From: Victivallaceae bacterium | GTDB lineage: Bacteria; Verrucomicrobiota; Lentisphaeria; Victivallales; Victivallaceae | DNA length: 54,154 bases | Direction of reading: 5' to 3' | NCBI GenBank assembly: GCA_045605205.1 | Contig: JAZUPO010000229.1 | Coordinates: 1 to 54,154, forward strand | Part shown: positions 1-54,154 of the stretch, one piece after another | Layout: every line of letters begins with the position of its first letter | Position numbering within the stretch: position 1 is the stretch's first letter | Program-made: the position numbers and the translations under genes | The notes under the pieces: model-generated | Told to the model about the DNA's origin: nothing | The model's input: the letters and a program-made list of their open reading frames with translations, nothing else | The model's database searches: none

Positions 1-791
1 ACTTTGTGGAATACGGTTTCTATGCCGGTAACTACGGCGGCAAACTTACTCCTGTTCCCACCCTTGAAAACTTCAAACTTGACCCTGCGGCTTTCAAAAA
101 AGCGATCACTGCCGATACCCGGGCTATCATTCTCAATTCCCCCAACAATCCCACCGGCCGTATTTATACGGAAAGTGAGCTTCAAGGAGTTGCCGCAGTT
201 ATCAAAGAAGCGGAAAACCAATTCGGCCGCCCCATCTACGTCATCTCTGATGAACCTTACAGATTCCTGAACTTTGACGGGGAAGAAATACCTCCTTTCT
301 TCGGGCTTTTCTCACATCCCGTCATTATGGGCTCCTGTTCCAAAAATCTTTCTCTTGCCGGAGAACGTATCGGTTACATCGCCGTTGGCAACTTTGACGG
401 AGCAGATGAAGTAATGAATGCCTTGATCCTCTGCAACCGTATTCTGGGTTTTGTCAATGCTCCCATTGTGGGCCAGAAGATCCTTTCAAAGTGCATCAAG
501 GCTCAGGTAGACCTCAACATCTACCGTGAACGCCGTAATGCAATGGCAAAAGTCCTTGATCAAGCTGGTATTGAATACTTTATGCCCCAAGGAGCCTTTT
601 ATTTCTTCCCCAAATCCCCCACTGCCGACGAACAGATTTTTATTGATGCCCTGCTTTCAGAGCGGGTTCTGGCGGTTCCCGGCCGCGGCTTCGGAGCCCC
701 CGGCTATTTCCGCACAGCCTTCTGCGTTGACAAATCCATTATTGAAAGGTCTGCCGAAGGCTTCAAAAAAGCTGTTGAAAAGGTCAGGTAA
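1..791 (+). CDS. Class I/II pyridoxal-phosphate-dependent aminotransferase (5' end outside window)
   Basis: The ORF is open to the window edge (frame of 6..791). Motifs NSPNNPTG, SCSKNLSLAGERIGY (PLP-lysine context) and GYFRTAF are typical of AspC/AlaT-type aminotransferases. Confidence 0.85.
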   Translation, partial: FVEYGFYAGNYGGKLTPVPTLENFKLDPAAFKKAITADTRAIILNSPNNPTGRIYTESELQGVAAVIKEAENQFGRPIYVISDEPYRFLNFDGEEIPPFFGLFSHPVIMGSCSKNLSLAGERIGYIAVGNFDGADEVMNALILCNRILGFVNAPIVGQKILSKCIKAQVDLNIYRERRNAMAKVLDQAGIEYFMPQGAFYFFPKSPTADEQIFIDALLSERVLAVPGRGFGAPGYFRTAFCVDKSIIERSAEGFKKAVEKVR

Positions 792-798
792 CTGAAAA

Positions 799-1647
799 AT
801 GGCCGTTGTTTTTGCCCTGTGCTGTCTTGCCTGTTCAGCTGTAAATGATTTTATTTTCAAACTCTTTGCCGACCGTCCGATGTCCAGGGGCGTTTTCTTT
901 TCCATCATCGGAGTGGTCATCACTTTGACGATGGCACCGACTTTGAATATCCACTCTTTTTCCGGAAATATGGCAAACACTCTGATCTGGGGCTGTGCCG
1001 CCGGATTTTTTTCAATTGTCGGCAATGTGCTGCTGATTGAAGCAATGGGTAAACTCAGTGCCGGGATCTGTTCCACTATTTACCGCTTAAATCTGATTTT
1101 TGTGGTTCCGGGAGCAATGTTCTTTTTCGGAGAAACCCTGAATCCGTTTCAATTATGCGGAGTAGTGGCCGCGATTCTGGCCATTATTCTTTTTTCTTTC
1201 AGCACCCTTTGCGGAGGACAGAAATCCTCTCTGGCCGGTATGATCATTATCATTTCGGCGGCACTTCTCCGTGCCGGAATGGGACTTGCCTACAAAAAGG
1301 CTTTTCTGACTGGCGTGGAAGAATCATCTCTTGTCTTTATCAACGGCCTTTTCTGGGTTTTCGGCGGTTTGATTTACGCCTGGATCAAAGACGGTGCACT
1401 CAAGATGCCCGGCAAAGCGATATGGGGCTTCGGGGCACTTTCCGGACTTTTTGTCTGCGGTATCGTCTTCTTTATGGCCAAAGCCCTTCAGGCCGGAGCT
1501 GCCGGAGTTGTCCTGTCCATAGCCCAGATGAGTTTTCTCGGAACATTGCTTTTGAGTGTCATTATTCTCAAAGAAAAACTTGAGAAATTCAAGATCGCAG
1601 GTATTGTTTGCGGCACGGCTGCCATATTGCTTCTGGCGTTGAAATAA
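799..1647 (+). CDS. EamA/DMT-family membrane transporter
   Basis: A 282-aa, roughly 10-TM hydrophobic protein with a two-fold EamA-like repeat. It lies 8 nt after the aminotransferase stop. Confidence 0.7.
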   Translation: MAVVFALCCLACSAVNDFIFKLFADRPMSRGVFFSIIGVVITLTMAPTLNIHSFSGNMANTLIWGCAAGFFSIVGNVLLIEAMGKLSAGICSTIYRLNLIFVVPGAMFFFGETLNPFQLCGVVAAILAIILFSFSTLCGGQKSSLAGMIIIISAALLRAGMGLAYKKAFLTGVEESSLVFINGLFWVFGGLIYAWIKDGALKMPGKAIWGFGALSGLFVCGIVFFMAKALQAGAAGVVLSIAQMSFLGTLLLSVIILKEKLEKFKIAGIVCGTAAILLLALK

Positions 1648-1649
1648 CT

Positions 1650-2624
1650 ATGGAACGTATCATAAAAACCGGAGTCACCTGGAACGGCGAGGGACTCACT
1701 GTTGCCAATTATCTGGCGGGCCGCTTCACCTACCGTTCTCTTGAGGAGTGGAATAAAAGAATCGAACTCAGAGAGATCACCGTCAACGGTCAGGAGGTGA
1801 CTCCTGATTACATCCTCAAACTGCACGATGTGATCGAATACCGTCCGGGAGACATAGCTGAGCCCCCTGCGGACCTCAATTATTCCGTTGTTTTTGAAGA
1901 TGAACACTTACTGGTCATCAATAAACCCGGTAATCTGTGTGTCCACCCGTCAGGGCCTTATTTTAAAAACACCCTCTGGTATCTTCTGAAGGAACACTTC
2001 GGGGAAGTACATCTGATCAACCGGCTCGACCGGGAAACTTCCGGACTTCTTATCGCAGCAAAAAATCCGGAAGTTGCGGCAAAACTTGCCAAAAAACAAG
2101 ATGATATTACCAAAGTCTATGCCGTAATGGTGCACGGGGAATTGCCGGAAAAGATTTCTGCCAAAGGATTTCTTTTTGACGACAGTATGAGTAATGTCCG
2201 GAAAAAACGTAAGTTTGCCCCGGGTGAACGTCCGCCGCAAGGTGCATTAAAAATCGAATCTTCGTGGACAGAACTTCACAAGCTGGAGTACAAAAACGGC
2301 TTTTCTCTTGCCGCGGCACAATTGAAAACAGGCAGAATGCATCAAATCAGAGCAACTGTATTTTCCTATGGCTTTCCCGTTGTCGGTGATAAGCTCTACG
2401 GTAAAGATGAAAATCTTTTCCTGAAACTGCGTACAGACTCTTTAACACCTCAGGACAAAGAGCTGCTGCTGCTGCCCTGTCAGGCTCTGCATTCAGCAAG
2501 GCTTTCCTTTACCCACCCTGTGACGGGAAACGTTTTGACCTTTGATGCACCATTCCCTGAGCTTTGGAACTCTTGTGAGGCTCTTCCTGCTTGGGGGACG
2601 CAGAGGATCCCGGACGTTCTGTAA
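1650..2624 (+). CDS. RluA-family pseudouridine synthase with N-terminal S4-like domain
   Basis: Motifs NRLDRETSGLLIAAK (HRLD..TSG catalytic Asp), KVYAVMVHG and GRMHQIR are present. The ATG at 1650 is preferred over the 1608 ORF start because it lies 2 nt after the upstream stop. Confidence 0.88.
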   Translation: MERIIKTGVTWNGEGLTVANYLAGRFTYRSLEEWNKRIELREITVNGQEVTPDYILKLHDVIEYRPGDIAEPPADLNYSVVFEDEHLLVINKPGNLCVHPSGPYFKNTLWYLLKEHFGEVHLINRLDRETSGLLIAAKNPEVAAKLAKKQDDITKVYAVMVHGELPEKISAKGFLFDDSMSNVRKKRKFAPGERPPQGALKIESSWTELHKLEYKNGFSLAAAQLKTGRMHQIRATVFSYGFPVVGDKLYGKDENLFLKLRTDSLTPQDKELLLLPCQALHSARLSFTHPVTGNVLTFDAPFPELWNSCEALPAWGTQRIPDVL

Positions 2625-4737
2625 AGGCCATTTCGCAATTGACGACGCCCTGTTGTATCGGAATGCTCCACAAAGTGCCTTCTTTCTGAGCCCAGGCTGG
2701 GAACAGTCCGAAAAACCAGGAATACTCATATTTTTTCCTCTCGCCGTTCACAAAGGTCAGGCGGAGTTTGAGATCGTAGTCAGCCTCAGGAGTCTTTTTC
2801 AGTCTGAAATGAAGCATCCGACCGTCGTATTTGCAGTCAAAGCGGGGATTTCCCGTATTGAGCATCACTCCTGCGGCAGCTTTGAAACGTTCTTCTGAAA
2901 CCTGGAAACAGGGGATCCTGTGAGGCGTATCGGCCGCAGCGATGTGAAGAAGCACCAGGTGTTTGCCGAACCAGTTGACATAAGTGACAGGACGGCAGCG
3001 GGGATCGGTATAAAGTTTGCGGCGGAGAGCTTCTGTTTTTTCAGAAGATTCAAAGGCGGGATCGTGCAAATCAAGCAAGAGCCAATCCCCCAAACGGTAT
3101 TCCTGAGACAAAGGTTTTACAGGATATTCAAACATAAAATGAGCTCTGATCCGCTCGGCAGCAAGAAGCCGCTCAGGCTGAGATGGCAGATGTTTTTTCA
3201 AAAATGCCACAGCTCTTGAAGCATCTTCCTTGAAAAAGCCATAATCCCGGGGATACAGACCGAATTTGTAACCGTAACCAAAGAAAAAATATCCGATAAC
3301 AATACCGGTACAAACAGAACAGACAGCCCCATACCTGATGTCGCCGCGGCATTTGATGAAACTTTTTTCTCCATTAAAAAGTCTGCCCATATTCACAATT
3401 GCCGCAGCCAAACACAAAGTTCCCAGTTCCACACCGTATTGAAGCAGCGGCGTTTTTACTTCATCTGCACTTTGGATAAAAAATCCTCCCAGCAGAGGAA
3501 CTCCTATGAGCAATAACCCCGGAAATGCTGCGGCAGCAAAAAAAGCTGGCGTGAGAATAATAGCTGCAAAAAGAAGATTCCGGGGAGAGAAAAGAGCAGT
3601 ACAAAAAGCTCCCGGTCTGAGAAAAGGAGATAAGGCGATCTCAACCGGCGTATTTCCCAAGGTTGCATACCTGAAACTTTGGGCGTAAACAGCCGCTTCC
3701 CCGCCCCACGGTTGAACCACAAGAGCTAACAAAGCAAACCATCCCACCATCGCAAGAGCCAAAAGAGCCCCCCGTATATACTGCTTTTTAACTGCGAAAA
3801 GATAAAGCCCCCAACCGATCCAAAAGATCGCCACAGTTTCCTGCACCAGCAGAGAAAGAACAATGCAGAGCGTCATTCCCCTGAGAGATTTTCTGCTTCT
3901 GGCAATGAAAAAACACAAAAGCAGGGGCATAAAAAATACAATAGGATGAAATCCGTAAAAAAGACACAGGCTCTGACGGGTAAAAATAGGATATATTGCC
4001 GCCAAAAAAGCACAACATAATGCCATATTGTTTTTTAATCCGCTGCACCGGGCGAGACAAAAACTCAAAGGTACAGCAGAAGCGATCACCATAGCATTGA
4101 CACAAAAAACGGTTTGTGCTGATGCAGCGATCTTGATCGCTGCGGTCATAATGAGGTTTATCAGCGGATTAAAATGTCCTGCAGCACAGAGCCATTGTTT
4201 CAGCGATGCACTGCCGGAGGCAAGTACCAGGTAACTTTCAGCATATTGTCCCCAGTCTCCGAAAATCAAATAAAGGGCCTTGAAGGCGGAATTCTGCAAA
4301 TACCAACTTAAGGAAAAGGTAAAAATCGTTAAAAACAGCACCAAAGGCCAAGAATATTTTACGCTGATTTCAGGAATTTTCTCAAACTTCCTGTACTGCA
4401 GACTTCCCAAACGGAACGCACTCCAGACAAACAGAGCCAACGCATAGCAAAACATTCCGCTGCTGTCATTGGGCCAGACAAAAATGACAGGAGTCAACCA
4501 TAAAGGACGTAAGGCATACTCATATAATACAGTTTTCCGCCGCATAAAAAAAAGAAGCAACGCCCCCAAACACAGCGGGATGATCCACGTCAGAGGCGAA
4601 TACTCTTCTTTGAATATGGCAAAACCGTAAATATGAACTGTTGACTGAACACCATAAGTCAACTCAAACAAGGCAAAAGTGCCGAGAAGAACTGAGCCAA
4701 GCAGAGAAAAGAATTTTAATTTCATAACTTTTCTCAC
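2509..4737 (-). CDS. Large polytopic membrane protein (about 12-14 TM helices plus a ~290-aa soluble C-terminal domain), DUF2079/GT-C-like, function unknown
   Basis: A 742-aa ORF with long hydrophobic helices in the first ~450 aa. Its start overlaps the mcsB stop by 4 nt. The family guess is from memory only. Confidence 0.65.
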   Translation of the reverse strand: MRKVMKLKFFSLLGSVLLGTFALFELTYGVQSTVHIYGFAIFKEEYSPLTWIIPLCLGALLLFFMRRKTVLYEYALRPLWLTPVIFVWPNDSSGMFCYALALFVWSAFRLGSLQYRKFEKIPEISVKYSWPLVLFLTIFTFSLSWYLQNSAFKALYLIFGDWGQYAESYLVLASGSASLKQWLCAAGHFNPLINLIMTAAIKIAASAQTVFCVNAMVIASAVPLSFCLARCSGLKNNMALCCAFLAAIYPIFTRQSLCLFYGFHPIVFFMPLLLCFFIARSRKSLRGMTLCIVLSLLVQETVAIFWIGWGLYLFAVKKQYIRGALLALAMVGWFALLALVVQPWGGEAAVYAQSFRYATLGNTPVEIALSPFLRPGAFCTALFSPRNLLFAAIILTPAFFAAAAFPGLLLIGVPLLGGFFIQSADEVKTPLLQYGVELGTLCLAAAIVNMGRLFNGEKSFIKCRGDIRYGAVCSVCTGIVIGYFFFGYGYKFGLYPRDYGFFKEDASRAVAFLKKHLPSQPERLLAAERIRAHFMFEYPVKPLSQEYRLGDWLLLDLHDPAFESSEKTEALRRKLYTDPRCRPVTYVNWFGKHLVLLHIAAADTPHRIPCFQVSEERFKAAAGVMLNTGNPRFDCKYDGRMLHFRLKKTPEADYDLKLRLTFVNGERKKYEYSWFFGLFPAWAQKEGTLWSIPIQQGVVNCEMAFTERPGSSASPKQEEPHKSSKAQGMVHQRSKRFPSQGG

Positions 4738-5783
4738 AGTTTGCTGCGGAAAAGTTTTGCCCGCAAAACATCCAGTTCGGCTTCAGGAAGAGCCAATCCG
4801 GAACGCATTTGCAAATGTCCCGGATTGAGCTCCATAAAAAGTTCATTGACTGTTGCGATTTTCAATTTTTTGAAAAGCCCCATATCAACTCCCAAACGGA
4901 GAGCAGACAAAGCCTCTGCAGCCTCATCAGCAGAAAGTTTGTAACAGCATTGCAGCATACCGAATGCACGGCCAACGTGATCAAGAAGTGCAAAACGATC
5001 CTGTTCCATCAAAGCACGGCGGGCACGGCGTTCATATTCCACTATCTGCCCTATTACAGCAGACAGCTGTTCGATGATATTCGCTTCACTTTCCCCCAAA
5101 GTCACCTGATTGGACACCTGATAAAGGCGACCGGTGTTATCGCTGCCTTCGCCGTATATGCCTCTGACGGCAAGTCCGAGTTTGTTGATACCGTGAATCG
5201 TCGGCAGGATCTGTTCAGTCATTACCAGCCCCGGCAGATGAAGCATAACAGATGCACGCATACCGGTTCCCACATTGGTGGGACAAGCTGTCAGATATCC
5301 CAAATCATCGCTCCAGGCAAAATCGAGAGAAGCGGCAAGTTCATCATCCAGAGCACTTACCTTTTTCCAACACTCTTCAAGCTGAAATCCGGGCATAAGA
5401 GCCTGTATCCGCAAATGATCCTCTTCGTTGATCATAACGGAACATCTTTCATCATCGCTGACAGCGAGAGCCGGAGATATTGAGGAGCTTATCAATTCGG
5501 AACTGGCCAGACGGCGTTCAAGAAGGAACTGTCTTTCCAGTTCATCCAACTGTGTGATATCAAAAAAACATCCCTGTTCCTGAAATGCAGAAACGGCACA
5601 GCATCCGGAACTTACGGCCGCAGCGACCTGAGCGGCACTTTCCTTGCTTGCACAGGAGGGGAAAGTCCATTCTGCAAGATTTCTTGAAAGCCGGATCCTG
5701 CTTGAAATACATATTCCGTCAGAAGAAGACGCGGTAAGAAAACTTGCCGGATTTTTCAGAAAACGAACGATATCCTGATTCAT
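4734..5783 (-). CDS. mcsB: Protein arginine kinase (ATP:guanido phosphotransferase)
   Basis: Motifs NEEDHLRIQ, CPTNVGTGMRASV and LGLAVRGIYGEGS are characteristic of McsB / phosphagen-kinase catalytic domains. The start overlaps the mcsA stop by 4 nt. Confidence 0.9.
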   Translation of the reverse strand: MNQDIVRFLKNPASFLTASSSDGICISSRIRLSRNLAEWTFPSCASKESAAQVAAAVSSGCCAVSAFQEQGCFFDITQLDELERQFLLERRLASSELISSSISPALAVSDDERCSVMINEEDHLRIQALMPGFQLEECWKKVSALDDELAASLDFAWSDDLGYLTACPTNVGTGMRASVMLHLPGLVMTEQILPTIHGINKLGLAVRGIYGEGSDNTGRLYQVSNQVTLGESEANIIEQLSAVIGQIVEYERRARRALMEQDRFALLDHVGRAFGMLQCCYKLSADEAAEALSALRLGVDMGLFKKLKIATVNELFMELNPGHLQMRSGLALPEAELDVLRAKLFRSKL

Positions 5784-6337
5784 TGTTCCCCTTCCCTGCT
5801 CTGCAAAGATTTTATTTCAGCTTTGAGGGCATTGATCCTGTCCCGGAATTGGGCTGCTTTTTCATATTCCTCTGCCGAAACAGCTCTGGCAAGGTCGAGT
5901 TGCAGCTGATCGATCTTAAGTTTCAAAGCAGACAAACTGCCAACAGAGGAAGCGGGACGTTTTCCCATATGGACCTTTCCGCGCTGAACTTGTTCAAGAG
6001 CTTTGTCCACCCATTTTGCGTAAACAGTATAACATCCGGCACACCCCAGCTTGCCGCCAGACTTCCGCATCTTGGCCAAAGTCCATTTGCAGTGGGGACA
6101 GACAACTTGCGGCGTTTTTTCTTTTGCATTGTCTCTTGCTGAAGATTTCTTAAGTTCGGGAGTCTTGCCGACATTAAAAATAACTTCAGCCAAATTGAAA
6201 CCGAAAGCTCCCAGGCCGCCTGCGAGTTCCTTTTCGCGGGCACACTCAGGACAAAGGTTCGTACTGATGCACTTACCGTCTTTGACTTCCTTTATATGAA
6301 TCGTGGCTTCTCTTTTTTTGCAAATATCGCACAGCAT
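5780..6337 (-). CDS. mcsA: McsA-like activator (two CxxC zinc-finger pairs plus C-terminal UVR motif)
   Basis: Zinc-finger motifs CDICK...CPECA and CPHCK...CAGCY are present. The C-terminal EEYEKAAQFRDRINALK is a UvrB/UvrC-type motif. The gene is coupled to mcsB. Confidence 0.8.
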   Translation of the reverse strand: MLCDICKKREATIHIKEVKDGKCISTNLCPECAREKELAGGLGAFGFNLAEVIFNVGKTPELKKSSARDNAKEKTPQVVCPHCKWTLAKMRKSGGKLGCAGCYTVYAKWVDKALEQVQRGKVHMGKRPASSVGSLSALKLKIDQLQLDLARAVSAEEYEKAAQFRDRINALKAEIKSLQSREGEQ

Positions 6338-6434
6338 AATCCAACACCTGTATGCCTTTCATAAAACTTCTGCGGCGAAAAAGGAAAACTGAAAAAACTT
6401 TTCTTCCCCCTTTTTCGCAACGGGTCTGCAGTAT

Positions 6435-6463
6435 ACTATAATACATCTCAAGCAGAAATTCAA
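6435..6463 (-). promoter_or_regulatory. Putative sigma-70 promoter of mcsA-mcsB operon (TTGAAT-17-TATAGT)
   Basis: The hexamers read on the minus strand with a 17-nt spacer, about 100 nt upstream of the mcsA ATG. Confidence 0.35.
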
Positions 6464-6516
6464 GAAATTTATACGATTATTCTCCTGATTTTCCTGTTTT
6501 ACGATTTGAAAACTGT

Positions 6517-8061
6517 TCAGATATTTTCAATAGCCCTTGCATATTTGCAGTAAAGAGCATAACGTTCGTCACAGTTACGCTGAGGCATATAGACCTTGCT
6601 GCATCCGGATTCCATAGCACGTTGGGCAGTAAAAATATCAGGATGCACCCCGGAGGCGGCTGCTCCGAACATAGCCGCCCCCAAAGCACAGGTTTGGTCA
6701 GAGTTGACGATCGCTATGGGCATATTCAAAGCGTCGGCACAAAACTGCATAACAAAAGGCGACTTCCTGGCGATTCCGCCGGTGGCTTTGACACTTTTGA
6801 TCTCAAGTTTCTGCTCTCTGAAACGCTCAAAAATGGCCCGGGTTCCAAATACAGTTGCTTCGACCAGAGCCCGGTAAACCATAGGCGGAGTTGTTCCCAA
6901 AGTCATACCGAAAACAGCTCCGGTCAAAAGAGGATTGGTATCAGGAGTTCTGCGGCCATTCATCCAATCGAGGGCACAAACCCGGGAATCCGGCAGCAAA
7001 GCAGCCTCTTTTTCCAGATCAGCAAGAGAAACTTTGCTGCCGCTCCATTCCAGAAAATGGCGGAACCAGGCATAAATATCGCCGAAAGCTGACTGGCCGG
7101 CTTCAAGTCCGGTAAGCCCGGGAAGCACAGAACCGTCCACCTGACCGCAAATGCCGGGGATACACCGTTCAATAGAAGGCATAACGATGATATCACAGGT
7201 TGAAGTCCCCATTACTTTGACCATTTCACCGGGAACGATCCCGGCCCCCACAGCTCCAACGTGGCAGTCGATAGCCCCCACCGCGATCACTGTCTCAGCG
7301 GGCAATCCCAAACGCTCCGCCCATTCGGGAGCGATTTTTCCCACAGGCGTATCAGCCGTAAAAGAATCATTACCTATCCGTTCCGGAAAATCCGCAAGCA
7401 ACGGATCGACGGCCCTGAAAAATTCAACCGGCGGCAAACCGCCCCAGGAAGCGTGCCAGAGAGCTTTATGCCCGGAGGCACAGCGGCTTTTCTTGACAGG
7501 AGATCCGGCGAGTACTCCCGTGATCCAGTCGCAAAGCTCCACAAAGCTCCATATTTTCTGCCGGACTTTTTCGTTATTTTTGAGAATGTGAAGCAATTTG
7601 CTCCAAAAAGACTCACAGGAATAAGTGCCTCCGGTGTACAAAGTGTAATCGACGGGGCTGTTACCGGCAACTTCATTGATCCGTTCGGATTCTTCAATGG
7701 CAGTATGATCTTTCCACAGCACAAACATCGCATCGGGATCATCTTTGAATTCCTCAGACAGACTCAAAGGGATCCCCTCCCGATCGACAGCACAGGGAGT
7801 GGAACTCGTTGTATCCACACCGATTCCTCTGACCAAACGTGCATCTCCGTGTTTCAGCACCTCTTTGATGACCTTTTCCATACATTCAAGATAGTCGAGC
7901 GGGTGCTGACGGAAGCGGAATTCCGCTGCATCGGAATATTTCCCTTCGCTCCAGCGAGGATAATACGCCACACTGTCAGCGATTTCTTTGCCGCAGGAAT
8001 CAATCAAAAGAGCTCTGACACTGTCGGAACCGAAATCCAGTCCTATGAGCAATTCATTCAT
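6517..8061 (-). CDS. araB: Ribulokinase (FGGY carbohydrate kinase)
   Basis: The N-terminus IGLDFGSDSVRALL..YPRW.., plus MFVLWKDHTA, GLEAGQSAFGDIYAWF and DWMNGRRTP, match E. coli AraB (recalled from memory) along the whole length. Confidence 0.9.
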   Translation of the reverse strand: MNELLIGLDFGSDSVRALLIDSCGKEIADSVAYYPRWSEGKYSDAAEFRFRQHPLDYLECMEKVIKEVLKHGDARLVRGIGVDTTSSTPCAVDREGIPLSLSEEFKDDPDAMFVLWKDHTAIEESERINEVAGNSPVDYTLYTGGTYSCESFWSKLLHILKNNEKVRQKIWSFVELCDWITGVLAGSPVKKSRCASGHKALWHASWGGLPPVEFFRAVDPLLADFPERIGNDSFTADTPVGKIAPEWAERLGLPAETVIAVGAIDCHVGAVGAGIVPGEMVKVMGTSTCDIIVMPSIERCIPGICGQVDGSVLPGLTGLEAGQSAFGDIYAWFRHFLEWSGSKVSLADLEKEAALLPDSRVCALDWMNGRRTPDTNPLLTGAVFGMTLGTTPPMVYRALVEATVFGTRAIFERFREQKLEIKSVKATGGIARKSPFVMQFCADALNMPIAIVNSDQTCALGAAMFGAAASGVHPDIFTAQRAMESGCSKVYMPQRNCDERYALYCKYARAIENI

Positions 8062-8073
8062 AAAGAAAACTCC

Positions 8074-8808
8074 TTATTTTTCAGAACCGGCGATCAGTCT
8101 CAAGAGGGCCTCAAGCATAACCGCCGGATGAGGAGGACACCCGGGAACATACATATCCACGGGCAAGACAGATTCCACGCCGCCCGCAGTCGTTCCGTCC
8201 CGGTACAGGCCTCCTGAAATGGCACACCCCCCCCCGGCAATAACGAAAGAGGGTTTAGGCATCGCATTATAGGTTTTTTCCAATGCAAGACGCATATTGT
8301 CGCTGACAGGTCCCGTTACCAACAGAGCATCTGCGTGGCGGGGAGAAGCAACGACCTGTATCCCGAAACGGCCGATATCCCAGGCGAGAGTATTCAGCAC
8401 ATTGAAATCCAGCTCACAAGCGGCACATCCGCCGGCTGAAACCTGACGGATCTTAAAGGACTTGCCGCAAAGTTTCCGCAATTCCGGGTTGGATGATTCC
8501 TTCCAGGGTTCAAGCCCGGGAACTTCAAGTGCTTCCTTTGAAAAAGCTCCCATACGGTATTCTCCGGAAAAACGGATCCCTTCAGGACAGACACCGGCAC
8601 ATTTACCGCAAAAAATACAACGGCCCAGATTGATCTTGCCATTTTCAGAAATGGCACTTACGGGACAGATCTGTTTTGCTTCTTCAGTGACCTTTTCGGG
8701 GTAGACTTCAGGACGACCGGCAAAGCGGTCAGGCAAAACAGGAGCAGTGGCAGGAAAAGTCCCGGTACGATATCCCTGACGCAGACGCGCCATAAATGCT
8801 TTCAACAT
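8074..8808 (-). CDS. NuoB/HycG-like small subunit with N-terminal half-ferredoxin module (Ehr/group-4 hydrogenase-like complex)
   Basis: The N-terminus carries CPVSAI...CIFCGKCAGVCPEG. The C-terminal part carries GGCAACELD, GGGCAISGG and PGCPPHP, which are the proximal 4Fe-4S ligands of NuoB/HycG. Confidence 0.85.
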   Translation of the reverse strand: MLKAFMARLRQGYRTGTFPATAPVLPDRFAGRPEVYPEKVTEEAKQICPVSAISENGKINLGRCIFCGKCAGVCPEGIRFSGEYRMGAFSKEALEVPGLEPWKESSNPELRKLCGKSFKIRQVSAGGCAACELDFNVLNTLAWDIGRFGIQVVASPRHADALLVTGPVSDNMRLALEKTYNAMPKPSFVIAGGGCAISGGLYRDGTTAGGVESVLPVDMYVPGCPPHPAVMLEALLRLIAGSEK

Positions 8809-8829
8809 CTTTTTTCAGCTCCTTATATT

Positions 8830-10290
8830 TTACAGATCGTGCCCGCAATAGGACAGATTGAAACTCTTGTTGCAGATAGGGAAATTTGAGATCTCTTCAT
8901 TTCTCAATGCCATTGCCAGACCGAACCAGTTGTGGAAAGAAGGATCAACGATCCTGCTTTGAGCAATGCCGCCTTTCTCATCGGTAACTGCGATCTGACA
9001 CAATTCTCCGCGCCACGCCCCGGTTATGGCAACTGCCAGTGAATTTTTCTGAAGTTTGTCTGCTTCAAAAGGTGTCATTACAGGGCCTTCGGCAAGATTC
9101 CGCAGATTTCTGTCGATAAAGTCAAGAGATGCAAAAATTTCATTATAACGGATCCTGGCTCTGCTCAGCACATCACCTGTGCCGCCGGGGACAGGTGCCG
9201 GAACATCCACCTTATAAAATCCGGCAGGCAATTCACGACGGACATCCATATCCATACCGGAAGCCCTCGCAGCACATCCCACAAGTCCTATGGAACGGGC
9301 CGTTTCAAGAGAAACACAACCGGTATTTTCAAAACGGTCAAGCACCGTGGGCGAATCGAACATCAAATCAAGAGCGTGTTTCAATTCAGGATTGATCCTG
9401 TCGAGCCACTTGAGCAGTTTCTCGCACCGGGCAGGTTCCACATCGTAACGCACGCCCCCCGGCTGAATGTAATTACGGCCGAAACGGTTGCCGCAGATTT
9501 CCGCAGTCATATTAAGATATTCACCTCTGATCCGTCCGCAGAAAGAAGCTGTGGGCAGATAAGCCACATCTCCGGCCAATGCCCCCAGATCACCGGTATG
9601 GTTTGCCACCCGTTCAAGTTCGATCATAAGGGCACGGAGCTGCTGAGCTCTGAGAGAGACATCTGTCCCGGAAAGAGCTTCAAAAAGAGAAGCTCCCCCT
9701 GTCGCAGCTGCGGCGGCACTGTCTCCTGCTGCCGATTCAAACAGCGGCAATGTTCTCGATGAAAAAGCTCCCTCAAGAAGTTTTTCAACACCCCGGGACT
9801 GATACCCAAGGGAGATTTCAAGAGAATAAACCTTTTCTCCCATACATTGAAAACGGAAATGTCCCGGCTCAATGACTCCGGCGTGAACAGGCCCCACTGC
9901 AACTTCATTGACCGCATCACCGGTCATCGTAAAGTACTCTCCGTCCGCCTTGCGAATGGGCTTCAGCCAGGGATGTCCCTGAGGCATATAGCCGTAACGC
10001 TCAAAAAGTTCCCGTTCAAACCAGTGAAACTGCGGAGCTTCAGGGGTAAGGGCGATATAATTTTTTTCTGCCCGGGCAGAGCCGCAATAGAGACACTGTT
10101 TTACGGAATCTATCATAAGGACAGTAAGCAATTCCTCTCCATCTTTGCGGAGCGGGAAAAGGGCTCCCACACGACATTTTTCATTTCCGACGGTGTCGAT
10201 CAACGTTTGTCTGAAATTGGCAAATTCAAGCACAGGTATCGCATCAAGGGAAACAGCACTGCAGTTTTTAAGTTCCAAAAAGTTTTTCAT
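8830..10290 (-). CDS. NuoC-NuoD / HycE-like large subunit lacking the NiFe cysteine ligands (Ehr-type)
   Basis: GPVHAGVIEPGHFRF and LIELERVANH are typical of HycE/NuoD. The L1 site reads ESAAGDSAAA instead of RxCGxCxxxH. The C-terminus reads SFNLSYCGHDL instead of DPCxxCxxR. The start is taken at ATG 10290, which makes an ATGA overlap with the upstream stop and has a GGAGG upstream. Confidence 0.85.
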   Translation of the reverse strand: MKNFLELKNCSAVSLDAIPVLEFANFRQTLIDTVGNEKCRVGALFPLRKDGEELLTVLMIDSVKQCLYCGSARAEKNYIALTPEAPQFHWFERELFERYGYMPQGHPWLKPIRKADGEYFTMTGDAVNEVAVGPVHAGVIEPGHFRFQCMGEKVYSLEISLGYQSRGVEKLLEGAFSSRTLPLFESAAGDSAAAAATGGASLFEALSGTDVSLRAQQLRALMIELERVANHTGDLGALAGDVAYLPTASFCGRIRGEYLNMTAEICGNRFGRNYIQPGGVRYDVEPARCEKLLKWLDRINPELKHALDLMFDSPTVLDRFENTGCVSLETARSIGLVGCAARASGMDMDVRRELPAGFYKVDVPAPVPGGTGDVLSRARIRYNEIFASLDFIDRNLRNLAEGPVMTPFEADKLQKNSLAVAITGAWRGELCQIAVTDEKGGIAQSRIVDPSFHNWFGLAMALRNEEISNFPICNKSFNLSYCGHDL

Positions 10291-11672
10291 TTCAACATTC
10301 CTCCGAACTTGGTCCAGAAATAAACCGCAAGAGCCAATGCGGCGACAAGCCCCGCAGCAGGAACCCAAATCAATTTTTCAGCCGGAGCGGCATCGACTTC
10401 AGCTTCTCCCGGCTTGCCCATCGTCATAGCAAGCACATTCTTTGTCATACCGGCAAAAATGATAAAAAGCAGAACTGCCACGGTCAAAGCCAACCACAAA
10501 GGTGCCGAACACAGCAATTTGAGCTCCGTTATAAACAACGGTGACGGCGGCACACCGCAAATCAGCAGCGTACCGGTCAGAAACAAAATAGCATTACGGG
10601 GCATAAGCGTGAAAAGTCCTGAAACTTTGCCGACCTGACGGGTCCCGCAGGCAAGAAGCAGGTTTCCGGCGAGCAGAAAGAGTGCCATCTTGACTGCTGA
10701 ATGAGCACACAAATGAGCGATCGTCAAATCCATACCGCACAGAGCAAAGATAATGGCAGCAATTCCCATATGTTCGATACTGCTGTAAGCAAGCATCCGT
10801 TTGAAATCCCCCTGATGAATGATGAAAAAGGCAGCAGTTGCCAATGAGATCACCCCCAGTACGATCATCAGATTTGAGCAAAAACTGCCGACCTGAGCCG
10901 GTGCCGCTGCTGCAAAACGGATTATTCCCACAAAGGAACAGTTGAGCAATCCTGCTGACAGCAAAGCTGACACAGCTCCCGGAGCTTCGCTGTGAGCATC
11001 GGGCAGCCAGGTGTGAAAGGGAGCCAGCCCCATCTTGGTACCGTATCCGGCAAGAGCCAGTACAAAGGCTGCCTTGTACCAACCGGGATCAAGGGAATTT
11101 TTGATCTTGAGAAACTCAGCGATCTGAAGATCGTGCAGCACAACTCCGCTGTTGCGGGCGGCAAAAGCAAGAAACAAAGTTCCCAGAAGTGCAAGACCGA
11201 TACCGACAGAACAGATCAGCAGATATTTCCACATAGCTTCAAGAGCCCTGCCGGAACGGTGAAACAGGATCAAAGGAGCACTGAAAAGCGTAGTTGCTTC
11301 GATCGCCACCCACATAACGCCGTAGTTTTGAGAAAACAGCACCAACGTCATCGTGGAAAGAAACAGAGGCAGGCAAATACCCAATACCATTTTTGATTTA
11401 TCTGAAGTTTCTTCTGCTTTGAGCCCAAAGGTACAATATACTGTGACAGCCAGATAAAGCAGTGAAGTCAGCAGCAGCAGCGTTGCCTCATAGTCCGACG
11501 TAAGGCCGATCCAGCGTCCGGCAAAACGCAGTTCAACACTTTTCAGGATGAATGCCAAATGCAAGAGGCTTCCTGACAGCAGCAAGGTACGGCTGTAAGT
11601 TCCTTTGAGCAGAGCAGCAGCCAGTGCGGTCAAAAGGGGGACTGTTATTGAAAGAATGGGAAACAGATTCAT
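10287..11672 (-). CDS. NuoN/NuoM/HyfF-like antiporter-type membrane subunit
   Basis: A 461-aa polytopic protein with Mrp/complex-I antiporter motifs (GLAPFHTWLPDAH, LAYSSIEHMG). Confidence 0.85.
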   Translation of the reverse strand: MNLFPILSITVPLLTALAAALLKGTYSRTLLLSGSLLHLAFILKSVELRFAGRWIGLTSDYEATLLLLTSLLYLAVTVYCTFGLKAEETSDKSKMVLGICLPLFLSTMTLVLFSQNYGVMWVAIEATTLFSAPLILFHRSGRALEAMWKYLLICSVGIGLALLGTLFLAFAARNSGVVLHDLQIAEFLKIKNSLDPGWYKAAFVLALAGYGTKMGLAPFHTWLPDAHSEAPGAVSALLSAGLLNCSFVGIIRFAAAAPAQVGSFCSNLMIVLGVISLATAAFFIIHQGDFKRMLAYSSIEHMGIAAIIFALCGMDLTIAHLCAHSAVKMALFLLAGNLLLACGTRQVGKVSGLFTLMPRNAILFLTGTLLICGVPPSPLFITELKLLCSAPLWLALTVAVLLFIIFAGMTKNVLAMTMGKPGEAEVDAAPAEKLIWVPAAGLVAALALAVYFWTKFGGMLK

Positions 11673-12335
11673 TTATTTACCCTCCCCGGTATCGGTCAAA
11701 AGATTCAAACGGTCAGCATCGATATGCTCGAATTCACGGCTGATCTGGAATACGGCGATCCCCATAACAAAGACAAGCACAAGAACGTCGAGCAAGATCC
11801 CCAGCTCCACAAAAAAGCCGTATTCAAGATGCATTGCCACCCCAAACAGTGCGATGCCGTTTTCAAAAGCAAGAAATCCCAACGCCTGAGTGATAGCCTT
11901 GCGGCGGGAAATGATAATAAACAAACCGGTAAAAACAGTCATTGCCGCAGCAGGCACCGCAAGAACGGGGACACCGGAAAGTTCAAGAGTACGGGAAAGC
12001 CAGAGGGCAAGAGTTCCCGCAATGGTAATGATCAGAAGCGACCAGGAATATCCGGCAAGGGGTTCAAGTTCACGCTTGACTCCGGCTTTATGCATTGCAC
12101 GCACCAGCATTACAGGAAGCAGCACACCCTTGACTGTAATATTGATCAAACTGGAAAGCCAGAATTCACATCCCGGGATACCGGATTCCCAATTCCACAT
12201 AAAGCAGGGCAGGATCCCCAGCAATATTCCCTGCAGAGCCACCAAACGGATGCAATGCAGCAGACGGCTGGAGGCACTGAGCAAAAGACACACCGCCATA
12301 AAGGCAGTAAGAATCAGATCGACTGTCATATTCAT
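11673..12335 (-). CDS. HyfE-like small membrane subunit
   Basis: FENGIALFGVA...VELGILLDVLVLVFVMGI resembles E. coli HyfE (MENGSHL...VEIGIATD, recalled from memory). The start is taken at ATG 12335, an ATGA overlap with the upstream stop. Confidence 0.75.
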   Translation of the reverse strand: MNMTVDLILTAFMAVCLLLSASSRLLHCIRLVALQGILLGILPCFMWNWESGIPGCEFWLSSLINITVKGVLLPVMLVRAMHKAGVKRELEPLAGYSWSLLIITIAGTLALWLSRTLELSGVPVLAVPAAAMTVFTGLFIIISRRKAITQALGFLAFENGIALFGVAMHLEYGFFVELGILLDVLVLVFVMGIAVFQISREFEHIDADRLNLLTDTGEGK

Positions 12336-13264
12336 TTGGAACCTCCCAAAAGAAGCAGCAGAGCCCAAGCTCCGAATTCAATACAAAATCCCCCCATAAG
12401 CATTTGAGGCACTTTAAGAAAACGGTATCTGGCCATCATAGATTCTGTGACACCCACTGCAACGGCAAGGATAAAACAAATACCGGTCATAACCAAAGTT
12501 CCCATCCAGGGAGAAAGAGCTCCGGCCGGAATGATCAGTGCCGCAAACATCGCACCGAAAATCCACAACTTGAGCCCTGCCCCGTAATGGATAAACGCCA
12601 AATCGGGACCGCTGTTATCGAGGATCATTGCTTCGTGGATCATCGTCAGCTCAAGATGGGTTTCAGGATCATCCACCGGCACACGGCAGCATTCAGTAAG
12701 AAGCACAACATACAAAGCCACAGCAGAAAGCACCATTGAAGGAGCAGCAGCTCCCCAGAAATCACAGGGACGGCCGCAAAGCATAACTGATAATTCACAG
12801 CTGCCGCTTTGTATGGCAAGGAAGGCCAGCAACAGCAGCAGTGTGCCTTCAGAGATCACAGAAAACTGCAATTCCCGGGCAGCTCCCATCCCTTCAAAAC
12901 TTGACGCTGTATCAAGAGCTCCGAGAACTGTCAGCATCCGTCCCAGTCCGAGAAGATAGAGAAAGAGCAGAGCATCCCCCTGAAATCCCAGGGGGGATTG
13001 AGCATATCCCAGAGGCAGAAAAAGCAGAGCCATAAGACAGGCGGCCAATGTCCCCACCGGAGCAATTCTGAAAATCCAGGTTGAACTGGTGCTGTAAACA
13101 GTGCCTTTACGCAGCAGTTTGAATATATCATACCAGGTCTGCATAATCCTGGGGCCTTTGCGTCCGGCAAAAAATGCTTTGACCTTATTGATCACCCCGA
13201 AAAGCACAGGGGCCAGGATCAATGCCAGCAATGCGTTGATAATAAAATATTTCATTTGTACCAC
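12332..13264 (-). CDS. NuoH/HycD/HyfC-like membrane subunit
   Basis: A 310-aa polytopic protein. Its N-terminus (GRKGPRIMQTWYDIFKLL) and its acidic loop (PVDDPETHLELTMIHEAM) are typical of HycD/NuoH. Confidence 0.85.
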   Translation of the reverse strand: MVQMKYFIINALLALILAPVLFGVINKVKAFFAGRKGPRIMQTWYDIFKLLRKGTVYSTSSTWIFRIAPVGTLAACLMALLFLPLGYAQSPLGFQGDALLFLYLLGLGRMLTVLGALDTASSFEGMGAARELQFSVISEGTLLLLLAFLAIQSGSCELSVMLCGRPCDFWGAAAPSMVLSAVALYVVLLTECCRVPVDDPETHLELTMIHEAMILDNSGPDLAFIHYGAGLKLWIFGAMFAALIIPAGALSPWMGTLVMTGICFILAVAVGVTESMMARYRFLKVPQMLMGGFCIEFGAWALLLLLGGSK

Positions 13265-13265
13265 C

Positions 13266-15098
13266 TCAACAAAGGATCGCCCAGACGATCATAGCAATAA
13301 GAGCTATGGTCATAATCAATACATACATATGAAGATATCCCGACTGGAACTTGTGGACCCGGTCAGATATCCCGGCAAAAAACTTGAACAGGGGAGCCCA
13401 GAAAAAACGTTCAGAGCCGTCAGGAGCGTTCCATTCAAAGGAGGCTTTTTCCGGGAAAAGTCCTTTGGGGGGCTCCACTTTGCGGCGGATCCGCAAAAAG
13501 CCGTTGAACAAATCGGCAAGAGCCTGTACCACAGCACTGCCGGTATACTCCATTCTGGCTGTAGGTTTGGCATAGCCGCAATCCCAAGTGGGACCGGAAA
13601 GATTTTCTCTTCCCCGTACCAAAACGTATCTCCGCCAGAAAAAACCCCAGGCACACAAAGCGTAAAACACCGCAGAAAAAATTGCAGCCAGCCACAGGAT
13701 ATCCACAACTTTTCTGCCGACGGGAAGACCTTTCAACAGAAATTCCCCTGCCAACGGTGCAGCAAAAACACTCAAAACAGCAAAACTCAGCAGAACGATC
13801 ATCGGCACATACATCCAGGGGGATTCTTTACCGCACTCTGAGATCTGCCGGGGTTCCCCGAGAAAAGTTCCGCCCACAGCCTTGGCAAAAGCAACCACGG
13901 CACAGGCACCGGTAAGACTGAGCACAAGTGCACAGAGGATCCCCGCCCCGCGGAGCATCATCGAATTTGAACAGATCCCGGCAAAAGCAGCAAGATATAT
14001 CATCAATTCCCCGATGAAGCCGTTAAAAGGCGGAAGTCCGGAAATCCCCAGAGAGGCCAGGGTGAAACAACTTCCGGTAACCGGTGTCTTTTTCATCATT
14101 CCGCCCATTTTATCAATGGAAAGAGTCCCCCTTGAACAATACACCTGCCCTGCCCCCAAAAACAACGTCCCCTTAAGCAGAGCGTGATTGATGATATGCA
14201 ATACAAATCCCAATCCGGCAAAAACAACCATTTCTGTGTGTTGATTGTGAGCTGCAAGAAACACACTCCCGAGAGCGATGGAAATGATCCCCATATTCTC
14301 AATACTGCTGTATGCAAGAAGCCGCTTCAAATTGTCCTGAGCAAAAGCAAAGACGATCCCCCCGAGACTTCCGATGCAGCCGAGGATCAGCAGCGTCCAT
14401 CCGAAAAATGCAAAAGGCGACTGAAGCAATGCCGCTTCAGGAAATACAAAATTCAAGATCCCCCAGAAACCGAGATTGATCATCGCTCCCGACATAATGG
14501 CCGACACGGGAGCAGGAGCCGCCGGATGAGCTTCAGGCAGCCAGAGATGAAGCAGAGGGAATCCGGCTTTCAATCCGAAGCCGGCCATTCCGATGGCGAT
14601 AAGCAGATATCCGGGAACTCCCGCCTTATGGGCAAGTGCCCAAAAGAGCATCAGCAGCACTCCTCCGGCTTCACAGGCAAGCAGATAGATCCAAGCCACC
14701 CGTTTAAGTTCTTCAGCTTTGTAATTGAACATCACCAGCACAAAACTGAAAATCCCCATAAGCTCCCAGACGATCAGAAAAGGAACAAACTCTGAGATCA
14801 AAGGCAAAGCCAGCATCGTCGCCACAGTCAAATTAAAAAATCCCCAGTAGATCCCGGGATTACCGTGCCCCTTGATGTATGCAAGTGAATGAAAGGCAGC
14901 AGCAGGAGCCAATATAAGAGTCGGCAGCATAAAGAGAGCCGCCAAGCCCGGCTGCGAGATACATATACCGGCCAGTCCGGTGACGGCGGCAATAAGTGTT
15001 CCGGCAATTCCCACCGCTCCGGCAAGATTGCCCCACCGGCAACAAAGCAAAGCCAACACACCGGCGATGGCTGCTGTGCCTGCACTCCAATAAATCAT
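13266..15098 (-). CDS. NuoL/HyfB/HycC-like antiporter-type membrane subunit
   Basis: A 610-aa polytopic protein with GFPLLHLWLPEAHPAAP and LAYSSIENMG motifs. It is the first gene of the operon and has a GGAGGT RBS. Confidence 0.85.
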   Translation of the reverse strand: MIYWSAGTAAIAGVLALLCCRWGNLAGAVGIAGTLIAAVTGLAGICISQPGLAALFMLPTLILAPAAAFHSLAYIKGHGNPGIYWGFFNLTVATMLALPLISEFVPFLIVWELMGIFSFVLVMFNYKAEELKRVAWIYLLACEAGGVLLMLFWALAHKAGVPGYLLIAIGMAGFGLKAGFPLLHLWLPEAHPAAPAPVSAIMSGAMINLGFWGILNFVFPEAALLQSPFAFFGWTLLILGCIGSLGGIVFAFAQDNLKRLLAYSSIENMGIISIALGSVFLAAHNQHTEMVVFAGLGFVLHIINHALLKGTLFLGAGQVYCSRGTLSIDKMGGMMKKTPVTGSCFTLASLGISGLPPFNGFIGELMIYLAAFAGICSNSMMLRGAGILCALVLSLTGACAVVAFAKAVGGTFLGEPRQISECGKESPWMYVPMIVLLSFAVLSVFAAPLAGEFLLKGLPVGRKVVDILWLAAIFSAVFYALCAWGFFWRRYVLVRGRENLSGPTWDCGYAKPTARMEYTGSAVVQALADLFNGFLRIRRKVEPPKGLFPEKASFEWNAPDGSERFFWAPLFKFFAGISDRVHKFQSGYLHMYVLIMTIALIAMIVWAILC

Positions 15099-15136
15099 AA
15101 TACGCTTTTACCTCCACGTTTTTTGAGCATCTTATT

Positions 15137-15165
15137 AATATACCACCAAACAGGAGTTTTTTCAA
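15137..15165 (-). promoter_or_regulatory. Putative promoter of the Ehr-like operon (TTGAAA-17-TGgTATATT)
   Basis: A -35 hexamer, 17-nt spacer and extended -10 on the minus strand, about 40 nt upstream of ATG 15098. Confidence 0.45.
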
Positions 15166-15178
15166 TAACAAAAGCGTA

Positions 15179-15952
15179 TCAGAACATCAATTTGTAAAGT
15201 AAATTTCCCCCGAGCATAACCCCGGCAACAATAAGCACAGTATAAACAAGAAAGGTAAATTTCCGTTGATCCGCTTTGTTATGCAGATAGTCCCCAAACA
15301 TCATACCGGCGGCAATAAAGGGAAGCATTCCCAGGATCATCCGCCCCATTTGCGGTGTCCATACCGTACCGGACAACGTCCATTTGGCAACCATAACCGT
15401 ATTGGTCGTCAGCCACAGGGAACTTAAAACAGCCCGGAACCTTGATTTTTCTTTCAAGGCTTTTGACGCATACATCACAACCACCGGCCCGCCGGAACTG
15501 AAAGCCCCCTGAATAATGCCTCCGGTAAAAAGTACGATACGGGAAAGGAAACTCTTTTTTGCAGGGATTTCAGATACAACAGCACATTTCTTTGAACGTA
15601 ACGAAAGCAATCCCCTGATCCCCACAAAAAACATAAAGCAGACCAACAGTGCAATAAGCCATTCTTTGGGCAAACTGTCCATCATAAAAAGTCCGACGGG
15701 CACTCCCAGCCCGACGTGAAGAACAATAAATCCGTATTCCCGCCAATCCAAATCACGCCGGGAACGCAGCACAATAAACAGTGAAAGCAAGATGCTCAGA
15801 GATGAAAGTACCGGAACCGCCTTGTCCACACCGATTAGCATAGCAATAAAAGGCAGAGCCATAACAGTCGATCCGAAACCGGCGATACCTTCAACAGTAA
15901 AGGTAGTAAAGACCACACTTCCGGCAATAAGTACGATCAGCCATTCATTCAT
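15179..15952 (-). CDS. TauE/SafE-family anion exporter membrane protein
   Basis: A polytopic ~257-aa protein with a GFGST motif and an internal repeat. ATG 15952 is chosen because the predicted promoter (15984-16012) lies inside the longer TTG-initiated ORF. Confidence 0.7.
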   Translation of the reverse strand: MNEWLIVLIAGSVVFTTFTVEGIAGFGSTVMALPFIAMLIGVDKAVPVLSSLSILLSLFIVLRSRRDLDWREYGFIVLHVGLGVPVGLFMMDSLPKEWLIALLVCFMFFVGIRGLLSLRSKKCAVVSEIPAKKSFLSRIVLFTGGIIQGAFSSGGPVVVMYASKALKEKSRFRAVLSSLWLTTNTVMVAKWTLSGTVWTPQMGRMILGMLPFIAAGMMFGDYLHNKADQRKFTFLVYTVLIVAGVMLGGNLLYKLMF

Positions 15953-15983
15953 AAAAAAATCTGCTCCCTGAAAAAATTTTCTT

Positions 15984-16012
15984 AATATACTTCTCAATCT
16001 CTGTTTTTGCAA
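15984..16012 (-). promoter_or_regulatory. Putative promoter of the TauE-family gene (TTGCAA-17-TATATT)
   Basis: Minus-strand hexamers. The promoter is divergent from the one at 16023-16051. Confidence 0.4.
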
Positions 16013-16022
16013 ATAAAAGCCC

Positions 16023-16051
16023 TTGAATTATCCTGCAACCGGTGTTATATT
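16023..16051 (+). promoter_or_regulatory. Putative promoter of the isomerase-PHP operon (TTGAAT-17-TGtTATATT)
   Basis: Plus-strand hexamers with an extended -10, 35 nt upstream of ATG 16086. Confidence 0.45.
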
Positions 16052-16085
16052 TTGTCTGTCAGAAGTCAATCAATCAGGAAGCAAT

Positions 16086-16862
16086 ATGAAAAATCTCGTT
16101 CACTTCGTCCGCTGGGAAGTCATCCCGCAGGAAACTTGGGATAAAGTTTTTGAAGAACTCCCCGGCTGGGGAGTCACCCATACAGTTGCCCATCCCCTTT
16201 GGGGGAAACTGGAACGGCAAACGCCCGGAACTTTGAACAAGATCAAACAAAGGTGCGATTCCCTGGGATTGAGCACTCCCGGTTGTCACGCTTTCTGGGG
16301 TAAGGGAAACGATATCGGCTGTGATGATCCCGTCCGCCACAAAGAGTTGGTCAGAGAACACAATATTTTTCTTGAACAGCTTGCTGAGATGAAGGTAAAA
16401 ACATACACCCTTCATTTGGGGCTCAGCTCTGCTTCCGGGTCCTGGGAGTATGTCAGACGTTCTGTTGAGAAACTTTTGCCCACCGCCGTTAAAAATGATA
16501 TTGTTCTGGCCCTTGAAAACGGCAGCGAAACACCGGAGGATCTGCAGAAAATGACAGCTCTTGCAGATGAATTCGACTCCGAACATCTGGGATTCTGTTT
16601 TGACACGGGCCACGCCAACTGTTACGGAACCAAGAATGTCACTGAACTTCTTTCATTGATGTCACCAAGGATCGCCGTGCTTCATCTCCACGACAACTAC
16701 GGCTCCTTTGATGACCACAATCCCCCCGGCGGCGGCAATATCGACTGGGCAGAGCTTGTTCCCAAACTGAAAAGTTTGCCCAATTTACGCAATCCTGAAA
16801 CTGAATCAGGCGACTGGGGCCGGGAATCCTGGGAGTCTTTCCAAAAAATGTGGAACTTTTGA
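16086..16862 (+). CDS. Sugar phosphate isomerase/epimerase (xylose-isomerase-like TIM barrel)
   Basis: LALENG, CFDTGHAN and LHLHDN metal-ligand motifs are present. ATG 16086 follows an AGGAAG RBS and lies downstream of the promoter at 16023-16051. Confidence 0.8.
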   Translation: MKNLVHFVRWEVIPQETWDKVFEELPGWGVTHTVAHPLWGKLERQTPGTLNKIKQRCDSLGLSTPGCHAFWGKGNDIGCDDPVRHKELVREHNIFLEQLAEMKVKTYTLHLGLSSASGSWEYVRRSVEKLLPTAVKNDIVLALENGSETPEDLQKMTALADEFDSEHLGFCFDTGHANCYGTKNVTELLSLMSPRIAVLHLHDNYGSFDDHNPPGGGNIDWAELVPKLKSLPNLRNPETESGDWGRESWESFQKMWNF

Positions 16863-16891
16863 TCCTTTAATATTATTAACGAGGTAAAAAT

Positions 16892-17800
16892 ATGTCTGAA
16901 CAGCTTGCATCCTTTGACTTTCATCTTCACACCTGTTGGAGCTACGATGCCACAGCTCCCGTAGAAAATTACTTTGCAATGGCAGAAAAACTGGGAGTTT
17001 CCCATATCGCCATTACAGAACATCATCAGATGGACTCCCTGCCCGAAGCTATTGAAGCGGCAAAAAAACATCCTTCCGTCAACTATATTCCCGCTGCGGA
17101 GCTGACCGTCCACAGTCCCAAAGGCACCTTTGATATGGTCTGCCTGGGACTGCCTCTTGTACCCACGCCTGAATTGCAGCAGGTCTTTGCCGCCTACCAT
17201 AACTGGCAGCGTGCTTACGGTGACGCCCTCTGTGCATTGCTCTCTATTGAAGGTTATCCCTACTGCCGCAAAGAACGGGAAATTCTGCTGAAACGTTACC
17301 GTCCCCAGAAAACCATTGATGTGCAGGGTATCACTCACGTTCAGAACAGCGTTCAAAATGACTACCTCATCAAAGAGAAAAAACTTTTTGCTGACACTGA
17401 TGCCAAAAACAATGTTGTCTGGAATTCCAGTTACCCGATGCCCCCCTACCCCGAATATGATTTCGTTCTCCCCGCTGTCAAACGGGCGGGGGGACTGGTA
17501 TTCATCGCCCACCCCAAAGGTTATTTCCGCGGCCAGGATCTTTACCGTATGGACGAACTGCGTGAAATGCTTGACTTCGACGGTATCGAATGTGCCCACA
17601 CTTCAATTCCTCACGATCTGACCCCCTTCTACCGTCAGTATTGTTTGGATCACGGTCTGCTTTCCACCGCAGGAAGCGACACCCACTCCACCGGTGACGG
17701 TCCCTACCACTTCGGCAAAGAGTGCCATTTTGCCACCCATATCGGCGAAAAACGCTATGTGGAAGAAATTTTGGAAAGAATTTCTGTATTCCGCCCTTGA
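16892..17800 (+). CDS. PHP-domain metal-dependent phosphoesterase
   Basis: FDFHLHTCWSYDA and HIAITEHH are PHP motifs, and AGSDTH occurs near the C-terminus. Confidence 0.8.
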   Translation: MSEQLASFDFHLHTCWSYDATAPVENYFAMAEKLGVSHIAITEHHQMDSLPEAIEAAKKHPSVNYIPAAELTVHSPKGTFDMVCLGLPLVPTPELQQVFAAYHNWQRAYGDALCALLSIEGYPYCRKEREILLKRYRPQKTIDVQGITHVQNSVQNDYLIKEKKLFADTDAKNNVVWNSSYPMPPYPEYDFVLPAVKRAGGLVFIAHPKGYFRGQDLYRMDELREMLDFDGIECAHTSIPHDLTPFYRQYCLDHGLLSTAGSDTHSTGDGPYHFGKECHFATHIGEKRYVEEILERISVFRP

Positions 17801-17825
17801 CATTTGACACAATTGGGTGTATATT
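17797..17825 (+). promoter_or_regulatory. Putative promoter of the small-basic-protein gene (TTGACA-17-TATATT)
   Basis: A perfect -35 hexamer that overlaps the stop of the PHP gene. Confidence 0.5.
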
Positions 17826-17882
17826 TAATAAATAATAGTAAACAAACAACTAATGATAACATAAAAAGAAGCGAGGTATACA

Positions 17883-18038
17883 ATGTCCCAGCATCCCAGT
17901 CTCCGCGTGGGCGGCAAGATCCGCAAAGTCCGTAATGTTATGAAGCGCTATGAGCGTATCAATGTGCTCCGGGATTCCGGCCGCATTGCTGAGGACAAAG
18001 TTCTCGGACTTCCCAAGACCAAACCGGTTGAAATGTAA
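17883..18038 (+). CDS. Small basic protein (51 aa; Chlamydiota/Verrucomicrobiota-type SBP family, from memory)
   Basis: Not in the ORF track because it is under 60 aa. It encodes MSQHPSLRVGGKIRKVRNVMKRYERINVLRDSGRIAEDKVLGLPKTKPVEM. A GAGG RBS lies 8 nt upstream, a consensus promoter is at 17797-17825, and a strong terminator is at 18064-18101. Confidence 0.7.
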   Translation: MSQHPSLRVGGKIRKVRNVMKRYERINVLRDSGRIAEDKVLGLPKTKPVEM

Positions 18039-18063
18039 TTTGAAACCTTACGGTCAAAAAGAA

Positions 18064-18101
18064 AGCCTCTGGATTTGATTCCGGAGGCTTTTTTATTTTT
18101 T
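18064..18101 (+). terminator. Rho-independent terminator after the small-basic-protein gene
   Basis: The stem is AGCCTCTGGA / TCCGGAGGCT (one G-T pair), the loop is TTTGAT, and the tail is TTTTTTATTTTTTT. Confidence 0.6.
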
Positions 18102-18129
18102 TGGGCAGCTTTCAGCAGAGAGATGAATT

Positions 18130-19194
18130 ATGGAACAGGAACGCCTCATCAACTTTGTAAATGACAGACCTCTCAATAACGGAAAAAGTTGGGAGCGGGT
18201 ACTGGAAACCCGTGATCCGGAGTGTTGGTACTTCAGGCTCAGCAGAAGCATCTGGGGATTATATGCATTTTTGATATTGCCCCCTCTTGCGGCAACTCTT
18301 TCCGGCAGTGGGAGTGCACTGATATTTTCATTGATATTCTTATTTTTCATACTGTTCATTCTGGCTATTTCTGCAAAAGATTTTTTTGCTGTCCCAACCT
18401 TTGATTTCCGGAATGGATGCTTTTACCGGGACTGGAAAAAGCCCCGATATGGAGATGTTTCCAGCTTAAAGGACTACCTGCCCTTTTCCAAGATCAGCGG
18501 CATCCAGCTTCTTTATAAAATTGTGCACAGACGCAAAAGCGGTCCCTGTCAATTTTACGAATTGAACCTCATCACTGATGATCTGAACCGGATCTTTATA
18601 ACAGACAGCAGCAACTACGCCTCTCTCAAAAAAACTGCCGAAACACTTTCTCAAAAACTCAATGTTCCCTTAAAAGAAAATGACAGGAATAAAACAAAGC
18701 AAAAAAATGTCCCCCGCTGGGTCGCCATACTTTTTCTTGCGGTATTTTCCGGGATGGGCCTCTTGGGAGCCATTCAAAATGTGGTCACACCTCTGTGGAA
18801 AAACAGACAGACAGAAAAATGGCTTTCCCTTCCGGCGGAAGTGACCAAGAGTTATGTAAAAACAGCCCGCCGCCGGTCAAAAAACAGCTCCTATACGGTC
18901 TACAAAGCTGAAATAACTTTTAAGTATGATGTAAAAGGAAAAAGTTACACCTCGGACACCTACTCTTTTTTCCACGATTTTTCCCGCAGTTCTTACAAGC
19001 ACCGCCAACTGGTGAAAAAATTTGCTCCCGGTAAAAAATTCCATTGTTTCAGCAACCCTGCCGCTCCTCATCAGGCAGTCATCGACAAAAATATTCCGGC
19101 ACTCTCTCTCTTTTTGGAGGGAGCCGGCTATTCATTCTTTATTGTTGTGGGAGTGGGGATCTTTATACTTCTCTGGTCACAACGTAAAAAATAA
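18130..19194 (+). CDS. Membrane protein with C-terminal DUF3592-like domain, function unknown
   Basis: A 354-aa ORF with several TM helices. The C-terminal segment (TM, then beta-rich YTVYKAEITFKYDVKGKSYTSDTY, then TM) resembles DUF3592. Confidence 0.6.
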   Translation: MEQERLINFVNDRPLNNGKSWERVLETRDPECWYFRLSRSIWGLYAFLILPPLAATLSGSGSALIFSLIFLFFILFILAISAKDFFAVPTFDFRNGCFYRDWKKPRYGDVSSLKDYLPFSKISGIQLLYKIVHRRKSGPCQFYELNLITDDLNRIFITDSSNYASLKKTAETLSQKLNVPLKENDRNKTKQKNVPRWVAILFLAVFSGMGLLGAIQNVVTPLWKNRQTEKWLSLPAEVTKSYVKTARRRSKNSSYTVYKAEITFKYDVKGKSYTSDTYSFFHDFSRSSYKHRQLVKKFAPGKKFHCFSNPAAPHQAVIDKNIPALSLFLEGAGYSFFIVVGVGIFILLWSQRKK

Positions 19195-19257
19195 ACCGGC
19201 ACCTCTTCTGTAAATAAAGGCTTCAAATTTTCTTCACGTTTCTACCTGGCAGTGCTC

Positions 19258-19285
19258 TTGAAAAAACTTCTGCTCACACTATATT
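19258..19285 (+). promoter_or_regulatory. Putative promoter of the permease-sdaA operon (TTGAAA-16-TATATT)
   Basis: Plus-strand hexamers, about 50 nt upstream of ATG 19335. Confidence 0.45.
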
Positions 19286-19334
19286 GAAAACAGAGCCAAA
19301 GTTCAATTGCAAGAAAAAGAAAGTGGAATTCAAT

Positions 19335-20603
19335 ATGAGTCATCATCACACCGGCAGCCGCCCGGTCTGGACGGCAGGATTGATCGTCGGCAACCTGATC
19401 GGAGCCGGAATATTGGCCCTGCCAGTCAGTCTTGGTATATGCGGTATGGTTCCCTCGCTGATTTTAATGATACTTTACGGAGCCCTTATGCTTTACTCGG
19501 CTGAAGTATTGAGCAGAGAAGCGGTCGAAAGAAAACGCGTCTCCTTTGACCTGCCTTCCCTTTACAGCACCTATCTCGGACGCTGGGCACGCTGGGCGGC
19601 AGTTATCACCAACGGTATCATTCTTTACGGATTGCTGACGGCCTATATTTCCGGAGCTTCGCAGATCATTGCCGATCTCACAGGGGCAAACGGTATAAAA
19701 TCCCTGATCGTTCCTGTGGTGGCGATAATACTTTCTCTTTTGGCGATTATGGACTTTTCTGCGATCAACAAATACAATGCGATTATGGTGGGGACATTGA
19801 TCTGTGCTTTCGGAGCACTGCTTTTTCTGAGTTTTCCGGCCATACATTTTTCCCGGCTCAAGGAATCCCACTGGAATTATGCGGCTCTTGCCATTCCTCT
19901 GATCGTAACGGCCTGTCATTTTCACAATATCATCCCCCTGCTCTGCCGTAATCTCGAATGGGATCTGCGGGCAATGCGTAAAGCAGTGATCCTCGGTATG
20001 GCGATTGCTTTTGTAATGAATTTGCTCTGGACCTTATGCGGTATAGGGACTCTGCCCCGCCACGGAGACAACAGTCTGGTTTTGGCATATCTTTCCAATC
20101 TGCCAGCCACAGTACCTATGGGCAATATTCTCAATTCAAAGCTCTTTTTGGTGATTGCAGTTTACTTCTCACTGTCTGCCATTGCCACATCATTCATTGC
20201 CAACGGTATCGGTTTGATGAATTTTCTGAGGGATATGCTCACTTCGGATCGGCAGAACTCCGGATTTTCTCAAAAGCAGAAAAATTTTATCCGGGCGGCA
20301 GCCTTTGTTCCTCCTGCTGTAACAGCTCTCATCAAACCAGAAATTTTCATCAAAGCTCTTGACGTTGCCGGCGGCGTCGGGATCGTTACTCTCTTTGGGA
20401 TTCTGCCTTGTCTCATTGCCATATTCCGAAAGAAAAATTCTCTTTTGTTCCGTACGGCAGGGTTCTTTTTTCTCTGCCTTGCTTTGATTGCACTGATAAC
20501 AGCTTCTTACAATCTCTGGCAGGGGAGACCGGAGCTTGCTCCGGAATGCAGCTCTTCTCACAATAACAAAACTTTTATTATTAAAGGCTCTGTAAAACAA
20601 TGA
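19335..20603 (+). CDS. HAAAP-family (Trp/Tyr/Ser-type) amino acid permease, probably a serine transporter
   Basis: An 11-TM protein whose N-terminus GNLIGAGILALP is typical of TyrP/Mtr/SdaC-type permeases. It overlaps sdaA by 4 nt. ATG 19335 lies downstream of the promoter at 19258-19285. Confidence 0.8.
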   Translation: MSHHHTGSRPVWTAGLIVGNLIGAGILALPVSLGICGMVPSLILMILYGALMLYSAEVLSREAVERKRVSFDLPSLYSTYLGRWARWAAVITNGIILYGLLTAYISGASQIIADLTGANGIKSLIVPVVAIILSLLAIMDFSAINKYNAIMVGTLICAFGALLFLSFPAIHFSRLKESHWNYAALAIPLIVTACHFHNIIPLLCRNLEWDLRAMRKAVILGMAIAFVMNLLWTLCGIGTLPRHGDNSLVLAYLSNLPATVPMGNILNSKLFLVIAVYFSLSAIATSFIANGIGLMNFLRDMLTSDRQNSGFSQKQKNFIRAAAFVPPAVTALIKPEIFIKALDVAGGVGIVTLFGILPCLIAIFRKKNSLLFRTAGFFFLCLALIALITASYNLWQGRPELAPECSSSHNNKTFIIKGSVKQ

Positions 20604-21799
20604 AATCCCTGAAAGAACTTTTCCGCATCGGCCACGGCCCGTCCAGCAGTCATACAATGGCACCGGCTCACGCCTCAGCACTTTTCAAAGACCGATTCCC
20701 GGAAGCAAGCTCCTTTGAAGTCATCCTCTACGGCAGTTTGGCTGCCACAGGCAAAGGCCATTTTACCGATCAGGCGATCATCCATACTCTTGCTCCCATT
20801 CCCGCCGTTGTCAAATGGGAGCCGGGGATCGTACTTGAATATCATCCGAACGGTATGAAATTCACTGCTCTGGACGCCCAAAAGCATATTATGGGAGAAA
20901 CTGTATTTTTTTCAACCGGCGGCGGAGCTCTTGTTGAAAAAGGCGAACAAGATTCAACGCCTGAACGTTACTGCTTCAACTCTATGACGGAAATGATGAA
21001 CTTCTGCCGCAAAGAAGGGATCCCCTTATGGGAACTGGTCAATCGTTTTGATGATGATGATATTATGTTCCACCTTGAAAATTGCCTGAAAGAAATGGAC
21101 CGTTCTATCGAATCAGGTCTTTTTACAGAAGGTGTTTTACCGGGAGAACTGCATCTGCCCCGCAAAGCTCACAATGTCTTGCTCAAAACAAGGGCGTTGC
21201 GGCAGGATATCCAACGGACGGGACTCATTTCTGCTTACGCCTATGCTGTTGCTGAGGAAAATGCTTCTCTGGGAATCGTTGTCACAGCCCCCACCTGCGG
21301 CAGCTGCGGTGTTCTGCCGGCAGTACTGCGTTACTGCAGAGAAACCCGGACTCTCACAAAAACAGAGGAACTTCACGCATTATGTACTGCGGGAGTCATC
21401 GGAAACATTGTTAAGCAAAATGGCTCTATTTCCGGAGCAGAAGTGGGGTGCCAGGGGGAAATCGGCGTCGCCTGTGCAATGGCGGCCGGAGCCGCCGCTG
21501 CCATTTTCGGCGGGACACTTCCGCAAATCGAATATGCCGCAGAAATAGCCCTTGAGCATTTTCTGGGATTGACGTGCGATCCTGTTATGGGCTTGGTACA
21601 AATACCGTGCATCGAAAGAAACGCCATTGCGGCCAACCGGGCTCTTGCCGCAGCTGAAATGGCCCTGTTGTCTGACGGCAATCACGTTATTTCTTTTGAC
21701 ACAGTCATAAAAACGATGCTTCAAACGGGCAAAGATATGCCCTCGTTATACCGGGAAACTTCGGCCGGCGGTCTTTCTTTGTTTGCAGACATCAAATAA
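20600..21799 (+). CDS. sdaA: L-serine ammonia-lyase (iron-sulfur type, fused beta-alpha)
   Basis: FRIGHGPSSSHTMAP, APTCGSCGVLPAV and CQGEIGVAC are hallmark motifs. Confidence 0.9.
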   Translation: MKSLKELFRIGHGPSSSHTMAPAHASALFKDRFPEASSFEVILYGSLAATGKGHFTDQAIIHTLAPIPAVVKWEPGIVLEYHPNGMKFTALDAQKHIMGETVFFSTGGGALVEKGEQDSTPERYCFNSMTEMMNFCRKEGIPLWELVNRFDDDDIMFHLENCLKEMDRSIESGLFTEGVLPGELHLPRKAHNVLLKTRALRQDIQRTGLISAYAYAVAEENASLGIVVTAPTCGSCGVLPAVLRYCRETRTLTKTEELHALCTAGVIGNIVKQNGSISGAEVGCQGEIGVACAMAAGAAAAIFGGTLPQIEYAAEIALEHFLGLTCDPVMGLVQIPCIERNAIAANRALAAAEMALLSDGNHVISFDTVIKTMLQTGKDMPSLYRETSAGGLSLFADIK

Positions 21800-23153
21800 A
21801 ACGTTTCAACGCTGTATTCCAAACCAGCTTTTCGCCCCATAAGGGGGCCAGTGCAGCAGCTCCGAGTTTTTCCACTTGGGCCCGTTCTTCATCCAGCAGG
21901 TCGTAGGGAACTGCATACCAGGGCGTTGGGGGAGTATGACGCATTTCAAGAAAATGGGAATAAAGAACGCTGCGGGGATGAAATTTTTTAACTGCCGCAG
22001 GCACACTCAGTCCAACGCGGGGGTGAGGAATAAAAATATCCGGGCGGCAATCAGGCTCAAGCTGAGCAACCTCTCTTGAATCCCCCACGGCAAAAATCAC
22101 ACAATCATTGGGAAGTTTGATAAGATAGGAAGCCACAAATTTCTGCAAAGTGGAATTATGGTCGTTTTCCCGCATTGAGATTTTCAACCGGTCAATTTCC
22201 AGTTCCACCGGGGGGCGGTGAAATCCCGGAGCCGGGTAAAAGTTGGTAATGACCTGTTTTTTTGCGGCAGCCAAAGCCTTGAAAAGTTCAAGATCGCAGT
22301 GATCTGCGTGATTATGTGTTGTCAGCACAAAGTCCATATGCTCAGCCAGATCGACAGCCCGTCTGTGGCTCAGATCCAAACCGAAACATACATAAGAGGT
22401 TTTTACCACATATCCCATATTGTACAAATGCCAAAAGAAAACCTCATTTTCACCGGGTGAGGCAGCGGCAGCTTCTTTAATGATCCTGTCAAGAGCCTTT
22501 TCATAAAAATACAATATCGGATATTCTTCTGTCAGCTTTTGCACCTCATCCGGGAGCATTTGGCCGTCAACAGCAAAGGGATTGAATATGGTATTACGCA
22601 TTTGCAGGACACCATTTTGGATCAATTGACAGCAATCCCGGCGTTCGGCACTGCCTTCTGCGGGGTAAGGCCCTCCATTGACAAGAGCTGAAAAATTTTC
22701 AATGGAAGGCTGGCATTTATGCCAGTTGCAGTCACTTCTCACCCTGAAAGCCAGGTGCATAACTTCGCCGGGAACAGACTTCAGAACAACTGTCAGTAAA
22801 TTTTTTCCTTTGCGGCAATATGCAGGGACGGTAAAATTGTCACTTTTCGGGGGGAAGTAAGGTTTGTTCCCGTTTTCACGCCGGTCAAGTATGGATTCAC
22901 CATTCAAAAAGACCTGATAAAAATAACAGCATCCGAATCCCAGAGGCAGAACACAATCTTCTTCGACCTGGATCTCTGCGGTAAAGACACCCTGTTCCGG
23001 AATATCCTGAGCATTTTTCCCGGTGTAAACATCGTCAGCAAAACAAATATTTTCCCCTTTTACACCGTCCAGAGTTTCCGGCATTTCAGTAAGTTCTGCG
23101 GCATTGATTTTCTCACCGTCAACGCCATAAAAAAGCCGCCATTGCAGTTCCAT
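21792..23153 (-). CDS. MBL-fold metallo-hydrolase with N-terminal beta-sandwich domain
   Basis: HNHADHCD (HxHxDH) is present in the C-terminal half. The N-terminal ~140 aa look like a galactose-binding-like domain. Confidence 0.7.
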   Translation of the reverse strand: MELQWRLFYGVDGEKINAAELTEMPETLDGVKGENICFADDVYTGKNAQDIPEQGVFTAEIQVEEDCVLPLGFGCCYFYQVFLNGESILDRRENGNKPYFPPKSDNFTVPAYCRKGKNLLTVVLKSVPGEVMHLAFRVRSDCNWHKCQPSIENFSALVNGGPYPAEGSAERRDCCQLIQNGVLQMRNTIFNPFAVDGQMLPDEVQKLTEEYPILYFYEKALDRIIKEAAAASPGENEVFFWHLYNMGYVVKTSYVCFGLDLSHRRAVDLAEHMDFVLTTHNHADHCDLELFKALAAAKKQVITNFYPAPGFHRPPVELEIDRLKISMRENDHNSTLQKFVASYLIKLPNDCVIFAVGDSREVAQLEPDCRPDIFIPHPRVGLSVPAAVKKFHPRSVLYSHFLEMRHTPPTPWYAVPYDLLDEERAQVEKLGAAALAPLWGEKLVWNTALKRFI

Positions 23154-23181
23154 AAGCTCTCCCCGCTTGCAAATTCACCAC

Positions 23182-23210
23182 AAAAAAGCCGGAAAATCAT
23201 CTTTCCGGCT
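23182..23210 (-). terminator. Rho-independent terminator after the CBM9-like gene
   Basis: The stem is AGCCGGAAA / TTTCCGGCT, followed by a T6 run on the minus strand. Confidence 0.55.
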
Positions 23211-23238
23211 CAGTACGATTCTCATTTTTTCAGACTTT

Positions 23239-23904
23239 TCATCCGAACACCAGTTTTCCGAATTCATCAGGCACGTGAAAATTCACAGCCCGCAGCGGGA
23301 TCCAGCTCTGCCAGTGAGGGTGCGAAGTACAGTCACCGCATTTGTAAACGTTGGCACGCCAGACGGTTCCGGCCACAGGCACAGGAGCCCCGTTCAAATG
23401 CTTGAAAAGAGAAAAGGGAATAAACCAAGCCAGCCGATAGGTGCACAAACCGGTCTGTTCCGGTTCAACTTTATCCGGCAGTGTATGGAAAATCTGAATA
23501 TCTTTGACCTCTTCAGCTTCCAGGAAACGGTATTCTATAAAACCGTTTGCCGTCCGGCCGGGGTTGGTGATATGCATACAAAGCATTGCACCGGAAGCAT
23601 TGATCTCAAAGTTCTGATATCCGACACCGGCAGCAGGGCGGACAAAAAACTCAAGACAGCTGTCGTGGCAGACACTGGACTGAAACTCGGTATGGGCGCA
23701 GCGGACATAGGAGTCCTGAACTTCAAACATTCCGTAAAGCCCTTCCTGGTCATACAGAAGTTTGAAATTGACTTCAGGATTGTAATTGCTGCCTTCTGCA
23801 TACGTTTGATTGATTTTCATCACCTCTGCGTCGGCCCAGCAGGGACCATCAAAAGGACTTGAAATATCAGGCTTGCTTAAAGCTCTTTTTACCAGATAAC
23901 TCAT
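23239..23904 (-). CDS. Carbohydrate-binding family 9-like / DOMON-like protein
   Basis: A 221-aa beta-rich protein. The pattern (W..A....I.., FEVQD, LEFFV.P, YQNFEINA) resembles CBM9-like proteins. A terminator follows at 23182-23210. Confidence 0.55.
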   Translation of the reverse strand: MSYLVKRALSKPDISSPFDGPCWADAEVMKINQTYAEGSNYNPEVNFKLLYDQEGLYGMFEVQDSYVRCAHTEFQSSVCHDSCLEFFVRPAAGVGYQNFEINASGAMLCMHITNPGRTANGFIEYRFLEAEEVKDIQIFHTLPDKVEPEQTGLCTYRLAWFIPFSLFKHLNGAPVPVAGTVWRANVYKCGDCTSHPHWQSWIPLRAVNFHVPDEFGKLVFG

Positions 23905-23938
23905 TTTTTATCTCCTTGAAAAATATTCTCTTTGCAAT

Positions 23939-25153
23939 TCATTCACTGTCGACAGCATAGGCTTTGAGCCTTGAATACTGCAGCTTTGTTATGTTTCTCG
24001 GCACCAGTTTACTCCTGTCTGCGGCAGAAACGCCAATGCTGTTGATATACATCGTTCTGTCGATTTTATTGCCCGGAAGCATCGTATAAACGGCAGCGAC
24101 TCCGGGATATTTTCTCAAACTGAGCCAATTCCGCTGAAACAGCTTCAAGTTTGCGGCATTTTTCCCAAATCCGGTCAACAACATATTGACGGCATCAAAA
24201 GTTTGACTCTCGCTCCCTTCCGGCTGATAAAAAAGTTTTTTCCTGAAATTTTTTTTGAAATTCAGAAATTCAGGACTTTTGCTCTCAGCATTGAAACGGG
24301 CAATGTAAAAGTTGTTTCCCGGAAATTTCATCCCTTGCAACCCGGCAACAAACTCCGGATCATCCCAACTGTCCGTTCCGCAAATCAACCCTTTGTACCC
24401 ATACTGACGCAGGATTTTATAGAGACGGGCAGCATTTTTTCCGTCAAAAGGCAGCACAATGGCATCCGGCATTGCAGAAATGATCTCACGGAGAGCCCCT
24501 TCGGGAGCTGCCGTATGAATTTCTCTGAGAAAGGCGTGTTCGCCGCCGACCTTCTTGAAAGAGGTGACAATATCCTGAGCAACATTGCGTGAATAAACCG
24601 CCTCCTGTTCGGTGGCAGCAGTAACAATGATCCGGTTTGCACGGCGGTAATACTTCAGATACCCGGCGATCATTGCCGCCTGCTGTTTGTCCGTAAACAC
24701 CACCCGGAACACAAAGGGATTGCTGTTGATCCGCTCACCGTCGCCGGTTGCAGCAGCAATAACAAAAGGAACTTTGAAACGCTTGGCAAGAGAAGTCATC
24801 CCTTGTGTTTCAAGAGAAGAATATCCTCCCACAATGCCAATTGCTCCGGAAGAGACAGCCTGTTCAAAGGCTTTAGCAGCTCCCTGTTCGGTGCTGCCGG
24901 AATCACAAACGATCAACTTCACCCGGCGGCCGAAATGCCCTCGGGATGAATTGAGTTCATCGACTGCCAGAGTGGCCCCATTAAGCATTTTTTTCCCTTT
25001 GACCGCATCAGGACCGCTCAAAGGCAGCACAAGACCGATACAAACAGGCGAAAGTGAATCAGGTTTGTAACGCAACAGCTCACTTTTCGGTGCACAACCG
25101 CAGAAAAGCAAACTCAAAACAACAAGTACCAAGAGTTTTCTGAGATATGGCAT
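23939..25153 (-). CDS. Periplasmic-binding-protein type 1 (LivK-like) ABC substrate-binding lipoprotein
   Basis: The signal peptide has a lipobox (LLFCGC). The ligand-binding fold pattern is GLVLPLSGP...GAIGIVGGYSS. The start is taken at ATG 25153, not the TTG at 25219. Confidence 0.7.
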   Translation of the reverse strand: MPYLRKLLVLVVLSLLFCGCAPKSELLRYKPDSLSPVCIGLVLPLSGPDAVKGKKMLNGATLAVDELNSSRGHFGRRVKLIVCDSGSTEQGAAKAFEQAVSSGAIGIVGGYSSLETQGMTSLAKRFKVPFVIAAATGDGERINSNPFVFRVVFTDKQQAAMIAGYLKYYRRANRIIVTAATEQEAVYSRNVAQDIVTSFKKVGGEHAFLREIHTAAPEGALREIISAMPDAIVLPFDGKNAARLYKILRQYGYKGLICGTDSWDDPEFVAGLQGMKFPGNNFYIARFNAESKSPEFLNFKKNFRKKLFYQPEGSESQTFDAVNMLLTGFGKNAANLKLFQRNWLSLRKYPGVAAVYTMLPGNKIDRTMYINSIGVSAADRSKLVPRNITKLQYSRLKAYAVDSE

Positions 25154-25228
25154 TACTTTCACTCCTTGACAAAGCGTATGATTTTCAAACAGGGAAATTT
25201 TCCGGACGGCCCTTCCCAATGCAGAAAC

Positions 25229-25942
25229 TCAGCTGACGATAGTCCCGTATTTGGTATCATTCATCAACAGTTTTTCCAGAGCCTCAGGGTCTGAAAAATT
25301 CAGGACACCGATATGCAGACCGTTGTCCCGGCAAAGAGAAAATGCCGCAGCATCCATAACCCGGAGATTTTTTTGCAAAGCCTCATCAAAGGAGATTCTC
25401 TCATAACGCACAGCAGTGGGATCCTTGAAGGGATCTGCAGAGTAAACTCCGTCAACTTTGGTGGCCTTGAGAACGATATCGCATCTTGTTTCAAGAGCTT
25501 TAAGAACAGCCGCAGTATCGGTGGTAAAGAAAGGACTTCCGGTTCCGCCGGCAAAAATAACGACCTTGCCGGAACTGAGATCATTCATTGCTTTTTCCCG
25601 GTCAAAAAGTTTGACAGCCGGAGCCATATTGACAGCAGAATAAACTTCAGCAGGGATCCCGGCCTGAGTCAGGAACTCTCCGATGGCAATAGCATTCATT
25701 GCAGTTGCCAGCATTCCCATATAGTCAGCCCGGACGTGATCCATACCGACGCCCATATTGCCGCGCCAGAGATTTCCGGCCCCCACGACCACAGCGACTT
25801 CAACGCCCTTCTCTCTGACCTGACTGATCCGGGCAACGACCTCTCTGAGAGCTTCGGGTTCATATCCGTGACAACGCTCGCCTTTAAGAGCCTCTCCGCT
25901 GATCTTCAGCATAATCCTTTTGTAGCTGAAAGTACATTCCAT
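25229..25942 (-). CDS. pyrH: UMP kinase
   Basis: KRIMLKISGEAL, VVGAGNLWRG and KATKVDGVYSADP are canonical PyrH motifs. Confidence 0.92.
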   Translation of the reverse strand: MECTFSYKRIMLKISGEALKGERCHGYEPEALREVVARISQVREKGVEVAVVVGAGNLWRGNMGVGMDHVRADYMGMLATAMNAIAIGEFLTQAGIPAEVYSAVNMAPAVKLFDREKAMNDLSSGKVVIFAGGTGSPFFTTDTAAVLKALETRCDIVLKATKVDGVYSADPFKDPTAVRYERISFDEALQKNLRVMDAAAFSLCRDNGLHIGVLNFSDPEALEKLLMNDTKYGTIVS

Positions 25943-25969
25943 AATAGCAGTCCTCCAAATATTTTACAA

Positions 25970-25998
25970 AATATAACCCGTAAAAGATGCTTTTGCAA
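25970..25998 (-). promoter_or_regulatory. Putative promoter of pyrH and the binding-protein gene (TTGCAA-17-TATATT)
   Basis: Minus-strand hexamers, about 28 nt upstream of ATG 25942. A GGAGG RBS is present. Confidence 0.45.
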
Positions 25999-26073
25999 GT
26001 GGAAAAAAACAGTAAAATGTGCTATTTTATCAAAAAGACAATATATTCAATCTTAAAGAGAGGAATTTTCATA

Positions 26074-27069
26074 ATGGGAAACACTGAAAAAATCAAAGTC
26101 GGAGTCATCGGAGTCGGAGCATTAGGCAGACATCACGCCAGACTTTACGCTGAAAATCCCGGAGCAGAGGTCGTCGGTATCTTTGATGTCCAGAAAGAAA
26201 ATGCACAAAAGGTGGGGGCGGAATTCAATCTGAACGTTTTTGACACCTGGGAGGAACTTGCTTTTCAATGCGACGCTCTCAGTGTGGCTGTCCCTGCCAC
26301 ATACCACGGAAGCACCACTTTGCCCCTGCTGCAGATGAAAAAACACGTTCTGGTGGAAAAACCCATTGCAGACTCCCTTGAAGATGCTGAAAAAATGGTT
26401 CTGGCCGCTCAGAAAAACGGCGTCGTTTTCGGTGTCGGCCACGTGGAACGCTTCAATCCGGCAATGACGTTTCTTGAAAAACGTCACCTTTCCCCGGTTT
26501 TCATTGAAGCCCGCCGTATGGCAGCTTACCCCCCTGCCCGTCCGGGACTCCACCCCAGAGGCACAGAGGTCAGCGTCATTCTTGATCTGATGATCCACGA
26601 TATCGAGCTGGTTCTTGCCCTGATCGATTCAGAAGTCGAACGTGTCGACGTTATGGGAGCTCCCATACTCAGTCCCGGCGAAGACCTTGTCAACGCCCGG
26701 ATCAAATTCGTCAACGGCAGCTGTGCCCTCCTTACGGCAAGCCGTGTAAGCCAGACTCCTGTCCGGCAAGTCCAGGTCTATGAGACAGACAACTGCATTA
26801 CGATGGACTTCGGCAACCATACAGGCACCATCGTTTCAAAGGCCGCCGGCACACTCGTCACTGAAGAGGTCAAACTTGATGCTGTCAACGCTTTGGCCTG
26901 TGAACTGGACGATTTTCTCTGTGCTGTACGCAAAACGAAAGAAACTGGAATCGTCGCAGCAACCAGGATCCCCGGCTCTCAGGGGCTCAAAGCTCTGCAG
27001 CTGGCGGTCACGATCGAAAAAGAAGCCAGACGCTATAACGAACAGTACGGTTTCAAATTCCAGGATTGA
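26074..27069 (+). CDS. Gfo/Idh/MocA-family NAD(P)-dependent oxidoreductase
   Basis: IKVGVIGVGALGRHHA is the Rossmann N-terminus, and an EKP motif is present. ATG 26074 follows an AGAGGA RBS. Confidence 0.8.
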   Translation: MGNTEKIKVGVIGVGALGRHHARLYAENPGAEVVGIFDVQKENAQKVGAEFNLNVFDTWEELAFQCDALSVAVPATYHGSTTLPLLQMKKHVLVEKPIADSLEDAEKMVLAAQKNGVVFGVGHVERFNPAMTFLEKRHLSPVFIEARRMAAYPPARPGLHPRGTEVSVILDLMIHDIELVLALIDSEVERVDVMGAPILSPGEDLVNARIKFVNGSCALLTASRVSQTPVRQVQVYETDNCITMDFGNHTGTIVSKAAGTLVTEEVKLDAVNALACELDDFLCAVRKTKETGIVAATRIPGSQGLKALQLAVTIEKEARRYNEQYGFKFQD

Positions 27070-27081
27070 TTCGTCTGAAAA

Positions 27082-27951
27082 ATGGAACACCAAGGTCTTT
27101 TTTACGCTCCGGCCAAGATAAATCTGCTGCTCCGGGTCACAGGCAGACGCAGTGACGGTTATCACGAGCTTGTCACATTGTTTCATCCGGTATACAAAGT
27201 TTGTGATGAGATCAAAGCGGATCTGTGTGCTGCCGGGGGGATCTCTTTAAGCTGTACTCAACCGGGTGTGCCGGCAGACAGCCGCAATCTCCTTTGGAAA
27301 GCGGCAGCAGCTTTTGCGGAAAAAATGCAACTCTCCCCCCGGTGGCACTTTGAACTGATCAAACACATTCCCGTTGCGGCAGGAATGGGGGGGGGCAGTT
27401 CCGATGCCGGAAGAGTGCTCAGATTTCTTTCTGAACGATTCCCGGGATGTTCTGAAACTGACCTTGTGACACTGGGGGCTTCTCTCGGTGCCGATGTGCC
27501 ATTTTTTCTTTCACCCCAAGATGCTGCCGCCAGGGGAACAGGGGAAAAAATCACACCTGCCGGCACACTGCCGATGCCGCCCATACTTGCTGTTTTTCCG
27601 AACTTTCCGGTCAGTGCGGCGTGGGCTTATAAGCATTTGCAGCAATTCACCCCCCCGGAACAGGCAGAAGAGGAACTGAGACTTTTAACAGAAGCTCTGC
27701 TCCAAAAAAACTTCGACCAAGCGGCAGCTCTCTGTGCCAATGATCTGGAACACTCGCTCTTTGAGAAATTCCCTTTGCTGAACTTTTTACGCAGAGAACT
27801 TCTTGCCTACGGGGCGATGTGCGTTCACGTTTCCGGCAGCGGATCTTCTTTGTTTGCGATGTTCCCTGAAACGGAAGTGCTGAAAAAGGCTTCAGCGGTC
27901 CTCGGGACAAAAGAAAACCTTGCAACCGGCATAAAAATAATGGAGTGTTGA
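27082..27951 (+). CDS. ispE: 4-(cytidine 5'-diphospho)-2-C-methyl-D-erythritol kinase
   Basis: YAPAKINLLLRVTGRRSDGYHEL and the GHMP motif AAGMGGGSSDA are present. Confidence 0.9.
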   Translation: MEHQGLFYAPAKINLLLRVTGRRSDGYHELVTLFHPVYKVCDEIKADLCAAGGISLSCTQPGVPADSRNLLWKAAAAFAEKMQLSPRWHFELIKHIPVAAGMGGGSSDAGRVLRFLSERFPGCSETDLVTLGASLGADVPFFLSPQDAAARGTGEKITPAGTLPMPPILAVFPNFPVSAAWAYKHLQQFTPPEQAEEELRLLTEALLQKNFDQAAALCANDLEHSLFEKFPLLNFLRRELLAYGAMCVHVSGSGSSLFAMFPETEVLKKASAVLGTKENLATGIKIMEC

Positions 27952-27960
27952 AAGATCCTT

Positions 27961-28509
27961 ATGAACAAAGCATTCTTTTTAGATCGTGACGGTGTGGTCA
28001 ACTACGATGTCCGGTATTGCCACGAACCGGAAAAAATAGAGTTGAAGCCGGGATTTGCAGAAGGAGTGAAACTCCTGCACCGGGCAGGCTATCTTGCTGT
28101 TGTCATCACCAATCAGGGCGGTATCGCACTGGGAATGTACGAAGCAAGTGCCGTTCAGGACTGTCACGCAAGGATCCAGGAGCTGCTGGCTCTTTCCGGA
28201 GAAAAAATAGACGGCTTCTATTTCTGTCCCCACCACCAGAAGGTCAACGGGGAATGTTCCTGCCGCAAACCCAATCCGGGAATGCTTTTCAAAGCTGCCC
28301 GGGATCTTGACATTGACATCAGCAACTCTTATATGGTGGGGGACCGTATTTCAGACCTTGAAGCCGGACGCAATGCCGGTTGCCGTCAGGGTTTTCTGGT
28401 TGACTCATTTTATTGGGACATCCACGCCCCCAAAGCCAAAGCCGCCGGATTTGCAACCGTTCCGACATTGGCGGAGATCGCAGCTTTGATTTGTACTCCG
28501 GAGAAGTAA
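27961..28509 (+). CDS. gmhB: D-glycero-beta-D-manno-heptose-1,7-bisphosphate 7-phosphatase (HAD-IIIA)
   Basis: FLDRDGVVN, the zinc motif CPHH...CSCRKPNPGM, and VGDRISDLEAG are present. Confidence 0.85.
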   Translation: MNKAFFLDRDGVVNYDVRYCHEPEKIELKPGFAEGVKLLHRAGYLAVVITNQGGIALGMYEASAVQDCHARIQELLALSGEKIDGFYFCPHHQKVNGECSCRKPNPGMLFKAARDLDIDISNSYMVGDRISDLEAGRNAGCRQGFLVDSFYWDIHAPKAKAAGFATVPTLAEIAALICTPEK

Positions 28510-28511
28510 TT

Positions 28512-30452
28512 ATGCCCTATTCTCTCGGTGTTCCTCTTTTGCTGCTCCTGGAAAGCACCTTTATTTTTACCATTCTCGCCTTGCTTTTTCATCAGCGTTC
28601 CAACATCGGCAAGGCTCCTTTTGTTATGGTTTTTTCGGTTCTGACGGTGCTGACCTTTCTCACAATGGGAGCGGATATTCAGGCTCACCTCGGCAACGGA
28701 ATGTTTTTCCCCGTTCCCAAAGTAGTGATGTTCACTCCTGTCCTTACGGCATATCTGCTGGTCTACATCGTTGACGGCACCCTTGCTGCCCAACGCCTTA
28801 TATACGGTCTGCTGGCAGTTTCGATCGTCCTCATCTACATTGCGGAAATGGTTTTTCTGCAATGTTCCTGGAGTACATTTTCGCTCTCTGCGGGCGTTTC
28901 CGGAACCGCTCTTGAAGCGTTGCTCAATCAGGCCAAAGTGGCACTGCTCTCCTTTTTGGTGCCTTTGATATTTTCGATTTTTGCGATTCCCATTATATAT
29001 TCCAGCCTTGTCGAACTTAAATTCCCCCGTTTCTGGGCAGTTCTTATTGCGATGCTCAGCAGCGAAGTTATCATTTGGATCCCTCAATGGCTGCTTCAGC
29101 TCGGAGTAGGTCTGACTCCGACCTGGTTCAGCGATGAACATCTGGCCCAATTCGTTATGAATTTATGGCTGGGAATACTTCTTGGTTCCTATCTCAAATT
29201 GACGGAAAACGAAACGACTTTCCCTCAGCCCCGGCGTTCTCTTGATCTGTTCTTCGCCTTTTTCGGAAGCTACGGCCGCAGCAAGGAACTTGAACAGAAT
29301 CTTTCAGACTGGCAAAACCGTTACCGGCTGCTGCTGCGTAATGCCTCTGAAATCATCGTGATTTTTGACAATTCCAACAAGGTCAAAGAAGCTAATCTGG
29401 CAGCACGGCATCTTTTCGGAGCTGCGGTCAAACCCGGAAATGCCGCTCTTATTGACTCATTTTTCGACTTCACCCCCAAGGACTTCAGCTTTGGGGAATC
29501 CGCAAACGGGACAGCCGCATTCCGCTGTTCATATATGCCCCCCGACAGCACAGAACCGGTCAAACTCCACTGCTCCTGGAACACGGTCACTCTGATGAAT
29601 GAAGAACTCAGGATGCTTATTGCAAGAGACATCACTCAGGAAGTCAAACTCACAGAAGAAAAACGTTTTCTTGCCGAACAGCTCGACCACTCCCAGCGGC
29701 TGGAATCTTTGGGAGTACTGGCAGGCGGTGTTGCTCACGACTTCAACAATTACATTCACGCCATTCTGGGACACGTTGATGTCGCACAGCTCATCGGCCT
29801 CAGAGAAAAAAGCTGGACTCCCAAAATCCAGGACCATATGGACAAGATCATCACTATCGCAGAAAAAGCAGGTGAATTGACCAAACAACTTCTGGGTTTC
29901 GCCCGCCGGGGAAACTATGTCGAAACCGACTTTGATCCGGCAAAACTGTTTCAAAGTACATTTGACCTCATCGGCCCCCGGAAACTTGCCGATGTGGAAA
30001 TATGCTGCAAGGCCCCTGAAAACCGTTTTCTCATTCACTGCGATCAGCTTCAACTTCAGCAGGTTCTTGTGAATATCATCATCAATGCGATCTACGCTAT
30101 GGACAAAAATGAAAACACTCGCAAACTTGAAGCAACTCTTCTTTCAGCAGAGGAACTGCCGGAAAATGCGTTTTCCATCCCTGCGGGGATCACTCCCAGA
30201 GGAAAAGAACGCAAAGATTTCTGCTGTATCGTCATTTCAGATAATGGCAGCGGTATGGATAAAGAGACTATGTCCAAGATCTTTGAGCCTTTTTTCACAA
30301 CCAAGCCTCAGGGCGAAGGCAGCGGAATGGGTCTATCTATGGCTTACGGTATTGTCAATAACTGCGGCGGCTGGATCGCCGTTGAAAGTACCCCCGGAGC
30401 GGGGAGTACATTCCGCCTTTTTCTGCCGGACATAAAAAATAAGGGAGAGTAA
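28512..30452 (+). CDS. Membrane sensor histidine kinase (multi-TM N-domain, PAS-like, HisKA, HATPase_c)
   Basis: The H-box is GGVAHDFNNYI, an N-box is present, and the G-box is GSGMGLSMAYGIV. ATG 28512 lies directly after the gmhB stop. No response regulator is adjacent. Confidence 0.85.
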   Translation: MPYSLGVPLLLLLESTFIFTILALLFHQRSNIGKAPFVMVFSVLTVLTFLTMGADIQAHLGNGMFFPVPKVVMFTPVLTAYLLVYIVDGTLAAQRLIYGLLAVSIVLIYIAEMVFLQCSWSTFSLSAGVSGTALEALLNQAKVALLSFLVPLIFSIFAIPIIYSSLVELKFPRFWAVLIAMLSSEVIIWIPQWLLQLGVGLTPTWFSDEHLAQFVMNLWLGILLGSYLKLTENETTFPQPRRSLDLFFAFFGSYGRSKELEQNLSDWQNRYRLLLRNASEIIVIFDNSNKVKEANLAARHLFGAAVKPGNAALIDSFFDFTPKDFSFGESANGTAAFRCSYMPPDSTEPVKLHCSWNTVTLMNEELRMLIARDITQEVKLTEEKRFLAEQLDHSQRLESLGVLAGGVAHDFNNYIHAILGHVDVAQLIGLREKSWTPKIQDHMDKIITIAEKAGELTKQLLGFARRGNYVETDFDPAKLFQSTFDLIGPRKLADVEICCKAPENRFLIHCDQLQLQQVLVNIIINAIYAMDKNENTRKLEATLLSAEELPENAFSIPAGITPRGKERKDFCCIVISDNGSGMDKETMSKIFEPFFTTKPQGEGSGMGLSMAYGIVNNCGGWIAVESTPGAGSTFRLFLPDIKNKGE

Positions 30453-30456
30453 CACT

Positions 30457-31566
30457 ATGAACATTCTTATCATCGGCGGCGGCGTTGCCGCCTATGAAGC
30501 GGCTCTCGGGGCCGCTGAAAATCCAACGTGCCATATCACCGTCTGTTCCAATGAATCAGTCCGCCCTTACCGCCGGCCGGCACTTTCACGGATGGTGGCA
30601 GAAGAAATTTCAGATAGTGCCTTTTATTTCAAGCAGGCTGCTTTTTATCAGGAACACAACATTGATCTGAAACTGAATAAAACAGCTGTTTCCATCAATA
30701 AAGAAGAAAAAAATGTCACCTTTGAAGATGGGGATGTTCTTTCCTATGACCGCTTGATTCTTGCCGCAGGCGGCCACTCTTTTGTGCCTCCCGTTCCGGG
30801 AGCGGAATATGCCCATACATTCCGGGATTACCGGGATCTGGAATTGTTCCGCCGGAAACTTGACTCAGGCATCACTGATGCGGTCGTCATCGGTGCGGGC
30901 GTTCTTGGACTGGAACTTGCAGATTCTCTCATTGCCAAAGGATGCAATGTCACACTCGTTGAAGCCAAAGATACACTTTTGTCACGCAACCTTGATCCGG
31001 AAAGTTCAGCTGTTGTTATGAAGCATCTGCGAGGTGTTCCGGGAGTTACTGTCAAAAACAACAGCCGGGTCCTTGAGATCACGCCTGACAGCGTTATCCT
31101 CGAAAATGAAACGCTCTCCTCAGAGTTGACCGTATTTTCAACAGGTATCAGAAGCAATACAAATTTGGCCCTGAGTGCAGGCTTGACCGTCAACAGAGGG
31201 ATCGTTGTGGATGACCGGATGATAACTTCTGACTCCTCTATTTTCTGCTGCGGCGACGCTGCTGAACCGCCCTCAGGTTGTACCGGGCTGCTTCCTGCTG
31301 CCAAATCGATGGGCCATATTGCGGGAGTCAATGCGGCGGGCGGCAGTGAACATTTTGTTCCTGAAGCCTACCCCATCCGGCTTATGGCTCTGGGGCTCAA
31401 ACTTTTCGCTGCCGGAAAAACAGCAGATGCCTCCTCAGAAATTTCCCGGGATGAAAACGGCAATTATCAACGGCTGACCCGGAACAAAGAAGGAAAACTT
31501 ACCGGAATAATCCTCATAGGCGACCTGAAATCTGCCGTCAGACTGCAAAAGGAGATGGTCTGTTGA
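30457..31566 (+). CDS. FAD-dependent pyridine nucleotide-disulfide family oxidoreductase
   Basis: ILIIGGGVAAYEAA is the FAD GxGxxA motif, VVIGAGVLGLELA is the NAD site, and CCGDAAE is the distal FAD motif. Confidence 0.8.
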   Translation: MNILIIGGGVAAYEAALGAAENPTCHITVCSNESVRPYRRPALSRMVAEEISDSAFYFKQAAFYQEHNIDLKLNKTAVSINKEEKNVTFEDGDVLSYDRLILAAGGHSFVPPVPGAEYAHTFRDYRDLELFRRKLDSGITDAVVIGAGVLGLELADSLIAKGCNVTLVEAKDTLLSRNLDPESSAVVMKHLRGVPGVTVKNNSRVLEITPDSVILENETLSSELTVFSTGIRSNTNLALSAGLTVNRGIVVDDRMITSDSSIFCCGDAAEPPSGCTGLLPAAKSMGHIAGVNAAGGSEHFVPEAYPIRLMALGLKLFAAGKTADASSEISRDENGNYQRLTRNKEGKLTGIILIGDLKSAVRLQKEMVC

Positions 31567-32690
31567 AGCTGTGCAAATTCAAAGTTGATGCCATTGCCTA
31601 CGGCGGCGAGGCTGTCGGCCGGCTCGATTCGGGTGAGGTCTGTTTTTTCCGCGGAGCACTTCCCGGAGAAGAGGTTGAAGTCGAGATCACAGAAGAAAAA
31701 AAACGCTTTGTCAGAGGAAAATTAAAAAAACTTCTGAGTACTTCTCTTTCCCGGAGAGCCCCCCTCTGTCCCTATGCTGAATTCTGTCCCGGATGTTCGT
31801 TCCAGCATTGTACTTATGAACTTGAACAGGAATGGAAACAGAAACAGTTTGAAAGGTTCCTCAAAAATTTTCCGGGTGAAAGAGTCCCCTTCTTTCCCTC
31901 TCCTCAACGTTTTTTCTGGAGGAACCGGCTTAAAGTCGCCTGCGAAAAGGGCCTTGCCGGATACAGAGGATTTGACAACACAACTCTTCTGCCAATTTCC
32001 CGCTGTCTGCTTTGCAGTGAAGAGATAAATACGATATTCTCTCAAACGCCTGTTCCCGACACGGGCAGTTTGTTTTTCCGTTCCACTCCGGACGGCAGCT
32101 GCGAAATAAGCACTTGCAGGGAAAAATATTTGACTGAACACATCCCCGGGGCGGGAACATTCAAAGTCCCCGTCAGAGGATTTTTTCAAACCAATATTCC
32201 TGTTGCCGCGGAACTCTGCTCGCAAGTCACCCAGGCCATTGCAGAAACAGGAGCACAAACAATGGTTGAACTTTTCTGCGGAGTGGGCGTTTTTTCCATA
32301 GCGGCCGCCCGGAAAATCCCCACACTCCGCACTTACGGAATAGAACTTGCAGCTGATTCCATTGAAGCGGCATTTCTCAATGCCGCCGCCAACGGCGTAC
32401 AGGAGCGATGCCGTTTTCAGGCAGGCGATGCCGCCTCTTTTGACATCGGGAAAAAATGCGATCTGCTGCTGCTTGACCCTCCCCGGAGCGGTTTGGAAAA
32501 GAAACTTGTCAACAAGATCCTGAAAAGCGGCATACCTCATATTCTTTACGTTTCCTGCGGTCCCGACACTTTGCAGCGGGATCTGCAACTGCTCTCATCC
32601 CGTTATACAGTGATCCGTTCAGGGGCACTGGATATGTTTCCCTGTACCGCTCATTTTGAAACTTTTACGATATTGAACTTGTCAAAATAA
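31563..32690 (+). CDS. RumA/RlmD-like RNA (uracil-5)-methyltransferase with TRAM domain and Fe-S cysteine cluster
   Basis: There is a TRAM-like N-terminus, a CPYAEFCPGCSFQHC cluster, and the SAM-MTase motifs ELFCGVG and LDPPRSG. The TTG start overlaps the upstream stop. Confidence 0.8.
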   Translation: MKLCKFKVDAIAYGGEAVGRLDSGEVCFFRGALPGEEVEVEITEEKKRFVRGKLKKLLSTSLSRRAPLCPYAEFCPGCSFQHCTYELEQEWKQKQFERFLKNFPGERVPFFPSPQRFFWRNRLKVACEKGLAGYRGFDNTTLLPISRCLLCSEEINTIFSQTPVPDTGSLFFRSTPDGSCEISTCREKYLTEHIPGAGTFKVPVRGFFQTNIPVAAELCSQVTQAIAETGAQTMVELFCGVGVFSIAAARKIPTLRTYGIELAADSIEAAFLNAAANGVQERCRFQAGDAASFDIGKKCDLLLLDPPRSGLEKKLVNKILKSGIPHILYVSCGPDTLQRDLQLLSSRYTVIRSGALDMFPCTAHFETFTILNLSK

Positions 32691-32707
32691 GTTTCAGGAT
32701 ATATATT
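32679..32707 (+). promoter_or_regulatory. Putative promoter of the NagA-like gene (TTGTCA-17-TATATT)
   Basis: It overlaps the 3' end of the methyltransferase gene. An AAGGAG RBS lies upstream of ATG 32747. Confidence 0.4.
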
Positions 32708-32746
32708 ATAGAAAATTCCCAATTTTTTCATAAGGAGAAAACAAAA

Positions 32747-33655
32747 ATGAAAAATCCCGGCTGGATCGATTTGCAGGTCAACGGTCATAACGGCGTTGAC
32801 TTTTCCAATCCCGAACTGACAGAAGATATGGTCATCAAAGCGTGCGAAGAACTTTTCGCCGCCGGTACAGATATCTTTCTGCCCACGATCATCACCGGTC
32901 CTATGGAACTTTACCGCCGCAACATCCCCATTATCAAAAAAGCTGTTGAGTCCCACGGCTTTGCCGACAAAGTTCCCGGTGTCCACCTGGAAGGCCCCTT
33001 CATTTCCAACACTCCCGGAGCTGTGGGTGCTCACAACCCCGCCTGGGTCCAGATTCCTTCAAAAGAAGCTGTCGATCAGCTCAATGCTGACGGATTCATC
33101 AAGATCATCACCATTGGTGCCGATGCCCAGAATGCTCCCGAAGCCATTGCCCGGGCCCGGGAAGTCGGTATCCACGTTTCAGTGGGCCACCATATGGCCA
33201 ACTATGAACAGGTCAAAGCTGCCGCCGATGCCGGAGCTGAACTGCTGACCCATCTGGGCAACGGCTGTCCCAACCTTATTGACCGTCACAACAATCCGGT
33301 TTGGGCCGGTCTTGCCGAAGAACGGCTTACTGCAATGTGTATTTCTGACGGACATCATCTCCCCGGTGATCTGCTCAAGGTTTTCATCCGTACCAAAGGT
33401 GTGGACAAGATGATCATCACCAGCGATCAGGCTGAAGCTACCGGATTCAAACCCGGCCGTTACTTTGTCCTGGGCAACGATGCTGTTCTTGAGCCCAACG
33501 GCAAACTCCACAACCCGGTCAAAAAGTGCCTGGTGGGCTCTGCCTCCACCATCGGTATGTGTATGGACTTCCTTGAATCCCTCAACATCTGGAGCGAGGA
33601 AGAACTCACCAAAATGGGACGCACCAACGCACTGGCTCTGCTCAACAGCAAATAA
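32747..33655 (+). CDS. NagA-like amidohydrolase (N-acetylglucosamine-6-phosphate deacetylase family core only)
   Basis: DLQVNGHNGVDF, LPTIIT, GVHLEGPFI, SVGHH and THLGNG align with the E. coli NagA core (from memory). At 302 aa it lacks the flanking beta-sandwich. Confidence 0.7.
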   Translation: MKNPGWIDLQVNGHNGVDFSNPELTEDMVIKACEELFAAGTDIFLPTIITGPMELYRRNIPIIKKAVESHGFADKVPGVHLEGPFISNTPGAVGAHNPAWVQIPSKEAVDQLNADGFIKIITIGADAQNAPEAIARAREVGIHVSVGHHMANYEQVKAAADAGAELLTHLGNGCPNLIDRHNNPVWAGLAEERLTAMCISDGHHLPGDLLKVFIRTKGVDKMIITSDQAEATGFKPGRYFVLGNDAVLEPNGKLHNPVKKCLVGSASTIGMCMDFLESLNIWSEEELTKMGRTNALALLNSK

Positions 33656-33684
33656 TCAAACAAGATATCGGTTTGAACTATCGG

Positions 33685-33718
33685 CTCTCAAGGCATAAAA
33701 AGCCTTGAGAGTTTTTTA
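33685..33718 (+). terminator. Rho-independent terminator after the NagA-like gene
   Basis: A perfect 10-bp stem CTCTCAAGGC / GCCTTGAGAG, a 7-nt loop and a T6 run. Confidence 0.65.
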
Positions 33719-33777
33719 TTAGCAGTCTGAATCAGGAAAGCTGCCGGATTTCGCTTGAATAAAGTGCCCCGATCATC

Positions 33778-33806
33778 TTGCAATAAAGCTTAAATGACAT
33801 TATATT
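33778..33806 (+). promoter_or_regulatory. Putative promoter of the metallophosphoesterase / G1PDH-like operon (TTGCAA-17-TATATT)
   Basis: Plus-strand hexamers downstream of the terminator at 33685-33718. Confidence 0.45.
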
Positions 33807-33846
33807 ATAGAAGCAGTTGATTTTTTACAATAAAAAGGAAAATATT

Positions 33847-34971
33847 ATGATGACTCTTGCAGATTTGCCGAGTGAAATTTTTGCCTCAACCCCGGTTGTG
33901 TATGCAGTGGGGGCTGAATATCAGATTTTCGTCCTTACTTCTTCCAAAACCGTTATGTGGTGCAAGATCGGCGACAAGGAATATTATGACGATTCCAACG
34001 GCGTTTTGCGTTCAGAAAGCCCCTTCCATAAGATCATTGTTCCCGCCGCAGAACTGGATAATGCCGGAATGTATACCATTGGCTACCGCAGATTTCAGGA
34101 GCGGGTCCCCTACTATAACAAAGCAGATATTGAAGGTGAAGTTTCTTTCAAATTCCGTAAAGTCGCTGCAGCTGAACCCAAATTCTATTTGATTTCAGAC
34201 GTACATAATCAGCTGGAAGCAGGCGTCAATGCGGCCAGATCTTTCAGCGAAATGGATTTTCTTGTTGTCAACGGCGACATCCACGATAACAGCGAAACGC
34301 CCGAACGTCTGATGCTTGCTCACAAGATCGCTTCTGAAATTACCGGCGGCGAGATTCCGGTGGTCTATTCAAGGGGCAACCACGACTTGCGGGGAAGTTG
34401 GGCAGAACGTCAGGCAGAATTCACCCCCACCGACAGCGGCCGCTCCTATTACACCTTCCGTCTGGGAAACACCTGGGGCATCGTGCTGGACTGCGGCGAA
34501 GACAAACCCGATGAAAGTATCGAATACGGCGGTGTCAATTGCTGTCATAACTTCCGTCTGCGTGAGACAGCTTTCCTTGAGAAAGTCATTGCCGATGCTG
34601 ACCGTGAATACAATGCTCCCGGCGTGGAGTACAAACTTGTTATTTCCCACATCAACTTTACCGAGCCCCATAAGCCTCCTTTCAACATTGAGTATGACAT
34701 CTACGGCAAATGGTGCACTTTGATCCGTGAAAACATCAAACCTGCTGCCTATTTCCACGGTCATATCCACAAAAATTACGTTTCTCTTCCCGGTGGAGAA
34801 AGCGATATTTTCAATCAGGGAGCTCCCGTTATTGTGGCAGGCGTTCCTGTCAGAAAAGAAAATGAAAGCGGCTTTACCGGTGGAGCCATCACTCTTGCCA
34901 AAAATAAAATCACCGTTTCTTTTATCAGCAATACCGGAACTGTTGCAGAAACGATCGAAATTTCAAGATAA
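33847..34971 (+). CDS. Calcineurin-like metallophosphoesterase
   Basis: SDVH, NGDIHDN, GNHD and GHIH motifs are present. The ATG at 33847/33850 lies downstream of the promoter at 33778-33806. Confidence 0.8.
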   Translation: MMTLADLPSEIFASTPVVYAVGAEYQIFVLTSSKTVMWCKIGDKEYYDDSNGVLRSESPFHKIIVPAAELDNAGMYTIGYRRFQERVPYYNKADIEGEVSFKFRKVAAAEPKFYLISDVHNQLEAGVNAARSFSEMDFLVVNGDIHDNSETPERLMLAHKIASEITGGEIPVVYSRGNHDLRGSWAERQAEFTPTDSGRSYYTFRLGNTWGIVLDCGEDKPDESIEYGGVNCCHNFRLRETAFLEKVIADADREYNAPGVEYKLVISHINFTEPHKPPFNIEYDIYGKWCTLIRENIKPAAYFHGHIHKNYVSLPGGESDIFNQGAPVIVAGVPVRKENESGFTGGAITLAKNKITVSFISNTGTVAETIEISR

Positions 34972-34995
34972 CTCAATTTGCAGGAAATTTTCACT

Positions 34996-36300
34996 ATGAA
35001 TAAGAGTTCTATGCCTACGATCCCGATCCCCTCAGGACTTGATACCCGCTGTTTTGTCCTCGGTGAAGGTGCTTTGAAATATCTACCTCAGCTCCTTCAG
35101 CAGGAGTTTCCCGGCCTTACGCCCTGGGTCATTGCTGACACCAACACCTGGGAAGCCGCCGGAGCGGAAGCCCGGAAATTACTTATTGAAGCCGGAATGA
35201 CTCCTGCGGAGCCTTATATTTTCCCCGGCACACCAGTGCTGCATCCCGACTTTGCCTATTCGGAACTTCTCGCATCTCAGATGCCCGCAAACTGCGTTCC
35301 TGTGGCTGTGGGTTCCGGAGTGCTCAACGATCTGGTCAAGTGTGCTTCAGGACTCAAAAATGTCCGTTACTGCTGTGTTCCCACGGCCTGTTCCGTTGAC
35401 GGCTTCACCTCTGCCGGAGCAGCTCTTGCTGTCAATCACAACAAACAGACAGTCAAGTGCCCTCCCCCGGCAGCACTTTGTGCAGATACCACCGTTATGG
35501 CGACCGCCCCTGCCCCGATGCTGAGTTCCGGATTTGCCGATTTGCTGACCAAAGTGGTTGCCGGGGCCGACTGGATCATTGCAGATGCAGTCGGCGAACA
35601 GGCCATCAGAAGCGACGTCTGGGAGCTGATCCAGGGAAATATCCGCCGCTGGGTGGCTGATTCCAAAGATATGCTCAATATTTTTGAAGGTCTGGCAGCC
35701 ACAGGGTACAGTATGCAGATGATGCTTGACAGCCGTCCGGCTTCCGGTTCAGAACATCTTTTCAGCCACGTCTGGGAAATGGAAGGACTGCAGAAAGACG
35801 GCCTTGACGTCTCACACGGATTCAAAGTGGGTGTAGGGCTGCTTGCGACCTCTTTGCTTATGGAGTTCATCATCAACAACGACTATGAAACTGTCAGTCA
35901 AAAAGCACAAGCTCCCTTGACCATAGCGGAGCGTACCGCAGAAATCGACCGTCTGCTCATTAAAAATTGTTACGGTGCCGAACCGAAAAAAATATCTCTT
36001 GCCAAATTCCGTACCGGCGACGCTGCCATTGAACGCCGAACCCTTATCGGAAAGGTTTGGAAATCTCTGGCGGAAAAGTTGAAAAAGCAGCTTTACACCT
36101 ATGAAGAACTCCGTGCGATGCTCAAAGCAGCCAACTGTCCTCTGACTCCGGCAGAGATCGGCTTGAGCAGAGAACAATTCCTCCACGGAATAAAAACAGC
36201 ACAGCTCATTCGGAACCGCTACACCGTACTGGATTTCCTGTATGAAGCAGGTCTCCTTGATGAAGCGATGAAAAATCTTGACCGGATGATCGTTGAATAA
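34996..36300 (+). CDS. Iron-containing alcohol dehydrogenase / sn-glycerol-1-phosphate dehydrogenase (AraM/EgsA-like) family protein
   Basis: VAVGSGVLNDLVK is the GGG..D..K-type motif of the DHQS-like fold, and SGSEHLFSHVWE is the metal-ligand motif typical of G1PDH-like enzymes. Confidence 0.7.
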   Translation: MNKSSMPTIPIPSGLDTRCFVLGEGALKYLPQLLQQEFPGLTPWVIADTNTWEAAGAEARKLLIEAGMTPAEPYIFPGTPVLHPDFAYSELLASQMPANCVPVAVGSGVLNDLVKCASGLKNVRYCCVPTACSVDGFTSAGAALAVNHNKQTVKCPPPAALCADTTVMATAPAPMLSSGFADLLTKVVAGADWIIADAVGEQAIRSDVWELIQGNIRRWVADSKDMLNIFEGLAATGYSMQMMLDSRPASGSEHLFSHVWEMEGLQKDGLDVSHGFKVGVGLLATSLLMEFIINNDYETVSQKAQAPLTIAERTAEIDRLLIKNCYGAEPKKISLAKFRTGDAAIERRTLIGKVWKSLAEKLKKQLYTYEELRAMLKAANCPLTPAEIGLSREQFLHGIKTAQLIRNRYTVLDFLYEAGLLDEAMKNLDRMIVE

Positions 36301-36344
36301 TTCTTCCATTCAGAAAAAATCTTGTGTGGACAAAACTTCTGAAA

Positions 36345-36391
36345 TAAAAAAGACCGGCCGTAACATTTGTGTTGCGTCCGGTCGCTTTTTT
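36345..36391. terminator. Bidirectional terminator between convergent genes
   Basis: An A-run, a GACCGG...CCGGTC hairpin and a T-run lie between the stops at 36300 (+) and 36411 (-). Confidence 0.45.
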
Positions 36392-36410
36392 CCTCTGATT
36401 TGACTTATTG

Positions 36411-37292
36411 TCACTCCCGGCATATAAAAACGGCTCCGATGATCAAACACATTCCAATTCCGGCAGCAAGGGTCATATTCTCCTGAAAGCACACACACCC
36501 GACCGCAGTTCCGACTGCCGGTTCGATTGTTGCAGCAATGGCAGCCGTTGAGGGGGCAAGTCTTTTCAATCCGGCAGTGTAGGCATAGTAAGGCAATATG
36601 GTCACGATCAATACAAGTCCTGCCAGCAAGCTCCAAAGCTGCCAATTGCCGTTTCGGGCGATATGCAGTGTATTTTCCCAATCCAATATAAAAGTTCCGG
36701 CACATCCGGCAAAAATAAATGTCCACAAAGTGATTGCCGCATTGCTGTAATTTCTGATCTGGGCATAACGGCTGAATATGGTAAAAAGAGCGTAAAAAAA
36801 GGCTGCCCCAACGCCCATAAGCAGCACTTTGGGCGAAAGAACTCCTCCTGAAGAAAACACACCGCTCACAAATACACACCCGGCAATCACAGAAAGCAAG
36901 GCCAGAATTTTTCGCAAAGAAAGTTTCTCTTTGAAACAGATGACCGACATAACCATTACAAATGCCGGAGACGTATAGAGCAAAACGACAGCTGTATTGA
37001 CCGTGGTGTATTTGATTGCAGAAAAATAACAGATATTGAAAAATATGATGCTTACGATTCCGCATCCGGCCATACACCACACGTTCCGGAGTTTCAATTT
37101 GAACGCCTCCCGGCAGAATAAGGCAAAAGAACTCCCCAGTATCAATGCCGCTCCCAATGCCCGTAAAGCAGCAATATCCACCGGACGGAATCCCACACTG
37201 ATCAGGTTGCGGACAAACAATCCCATAGATCCCCAACAGATACCGGCGATCAGGACAAAAAATATGCCAACGCGGAAGTCCTTATTTTTCAT
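36411..37292 (-). CDS. EamA/DMT-family membrane transporter
   Basis: A 293-aa, 10-TM protein with duplicated EamA-type halves. The overlapping 36310..37236 ORF in another frame is Cys/Arg-rich and was rejected. Confidence 0.75.
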   Translation of the reverse strand: MKNKDFRVGIFFVLIAGICWGSMGLFVRNLISVGFRPVDIAALRALGAALILGSSFALFCREAFKLKLRNVWCMAGCGIVSIIFFNICYFSAIKYTTVNTAVVLLYTSPAFVMVMSVICFKEKLSLRKILALLSVIAGCVFVSGVFSSGGVLSPKVLLMGVGAAFFYALFTIFSRYAQIRNYSNAAITLWTFIFAGCAGTFILDWENTLHIARNGNWQLWSLLAGLVLIVTILPYYAYTAGLKRLAPSTAAIAATIEPAVGTAVGCVCFQENMTLAAGIGMCLIIGAVFICRE

Positions 37293-37342
37293 ATTCCACA
37301 GTATCCTGCCAGGTATAAAAATCTGTTGAAAGATTTTTGAGG

Positions 37343-38872
37343 TCAGTCGATTTTTTCTCTTGATTTTTCAAAAATGTCAATGACCTCTTTTTCAGGCCTC
37401 TTGTCAGCAAGAGAAACGATGACCGCCGCCAGCAGCCCTGCCGCAAAACCGGGAATGATCTCATAAAGAGAAGTCCACGCCATAAAAACATACCAGAGAC
37501 CATCAACCAGAAATCCGGTAAGAATTCCTGCGAAAGCCCCCCAGTAAGTCAGACGTTTCCAAAAGAGTGCCAAAAGCATCACAGGTCCGAAAGCGGCTCC
37601 GAAGGCTCCCCAGGCACAGGAAACAAGCCCCATAATTCCTTTGCAATCCGGGCTTGAAGCAATCAGAAAAGCCACAATAGAGATAAACACCACAATAAAA
37701 CGTCCGGCCCGGAGCATTTCATTGTCAGAAGCTTTTTTACGCAGCAGAGGCTTGTACAAGTCAGATGCAAAGGCCGAAGAAGAAGCAAGGAGTTGGGAAT
37801 CTGCCGTGCTCATTGCCGCAGCAAGAATGGCTGACAACATAATTCCTGCAAAAAAGCTCCAGACAGCCACCATACCCACATTCTGTCCGATCCAGTCAGC
37901 AACGCTTCTGATCATATTGATAAAGACCAGAGTATTGGCATCTTTGGCAATTGTCAACGCATCCCCCAGATAGGATCTGCCGATCAAACCGACAGCACTG
38001 GAAGCAAGGATGATCAAGATAAACCAGGAACAGCCGATGATCTGGGACTTACGCATCTCTTTTTCATCCTTGACGGCAATATACCGGATGAGGATATGGG
38101 GCATTCCGAAATATCCGAGCCCCCAACCGAGGCCGGTGAGGATATCGCTGATACTTTTCCAGTTCCAGCTGCCGCCTGACAGCCAGTTCCAATAATGAGC
38201 GGGAATCACGCCCTGAGGTGCCGTAAATGTTGGAAGTGCCATAATTCCGGCACAGCACAGAGGAATCAGCATAAGAGCTCCCAGCATCAGCATCCCCTGA
38301 AAGAAGTCTGTCCAGCAGACAGCATTGAATCCACCGAGAAAAGTATAGATCACAATGACCACAGTTGCTGCGATCATTGCCGTTTTCGGCTCGATCCCCA
38401 GCACCGTATTGGCAAGGGTTCCGCAAACATAAAGGCTTGATGCAGAATAGACACAATAGGTAATCACAAAGACAATGGCCGAAAGCACCATAATCTCCTT
38501 ACGGTTGGAACAGAAACGCCTGGTCAGAAATTGAGGGATCGTAATAGAATCCCCCGCTGCAATGGAATACCGCCGCAGCACCGGAGCCACAAGAAGCCAC
38601 GCACAGAAAGTCCCCAGCGTCAACCCCACAGCGATCCAAAGCTGCCCCATACCGTACATATAGATAGCCCCCGGCAATCCCATAAGCACCCAGGCACTCA
38701 TATCAGAAGCTCCGGCAGACAATGCGGACACCCAGCCATTCATCTCGCGGCCGCCCAGAAAATAAGATTTCTCTCCACCGGTACTTTTGCGTTCTTTAAC
38801 AAAGAAATAAATTCCGATATACAAAACAAGCATCAAATAGACCAGCAAAGCTGCAAGTTCGGGTATTTTCAT
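37343..38872 (-). CDS. putP: Sodium:proline symporter (SSS family)
   Basis: YFLGGREMNGWVSALSAGASDMSAWVLMGLPGAIY matches the PutP signature, and the protein has 13 TM helices. Confidence 0.85.
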   Translation of the reverse strand: MKIPELAALLVYLMLVLYIGIYFFVKERKSTGGEKSYFLGGREMNGWVSALSAGASDMSAWVLMGLPGAIYMYGMGQLWIAVGLTLGTFCAWLLVAPVLRRYSIAAGDSITIPQFLTRRFCSNRKEIMVLSAIVFVITYCVYSASSLYVCGTLANTVLGIEPKTAMIAATVVIVIYTFLGGFNAVCWTDFFQGMLMLGALMLIPLCCAGIMALPTFTAPQGVIPAHYWNWLSGGSWNWKSISDILTGLGWGLGYFGMPHILIRYIAVKDEKEMRKSQIIGCSWFILIILASSAVGLIGRSYLGDALTIAKDANTLVFINMIRSVADWIGQNVGMVAVWSFFAGIMLSAILAAAMSTADSQLLASSSAFASDLYKPLLRKKASDNEMLRAGRFIVVFISIVAFLIASSPDCKGIMGLVSCAWGAFGAAFGPVMLLALFWKRLTYWGAFAGILTGFLVDGLWYVFMAWTSLYEIIPGFAAGLLAAVIVSLADKRPEKEVIDIFEKSREKID

Positions 38873-38907
38873 AAAAAAAGCTCCTTTTTAGAAATAAAAA
38901 TCTTATT

Positions 38908-38936
38908 AATATAGCACAATATCAATTGTTTTTCAA
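38908..38936 (-). promoter_or_regulatory. Putative promoter of putP (TTGAAA-17-TGcTATATT)
   Basis: Minus-strand hexamers with an extended -10, between the DUF1559 terminator and the putP ATG. Confidence 0.45.
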
Positions 38937-38958
38937 CCTTATAGAAATACAAAGAAAC

Positions 38959-38984
38959 AAAAAAGGGCTCTCCGCAGAGAGCCC
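38959..38984 (-). terminator. Rho-independent terminator after the DUF1559 gene
   Basis: The stem is GGGCTCTC / GAGAGCCC with a 4-nt loop, followed by a T6 run on the minus strand. Confidence 0.6.
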
Positions 38985-39002
38985 GGGAAGAAGCTGTTTT
39001 TA

Positions 39003-39866
39003 TCAATCAGCCAGATAACGGAAGAATCCGTTATCATACATAAAGCCGGCAGCAGTATTGTGCATTGTACTCAAAAGGGCTGTCGGATGCGTTTCTGTAT
39101 GACCATCCATCATAACCAACATTCCTTTCTTGCCATTGTAATGCCCCCATTTGTGAGAGTTGAAGTTGGTGCCGGGGGCAAGATTGGCTCCGTTGGGGAT
39201 ACCATTAGGACGGCTGTCGATATTCCAACCTCGTTTTGAGGGATTTTTGACTTGGCCCCAACGCAGCATCTTAAACCCTCCGACACCGGGATTTTTTGAC
39301 CGTGCCATAATAGAAATCGTATAATCGATCTTGGCACCATAATCTTTGACCGTAAAGGCCTCCAGTCCGGAACAGGAAAAAACTCCGGGTTTATAGTAAC
39401 GCACCATAGAGGTGGGGGATTGACTCAAACGGTAAAAATCCCGTTTGCCATATCCGGCATACGAGGCGATCATCGTATACCAGGTTCCTGTTCCCCGAGG
39501 AGCATATCCGCTGTAAGCCCCTTCAGAATGATATGAAAAGTTGGCATAGTCATTATTATCATTACCGTAAAAGGCGGAAAATGATCCAATGCTTTTCAAA
39601 TTATTAAGACATCCGGCAGCTTTTCCCCGGTCACGGGCCTGCTGCAAAGCCGGCAGAAGCATAGCAGCAAGGATAGCAATGATGGCGATAACGACAAGAA
39701 GTTCTATCAAGGTGAAGCTGTGCAGCTTCACCTGCCTGCAGGCAGGAAAAAAAGCCATTCTTTTTTTGGAGCATCTTTTCTGCACATCTCTCATCAAATT
39801 ACTGTTACAGCCACAATTAGTGGTGACATCCCAAAATTCAAAAGACTCCCATCCTGACTCTTTCAT
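39003..39866 (-). CDS. Prepilin-type N-terminal cleavage/methylation domain protein (DUF1559 / H-X9-DG-like)
   Basis: [29 protein letters not shown] is the type IV pilin-like leader. The C-terminal MMDGHTE is typical of the PVC DUF1559 family. The true start may be an internal ATG (39794 or 39758). Confidence 0.8.
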
Positions 39867-39928
39867 AACTTCCTGCTCCCGGATTCTTCAAGTTTTGATA
39901 CGAAACGCTAAAAATCTGTTCTTATACA

Positions 39929-39956
39929 AGTATAACCATTTTCACCTAAAAAGCAA
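39929..39956 (-). promoter_or_regulatory. Weak putative promoter of the DUF1559 gene (TTGCTT-16-TATACT)
   Basis: Minus-strand hexamers. This is a poorer match than the other promoters. Confidence 0.25.
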
Positions 39957-40164
39957 GAGCAAAACGTAAAAAATCTTAAAATTAAATCAAATTTTCTCCT
40001 GATGTACCTCTTATTCAGTTATCGTTCCTTCTTGCAATTGAAAGGAAAACAGCAACTTGATAACTTTCACGCTCTGTCCGGCAGTGCAAATTTTTGTTAA
40101 GCAGTGTATTTTTTCAGATTGTATTCCCCCCTTTGCACTTGTTTTTTATTCTTCACGATGCAAG

Positions 40165-41136
40165 TTAAAAATCCTCTTTTTCGCTCAAGGGAGCTGCTGC
40201 GATCTGATAACCGGGAGATAATATACTGGGAACAGAACGGTCTTTTTTCATACGCCGCCAGTGTCCCGGAGTAGCACCGTAGACTTTTTTGAAAAGCGTC
40301 ATAAAATATTTCGGATTGCGAAAGTCACATTCGGCGGCAATTTCTGCAATAGATTTTTCCGTCATCTCAAGCAGCAGAGCGGCTCTTTCAAGCTGTTGGT
40401 GCCGCTGCCACTGATGAGGTGTTTCGTCATAATATTTCCGGAAAATATTGTACAATGAACGGGTGGAAACGCCGAAAACTTCAGCAATTTCATTATTTTT
40501 CCTGCGGGGCATATTTCCCCGTTTCAAATTCGTACTTTTCTTTTGTATATCCACAGGAATATCACTGCGTCTGGTTTTCCGGAACTGCCTGGATAGATCA
40601 AGCAGCAGAGTCCAAAGCAAACCGGCCGCCCGGCAGCAGCCTATATCAGAGTGAAGTTCCATAGCTTCACGTATAAGGCGGAACTGCTTTGCTGTTTCCT
40701 CACGATCTTCAAGGTGGATCAGAGTATCCTGCTGAAATCCCAGTTCGTGCATCAGGGGCTTAAAAAAACTTCCGTCAATAATGATAAATATTTTATGGGT
40801 GGCTTGCCGCTGGATGTACCAGCGGTCTTGATTGGGGGCAAAAACCAGCAGGTCGCCGGCAGCAGCTTCGTATTTGCTGCCGCTGGAAACAAGTTCGATC
40901 ACCCCATCCAATATGAGCTCAAGTGCGGCGAAAGGATAATTAGCGTGTCTGCACCAATTCAAATCGCGCCGCACCGACTCACACCAGTAGGTTGCGTAAA
41001 CGGGGATCGGGAATGTGCAATTTTCCTGATTGGAGCAAACAACACGTCTTTCCACATCCTGTTTCTGAGGAAACAGAATAAAGGCCTCCTTATCAAACTG
41101 GTCAAAATACCTTTTGTAGAAATCCTCCTCAGCCAT
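40165..41136 (-). CDS. AraC/XylS-family transcriptional regulator (cupin-like N-domain plus dual HTH)
   Basis: The C-terminal ~100 aa (IAEVFGVSTRSLYNIFRK...IAEIAAECDFRNPKYFMTLFKKVYGATPGHWRR) is a canonical AraC-type HTH. An AAGGAG RBS is present. Confidence 0.85.
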   Translation of the reverse strand: MAEEDFYKRYFDQFDKEAFILFPQKQDVERRVVCSNQENCTFPIPVYATYWCESVRRDLNWCRHANYPFAALELILDGVIELVSSGSKYEAAAGDLLVFAPNQDRWYIQRQATHKIFIIIDGSFFKPLMHELGFQQDTLIHLEDREETAKQFRLIREAMELHSDIGCCRAAGLLWTLLLDLSRQFRKTRRSDIPVDIQKKSTNLKRGNMPRRKNNEIAEVFGVSTRSLYNIFRKYYDETPHQWQRHQQLERAALLLEMTEKSIAEIAAECDFRNPKYFMTLFKKVYGATPGHWRRMKKDRSVPSILSPGYQIAAAPLSEKEDF

Positions 41137-41185
41137 CCTCTATTCTCCTTAATACAGAATCTCAATGTGAATCTGACGTCTTTCT

Positions 41186-41214
41186 AATATAGATTCATTT
41201 CTGCATTATTTCAA
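41186..41214 (-). promoter_or_regulatory. Putative promoter of the AraC-family gene (TTGAAA-17-TATATT)
   Basis: Minus-strand hexamers. It is part of the left copy of the 32-33-bp repeat shared with the hsdM promoter. Confidence 0.45.
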
Positions 41215-41230
41215 ATCGGATCCTGAAGAA

Positions 41231-41273
41231 CACCTCAAAAAGTGCCTCGTCCCAACTTTTGAGGTGCTTTTTT
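41231..41273 (+). terminator. Orphan plus-strand hairpin and T-run between two minus-strand genes
   Basis: A 10-bp stem CACCTCAAAA / TTTTGAGGTG followed by CTTTTTTCC on the plus strand. No plus-strand gene lies upstream. Confidence 0.4.
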
Positions 41274-41313
41274 CCCTGATGCTCCGGCGACTTTCTTATT
41301 GCTGGAGGGTGTT

Positions 41314-41830
41314 TTAATTCTTAGGAATAGTTCTCGCAAGCTCAAAACGGTTGCCGACAATGCAAATTTGCCGAACTATGCCGTTTCTTCGGAAAACACC
41401 TCCTAAAGCATAAAAATCAAAACGGAGAACGGCTTTCACCTCAAAGTAAATGTCTGTAAATTCCGATGAAATAAAAAACACATCGAAAAATAGTCGTACC
41501 GCAGTTGAGCGGTATGCTGTCAATAACACTCAGAGGCAATGAACTTTGGATCTGCCATAGCCGATTGATTGTCGGCGTTACATCAGATAAATCACTTCGG
41601 AAATAGCCATTGAGCCAGAGAATAAGATAATGTCCTCCATTGGTACCCACGAACCAAGTATAACAAGGCATCAAATCCATCCGCCGCAGTGTTACCAGTA
41701 AAGAATTTATAAATACCGAAAACATCTCATTTTCAGCCAACGGCGGCAAATAGTAAATCCCGATCAAAACTTTTCCGAAACGCTCCAGATAACGATCCGT
41801 GATCTCCATAATTCTATCAATTTTATTCAT
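41314..41830 (-). pseudogene. YagK/YfjJ / inovirus-Gp2-like protein, apparently frameshifted (129-aa plus 71-aa ORFs)
   Basis: The pattern VLIGIYYLPP..FSVFINSLL..L....YTWFVGTNGGHYLILWLNGYF....V...INRLW matches the YagK/YfjJ family (R.DL..P, Y.WV.E, HYH..l.lnG; from memory). The reading frame continues in the overlapping ORF 41314..41529. Confidence 0.4.
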
Positions 41831-41936
41831 TATTAAAGTCCTGCATTTAAAATTTTGAGCTTAAAAAGCCCTGTCAGATTTATATTATGGAGAGAAAGTA
41901 ATTGCAAAGATATATTGATAAGAGTTGATTTTTTAC

Positions 41937-41965
41937 TTGACAAAAGTGCCTGAACGGATTATATT
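41937..41965 (+). promoter_or_regulatory. Putative promoter of the DUF3791-DUF3990 cassette (TTGACA-17-TATATT)
   Basis: A perfect -35 hexamer with a 17-nt spacer, 25 nt upstream of ATG 41990. Confidence 0.5.
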
Positions 41966-41989
41966 AAATAGTGGAAAGCGAGGTGTAAA

Positions 41990-42217
41990 ATGGATGAATC
42001 TATGAATATTGATGAAATGAAAGCGGAATTTCTTTCATTTTGCATTGAGGCATATAAGACAAAACTCGGCGTTTCCGGAGCAAAAGTTGCAGAATACTTT
42101 GACGAAACCGGCACACTTGATTTCCTTTTGGAAAACTACGATTTGCTGCATACTCTGGGAAAAGAACAGCTTCTTGCGGAAATTGAACGATTTTTAAGTA
42201 AACGGGTGAACAAATGA
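41990..42217 (+). CDS. DUF3791-family small protein (putative antitoxin/partner)
   Basis: A 75-aa protein. The pattern F..FCIEAYK.....SG..V.EYF...G.LDFL..NYD.LHT.G...L..EIE is as in DUF3791 (from memory). It has a GAGGTG RBS, the promoter at 41937-41965, and overlaps the next gene by 4 nt. Confidence 0.7.
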
Positions 42218-42708
42218 AATTGTATCACGGCAGCCATATTGAGGTAAAAAATCCCAAGATCATCACTTCATCCAGAGTGGGGGATTTCGGGCGCGGATTT
42301 TATACGACCAGCAGTTTGGAGCAAGCCCGCCGCTGGGCGCAGATCCGGGCAAGGCAGGAAGAAGTTTCAGCCGGTATCGTTACAGTATTTGATGTGCCTG
42401 AACATCTTTTCACACATCCGGAACTGCAGATCAGGAACTTCGTAAAAGCCGATGATACCTGGCTGGACTTTGTTTTAGCCAACCGTAAAGATGTTGACTT
42501 TGACCACGAATTTGATCTTGTCTGCGGACCTGTTGCCAATGACCGGGTGTATATCTGCTTGAATATGCTTGAAGACGGTTTAGCTGACAGAGCAACTGTT
42601 ATTGCAAAACTGAAAACGTATGTACTTGCAGATCAGATTTTATTCCACACTGCCAAATCACTGTTGTTTCTGGAATATGCTTCAACGGAGGAAGTGCTAT
42701 GCAAGTAA
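42214..42708 (+). CDS. DUF3990-family protein (possible ADP-ribosyltransferase-fold toxin)
   Basis: A 164-aa protein starting MKLYHGS, followed by GRGFYTTSS and the C-terminal DQILFHT. This H / Y-x-S / Q-E-like arrangement is reminiscent of H-Y-E ART folds. Confidence 0.7.
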
Positions 42709-43091
42709 CGCAAGAAAACCTTTATAACCTCATTCCACCGAAAGCTGCAAAGATCACCACCATACTGCGCAACGCACGCAGCATAGCAGTAAAACAGGCA
42801 TTGCTGACCTTTTACAAATCCAAAGCATACAGATTGCTGGAAAATGAAGAAACCAAACTGTGGCACTCAAGTCCCGCCCAGATTTATGCGGAATACCTCT
42901 CCGCCCCCCAACGTTCACGGAAGAGCTATCAGAACGGTCCCGGCCGCAGTAAACTTGTGCCTTTCGCCGAACAAATCAAACTCTGGCAAGCCCAAGGAAT
43001 GACACTCCGGGAAATCGCCGCCGAATTGCAGCACTACGGCTGCCAAACCACCGCCCAGAATCTCTCACTTTTTCTGCGTAAGAAAAAGTAA
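42699..43091 (+). CDS. DUF3791-like N-domain fused to a C-terminal helix-turn-helix
   Basis: A 130-aa protein. [29 protein letters not shown] resembles second-type DUF3791 proteins. The C-terminal [31 protein letters not shown] is a resolvase/IS-type HTH. It overlaps the DUF3990 gene by 10 nt. Confidence 0.6.
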
Positions 43092-43108
43092 CAGTTCACC
43101 AATTTATT

Positions 43109-46100
43109 TTATCCGGCGATTGACGGATAGCGGTTGTAAACGTGCTCGTAGATCAGACCGGTGTACTGGTTGATGCTTTGATCATCGTAGCTTTGAGGCA
43201 GAGAAACGAACAACGAGTCGCGGATAAGATTACTGACGGCAGATCGAGTATCTTCTTTGTCCCGCCAATGGTCGAGTTCGGCTATTTTTTCTTTGACTTT
43301 GGCAAGAAGTTCAATGGAAATCTCTTTGATTTTTTTGATATCCTTGGCAGAAAGGGAGTCTTTGAAAAGCAAATCGTAGACAGAAAGCTCTTCATCGCTG
43401 GTAAAACCTTCACGGACATATCGGCGCTGCTCTGAATCAAGCTCACTGCTCAATTTCATCAAATCCATAAATGTTTTTTCTATCTTGGCTTTATCCTGTT
43501 CGCCGTTGTAGCTTTCAATGATTTCCTGATATTTTGTGTAGTAATCGATCCGTTTGGGATTGGTCGGCAGCATTGTAGAAAGCCGCTGTTCAATGAGTTC
43601 TTCGAGATCTTTCAGAAGCAGGAATTTCTTCCGTGTCTTCGCAAACTCTTTCTGCAGTAATTCAAAGTCTATCTGGCTGATATCGAAAGAACGGGGCGTA
43701 TTCCGGTCGGCAGATTCAGTGGAAACATATTCATTGACGATTCCGTGAATTTGAACCATCAGTTCCGTATTATCTGCATTTTTCCGCTTTTTCTGAAGTT
43801 CGTTAAAAATTCCATTGACAGCATCTTTTTCCTGACGCATGGAAGGAGTAATATCATTTCGGTCTAAATATTTCCACAGCCTGAAAAGTTCACTTGCCGA
43901 TGTTTGGAACTCTTTTTTGATCTCCAAAGTTTTGCATAATTCATTTGCCGCCTGCTGCAGCAAGGCGATACGTTCAAAACCGGAGGAAGCAATCAGGGCA
44001 TCCAGAGAAAAGTTGTTCTTCTGCAGGAATGTTTTGGTTGTACTTATGATTTCCTGAATTCTATGAATAAGCTCTTCTTTGTTCACCGTCGGATCAGTTC
44101 CATTGCCGTGGCCCTCTTGGGACGTATATGCAGCCAACGCTTCACGCAGAGCCTTGACAATACCGATGTAGTCAAGGATGAGCCCGTTTGTTTTCCCTTC
44201 TGCCACACGATTTGCCCGAGCGATAGTTTGCATAAGAGTGTGGGCTTTGAGAGGTTTATCCAGATAGAGGCATGAGAGAGATTTTACATCAAATCCGGTC
44301 AGCCACATAGCACAGACAAAGACCACGCGGAAAGGATTTTGGGAATCTTTGAATTCCTTATCCAGTTCCCGGGTTTCCATTTTCGTGCGGTGTGGACGGA
44401 TATCCAATCCCCAGGCGTCAAAAGTTTTGATTTCATTTTGTTCCTGACTGATGACAACAGCCATTTCGGTTTCTTTCATCCAGTTGAGCTTACGGGAAAG
44501 CTCTTGAGCTGTTTGCTGTGAAGTTTCTTTTTTGAGCTGCTGTTCAAGTTCAGAAATTTTAAGCTGCCAGTATTTTTGAACGAGATTATACATCCTGACA
44601 CAGGAAATTTTGTTCAAGCAGACATACATAGCCTTGCCGCAAGTCCACAAGTCAGAATAGTGTTCAACAAAATCCTGAGCCAGCGCCTCAAAGCGTGATT
44701 CAGCAGTCAGCAAATGGATTTCCTTTGCGAACTCCCGTTCCAGCTTTTCCTGCTGATTGGGATCTAGATCGGCGGCTTCAACAGCTTCGATAATGCGTTC
44801 AGTAATTTCGGGACTTGTGATATCCTTGAATTTCTGACCTCTGTTTTCGTAGTAAAGAGGAACGGTTGCGCCGTCATCAACAGCCCGTTTGAAGTCGTAG
44901 ATGGAAACGTAGCCGCCAAAGGTCCTTTCGGTAATGTTATCATTAGAAAGGAGAGGTGTCCCGGTAAATCCGATACGGGAGGCTGTGGGCAGTAAAGAAC
45001 ACATATTGTCGGCAAAGATACCATTTTGACTGCGGTGAGCCTCATCTGACATAATGATAATATCGTGATCAGGAATGATCGGAGTTGGATTCCCTTGATT
45101 GAATTTCTGAATCAGAGTAAAAATAAAGCTGGGATTGCCTTTAAGTTTGTTGATCAGGTCAGAGCCGCTGGAGGCAATAAAATGAGACCCCTTGACGGCT
45201 CCGAGAATACCGCAGTTTTCAAAGGTGTCGCTGATCTGTGAATTAAGCTCATCACGGTCAGTCAGAATAACAATGGTCGGAGAGCCTTCAAACTTGCGGC
45301 GGATCTTTTGAGCGAGAAAGAGCATGGAGTAACTCTTTCCGCTGCCTTGGGTATGCCAGAAAACGCCCAGTTTGCCCTCTTTGAGTTTTCTGTTTTTGTA
45401 GGCTTCGATGGCTTCATTGACACCGAGATACTGATGGTTGCGGGCAAGGATTTTGGCAGTACGACCGCCTGAATGATCGAAGAGGATAAAGTTTTCGAGC
45501 AGATCAATAAAGGTCTCTTTTTTGCAGATCCCCCGGAGCATGGTCTGCAATTCCACGCAGCCGGGATCCTGTTCTTTAAGACGTTTCCATTCGTGGAAGA
45601 ATTCGTATTTACTGCCGAGGGTTCCGACTTTTGCGTGATGTCCGTTACTCAGGATGAGAAACGCGTTGTAATAGAAGAGCTGCGGAATGGTCGCCAGATA
45701 GTCGGTATAATTGTTGGTATAGGCATCTTGCACATCCACATTAACGGCTTTGAATTCCATAAACAAAAGCGGGATACCGTTGACAAAGCCCACAATATCC
45801 GTCCGGCGGCGGTGGAGAGTACCTTGGATTTTAAGTTCTTTAATGGCGAGAAAATGGTTATTGAGTGGAGTCTGAAAATCAATGAGTTTGGCGGTGCGGG
45901 TGGAAAATTTGCCATTGGGAAGTTTGACGGAAACAGGGATGCCGTCACGGATGAGGAAATATTTTTCCTCATTGATCTGCATAAGGGAGGCAGAAGCAAG
46001 ATGAGTTTCGAGTTTCTTTTGGGCTTCATCGATCTGAGCCGGAGTAATCCAGGGATTGAACTCTTTGATTTTAAGACGGAAATATCGGGAAAGCAAGATT

Positions 46101-46246
46101 TCTCGATAACTTTTGCGTCCGAAAGTGCCATCGATACCAAGTTTTTCGGTGTTGTAGGCAAACTTGACCTCCCAACCCAACTCATTCTGGAGCAGATTTC
46201 CCGCACTTTCCTGCACCAGAATATTTTCAGAATACTCGTAACTCAT
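43109..46246 (-). CDS. hsdR: Type I restriction endonuclease subunit R
   Basis: A 1045-aa protein with an HsdR N-terminal nuclease region, SF2 helicase motifs (HTQGSGKS, MSDEAHRSQ, TGTPL, QTIARANR) and a DUF3387-like C-terminus. Confidence 0.95.
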   Translation of the reverse strand: MSYEYSENILVQESAGNLLQNELGWEVKFAYNTEKLGIDGTFGRKSYREILLSRYFRLKIKEFNPWITPAQIDEAQKKLETHLASASLMQINEEKYFLIRDGIPVSVKLPNGKFSTRTAKLIDFQTPLNNHFLAIKELKIQGTLHRRRTDIVGFVNGIPLLFMEFKAVNVDVQDAYTNNYTDYLATIPQLFYYNAFLILSNGHHAKVGTLGSKYEFFHEWKRLKEQDPGCVELQTMLRGICKKETFIDLLENFILFDHSGGRTAKILARNHQYLGVNEAIEAYKNRKLKEGKLGVFWHTQGSGKSYSMLFLAQKIRRKFEGSPTIVILTDRDELNSQISDTFENCGILGAVKGSHFIASSGSDLINKLKGNPSFIFTLIQKFNQGNPTPIIPDHDIIIMSDEAHRSQNGIFADNMCSLLPTASRIGFTGTPLLSNDNITERTFGGYVSIYDFKRAVDDGATVPLYYENRGQKFKDITSPEITERIIEAVEAADLDPNQQEKLEREFAKEIHLLTAESRFEALAQDFVEHYSDLWTCGKAMYVCLNKISCVRMYNLVQKYWQLKISELEQQLKKETSQQTAQELSRKLNWMKETEMAVVISQEQNEIKTFDAWGLDIRPHRTKMETRELDKEFKDSQNPFRVVFVCAMWLTGFDVKSLSCLYLDKPLKAHTLMQTIARANRVAEGKTNGLILDYIGIVKALREALAAYTSQEGHGNGTDPTVNKEELIHRIQEIISTTKTFLQKNNFSLDALIASSGFERIALLQQAANELCKTLEIKKEFQTSASELFRLWKYLDRNDITPSMRQEKDAVNGIFNELQKKRKNADNTELMVQIHGIVNEYVSTESADRNTPRSFDISQIDFELLQKEFAKTRKKFLLLKDLEELIEQRLSTMLPTNPKRIDYYTKYQEIIESYNGEQDKAKIEKTFMDLMKLSSELDSEQRRYVREGFTSDEELSVYDLLFKDSLSAKDIKKIKEISIELLAKVKEKIAELDHWRDKEDTRSAVSNLIRDSLFVSLPQSYDDQSINQYTGLIYEHVYNRYPSIAG
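46224..46246 (-). repeat. 23-nt direct repeat, copy A (functional hsdR 5' end, ATGAGTTACGAGTATTCTGAAAA)
   Basis: Identical at 22 of 23 positions to 47165-47187. Confidence 0.9.
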
Positions 46247-46264
46247 CTGTATTTCTCCACGTTA

Positions 46265-47152
46265 TCAAATCTCATCGGTATCGCTCTCATAATAGTAAGA
46301 GTAGTCGATGCCTTTCATAAACATTTCCCGGTCATTAATTTTATCGGTCAGAGCGACTTTCAGTAAAGTTTTCAAATCGGTACTGTTAATCACACTCTTC
46401 TGCATGGCTTCAAGATAAGCCTTTTTATTGACCAGACTCCAGTCAATACATTGTTTCAAAGAACGCTTGAGCATCAAGTCCAGCCAGATACGGGTGGAGC
46501 GTCCGTTACCTTCCATAAAGGGGTGAGCGACATTCATTTCCACATATTTGTTGATGATCTCTTCAAAAGAAGATTCCGGCATATTCTCGATATTGGGAAA
46601 AATCGTAGAAAAGTAAAGAGCATTGGCAAAGGTGAAACCGCCTTTACTGATATTTTTATCCCGGATTTGTCCGGCGAATTCATACAAGCCGCCGAAAAGA
46701 TAAGCGTGGATCTGCTGCAGACATTTTACCGTGCCGGGTTCCATAGAAGAGAGAAGACCGCTTTCAAAGAGAGCATAGGCTTTGGTACGGCTTTTGCCGT
46801 CGATGGTATCATCGCTGTAAGTGAACCATTTTATAAATTTAGCGGCATGACGGCTGGGGATATGCTCAATCAAAATGAGAATATCCTGTTGGGTAAGACA
46901 ATCAGTCAGATAGCGTTTCCCGTCAGAAGCAGTCATTTTCAGTTGACTACAATTTGTAGTCAACTCGGGGTTGGTCTTTTTCAGGCGTGATTTGAGAACG
47001 CTCCAATATTTCCGCGGATTAACGCTTTCGGTCAAAACGCCGACAATATCGGCAACCGAGAACAGCCATTGATTAGCTGAATCATCCCACGCTGCCCGAA
47101 CTTCCCGATCATTAAAAAAACGGATGGAAATTTTATTGCTCATCAATTTCAA
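46265..47152 (-). CDS. Bro-N-like DNA-binding domain fused to a Fic/DOC (Fido) domain
   Basis: The Fic motif is [12 protein letters not shown]. The N-terminal [31 protein letters not shown]...AAKFIKWF fits the Bro-N pattern. The start is TTG 47152 (TTGA overlap with the relic mini-ORF stop) or ATG 47143. Confidence 0.85.
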
Positions 47153-47164
47153 CCTTGTTTTAAT

Positions 47165-47187
47165 TTTTCAGAATACTCGTAAGTCAT
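47165..47187 (-). repeat. 23-nt direct repeat, copy B (relic hsdR 5' end, ATGACTTACGAGTATTCTGAAAA)
   Basis: Its ATG overlaps the stop of the unknown 243-aa gene (ATGA). It opens a 12-codon mini-[15 protein letters not shown], whose TGA overlaps the TTG start of the Fic gene. Confidence 0.9.
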
Positions 47188-47912
47188 AATTCATCATCCC
47201 GCAATTTGCAAATATTTTTTGTCATCATAATTTTACGCAACTTTGTTCCTAAATCAGTATATGCATAGTATGAATTGACTTTACGGGGTATGGGGATTTT
47301 TTTAGAAACCATACGCGTAGGTTCTGTTATGAAGCGATTTTTCGCTTGGTTATCCTCCGTAATTATACCAAGTCCCTCTAATCTCAACAATGGCTCAATT
47401 CCATCACTTCGCCCCTCGTATACTACAAATAAGTTTTCTGCATACATCAAATAAGTAATATCATCCGGAAGTAGTCTATCTATAATTTCTGCATATGTAG
47501 AGAACACCTGCCAATCAATATACTCAAACAAATATGCGAGGTATAATTTCGCTAACATTCTTGGTTTGTTGTAATCAAGATAGCGATCAATTAAAATCAT
47601 AATGTACTCAAGTTGTTGTTTTTGAAATTTTTCATTCTGTTGGAATTTCTCCGCATACAAGTTGCGATTATTTTCATCAAGAGAACATTTATTTAACTCA
47701 TCTAAAAAACATATTAATTTTTTTAAGTTGTGTCGCTCTTTAATGCTTTTTCCAATGCGATATATGGAAATCGCAGAAGATATAAACGGTATATCTTTTA
47801 AAATACCATCTTCAAGTAACGCATCAATTCCCAACTCCGCCGCATTAGATATGATACTTTCAAATTCTGGTGACAAACTGTCTTTTAATGACTTAGATAA
47901 ATCATTTGCCAT
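47184..47912 (-). CDS. Uncharacterised 242/243-aa protein embedded in the Type I R-M operon (no family recognised)
   Basis: The ORF starts at ATG 47912 (TGATG overlap with the hsdS stop, GGAGG 8-9 nt upstream) or at GTG 47915. GC is about 30%. It looks like a helical N-half plus a mixed C-half, with no TM helix and no catalytic motif recognised. Confidence 0.75.
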   Translation of the reverse strand: MANDLSKSLKDSLSPEFESIISNAAELGIDALLEDGILKDIPFISSAISIYRIGKSIKERHNLKKLICFLDELNKCSLDENNRNLYAEKFQQNEKFQKQQLEYIMILIDRYLDYNKPRMLAKLYLAYLFEYIDWQVFSTYAEIIDRLLPDDITYLMYAENLFVVYEGRSDGIEPLLRLEGLGIITEDNQAKNRFITEPTRMVSKKIPIPRKVNSYYAYTDLGTKLRKIMMTKNICKLRDDEL

Positions 47913-49114
47913 CACTTCACCTCCAATTCGCCGGTCATCAGCTTGGGCAATAAATTATCACGAGCCTCTTGTGTTGCATTGATACATTGTTGGGAATCAT
48001 ATATTTTTTTGAAAATGGGAGCTGTCAATTTTGAAAATGCAGATATTAAATCTGTATCTGGTAAAATAAACGGCATAGCTTTTATGATAGATGAGTTTAC
48101 TGCTTTTGAAATTGATGATGTATTACCCAATGTGTCGTACTCAAAGTTTTTAAGATATAAATATGTGTATTCCCGCATCCACTCTTCATCAATGTAAAAA
48201 TGGGCGATGGCTTCGTTTGTACAACACGGAGTTGTTGCTATAGAAACTCGTCCGAGAGTTAATTTAAAACTCAACAAAATAGTCCCGACAGGTACTTTTT
48301 TTACATTGTATTTATTTATTGAATCTGCAGTCAGACCTTCAGTAGTGAAAAAAACATAAGCGCCACTATTGCCCATATCAGAAATGGATACCCATGGGAT
48401 ACCATTATTACCATCCGTGAAACATTGGCTTTCTGAACGAGGAGGTGTTTTGCCAATGGTAATATTGAAAAAATCTATTGCTTTCCCTGTTCGCCATCCA
48501 TCGGGGATGCCGTTGACGATGGGGGTGGTTTCGTGGCCGGGGAAGCGGAGGTCGATGAACCATTCTTTATAGAGCCGCTGGGCGGCTTCTTCCAGAAGCT
48601 TGATCTGTTTCCGGTTGTTTTCAATCAAATCATCATACGCCGAAAGCATATCTGCGATTTTTTGCTGAACCTCAAGCGGCGGAAGATTGTCTACATTCAT
48701 TTCACGAATTGTCGGAAGGTTTACATGAGCCACTGTTGCTCCATTGGCGGTACCAAGCAATTTGTATTGCTGCTCCGAAGCAAGCAGATAGTAAACCAAG
48801 TAGTCCGGACAAACTTTTTCCGGATTAGGGCGAATCAAAACAGTTCTTTGCCCTAAACACATTTTTTCATTGTTTTTTATAATTGCAGCATTTCCAGCAG
48901 GTGCTTCCCGAGCAAAAATTATATCATCATTTTGCGGGATAGCTCGCGCACATCGGGCTTGATACACCTTTTCAGAAACTCGATGTACCCCTTCCAAGTT
49001 AAAACGCCCCAAGCCAATATTGGGGGTTCTGATGAGTGGAATTCCGCTTCCCTCATCCGGAGCCGTTGAGTGGGGGCAGTCAACAATAAAATGACAAATA
49101 TCTTGTAATTTCAT
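47912..49114 (-). CDS. hsdS: Type I restriction-modification specificity subunit S
   Basis: It has two target-recognition domains separated by the conserved helix LPPLEVQQKIADMLSAYDDLIENNRKQIKLLEEAAQRLYKEWF. The C-terminal conserved helix is ...QEARDNLLPKLMTGELEV. Confidence 0.92.
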   Translation of the reverse strand: MKLQDICHFIVDCPHSTAPDEGSGIPLIRTPNIGLGRFNLEGVHRVSEKVYQARCARAIPQNDDIIFAREAPAGNAAIIKNNEKMCLGQRTVLIRPNPEKVCPDYLVYYLLASEQQYKLLGTANGATVAHVNLPTIREMNVDNLPPLEVQQKIADMLSAYDDLIENNRKQIKLLEEAAQRLYKEWFIDLRFPGHETTPIVNGIPDGWRTGKAIDFFNITIGKTPPRSESQCFTDGNNGIPWVSISDMGNSGAYVFFTTEGLTADSINKYNVKKVPVGTILLSFKLTLGRVSIATTPCCTNEAIAHFYIDEEWMREYTYLYLKNFEYDTLGNTSSISKAVNSSIIKAMPFILPDTDLISAFSKLTAPIFKKIYDSQQCINATQEARDNLLPKLMTGELEVK

Positions 49115-49138
49115 TTGTTCACCTCGCGAGCTGTTTTT

Positions 49139-49167
49139 ATAAGTCTTATATGGCTCATAAGTCTTAT
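49139..49167. repeat. Two copies of the 11-bp palindrome ATAAGTCTTAT, 18 nt apart, in the four-helix-bundle/hsdS intergenic region
   Basis: The copies lie at 49139-49149 and 49157-49167. Related copies, ATAGGTCTTAT at 49470-49480 and ATAGGACTTAT at 49488-49498, lie inside the four-helix-bundle gene with the same 18-nt phasing. Confidence 0.8.
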
Positions 49168-49181
49168 TTTTACTGCCTCTC

Positions 49182-49850
49182 TCATTGTTTCCCGCCTTTC
49201 AGCAGATTTGCCGCTTCTTCGATTTTTTTAAGCAATGATTCATTGCCGTATTGAGAAACTTCCCGGTAGATTTCCCGGAGGAGTGATAAGACCTTTTCCT
49301 GTTTTGCATTACGGCTGCCTACTCTTGCATTATACATTCTTTCCCGCAAGCCGCCTTTTTCAGCGAAACTCTCTGCTAATGATTTCAGTTGCCGGTCAAG
49401 CAGATAATTGGTCTGGTGGATCAGCGAAATCATCGTGTTGCAGAAAAGCTCGGCATTGTCGGGGGCTAAATAGGTCTTATAAGTCTCATAGGACTTATTT
49501 TTTTGTTTTGCCAACTCTCTGATTTGCACGATCCGCTGATCGTTTTTATCCCACAAAGGCAACCTGTGTACTCGCAAATGATCCCGGTAATCTTCCAGCA
49601 ATTCCTCAAGACTCGCCCGGGCAACACCGATCAGTTTGATTTCGGTTTCACAACTGATCCCGGAGGCGGAACAACCTTCAATAATATTCTGTTTGCCGCT
49701 TCGTGCCGCCTGTATCATCTGATCAATAGTCCGATCACCTTTTTGCAAGTACCACTGACAAAAATTATTGGTGGCATCAAATATAACCACACTGTTCTGA
49801 TAAGACTCCAGTTCCTGATAATTGCCGTGGCTCTGGATAATTTCATTCAT
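49182..49850 (-). CDS. Four-helix-bundle protein (23S rRNA intervening-sequence-protein family) with C-terminal suffix domain
   Basis: A 222-aa protein. The pattern Y....V.IFD.T..F........RT.DQM.QAARSGKQNI.EG and its location between hsdM and hsdS fit the TIGR02436-type family (from memory). It overlaps hsdM by ATGA. Confidence 0.6.
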   Translation of the reverse strand: MNEIIQSHGNYQELESYQNSVVIFDATNNFCQWYLQKGDRTIDQMIQAARSGKQNIIEGCSASGISCETEIKLIGVARASLEELLEDYRDHLRVHRLPLWDKNDQRIVQIRELAKQKNKSYETYKTYLAPDNAELFCNTMISLIHQTNYLLDRQLKSLAESFAEKGGLRERMYNARVGSRNAKQEKVLSLLREIYREVSQYGNESLLKKIEEAANLLKGGKQ

Positions 49851-51850
49851 ATCCCCAGCTCCTTGAAGTTGGCAGAGATTTGCGCCATCAGCTCATTGGA
49901 TTGCTGTTGCAAGGTCAGCAGTTCAGCGTGGATTTCGTGCATTCTTTCGGAGAAATCCACTCCGTCATCTTTCGCTTCGGCAACTCCGACGTATGCTCCC
50001 GGAGTCAGGGACCAGTTTTTTCCTTCAACTTCGGTGCTATCCGCAATTTTACACAAACCGGGAATATCGGCATACTTGCCTTCAGTACCAAATTTGCCGG
50101 TCAGCCAGTTGGCCTCCTGCAAAATGGTGATATAGGCATTAATAAATTCTGCAGCCGCTTCGCCTCTTTGTTCCAAAGCCTTATTGAAAGCATTCAGGCG
50201 GTTGAAACCTGCATCTTTCAGTTTGTCTTTCTGTGTCGCCGGGTTGTTGGCATAGTTTGCCAACAACCCCGCAGTACACTTTTTGTGAATTTCAGCAGCT
50301 GTTTTCAATGCTTCCATTAAGGCTTCAGACTTTACCAATGTTTCCGGTGTCATCGCCAGCAGATCTTTACAGAGATGATCGATTGCACAGTCAAAGTGTC
50401 CGATACGGTCAGCATCCAACAGCTGCCGATATTCTTTGACGGCTTCTTTTATTTCTTTGGCTCCATCGTGGAACGTTTTCAGATATTCAGAGATCAGATT
50501 CTGATATTTTTCCATTTCTCCACGGTACAGCCAGACAATGGCATTTAGATTTTTCAACTGCCATTCGCTCCATTCATTGAGGGTACGGTCAACTTCGGTG
50601 TAATAGCTCCGGGCATCAATGAAAAGAATTTTTTCTTGCAGAGCTTCTGCTTTCCCTTTGTCAAAGAACCACAGCGAACAGGGGAGACTTTTGGTATAAA
50701 AGAAGTTGTTGCCCACGCTGATCATCACATCAATATGTCCGGTCTTAACCAGCTGTTCTCGAATATCTTTATCTTTGCCTTGACTGTCCGTGGCACTTGA
50801 AGCCATAACAAATCCGGCTCGGCCAACCTCATTCAAATAGGCGTAGAAATAAGAGATCCACAAGTAATTGCCATTGCCCACCTCTTTTGCTTTATTTACA
50901 CCGGGCATTCCAAAAGGCAGCCGCCCGGCAGCTTCGGCTGATTCCGCTTTGACCTTATCCACATTGAAAGGCGGGTTGGCCATCACATAGTTACATTCGC
51001 CGACCAGATTGTGTGCATCGTGATAAAAGGTATTGGCTCCGTCTCCGGAAAGGATTTTTCCGTTCAACCCGTGAACTGCCATATTCATCAGGCACAGCTG
51101 GGCATTGTATTCCACCTTTTCCTGACCGTAAAAGGTCATAGTGTTGTTGGCGACCATACCGGAGTGATTGACAAAATCTCCCGTTTGCACAAACATTCCA
51201 CCCGATCCGCAGGCAGGATCAAGCAGAATGCCGGATTTGGGTTCCAGCACATTCACGATCATTTTAACCAGTGACTTGGGCGTAAAAAACACGCCGTCAT
51301 CAGACGCGATGTTCTTGGCAAACTTATTGAGAAAATATTCATAGATCCGGCCGAAGACATCTCCGCCGATCTCATCAAGAAGATTGTTGTTGAAAATCCG
51401 CAGCAGTTCCGCAAGCAGAGCATCTGAAAACATCGTGTACTCTTTGGGCAAAACACCTTGAAGCTGTTCACTCTGCTGTTCGATCAGCTCCATGGCATTA
51501 TTGACCGCCTCACCAAGACTGTTAATAGGCAGTCCATCCTGATTGATCAGCCCGGCCTCAGCGATATTCTCTGGCAGATTCACCAGATAGGGGTATTGGG
51601 CTTCTTCCGACAGAAACAATGCGCTCTTTTCTTTGAAATCACTAGCCTCCACAGGCAATACTCTGCCATTGCGAACAGGACGATGAGCAAGAATTTCTCT
51701 TTCAACCAGTTTGAAACGGCTGTAGGCGTAGCGCAAAAAGAGCAAGCCCAGAACAGGCATACAGTACTGGTTGGAGGTAAGTTTCGATTCTGCCCGGAGC
51801 AAATCTGCGGATTCCCAGAGGTCACTCTCAAGTTTTCGGATATTGATCAT
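49847..51850 (-). CDS. hsdM: Type I restriction-modification DNA methyltransferase subunit M (long form)
   Basis: The HsdM_N helix bundle (LWESADLLRA...VLGLLFLRY), the SAM motif LDPACGSGGM, the catalytic NPPF (VMANPPFN) and the C-terminal KNWSLTPGAYVG are present. Confidence 0.95.
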   Translation of the reverse strand: MINIRKLESDLWESADLLRAESKLTSNQYCMPVLGLLFLRYAYSRFKLVEREILAHRPVRNGRVLPVEASDFKEKSALFLSEEAQYPYLVNLPENIAEAGLINQDGLPINSLGEAVNNAMELIEQQSEQLQGVLPKEYTMFSDALLAELLRIFNNNLLDEIGGDVFGRIYEYFLNKFAKNIASDDGVFFTPKSLVKMIVNVLEPKSGILLDPACGSGGMFVQTGDFVNHSGMVANNTMTFYGQEKVEYNAQLCLMNMAVHGLNGKILSGDGANTFYHDAHNLVGECNYVMANPPFNVDKVKAESAEAAGRLPFGMPGVNKAKEVGNGNYLWISYFYAYLNEVGRAGFVMASSATDSQGKDKDIREQLVKTGHIDVMISVGNNFFYTKSLPCSLWFFDKGKAEALQEKILFIDARSYYTEVDRTLNEWSEWQLKNLNAIVWLYRGEMEKYQNLISEYLKTFHDGAKEIKEAVKEYRQLLDADRIGHFDCAIDHLCKDLLAMTPETLVKSEALMEALKTAAEIHKKCTAGLLANYANNPATQKDKLKDAGFNRLNAFNKALEQRGEAAAEFINAYITILQEANWLTGKFGTEGKYADIPGLCKIADSTEVEGKNWSLTPGAYVGVAEAKDDGVDFSERMHEIHAELLTLQQQSNELMAQISANFKELGI

Positions 51851-51886
51851 ATAAAACCTTTTTTCTCACATTTTTCATTTGAGGCT

Positions 51887-51914
51887 AATATAGCATTTAT
51901 TTCTCTTATTTCAA
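51887..51914 (-). promoter_or_regulatory. Putative promoter of the Type I R-M operon (TTGAAA-16-TGcTATATT)
   Basis: Minus-strand hexamers with an extended -10, about 37 nt upstream of the hsdM ATG. Confidence 0.45.
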
Positions 51915-51930
51915 ATGAAAGAACGCAAAT

Positions 51931-51966
51931 TTTTTGCTATTCTGCCATGAATTTTTGCTATTCTGC
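51931..51966. repeat. Two 15-nt direct repeats TTTTTGCTATTCTGC with 21-nt periodicity upstream of the hsdM promoter
   Basis: The copies lie at 51931-51945 and 51952-51966. On the minus strand they are about 16 nt upstream of the -35 hexamer. Confidence 0.8.
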
Positions 51967-51999
51967 AGCAAAGTTGTTTCTTCATTTCAAACTTAAAAA

Positions 52000-52251
52000 A
52001 TGACGATGAGGCCAGATCAAGAATCGTCAGAGCAGCAGAGCTCGGAGCAATCAACAGCAGTGATATTGTGCCTGTATTTAAAGAGTTCAAAGCCCCCCGG
52101 ACATCCTGAATTCTCTGAACCGACAAGGTATTCGCTGCTCAACGCCTTTACAGAGACGATCAAGAAGTACACGCCCTTGCGTGTTGATCACTCCTATATG
52201 GCCCTCAACCGTTGTTTCGGATTGGATGGCAATCGTCCTGAATTGTGGTAA
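52000..52251 (+). pseudogene. Possible C-terminal relic of a DUF932-like phage/plasmid protein
   Basis: An 83-codon ORF. Only the tail (PTRYSLLNAFTETIKKYTP...L) resembles the conserved C-terminus of DUF932-type proteins (from memory). The N-half is low complexity, and no promoter or RBS was seen. Confidence 0.2.
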
Positions 52252-52275
52252 TCAAACAAATAGAAAGGAAAAATT

Positions 52276-52572
52276 ATGGAATGTCCAATGTGTGGCAAGA
52301 AAGCCTACGTCGTAACGCAAACCCGTGGTACGACAACGCTTCTCGGTGCAGGAGCCGGAGGTTACGCTGCTGCAGCAGGAGGTAAAACAGGAGCTGTGGT
52401 CGGCAGCTTCATCTGCCCCGGTTTCGGAACAGTGATCGGTGGTCTGCTCGGAGTGATCACAGGTGCTGCAACAGGAACAGTTGCAGGAAATACCATAGGC
52501 CGTATGATCGATGAAAACGTGATGCGTCTCTATCGTTGTGAAAGCTGCAACCACCAATGGAGGGCTGCCTGA
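52276..52572 (+). CDS. Split zinc-ribbon protein with an inserted glycine-zipper segment
   Basis: A 98-aa protein with CPMCG near the N-terminus and CESCNH near the C-terminus. These bracket GAGAGGYAAAAGGKTGAVVGSF..GFGTVIGGLLGVITGAATGTVAGNTIG, a GxxxG zipper. An AAAGGA RBS is present. Confidence 0.65.
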   Translation: MECPMCGKKAYVVTQTRGTTTLLGAGAGGYAAAAGGKTGAVVGSFICPGFGTVIGGLLGVITGAATGTVAGNTIGRMIDENVMRLYRCESCNHQWRAA

Positions 52573-52682
52573 TGGATCGCTGTCCTGACTGTAACTCTGA
52601 TCGTGTCATCCCCTGGAATGACGGTTATATCTGCTGCGACTGTGGTACGGAGTTTGATGAACCGGAATCACCAGAGTATTAA
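52572..52682 (+). CDS. 36-aa zinc-ribbon peptide
   Basis: Not in the ORF track. It encodes MDRCPDCNSDRVIPWNDGYICCDCGTEFDEPESPEY (CxxC...CxxC). Its ATG shares one base with the upstream TGA (TGATG). A weak terminator follows. Confidence 0.5.
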   Translation: MDRCPDCNSDRVIPWNDGYICCDCGTEFDEPESPEY

Positions 52683-52691
52683 CTGAATTTA

Positions 52692-52720
52692 AGAGAGTTT
52701 TTCCGGACTTTCTTTTTTTT
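52692..52720 (+). terminator. Weak terminator after the zinc-ribbon pair
   Basis: An AT-rich 7-bp stem AGAGAGT / ACTTTCT (one wobble) followed by a T7-8 run. Confidence 0.3.
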
Positions 52721-52779
52721 GATTTGTTTTTTTATTTATTCGGGTGTACTTTATAATAAAGTAAAGGAGATACGCCAAA

Positions 52780-53388
52780 ATGTCACTGAAATACCCTACA
52801 ACTTCTAAAACGCTTCTGGATAAAATCGCTTCCGGTGATGAAATCAGTTGGGATGAATTTTATCTGAAGTATGCCCCCATAGTGAAAGCTCTTGCCAAAT
52901 TCAAAGGCTTGGATGCCAATGCCGCAGATGATGTCTGTCAACAGGTTATGCTGCAGTTTTTCAAGCAGAGCAAAACTTTTAAGTTTGACCCCAATATTGC
53001 CAAGTTCAGAACCTACTTCGGCAGGATCGTTAATGCAAAAATCACGAATTATTACCGTAAAAGAGGAGAAGTCTCTTCCGATGAACCCGAAGAAATTCCT
53101 GTGGATTCTGAAGAAGGCAACCTCTTTATGAATGAATGGCGGAAAGCTGTGCTTAAAGAGGCTGAACAGGTGCTGAAACAGCGGGTTGCTCCTGAAACTT
53201 TTCAGGCTTATGAATTGTACGCCATTCAGAACCGCCCCGTCAAGAAAGTTGCTGAATATCTGGACTGTTCCGAAAATCAGGTTTATCAGGCAAAGAAGCG
53301 TTGTTTCAAGATGATGAAAGAAATCCTTTTGAAGATGAACGAGACTGATCCGGATTTGCAGTTGGAGTTGTCGAAATATGAGTTATAA
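52780..53388 (+). CDS. ECF-type sigma-70 family RNA polymerase sigma factor
   Basis: A region-2-like segment (DDVCQQVMLQFF...FRTYFGRIVNAKITNYYRKR) and a region-4 HTH (VKKVAEYLDCSENQVYQAKKRCFKMM) are present. An AAGGAG RBS is present. Confidence 0.8.
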   Translation: MSLKYPTTSKTLLDKIASGDEISWDEFYLKYAPIVKALAKFKGLDANAADDVCQQVMLQFFKQSKTFKFDPNIAKFRTYFGRIVNAKITNYYRKRGEVSSDEPEEIPVDSEEGNLFMNEWRKAVLKEAEQVLKQRVAPETFQAYELYAIQNRPVKKVAEYLDCSENQVYQAKKRCFKMMKEILLKMNETDPDLQLELSKYEL

Positions 53389-54154
53389 TGTCGGCGATAC
53401 CATTTGCAACTGTACTCTTTTGCAAAAGTGCGGCGAAGGGGCTTACGGAGAAGTCTGGCTTGCCCGCGATACTATCGGTGCCAACGTAGCTTTGAAAATC
53501 ATCAAAAATGGCGGCAGGTATTCTGAAAGAGAACTTGCGGGACTTAAAAATTACAAAGACTGCAACCACCCCAACTTGCTGAAGATCCGTTATGTGGAAA
53601 TTACCGATGCACAAATCATCTGCATTATGGATGCCGCTGATGACCTCAATCACGGTAACGGCGAATATAAGCCCGATACTCTTGCCAACCGTTTGAGAAA
53701 ATACGGCAGGCTGGACGGCAAAGAGATCACAGATATGCTCGACGGTTTGCTTTCTGGTCTTGAAGAACTCCACAAACACGGACTGGTTCACCGGGACATA
53801 AAGCCTGATAACATCCTGTGGGTAAATGGCAGAGCCACCCTTGCCGATGTGGGGTTGATCGCCTTTGAAGGCGCAGGTTCACTGGTGGGCACACCGGGTT
53901 TTCTTTCGCCACGGGTGCTTGAAGGGAATCCAGCCGAAGCCAGTGACGACTTTTATGCTCTGGGCAAAGTGATTTACTGTGCCTTGACCGGACTTGCAGT
54001 TACCGAATATCCGAGTATCCCTGCCGATATGACCATCAGCGTGGATGCCAATTTAAATAAAGCCTTACGGACAAGCTGTGCTGTTCCCATCAATTCCACA
54101 GCAGAGTTCAGGAAACTTTTGGCTGGCAAGCAAATCACTCCCACCCCGCAGAAA
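53378..54154 (+). CDS. Serine/threonine protein kinase (3' end outside window)
   Basis: Not in the ORF track because it is open-ended. It starts at ATG 53378, overlapping the sigma gene by 11 nt. Motifs are GEGAYGEVW, VALKII, HRDIKPDNIL, DVG and GTPGFLSP. Confidence 0.85.
   Translation, partial: MSYNVGDTICNCTLLQKCGEGAYGEVWLARDTIGANVALKIIKNGGRYSERELAGLKNYKDCNHPNLLKIRYVEITDAQIICIMDAADDLNHGNGEYKPDTLANRLRKYGRLDGKEITDMLDGLLSGLEELHKHGLVHRDIKPDNILWVNGRATLADVGLIAFEGAGSLVGTPGFLSPRVLEGNPAEASDDFYALGKVIYCALTGLAVTEYPSIPADMTISVDANLNKALRTSCAVPINSTAEFRKLLAGKQITPTPQK

Follow-up and report, generated by a model that had tools for sequence, protein, structure and literature searches.

An unannotated protein family encoded in the hsdS-hsdR slot of a type I restriction-modification operon, a candidate defense-island cargo gene

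The window, i.e., the entire stretch of 54,154 nucleotides of Victivallaceae contig JAZUPO010000229.1 that was analyzed, contains a type I restriction-modification (R-M) operon encoded on the minus strand. Its first gene, hsdM (49847..51850), encodes a 667-aa protein with the HsdM_N and N6_Mtase domains (Pfam). The best sigma-70-like promoter match (51887..51914, minus strand; 10/12 with TG) is found just upstream of it and, going by this resemblance to the consensus, is likely to be the operon promoter. The hsdS gene (47912..49114, minus strand; 400 aa, two Methylase_S target-recognition domains) is followed by the gene studied here, ORF243 (47184..47912, minus strand), and then by a single inserted gene (46265..47143, minus strand) that separates ORF243 from hsdR. 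The inserted gene combines Bro-N and Fic domains, codes for an NmFic-type adenylyltransferase, and corresponds to the PADLOC candidate PDC-S04. In the preliminary description of this locus, hsdR was considered only ancestral; in fact, an intact hsdR (43109..46246, minus strand; 1,045 aa) with the full Pfam architecture of HSDR_N, SWI2_SNF2/ResIII, and T1R_D3-like domains is located 0.9 kb downstream of ORF243, behind the inserted gene. A second embedded gene of this operon (49182..49850, minus strand), between hsdM and hsdS, encodes a four-helix-bundle protein that is similar to the 23S rRNA IVP family and carries a TIGR04258 suffix domain.

In the list of open reading frames, ORF243 appears as a 243-aa frame starting from GTG (47184..47915, minus strand); an ATG (47912..47910) one codon further inside yields a 242-aa product. 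At the start junction, GAATTGGAGGTGAAGTGATGGCA, this ATG shares base 47912 with the hsdS stop codon TGA (47914..47912) in a TGATG overlap, and a Shine-Dalgarno GGAGG (47920..47924, minus strand), read directly from the sequence within the last hsdS codons, ends 7 nt before the ATG. At the opposite junction, GAATTATGACTTACGAGTATTCTGAAAAA, the stop codon TGA (47186..47184) overlaps, in an ATGA arrangement, the ATG (47187..47185) of what looks like a relic of the hsdR 5' end (47165..47187, minus strand; ATGACTTACGAGTATTCTGAAAA). The relic is a direct repeat of 46224..46246 and is identical in 22 of 23 nt to the true hsdR start (from 46246; ATGAGTTACGAGTATTCTGAAAA). Its ATG begins a 12-residue stretch, and its reading frame extends to 47149. 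Both overlaps and the GGAGG had been described before and are borne out here. In another locus, L002, hsdR is intact and its ATG is overlapped, likewise as ATGA, by the stop codon of the ORF243 homologue; this comparison supports the relic reading beyond resemblance alone. The gene arrangement thus supports the view that translation of ORF243 is coupled to that of hsdS and was formerly coupled to that of hsdR as well, in the single hsdS-orf-hsdR translational unit proposed earlier.

The GC content of ORF243 is 32.6% (30% at third codon positions), as compared to 41.3% in hsdS, 42.9% in the Bro-N/Fic gene, 44.6% in hsdR, 46.8% in hsdM, and 47.1% in the whole window, so that its composition is foreign relative to the neighboring genes. 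The low GC had been pointed out in the preliminary description, although the flanks are at 41 to 47% and not, as given there, at 47 to 55%. ORF243 is a real and widely conserved gene; its conservation in homologue and profile searches rules out a spurious or antisense reading frame. A single-sequence search with ORF243 retrieved 290 homologues, and a profile search retrieved 3,190 representative clusters at E values of ≤1e-3 and 2,040 at ≤1e-10, with a range from Clostridia to Enterobacteria. The proteobacterial branch, whose members are all named “hypothetical,” is homologous to the ORF243 family with an hhalign probability of 99.8% (E = 8e-30).

In agreement with the initial impression that no family could be recognized, searches of Pfam, NCBIfam, PADLOC, PHROGs, and (by sequence) PDB gave no family assignment. 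The sole Pfam line, DUF7732 (E = 0.019), scored 15.6 bits versus a cutoff of 27 and was matched by 2 of 133 members, which is noise. None of the 5,027 models of PADLOC v2.0.0, including the PDC and HEC sets, matched ORF243 at an E value of ≤1. Homology to the HsdM/HsdS/HsdR core was not seen, either, with no Pfam match to Methylase_S, N6_Mtase, or HSDR_N, and the Pfam scan revealed no AAA/ABC family and no toxin domain. ORF243 is therefore the founding member, in this work, of an unannotated protein family. The family is new; its kind, a gene embedded in a defense operon, is known.

An AlphaFold2 model of ORF243 built from 133 sequences reached a pLDDT of 84.7 and a pTM of 0.84 (an earlier model, from 31 sequences, had a pLDDT of 68). 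In Foldseek searches of PDB, neither model had a match with an E value below 0.1 (the best for the better model was 1.4), so this check, suggested at the outset, produced a confident model without a structural neighbor in PDB. A structure search of BFVD returned one unnamed protein of an uncultured virus (E = 1e-6). The PDB profile search match to 4w9r_A, an uncharacterized protein (E = 0.0033, query profile positions 16 to 96), is uninformative because it was recovered neither by the proteobacterial profile nor by Foldseek. As stated earlier, ORF243 has no transmembrane segment (the highest Kyte-Doolittle 19-residue window is 1.04) and no catalytic motif: inspection of the sequence and the model revealed no P-loop, no HEPN Rx4-6H motif, and no PD-(D/E)xK motif in a compatible secondary structure. 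The string RIGKS, considered as a Walker A motif, lacks the upstream G/A, is not conserved in the family, and falls in a predicted helix.

The protein consists of two modules. Residues 1 to 150 form a conserved acidic helical N-module (pI 4.9), and the C-module is basic (pI 9.1) and α/β, with hypervariable residues from about 153 to 216. Pairs of proteins that are 80 to 90% identical over residues 1 to 150 have a median identity of only 43% over residues 153 to 216, and 17% of such pairs drop below 30% there. The predicted order of helices and strands in the C-module and its motif, RLxxLG[LI]...Y.[YL]T..G..L, are compatible with a winged helix, and the first model had weak Foldseek matches to PadR, ArsR/SqrR, MarR, and TubR. 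On the basis of this topology, the motif, and these matches, the C-module (residues about 153 to 230) may be winged-helix-like. ORF243 could then be a DNA-binding regulator of neighboring defense genes, adjusting hsdR dosage or restriction alleviation without acting on the invader itself. The basic C-module would suit such a role, as would the placement of the gene immediately before hsdR in most loci. However, the Foldseek matches all had E values of ≥1.6 and were lost with the better model, and ORF243 is found in the middle of its operon, whereas known regulators of defense operons either occupy the first position or are transcribed divergently. Type I R-M islands do have small regulators, e.g., RptR (PMC12255303), but a hypervariable surface for reading DNA would be a poor match for hsd promoters, which are conserved, the solo copies described below have no obvious target gene, and the conserved 150-residue N-module would be left unexplained. 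We therefore regard a regulatory function as very unlikely.

Several observations indicate that ORF243 is mobile. Together with the Fic gene, it forms a block that is 91 to 100% identical at the DNA level to locus L001, whereas identity is only 62 to 85% in hsdR and about 80% in hsdM. ORF243 and the Fic cassette moved together as this block, the conservation of which far exceeds that of the hsd genes. Members of the family were found in none of five distinct related hsd operons chosen via HsdR (0/5), a check in which the positive controls worked; the slot holds other cargo in these operons. The absence of the family from these relatives makes ORF243 optional cargo and rules out a core accessory subunit of this hsd lineage. 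In independent loci, the gene is trailed by leftover hsdR 5' ends, which measure 23 nt, 72 nt, and 192 nt. The hsdS-hsdR slot is a hotspot, with contents that differ among related operons.

The family is also represented on integrative elements and beside IS21 elements. Solo copies occur on plasmids and chromosomes, and many of them, in Serratia, in Aeromonas, on Klebsiella phage-plasmids, and on small Empedobacter plasmids, have no R-M gene at a distance of up to 7 kb. Such a distribution, along with the foreign GC, the cassette-like movement, and the one structural relative from an uncultured virus, could be taken to mean that ORF243 has no role in defense and either serves mobile DNA (in anti-defense, exclusion of competitors, or addiction) or is a useless passenger that accumulates in the slot through frequent recombination there. 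However, the family is nearly absent from phages, with no tblastn match in 50,697 phage records and a single IMG/VR match, on an integrase-bearing element. An anti-restriction gene placed in the very operon by which its host restricts DNA would work against itself, and full-length conservation across phyla with intact frames argues for selection. We assign this explanation a low probability.

The neighborhoods of the relatives point to defense, as the preliminary description anticipated. At ≥36% identity, 23 of 35 classifiable loci have the gene in the hsdS-hsdR slot and 12 have it elsewhere, the embedded fraction being approximate because loci were collected by peptide patterns from close relatives and some contigs are redundant. 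The census leans toward closer relatives, since the wide alignments, A2 and A3, contain no conserved peptide stretch. Among 15 genome loci, 10 adjoin hsdR of the same type I lineage, and 8 of these have hsdS upstream as well. Outside hsd operons, the gene is located between BrxC and PglX of a BREX system in L024 and is coupled to an MmeI type IIG enzyme by a 4-nt overlap in L012. Other neighbors are GmrSD/HEC-06, HEC-01A, Kiwa KwaAB, and FRG/PDC-S15, as well as PDC-S20, PDC-S56, PDC-M49A, PDC-S31, and PDC-S45. This association of the family with defense genes is correlative, as regulators and anti-defense genes share such neighborhoods.

A functional link to restriction systems that use methyltransferases would also be consistent with the close coupling of the gene to hsdS/hsdR, MmeI, and BrxC/PglX. 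ORF243 might be an R-M-linked guard, similar to PrrC or Ronin, that either is kept inactive by methyltransferase/TRD-based enzymes (type I HsdMS, BREX PglX, and MmeI-type) or keeps watch over them. Once a phage anti-restriction protein, e.g., a DNA mimic, disables these enzymes, the guard would become active and infection would be aborted. This possibility draws on the translational coupling on either side of the gene in the hsd operon, the embedding of about two-thirds of the closer relatives, and the linkages in L024 and L012. Besides, Ocr is known to target both type I R-M and BREX (PMC7261183), and the basic C-module could bind acidic DNA mimics. A more elaborate version, in which ORF243 represents a new nonenzymatic guard family for all these systems, with the hypervariable, basic, winged-helix-like module baiting phage DNA-mimic/anti-restriction proteins and the conserved helical module triggering abortive infection, appears distinctly unlikely; variants with a membrane anchor would indicate where such a guard acts.

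PrrC, an anticodon nuclease with an N-terminal ABC-ATPase domain and a C-terminal tRNA nuclease, offers a precedent for such a guard. It resembles ORF243 in being embedded next to hsdR, in the EcoprrI type I R-M locus, with cotranscription with the hsd genes, and ORF243 shares the location between hsdS and hsdR. ORF243 differs in having neither an ABC-ATPase (no AAA/ABC Pfam match and no Walker A motif) nor a tRNA nuclease. In addition, its family is often found outside hsd operons, whereas PrrC is almost exclusively hsd-embedded (Payne et al., bioRxiv 10.1101/2024.01.29.577857). Ronin, which consists of RonA and an HsdMS decoy, is a conceptual precedent for a small nonenzymatic gene tied to hsdM/hsdS that acts as an R-M-linked abortive effector (bioRxiv 10.1101/2023.04.06.535777). 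However, RonA is a 61-aa transmembrane peptide that is always linked to hsdMS, in loci usually lacking hsdR (bioRxiv 10.1101/2023.04.06.535777), while ORF243 is a 242-aa, predicted soluble protein with two modules, its hsdMSR operon is complete, and many of its relatives are unlinked. The solo copies count against a guard, as do the relatives that adjoin methyltransferase-free systems (GmrSD, Kiwa, and HEC-01) and the related hsd operons that manage without a family member. Further, the linkage pattern is unspecific, since embedded genes of all sorts usually reside in type I R-M and BREX systems (bioRxiv 10.1101/2024.01.29.577857). A guard of this kind is accordingly rather unlikely. The earlier suggestion that ORF243 senses or backs up the R-M complex finds no support, on the same grounds, with relatives occurring solo, within BREX, and by GmrSD or Kiwa, and with five related hsd operons lacking the family.

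With moderate confidence, we favor the view that ORF243 is an autonomous, horizontally exchanged defense-island cargo gene and not an obligate R-M partner. The presence of relatives inside or beside other anti-phage systems makes it a good candidate for a new defense gene; against this, it has no catalytic motif, toxin domain, or transmembrane segment that would hint at a mode of stopping phages. A gene nested within a type I R-M, BREX, or related system often turns out to be an independent defense (bioRxiv 10.1101/2024.01.29.577857), with TgvAB (PMC11411939) and DarTG2 (PMC12255303) as precedents. ORF243 would have been captured in the hsdS-hsdR cargo slot, where the operon would drive its expression through translational coupling to hsdS, and it would protect by itself against phages or other invading DNA. 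The hypervariable basic C-module may recognize a ligand specific to the invader, whether a nucleic acid or a phage protein. The conserved acidic N-module (residues 1 to 150) may transmit or execute the response, much as abortive-infection proteins encoded by a single gene do, and probably without catalysis, by oligomerization, sequestration, or an action at the membrane. The adjoining HsdR would then mean coexpression and cotransfer with restriction, i.e., layered defense rather than physical dependence.

Among such single-gene proteins, Abi-alpha (EF2833 of Enterococcus faecalis prophage 6; PF14337, Abi_alpha/DUF4393), whose abortive-infection phenotype is premature lysis of infected cells (PMC6356687), is comparable to ORF243 as a single protein of about 230 to 270 aa that has no recognizable enzymatic domain and is both widespread and found on mobile DNA. 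Programmed sequence variation also acts on DUF4393 genes (PMC9881135), a parallel to the hypervariable C-module of ORF243. However, Abi-alpha is mostly prophage-borne, whereas the ORF243 family is nearly absent from phages. ORF243 does not match PF14337 at an E value of ≤0.1; the weak matches of 1 of 40 and 2 of 133 family members (best E = 0.0028) are uninformative because clearly unrelated families reach the same count, and no Abi-alpha annotation is present among the PHROG matches. A candidate Abi-alpha of phage phiNM1 (L077:1402-2334, between the excisionase and the repressor; phage from 10.1101/2025.10.23.684294) does not align with the ORF243 family and has no Pfam match at an E value of ≤0.01, which leaves its Abi_alpha identity unconfirmed.

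The closest likeness in kind is to the PADLOC phage defense candidates, recognized by their embedding in type I R-M, BREX, and DISARM (Payne et al. 2024, bioRxiv 10.1101/2024.01.29.577857). As defined there, an embedded candidate is co-directional, nested, and without mobility or housekeeping annotation, and this describes the family gene in the window operon, in further hsd-embedded loci, and in the BREX-embedded L024. ORF243 is likewise a co-directional, uncharacterized gene nested in a multigene defense operon, its homologues also occur in nonembedded form, and its slot neighbors are themselves such candidates (PDC-S04 in the window; PDC-S20, PDC-S31, and PDC-S56 elsewhere). It differs in that no PADLOC 2.0 model matches it and that the published list of 145 candidates does not include it; a probable reason for the latter is that uncultured Clostridia and metagenomes supply most of the family members.

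To our knowledge, most genes nested in restriction and BREX operons remain unexplained; those tested so far have repeatedly proved to be new immune systems. The ORF243 family stands out as large, cross-phylum, and missing from the annotation libraries searched, with a confident predicted fold that has no solved relative and a design that joins a conserved scaffold to a hypervariable module. If ORF243 protects against phages, it would represent a new nonenzymatic type of effector or sensor and give a name to thousands of “hypothetical proteins,” some of them encoded on tet(X3) plasmids or Klebsiella phage-plasmids. How the hsdS-hsdR slot gathers its cargo is, in turn, recorded in the relics of hsdR 5' ends.

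ORF243, which encodes 242 aa from the ATG at 47912 (243 aa from the GTG at 47915), is a conserved, expressed-looking gene, translationally coupled within a restriction operon, exchangeable, defense-associated, and modular. The minus strand of the window from 43.1 to 51.9 kb is a single co-directional gene string that consists of hsdM (51850..49847), a gene for a four-helix-bundle protein (49850..49182), hsdS (49114..47912), ORF243 (47912..47184), a Bro-N/Fic gene (47143..46265), and hsdR (46246..43109), whose 1,045-aa product has the full HSDR_N/SWI2_SNF2/T1R_D3 architecture. At the start junction (GGAGGTGAAGTGATGG), base 47912 is common to the hsdS TGA and the ORF243 ATG, with a GGAGG ending 7 nt upstream. 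On re-reading of the coordinates and of the TGATG and ATGA overlaps, the preliminary description of the gene and its junctions proved accurate apart from two corrections. The GC content of ORF243 is 32.6% (GC3, 30%) versus 41 to 47% in the neighboring genes, for which 47 to 55% had been stated, and hsdR, previously regarded as only ancestrally present, is whole, with a single inserted gene standing between it and ORF243. The best match to a promoter lies upstream of hsdM and none was seen directly before ORF243, which fits expression as part of the operon. The four-helix-bundle protein (222 aa) is similar to 23S rRNA intervening-sequence proteins and carries a TIGR04258 suffix domain; its gene overlaps hsdM by 4 nt and is a second embedded gene, between hsdM and hsdS.

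At its 3' end (TTATGACTTACGAGTATTCTGAAAAA), the TGA of ORF243 overlaps the ATG of an hsdR-like 5' end. Of the first 23 nt of this end, 22 are identical to the genuine start of hsdR, which lies 0.94 kb downstream. Comparison with other loci supports the reading of this end as a real hsdR relic. In L002, a locus from a Clostridiales MAG, the homologue ends in the same kind of ATGA overlap, there with the start codon of a full-length hsdR, and in the simplest loci (L009, L015, L027, L028, L032, and L054) the homologue is found 17 to 37 nt before hsdR. Independent hsdR 5' relics follow the homologue in L035 (24 codons) and in L020 to L022 (64 codons, then an AAA_15-Fic gene and an intact hsdR). 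These comparisons support an ancestral hsdS-X-hsdR wiring, and the L002 junction and the independent relics back the earlier proposal of a relic hsdR start and a former hsdS-orf-hsdR unit. They also support the addition of later cassettes through recombination at the hsdR 5' end, which would have left a duplicate of different length each time. Direct repeats of 23 nt from the hsdR 5' end flank the Bro-N/Fic cassette of the window (46265-47187; 46224-46246), the longer relics of L035 and of L020 to L022 precede other inserted cassettes, and the first hsdR codons seem to be the recombination site by which the space between hsdS and hsdR gains cargo.

To sample related operons, we chose them via HsdR alone (70 to 83% identity to the window HsdR) and read five distinct ones (L084/85, L086, L087/88, and L089/90, with L084 and L085 differing in cargo). 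No family member was found in any of the five, although the HMM used picks up distant positives at an E value of 1e-30, so that the gene is optional cargo. The hsdS-hsdR space is filled by other genes, and right before hsdR this is very often one with a Fic domain. Most operons of the lineage have such a gene at this position, with or without ORF243 (the window, L001, L020, and L084 to L087), as Bro-N/Fic (PADLOC PDC-S04, NmFic-like), AAA_15-Fic, AAA_13 plus Fic, or short Fic, and Fic could be what is more regularly associated with this HsdR. An unannotated cargo gene of ~265 aa also recurs in related hsd operons, before hsdS in L001 (7994-8785; no Pfam or PADLOC match) and after hsdS in L003 (2571-3374).

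Between the window and L001, a Lentisphaerae MAG locus, DNA identity is 91 to 100% over a stretch that takes in the last 60 nt of hsdS, ORF243, and the Fic gene, versus 62 to 85% in hsdR and about 80% in hsdM. The HsdS proteins (window 47912-49114; L001 8778-10001) are only 32% identical, yet the adjoining cassette is ~96% identical in DNA, and the tract of low GC (34%) extends into hsdS, where it takes in the 3' half (~47800-48400). Along with the low GC content, these contrasts show that the cassette was swapped as a block of its own, separately from the hsd backbone. Shuffling seems to have involved target-recognition domains and cargo together. The cassette most likely originated in low-GC Firmicutes, where the family is commonest. 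The four-helix-bundle protein is 87% identical to its L001 counterpart.

The preliminary description recognized no family, and searches of Pfam, PADLOC 2.0, NCBIfam, PHROGs, and PDB sequences with ORF243 likewise gave no match. A single-sequence search retrieved 290 proteins, nearly all of ~231 aa and unnamed, and a profile search of 1.84 billion representatives retrieved 3,190 at E values of ≤1e-3 and 2,040 at ≤1e-10. A proteobacterial branch (Klebsiella, Serratia, Aeromonas, Dickeya, Pseudomonas, and Cronobacter), all named “hypothetical protein,” is homologous over almost the full length (hhalign probability, 99.8%; E = 8e-30). The profile search of PDB sequences gave one borderline match, to residues 249-331 of the uncharacterized 398-aa protein 4w9r_A (E = 0.0033; query profile positions 16-96). 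The aligned part is the best-conserved N-terminal segment (ExxxD...KDIP...); neither the proteobacterial profile nor Foldseek confirmed the match, and Foldseek shows no global similarity. Abi_alpha (PF14337) was matched by only 2 of 133 members (E, ~3e-3), no better than unrelated families, so that a link to it is unproven. In one member, P0194 (594 aa), the complete family domain is joined to TPR repeats and to a methyltransferase domain of the class I SAM-dependent type.

The AlphaFold model, built from 133 sequences, is confident (pLDDT, 84.7; pTM, 0.84) and has nine helices up to residue ~157, followed by a small alpha/beta unit. Foldseek found no neighbor in the PDB (best E = 1.4) and, in BFVD, a single match, to an unnamed viral protein of 221 aa (E = 1e-6; TM, 0.62/0.67). 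As noted earlier, there is no TM segment or recognizable catalytic motif: P-loop, HEPN, and PD-(D/E)xK signatures are absent. In one subfamily (e.g., P0203; loci L057 to L072, outside R-M operons), an N-terminal extension of ~70 residues with two predicted TM helices is fused to the conserved module. Conservation peaks at residues 21-70 and 101-150 (E26, D30, P42, K65, F69, L120, and D151) and resumes at R177-L178-x3-G182 and T219/G222, whereas residues ~153-176 and 186-216 are poorly conserved, with indels. The N-module (residues 1-150) is acidic (pI 4.9) and the C-module after it basic (pI 9.1). Pairs that are 80 to 90% identical over residues 1-150 have a median identity of 43% over residues 153-216 (<30% in 17% of pairs), and for those >90% identical in the N-module the median is 49%. 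Such a contrast goes far beyond ordinary decay and is the hallmark of a specificity module subject to swapping or to diversifying selection. The helix/strand order of the C-module and its motif RLxxLG[LI]...Y.[YL]T..G..L resemble winged-helix domains, with weak Foldseek matches (E ≥ 1.6) from the first, poorer model only; this is a lead rather than a finding. That ORF243 acts as a regulator seems improbable to us. On balance, we lean toward an autonomous single-gene defense, in which the hypervariable basic C-module would recognize an invader-specific ligand, the conserved helical N-module would transmit or execute a non-catalytic response, and co-location with HsdR would provide layered defense and co-transfer.

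Genes that sit within operons of Type I R-M, BREX, and similar systems frequently are defenses in their own right (“guilt-by-embedding”; bioRxiv 10.1101/2024.01.29.577857), as exemplified by TgvAB (PMC11411939) and by DarTG2, nested between hsdS and hsdR at a site noted as a likely recombination hotspot (PMC12255303). The kind of gene is known; the ORF243 family is absent from the PADLOC candidate list and from every library searched, and the traits that define PrrC, RonA, and Abi-alpha are missing from it as far as they could be tested. One among many unexplained embedded genes, ORF243 is a well-supported and experimentally tractable candidate defense gene.

Among 15 loci from GTDB genomes, 10 have the gene immediately 5' of a same-lineage hsdR (60 to 80% identity), 8 of them with hsdS upstream as well; all 10 are from Clostridia MAGs except L001 (97% protein identity). 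In the neighborhood census proposed earlier, which combines GTDB and metagenome loci and requires at least 2.5 kb on both sides for the non-embedded class, relatives with at least 36% identity to ORF243 were hsd-embedded in 23 cases and not embedded in 12 (14 contigs too short), versus 2 and 11 (7 too short) below 36%. The non-hsd neighbors are defense genes again: an MmeI-type Type IIG enzyme (L012, with a 4-nt overlap; another nearby in L056), GmrSD/HEC-06 (L055), the HEC-01A ATPase (L044, inside an integrase-bearing element; the related L041 also has HicAB-like genes), PDC-S56 (L006 and L007), PDC-M49A (L013), PDC-S45 (L052), Kiwa KwaA/KwaB (L031), and BREX, where the gene (L024 1483-2187) is flanked by BrxC and PglX, with a 14-nt overlap at the PglX start. 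This BREX-nested member, P0264, is distant (25% identity by tblastn). PDC-S56 (~640 aa) adjoins a family member twice, within an hsd operon in one case and not in the other, with the gene order reversed (L006 7987-9942; L007 11076-12983), and the two may form a two-gene association. A non-defense or anti-defense passenger is, in our estimation, an equally improbable reading to that of a regulator. The main rival, a PrrC/Ronin-like guard of methyltransferase/TRD-based restriction enzymes, would fit the tight couplings to hsdS/hsdR, MmeI, and BrxC/PglX but loses weight through neighbors such as GmrSD and Kiwa and through the many solo copies, and we consider it unlikely.

Solo members are found on an Anabaena plasmid, in variable chromosomal regions of Serratia and Aeromonas, on Klebsiella, Citrobacter, and Enterobacter plasmids of roughly 105 to 120 kb, and on small Empedobacter tet(X3) plasmids. 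In phages, members are exceedingly rare: tblastn gave no match in 50,697 phage records, and the single IMG/VR match is on an integrative element. On Klebsiella plasmids of ~110 kb with phage-type replication genes, such as the 112-kb L018, the family gene adjoins an FRG/PDC-S15 gene. In Empedobacter pSE1-3-9kb and several related small plasmids, it lies directly downstream of tet(X3) (L019 2061-2765); these Klebsiella and Empedobacter plasmids with a gene of the unnamed family are clinically tracked replicons.
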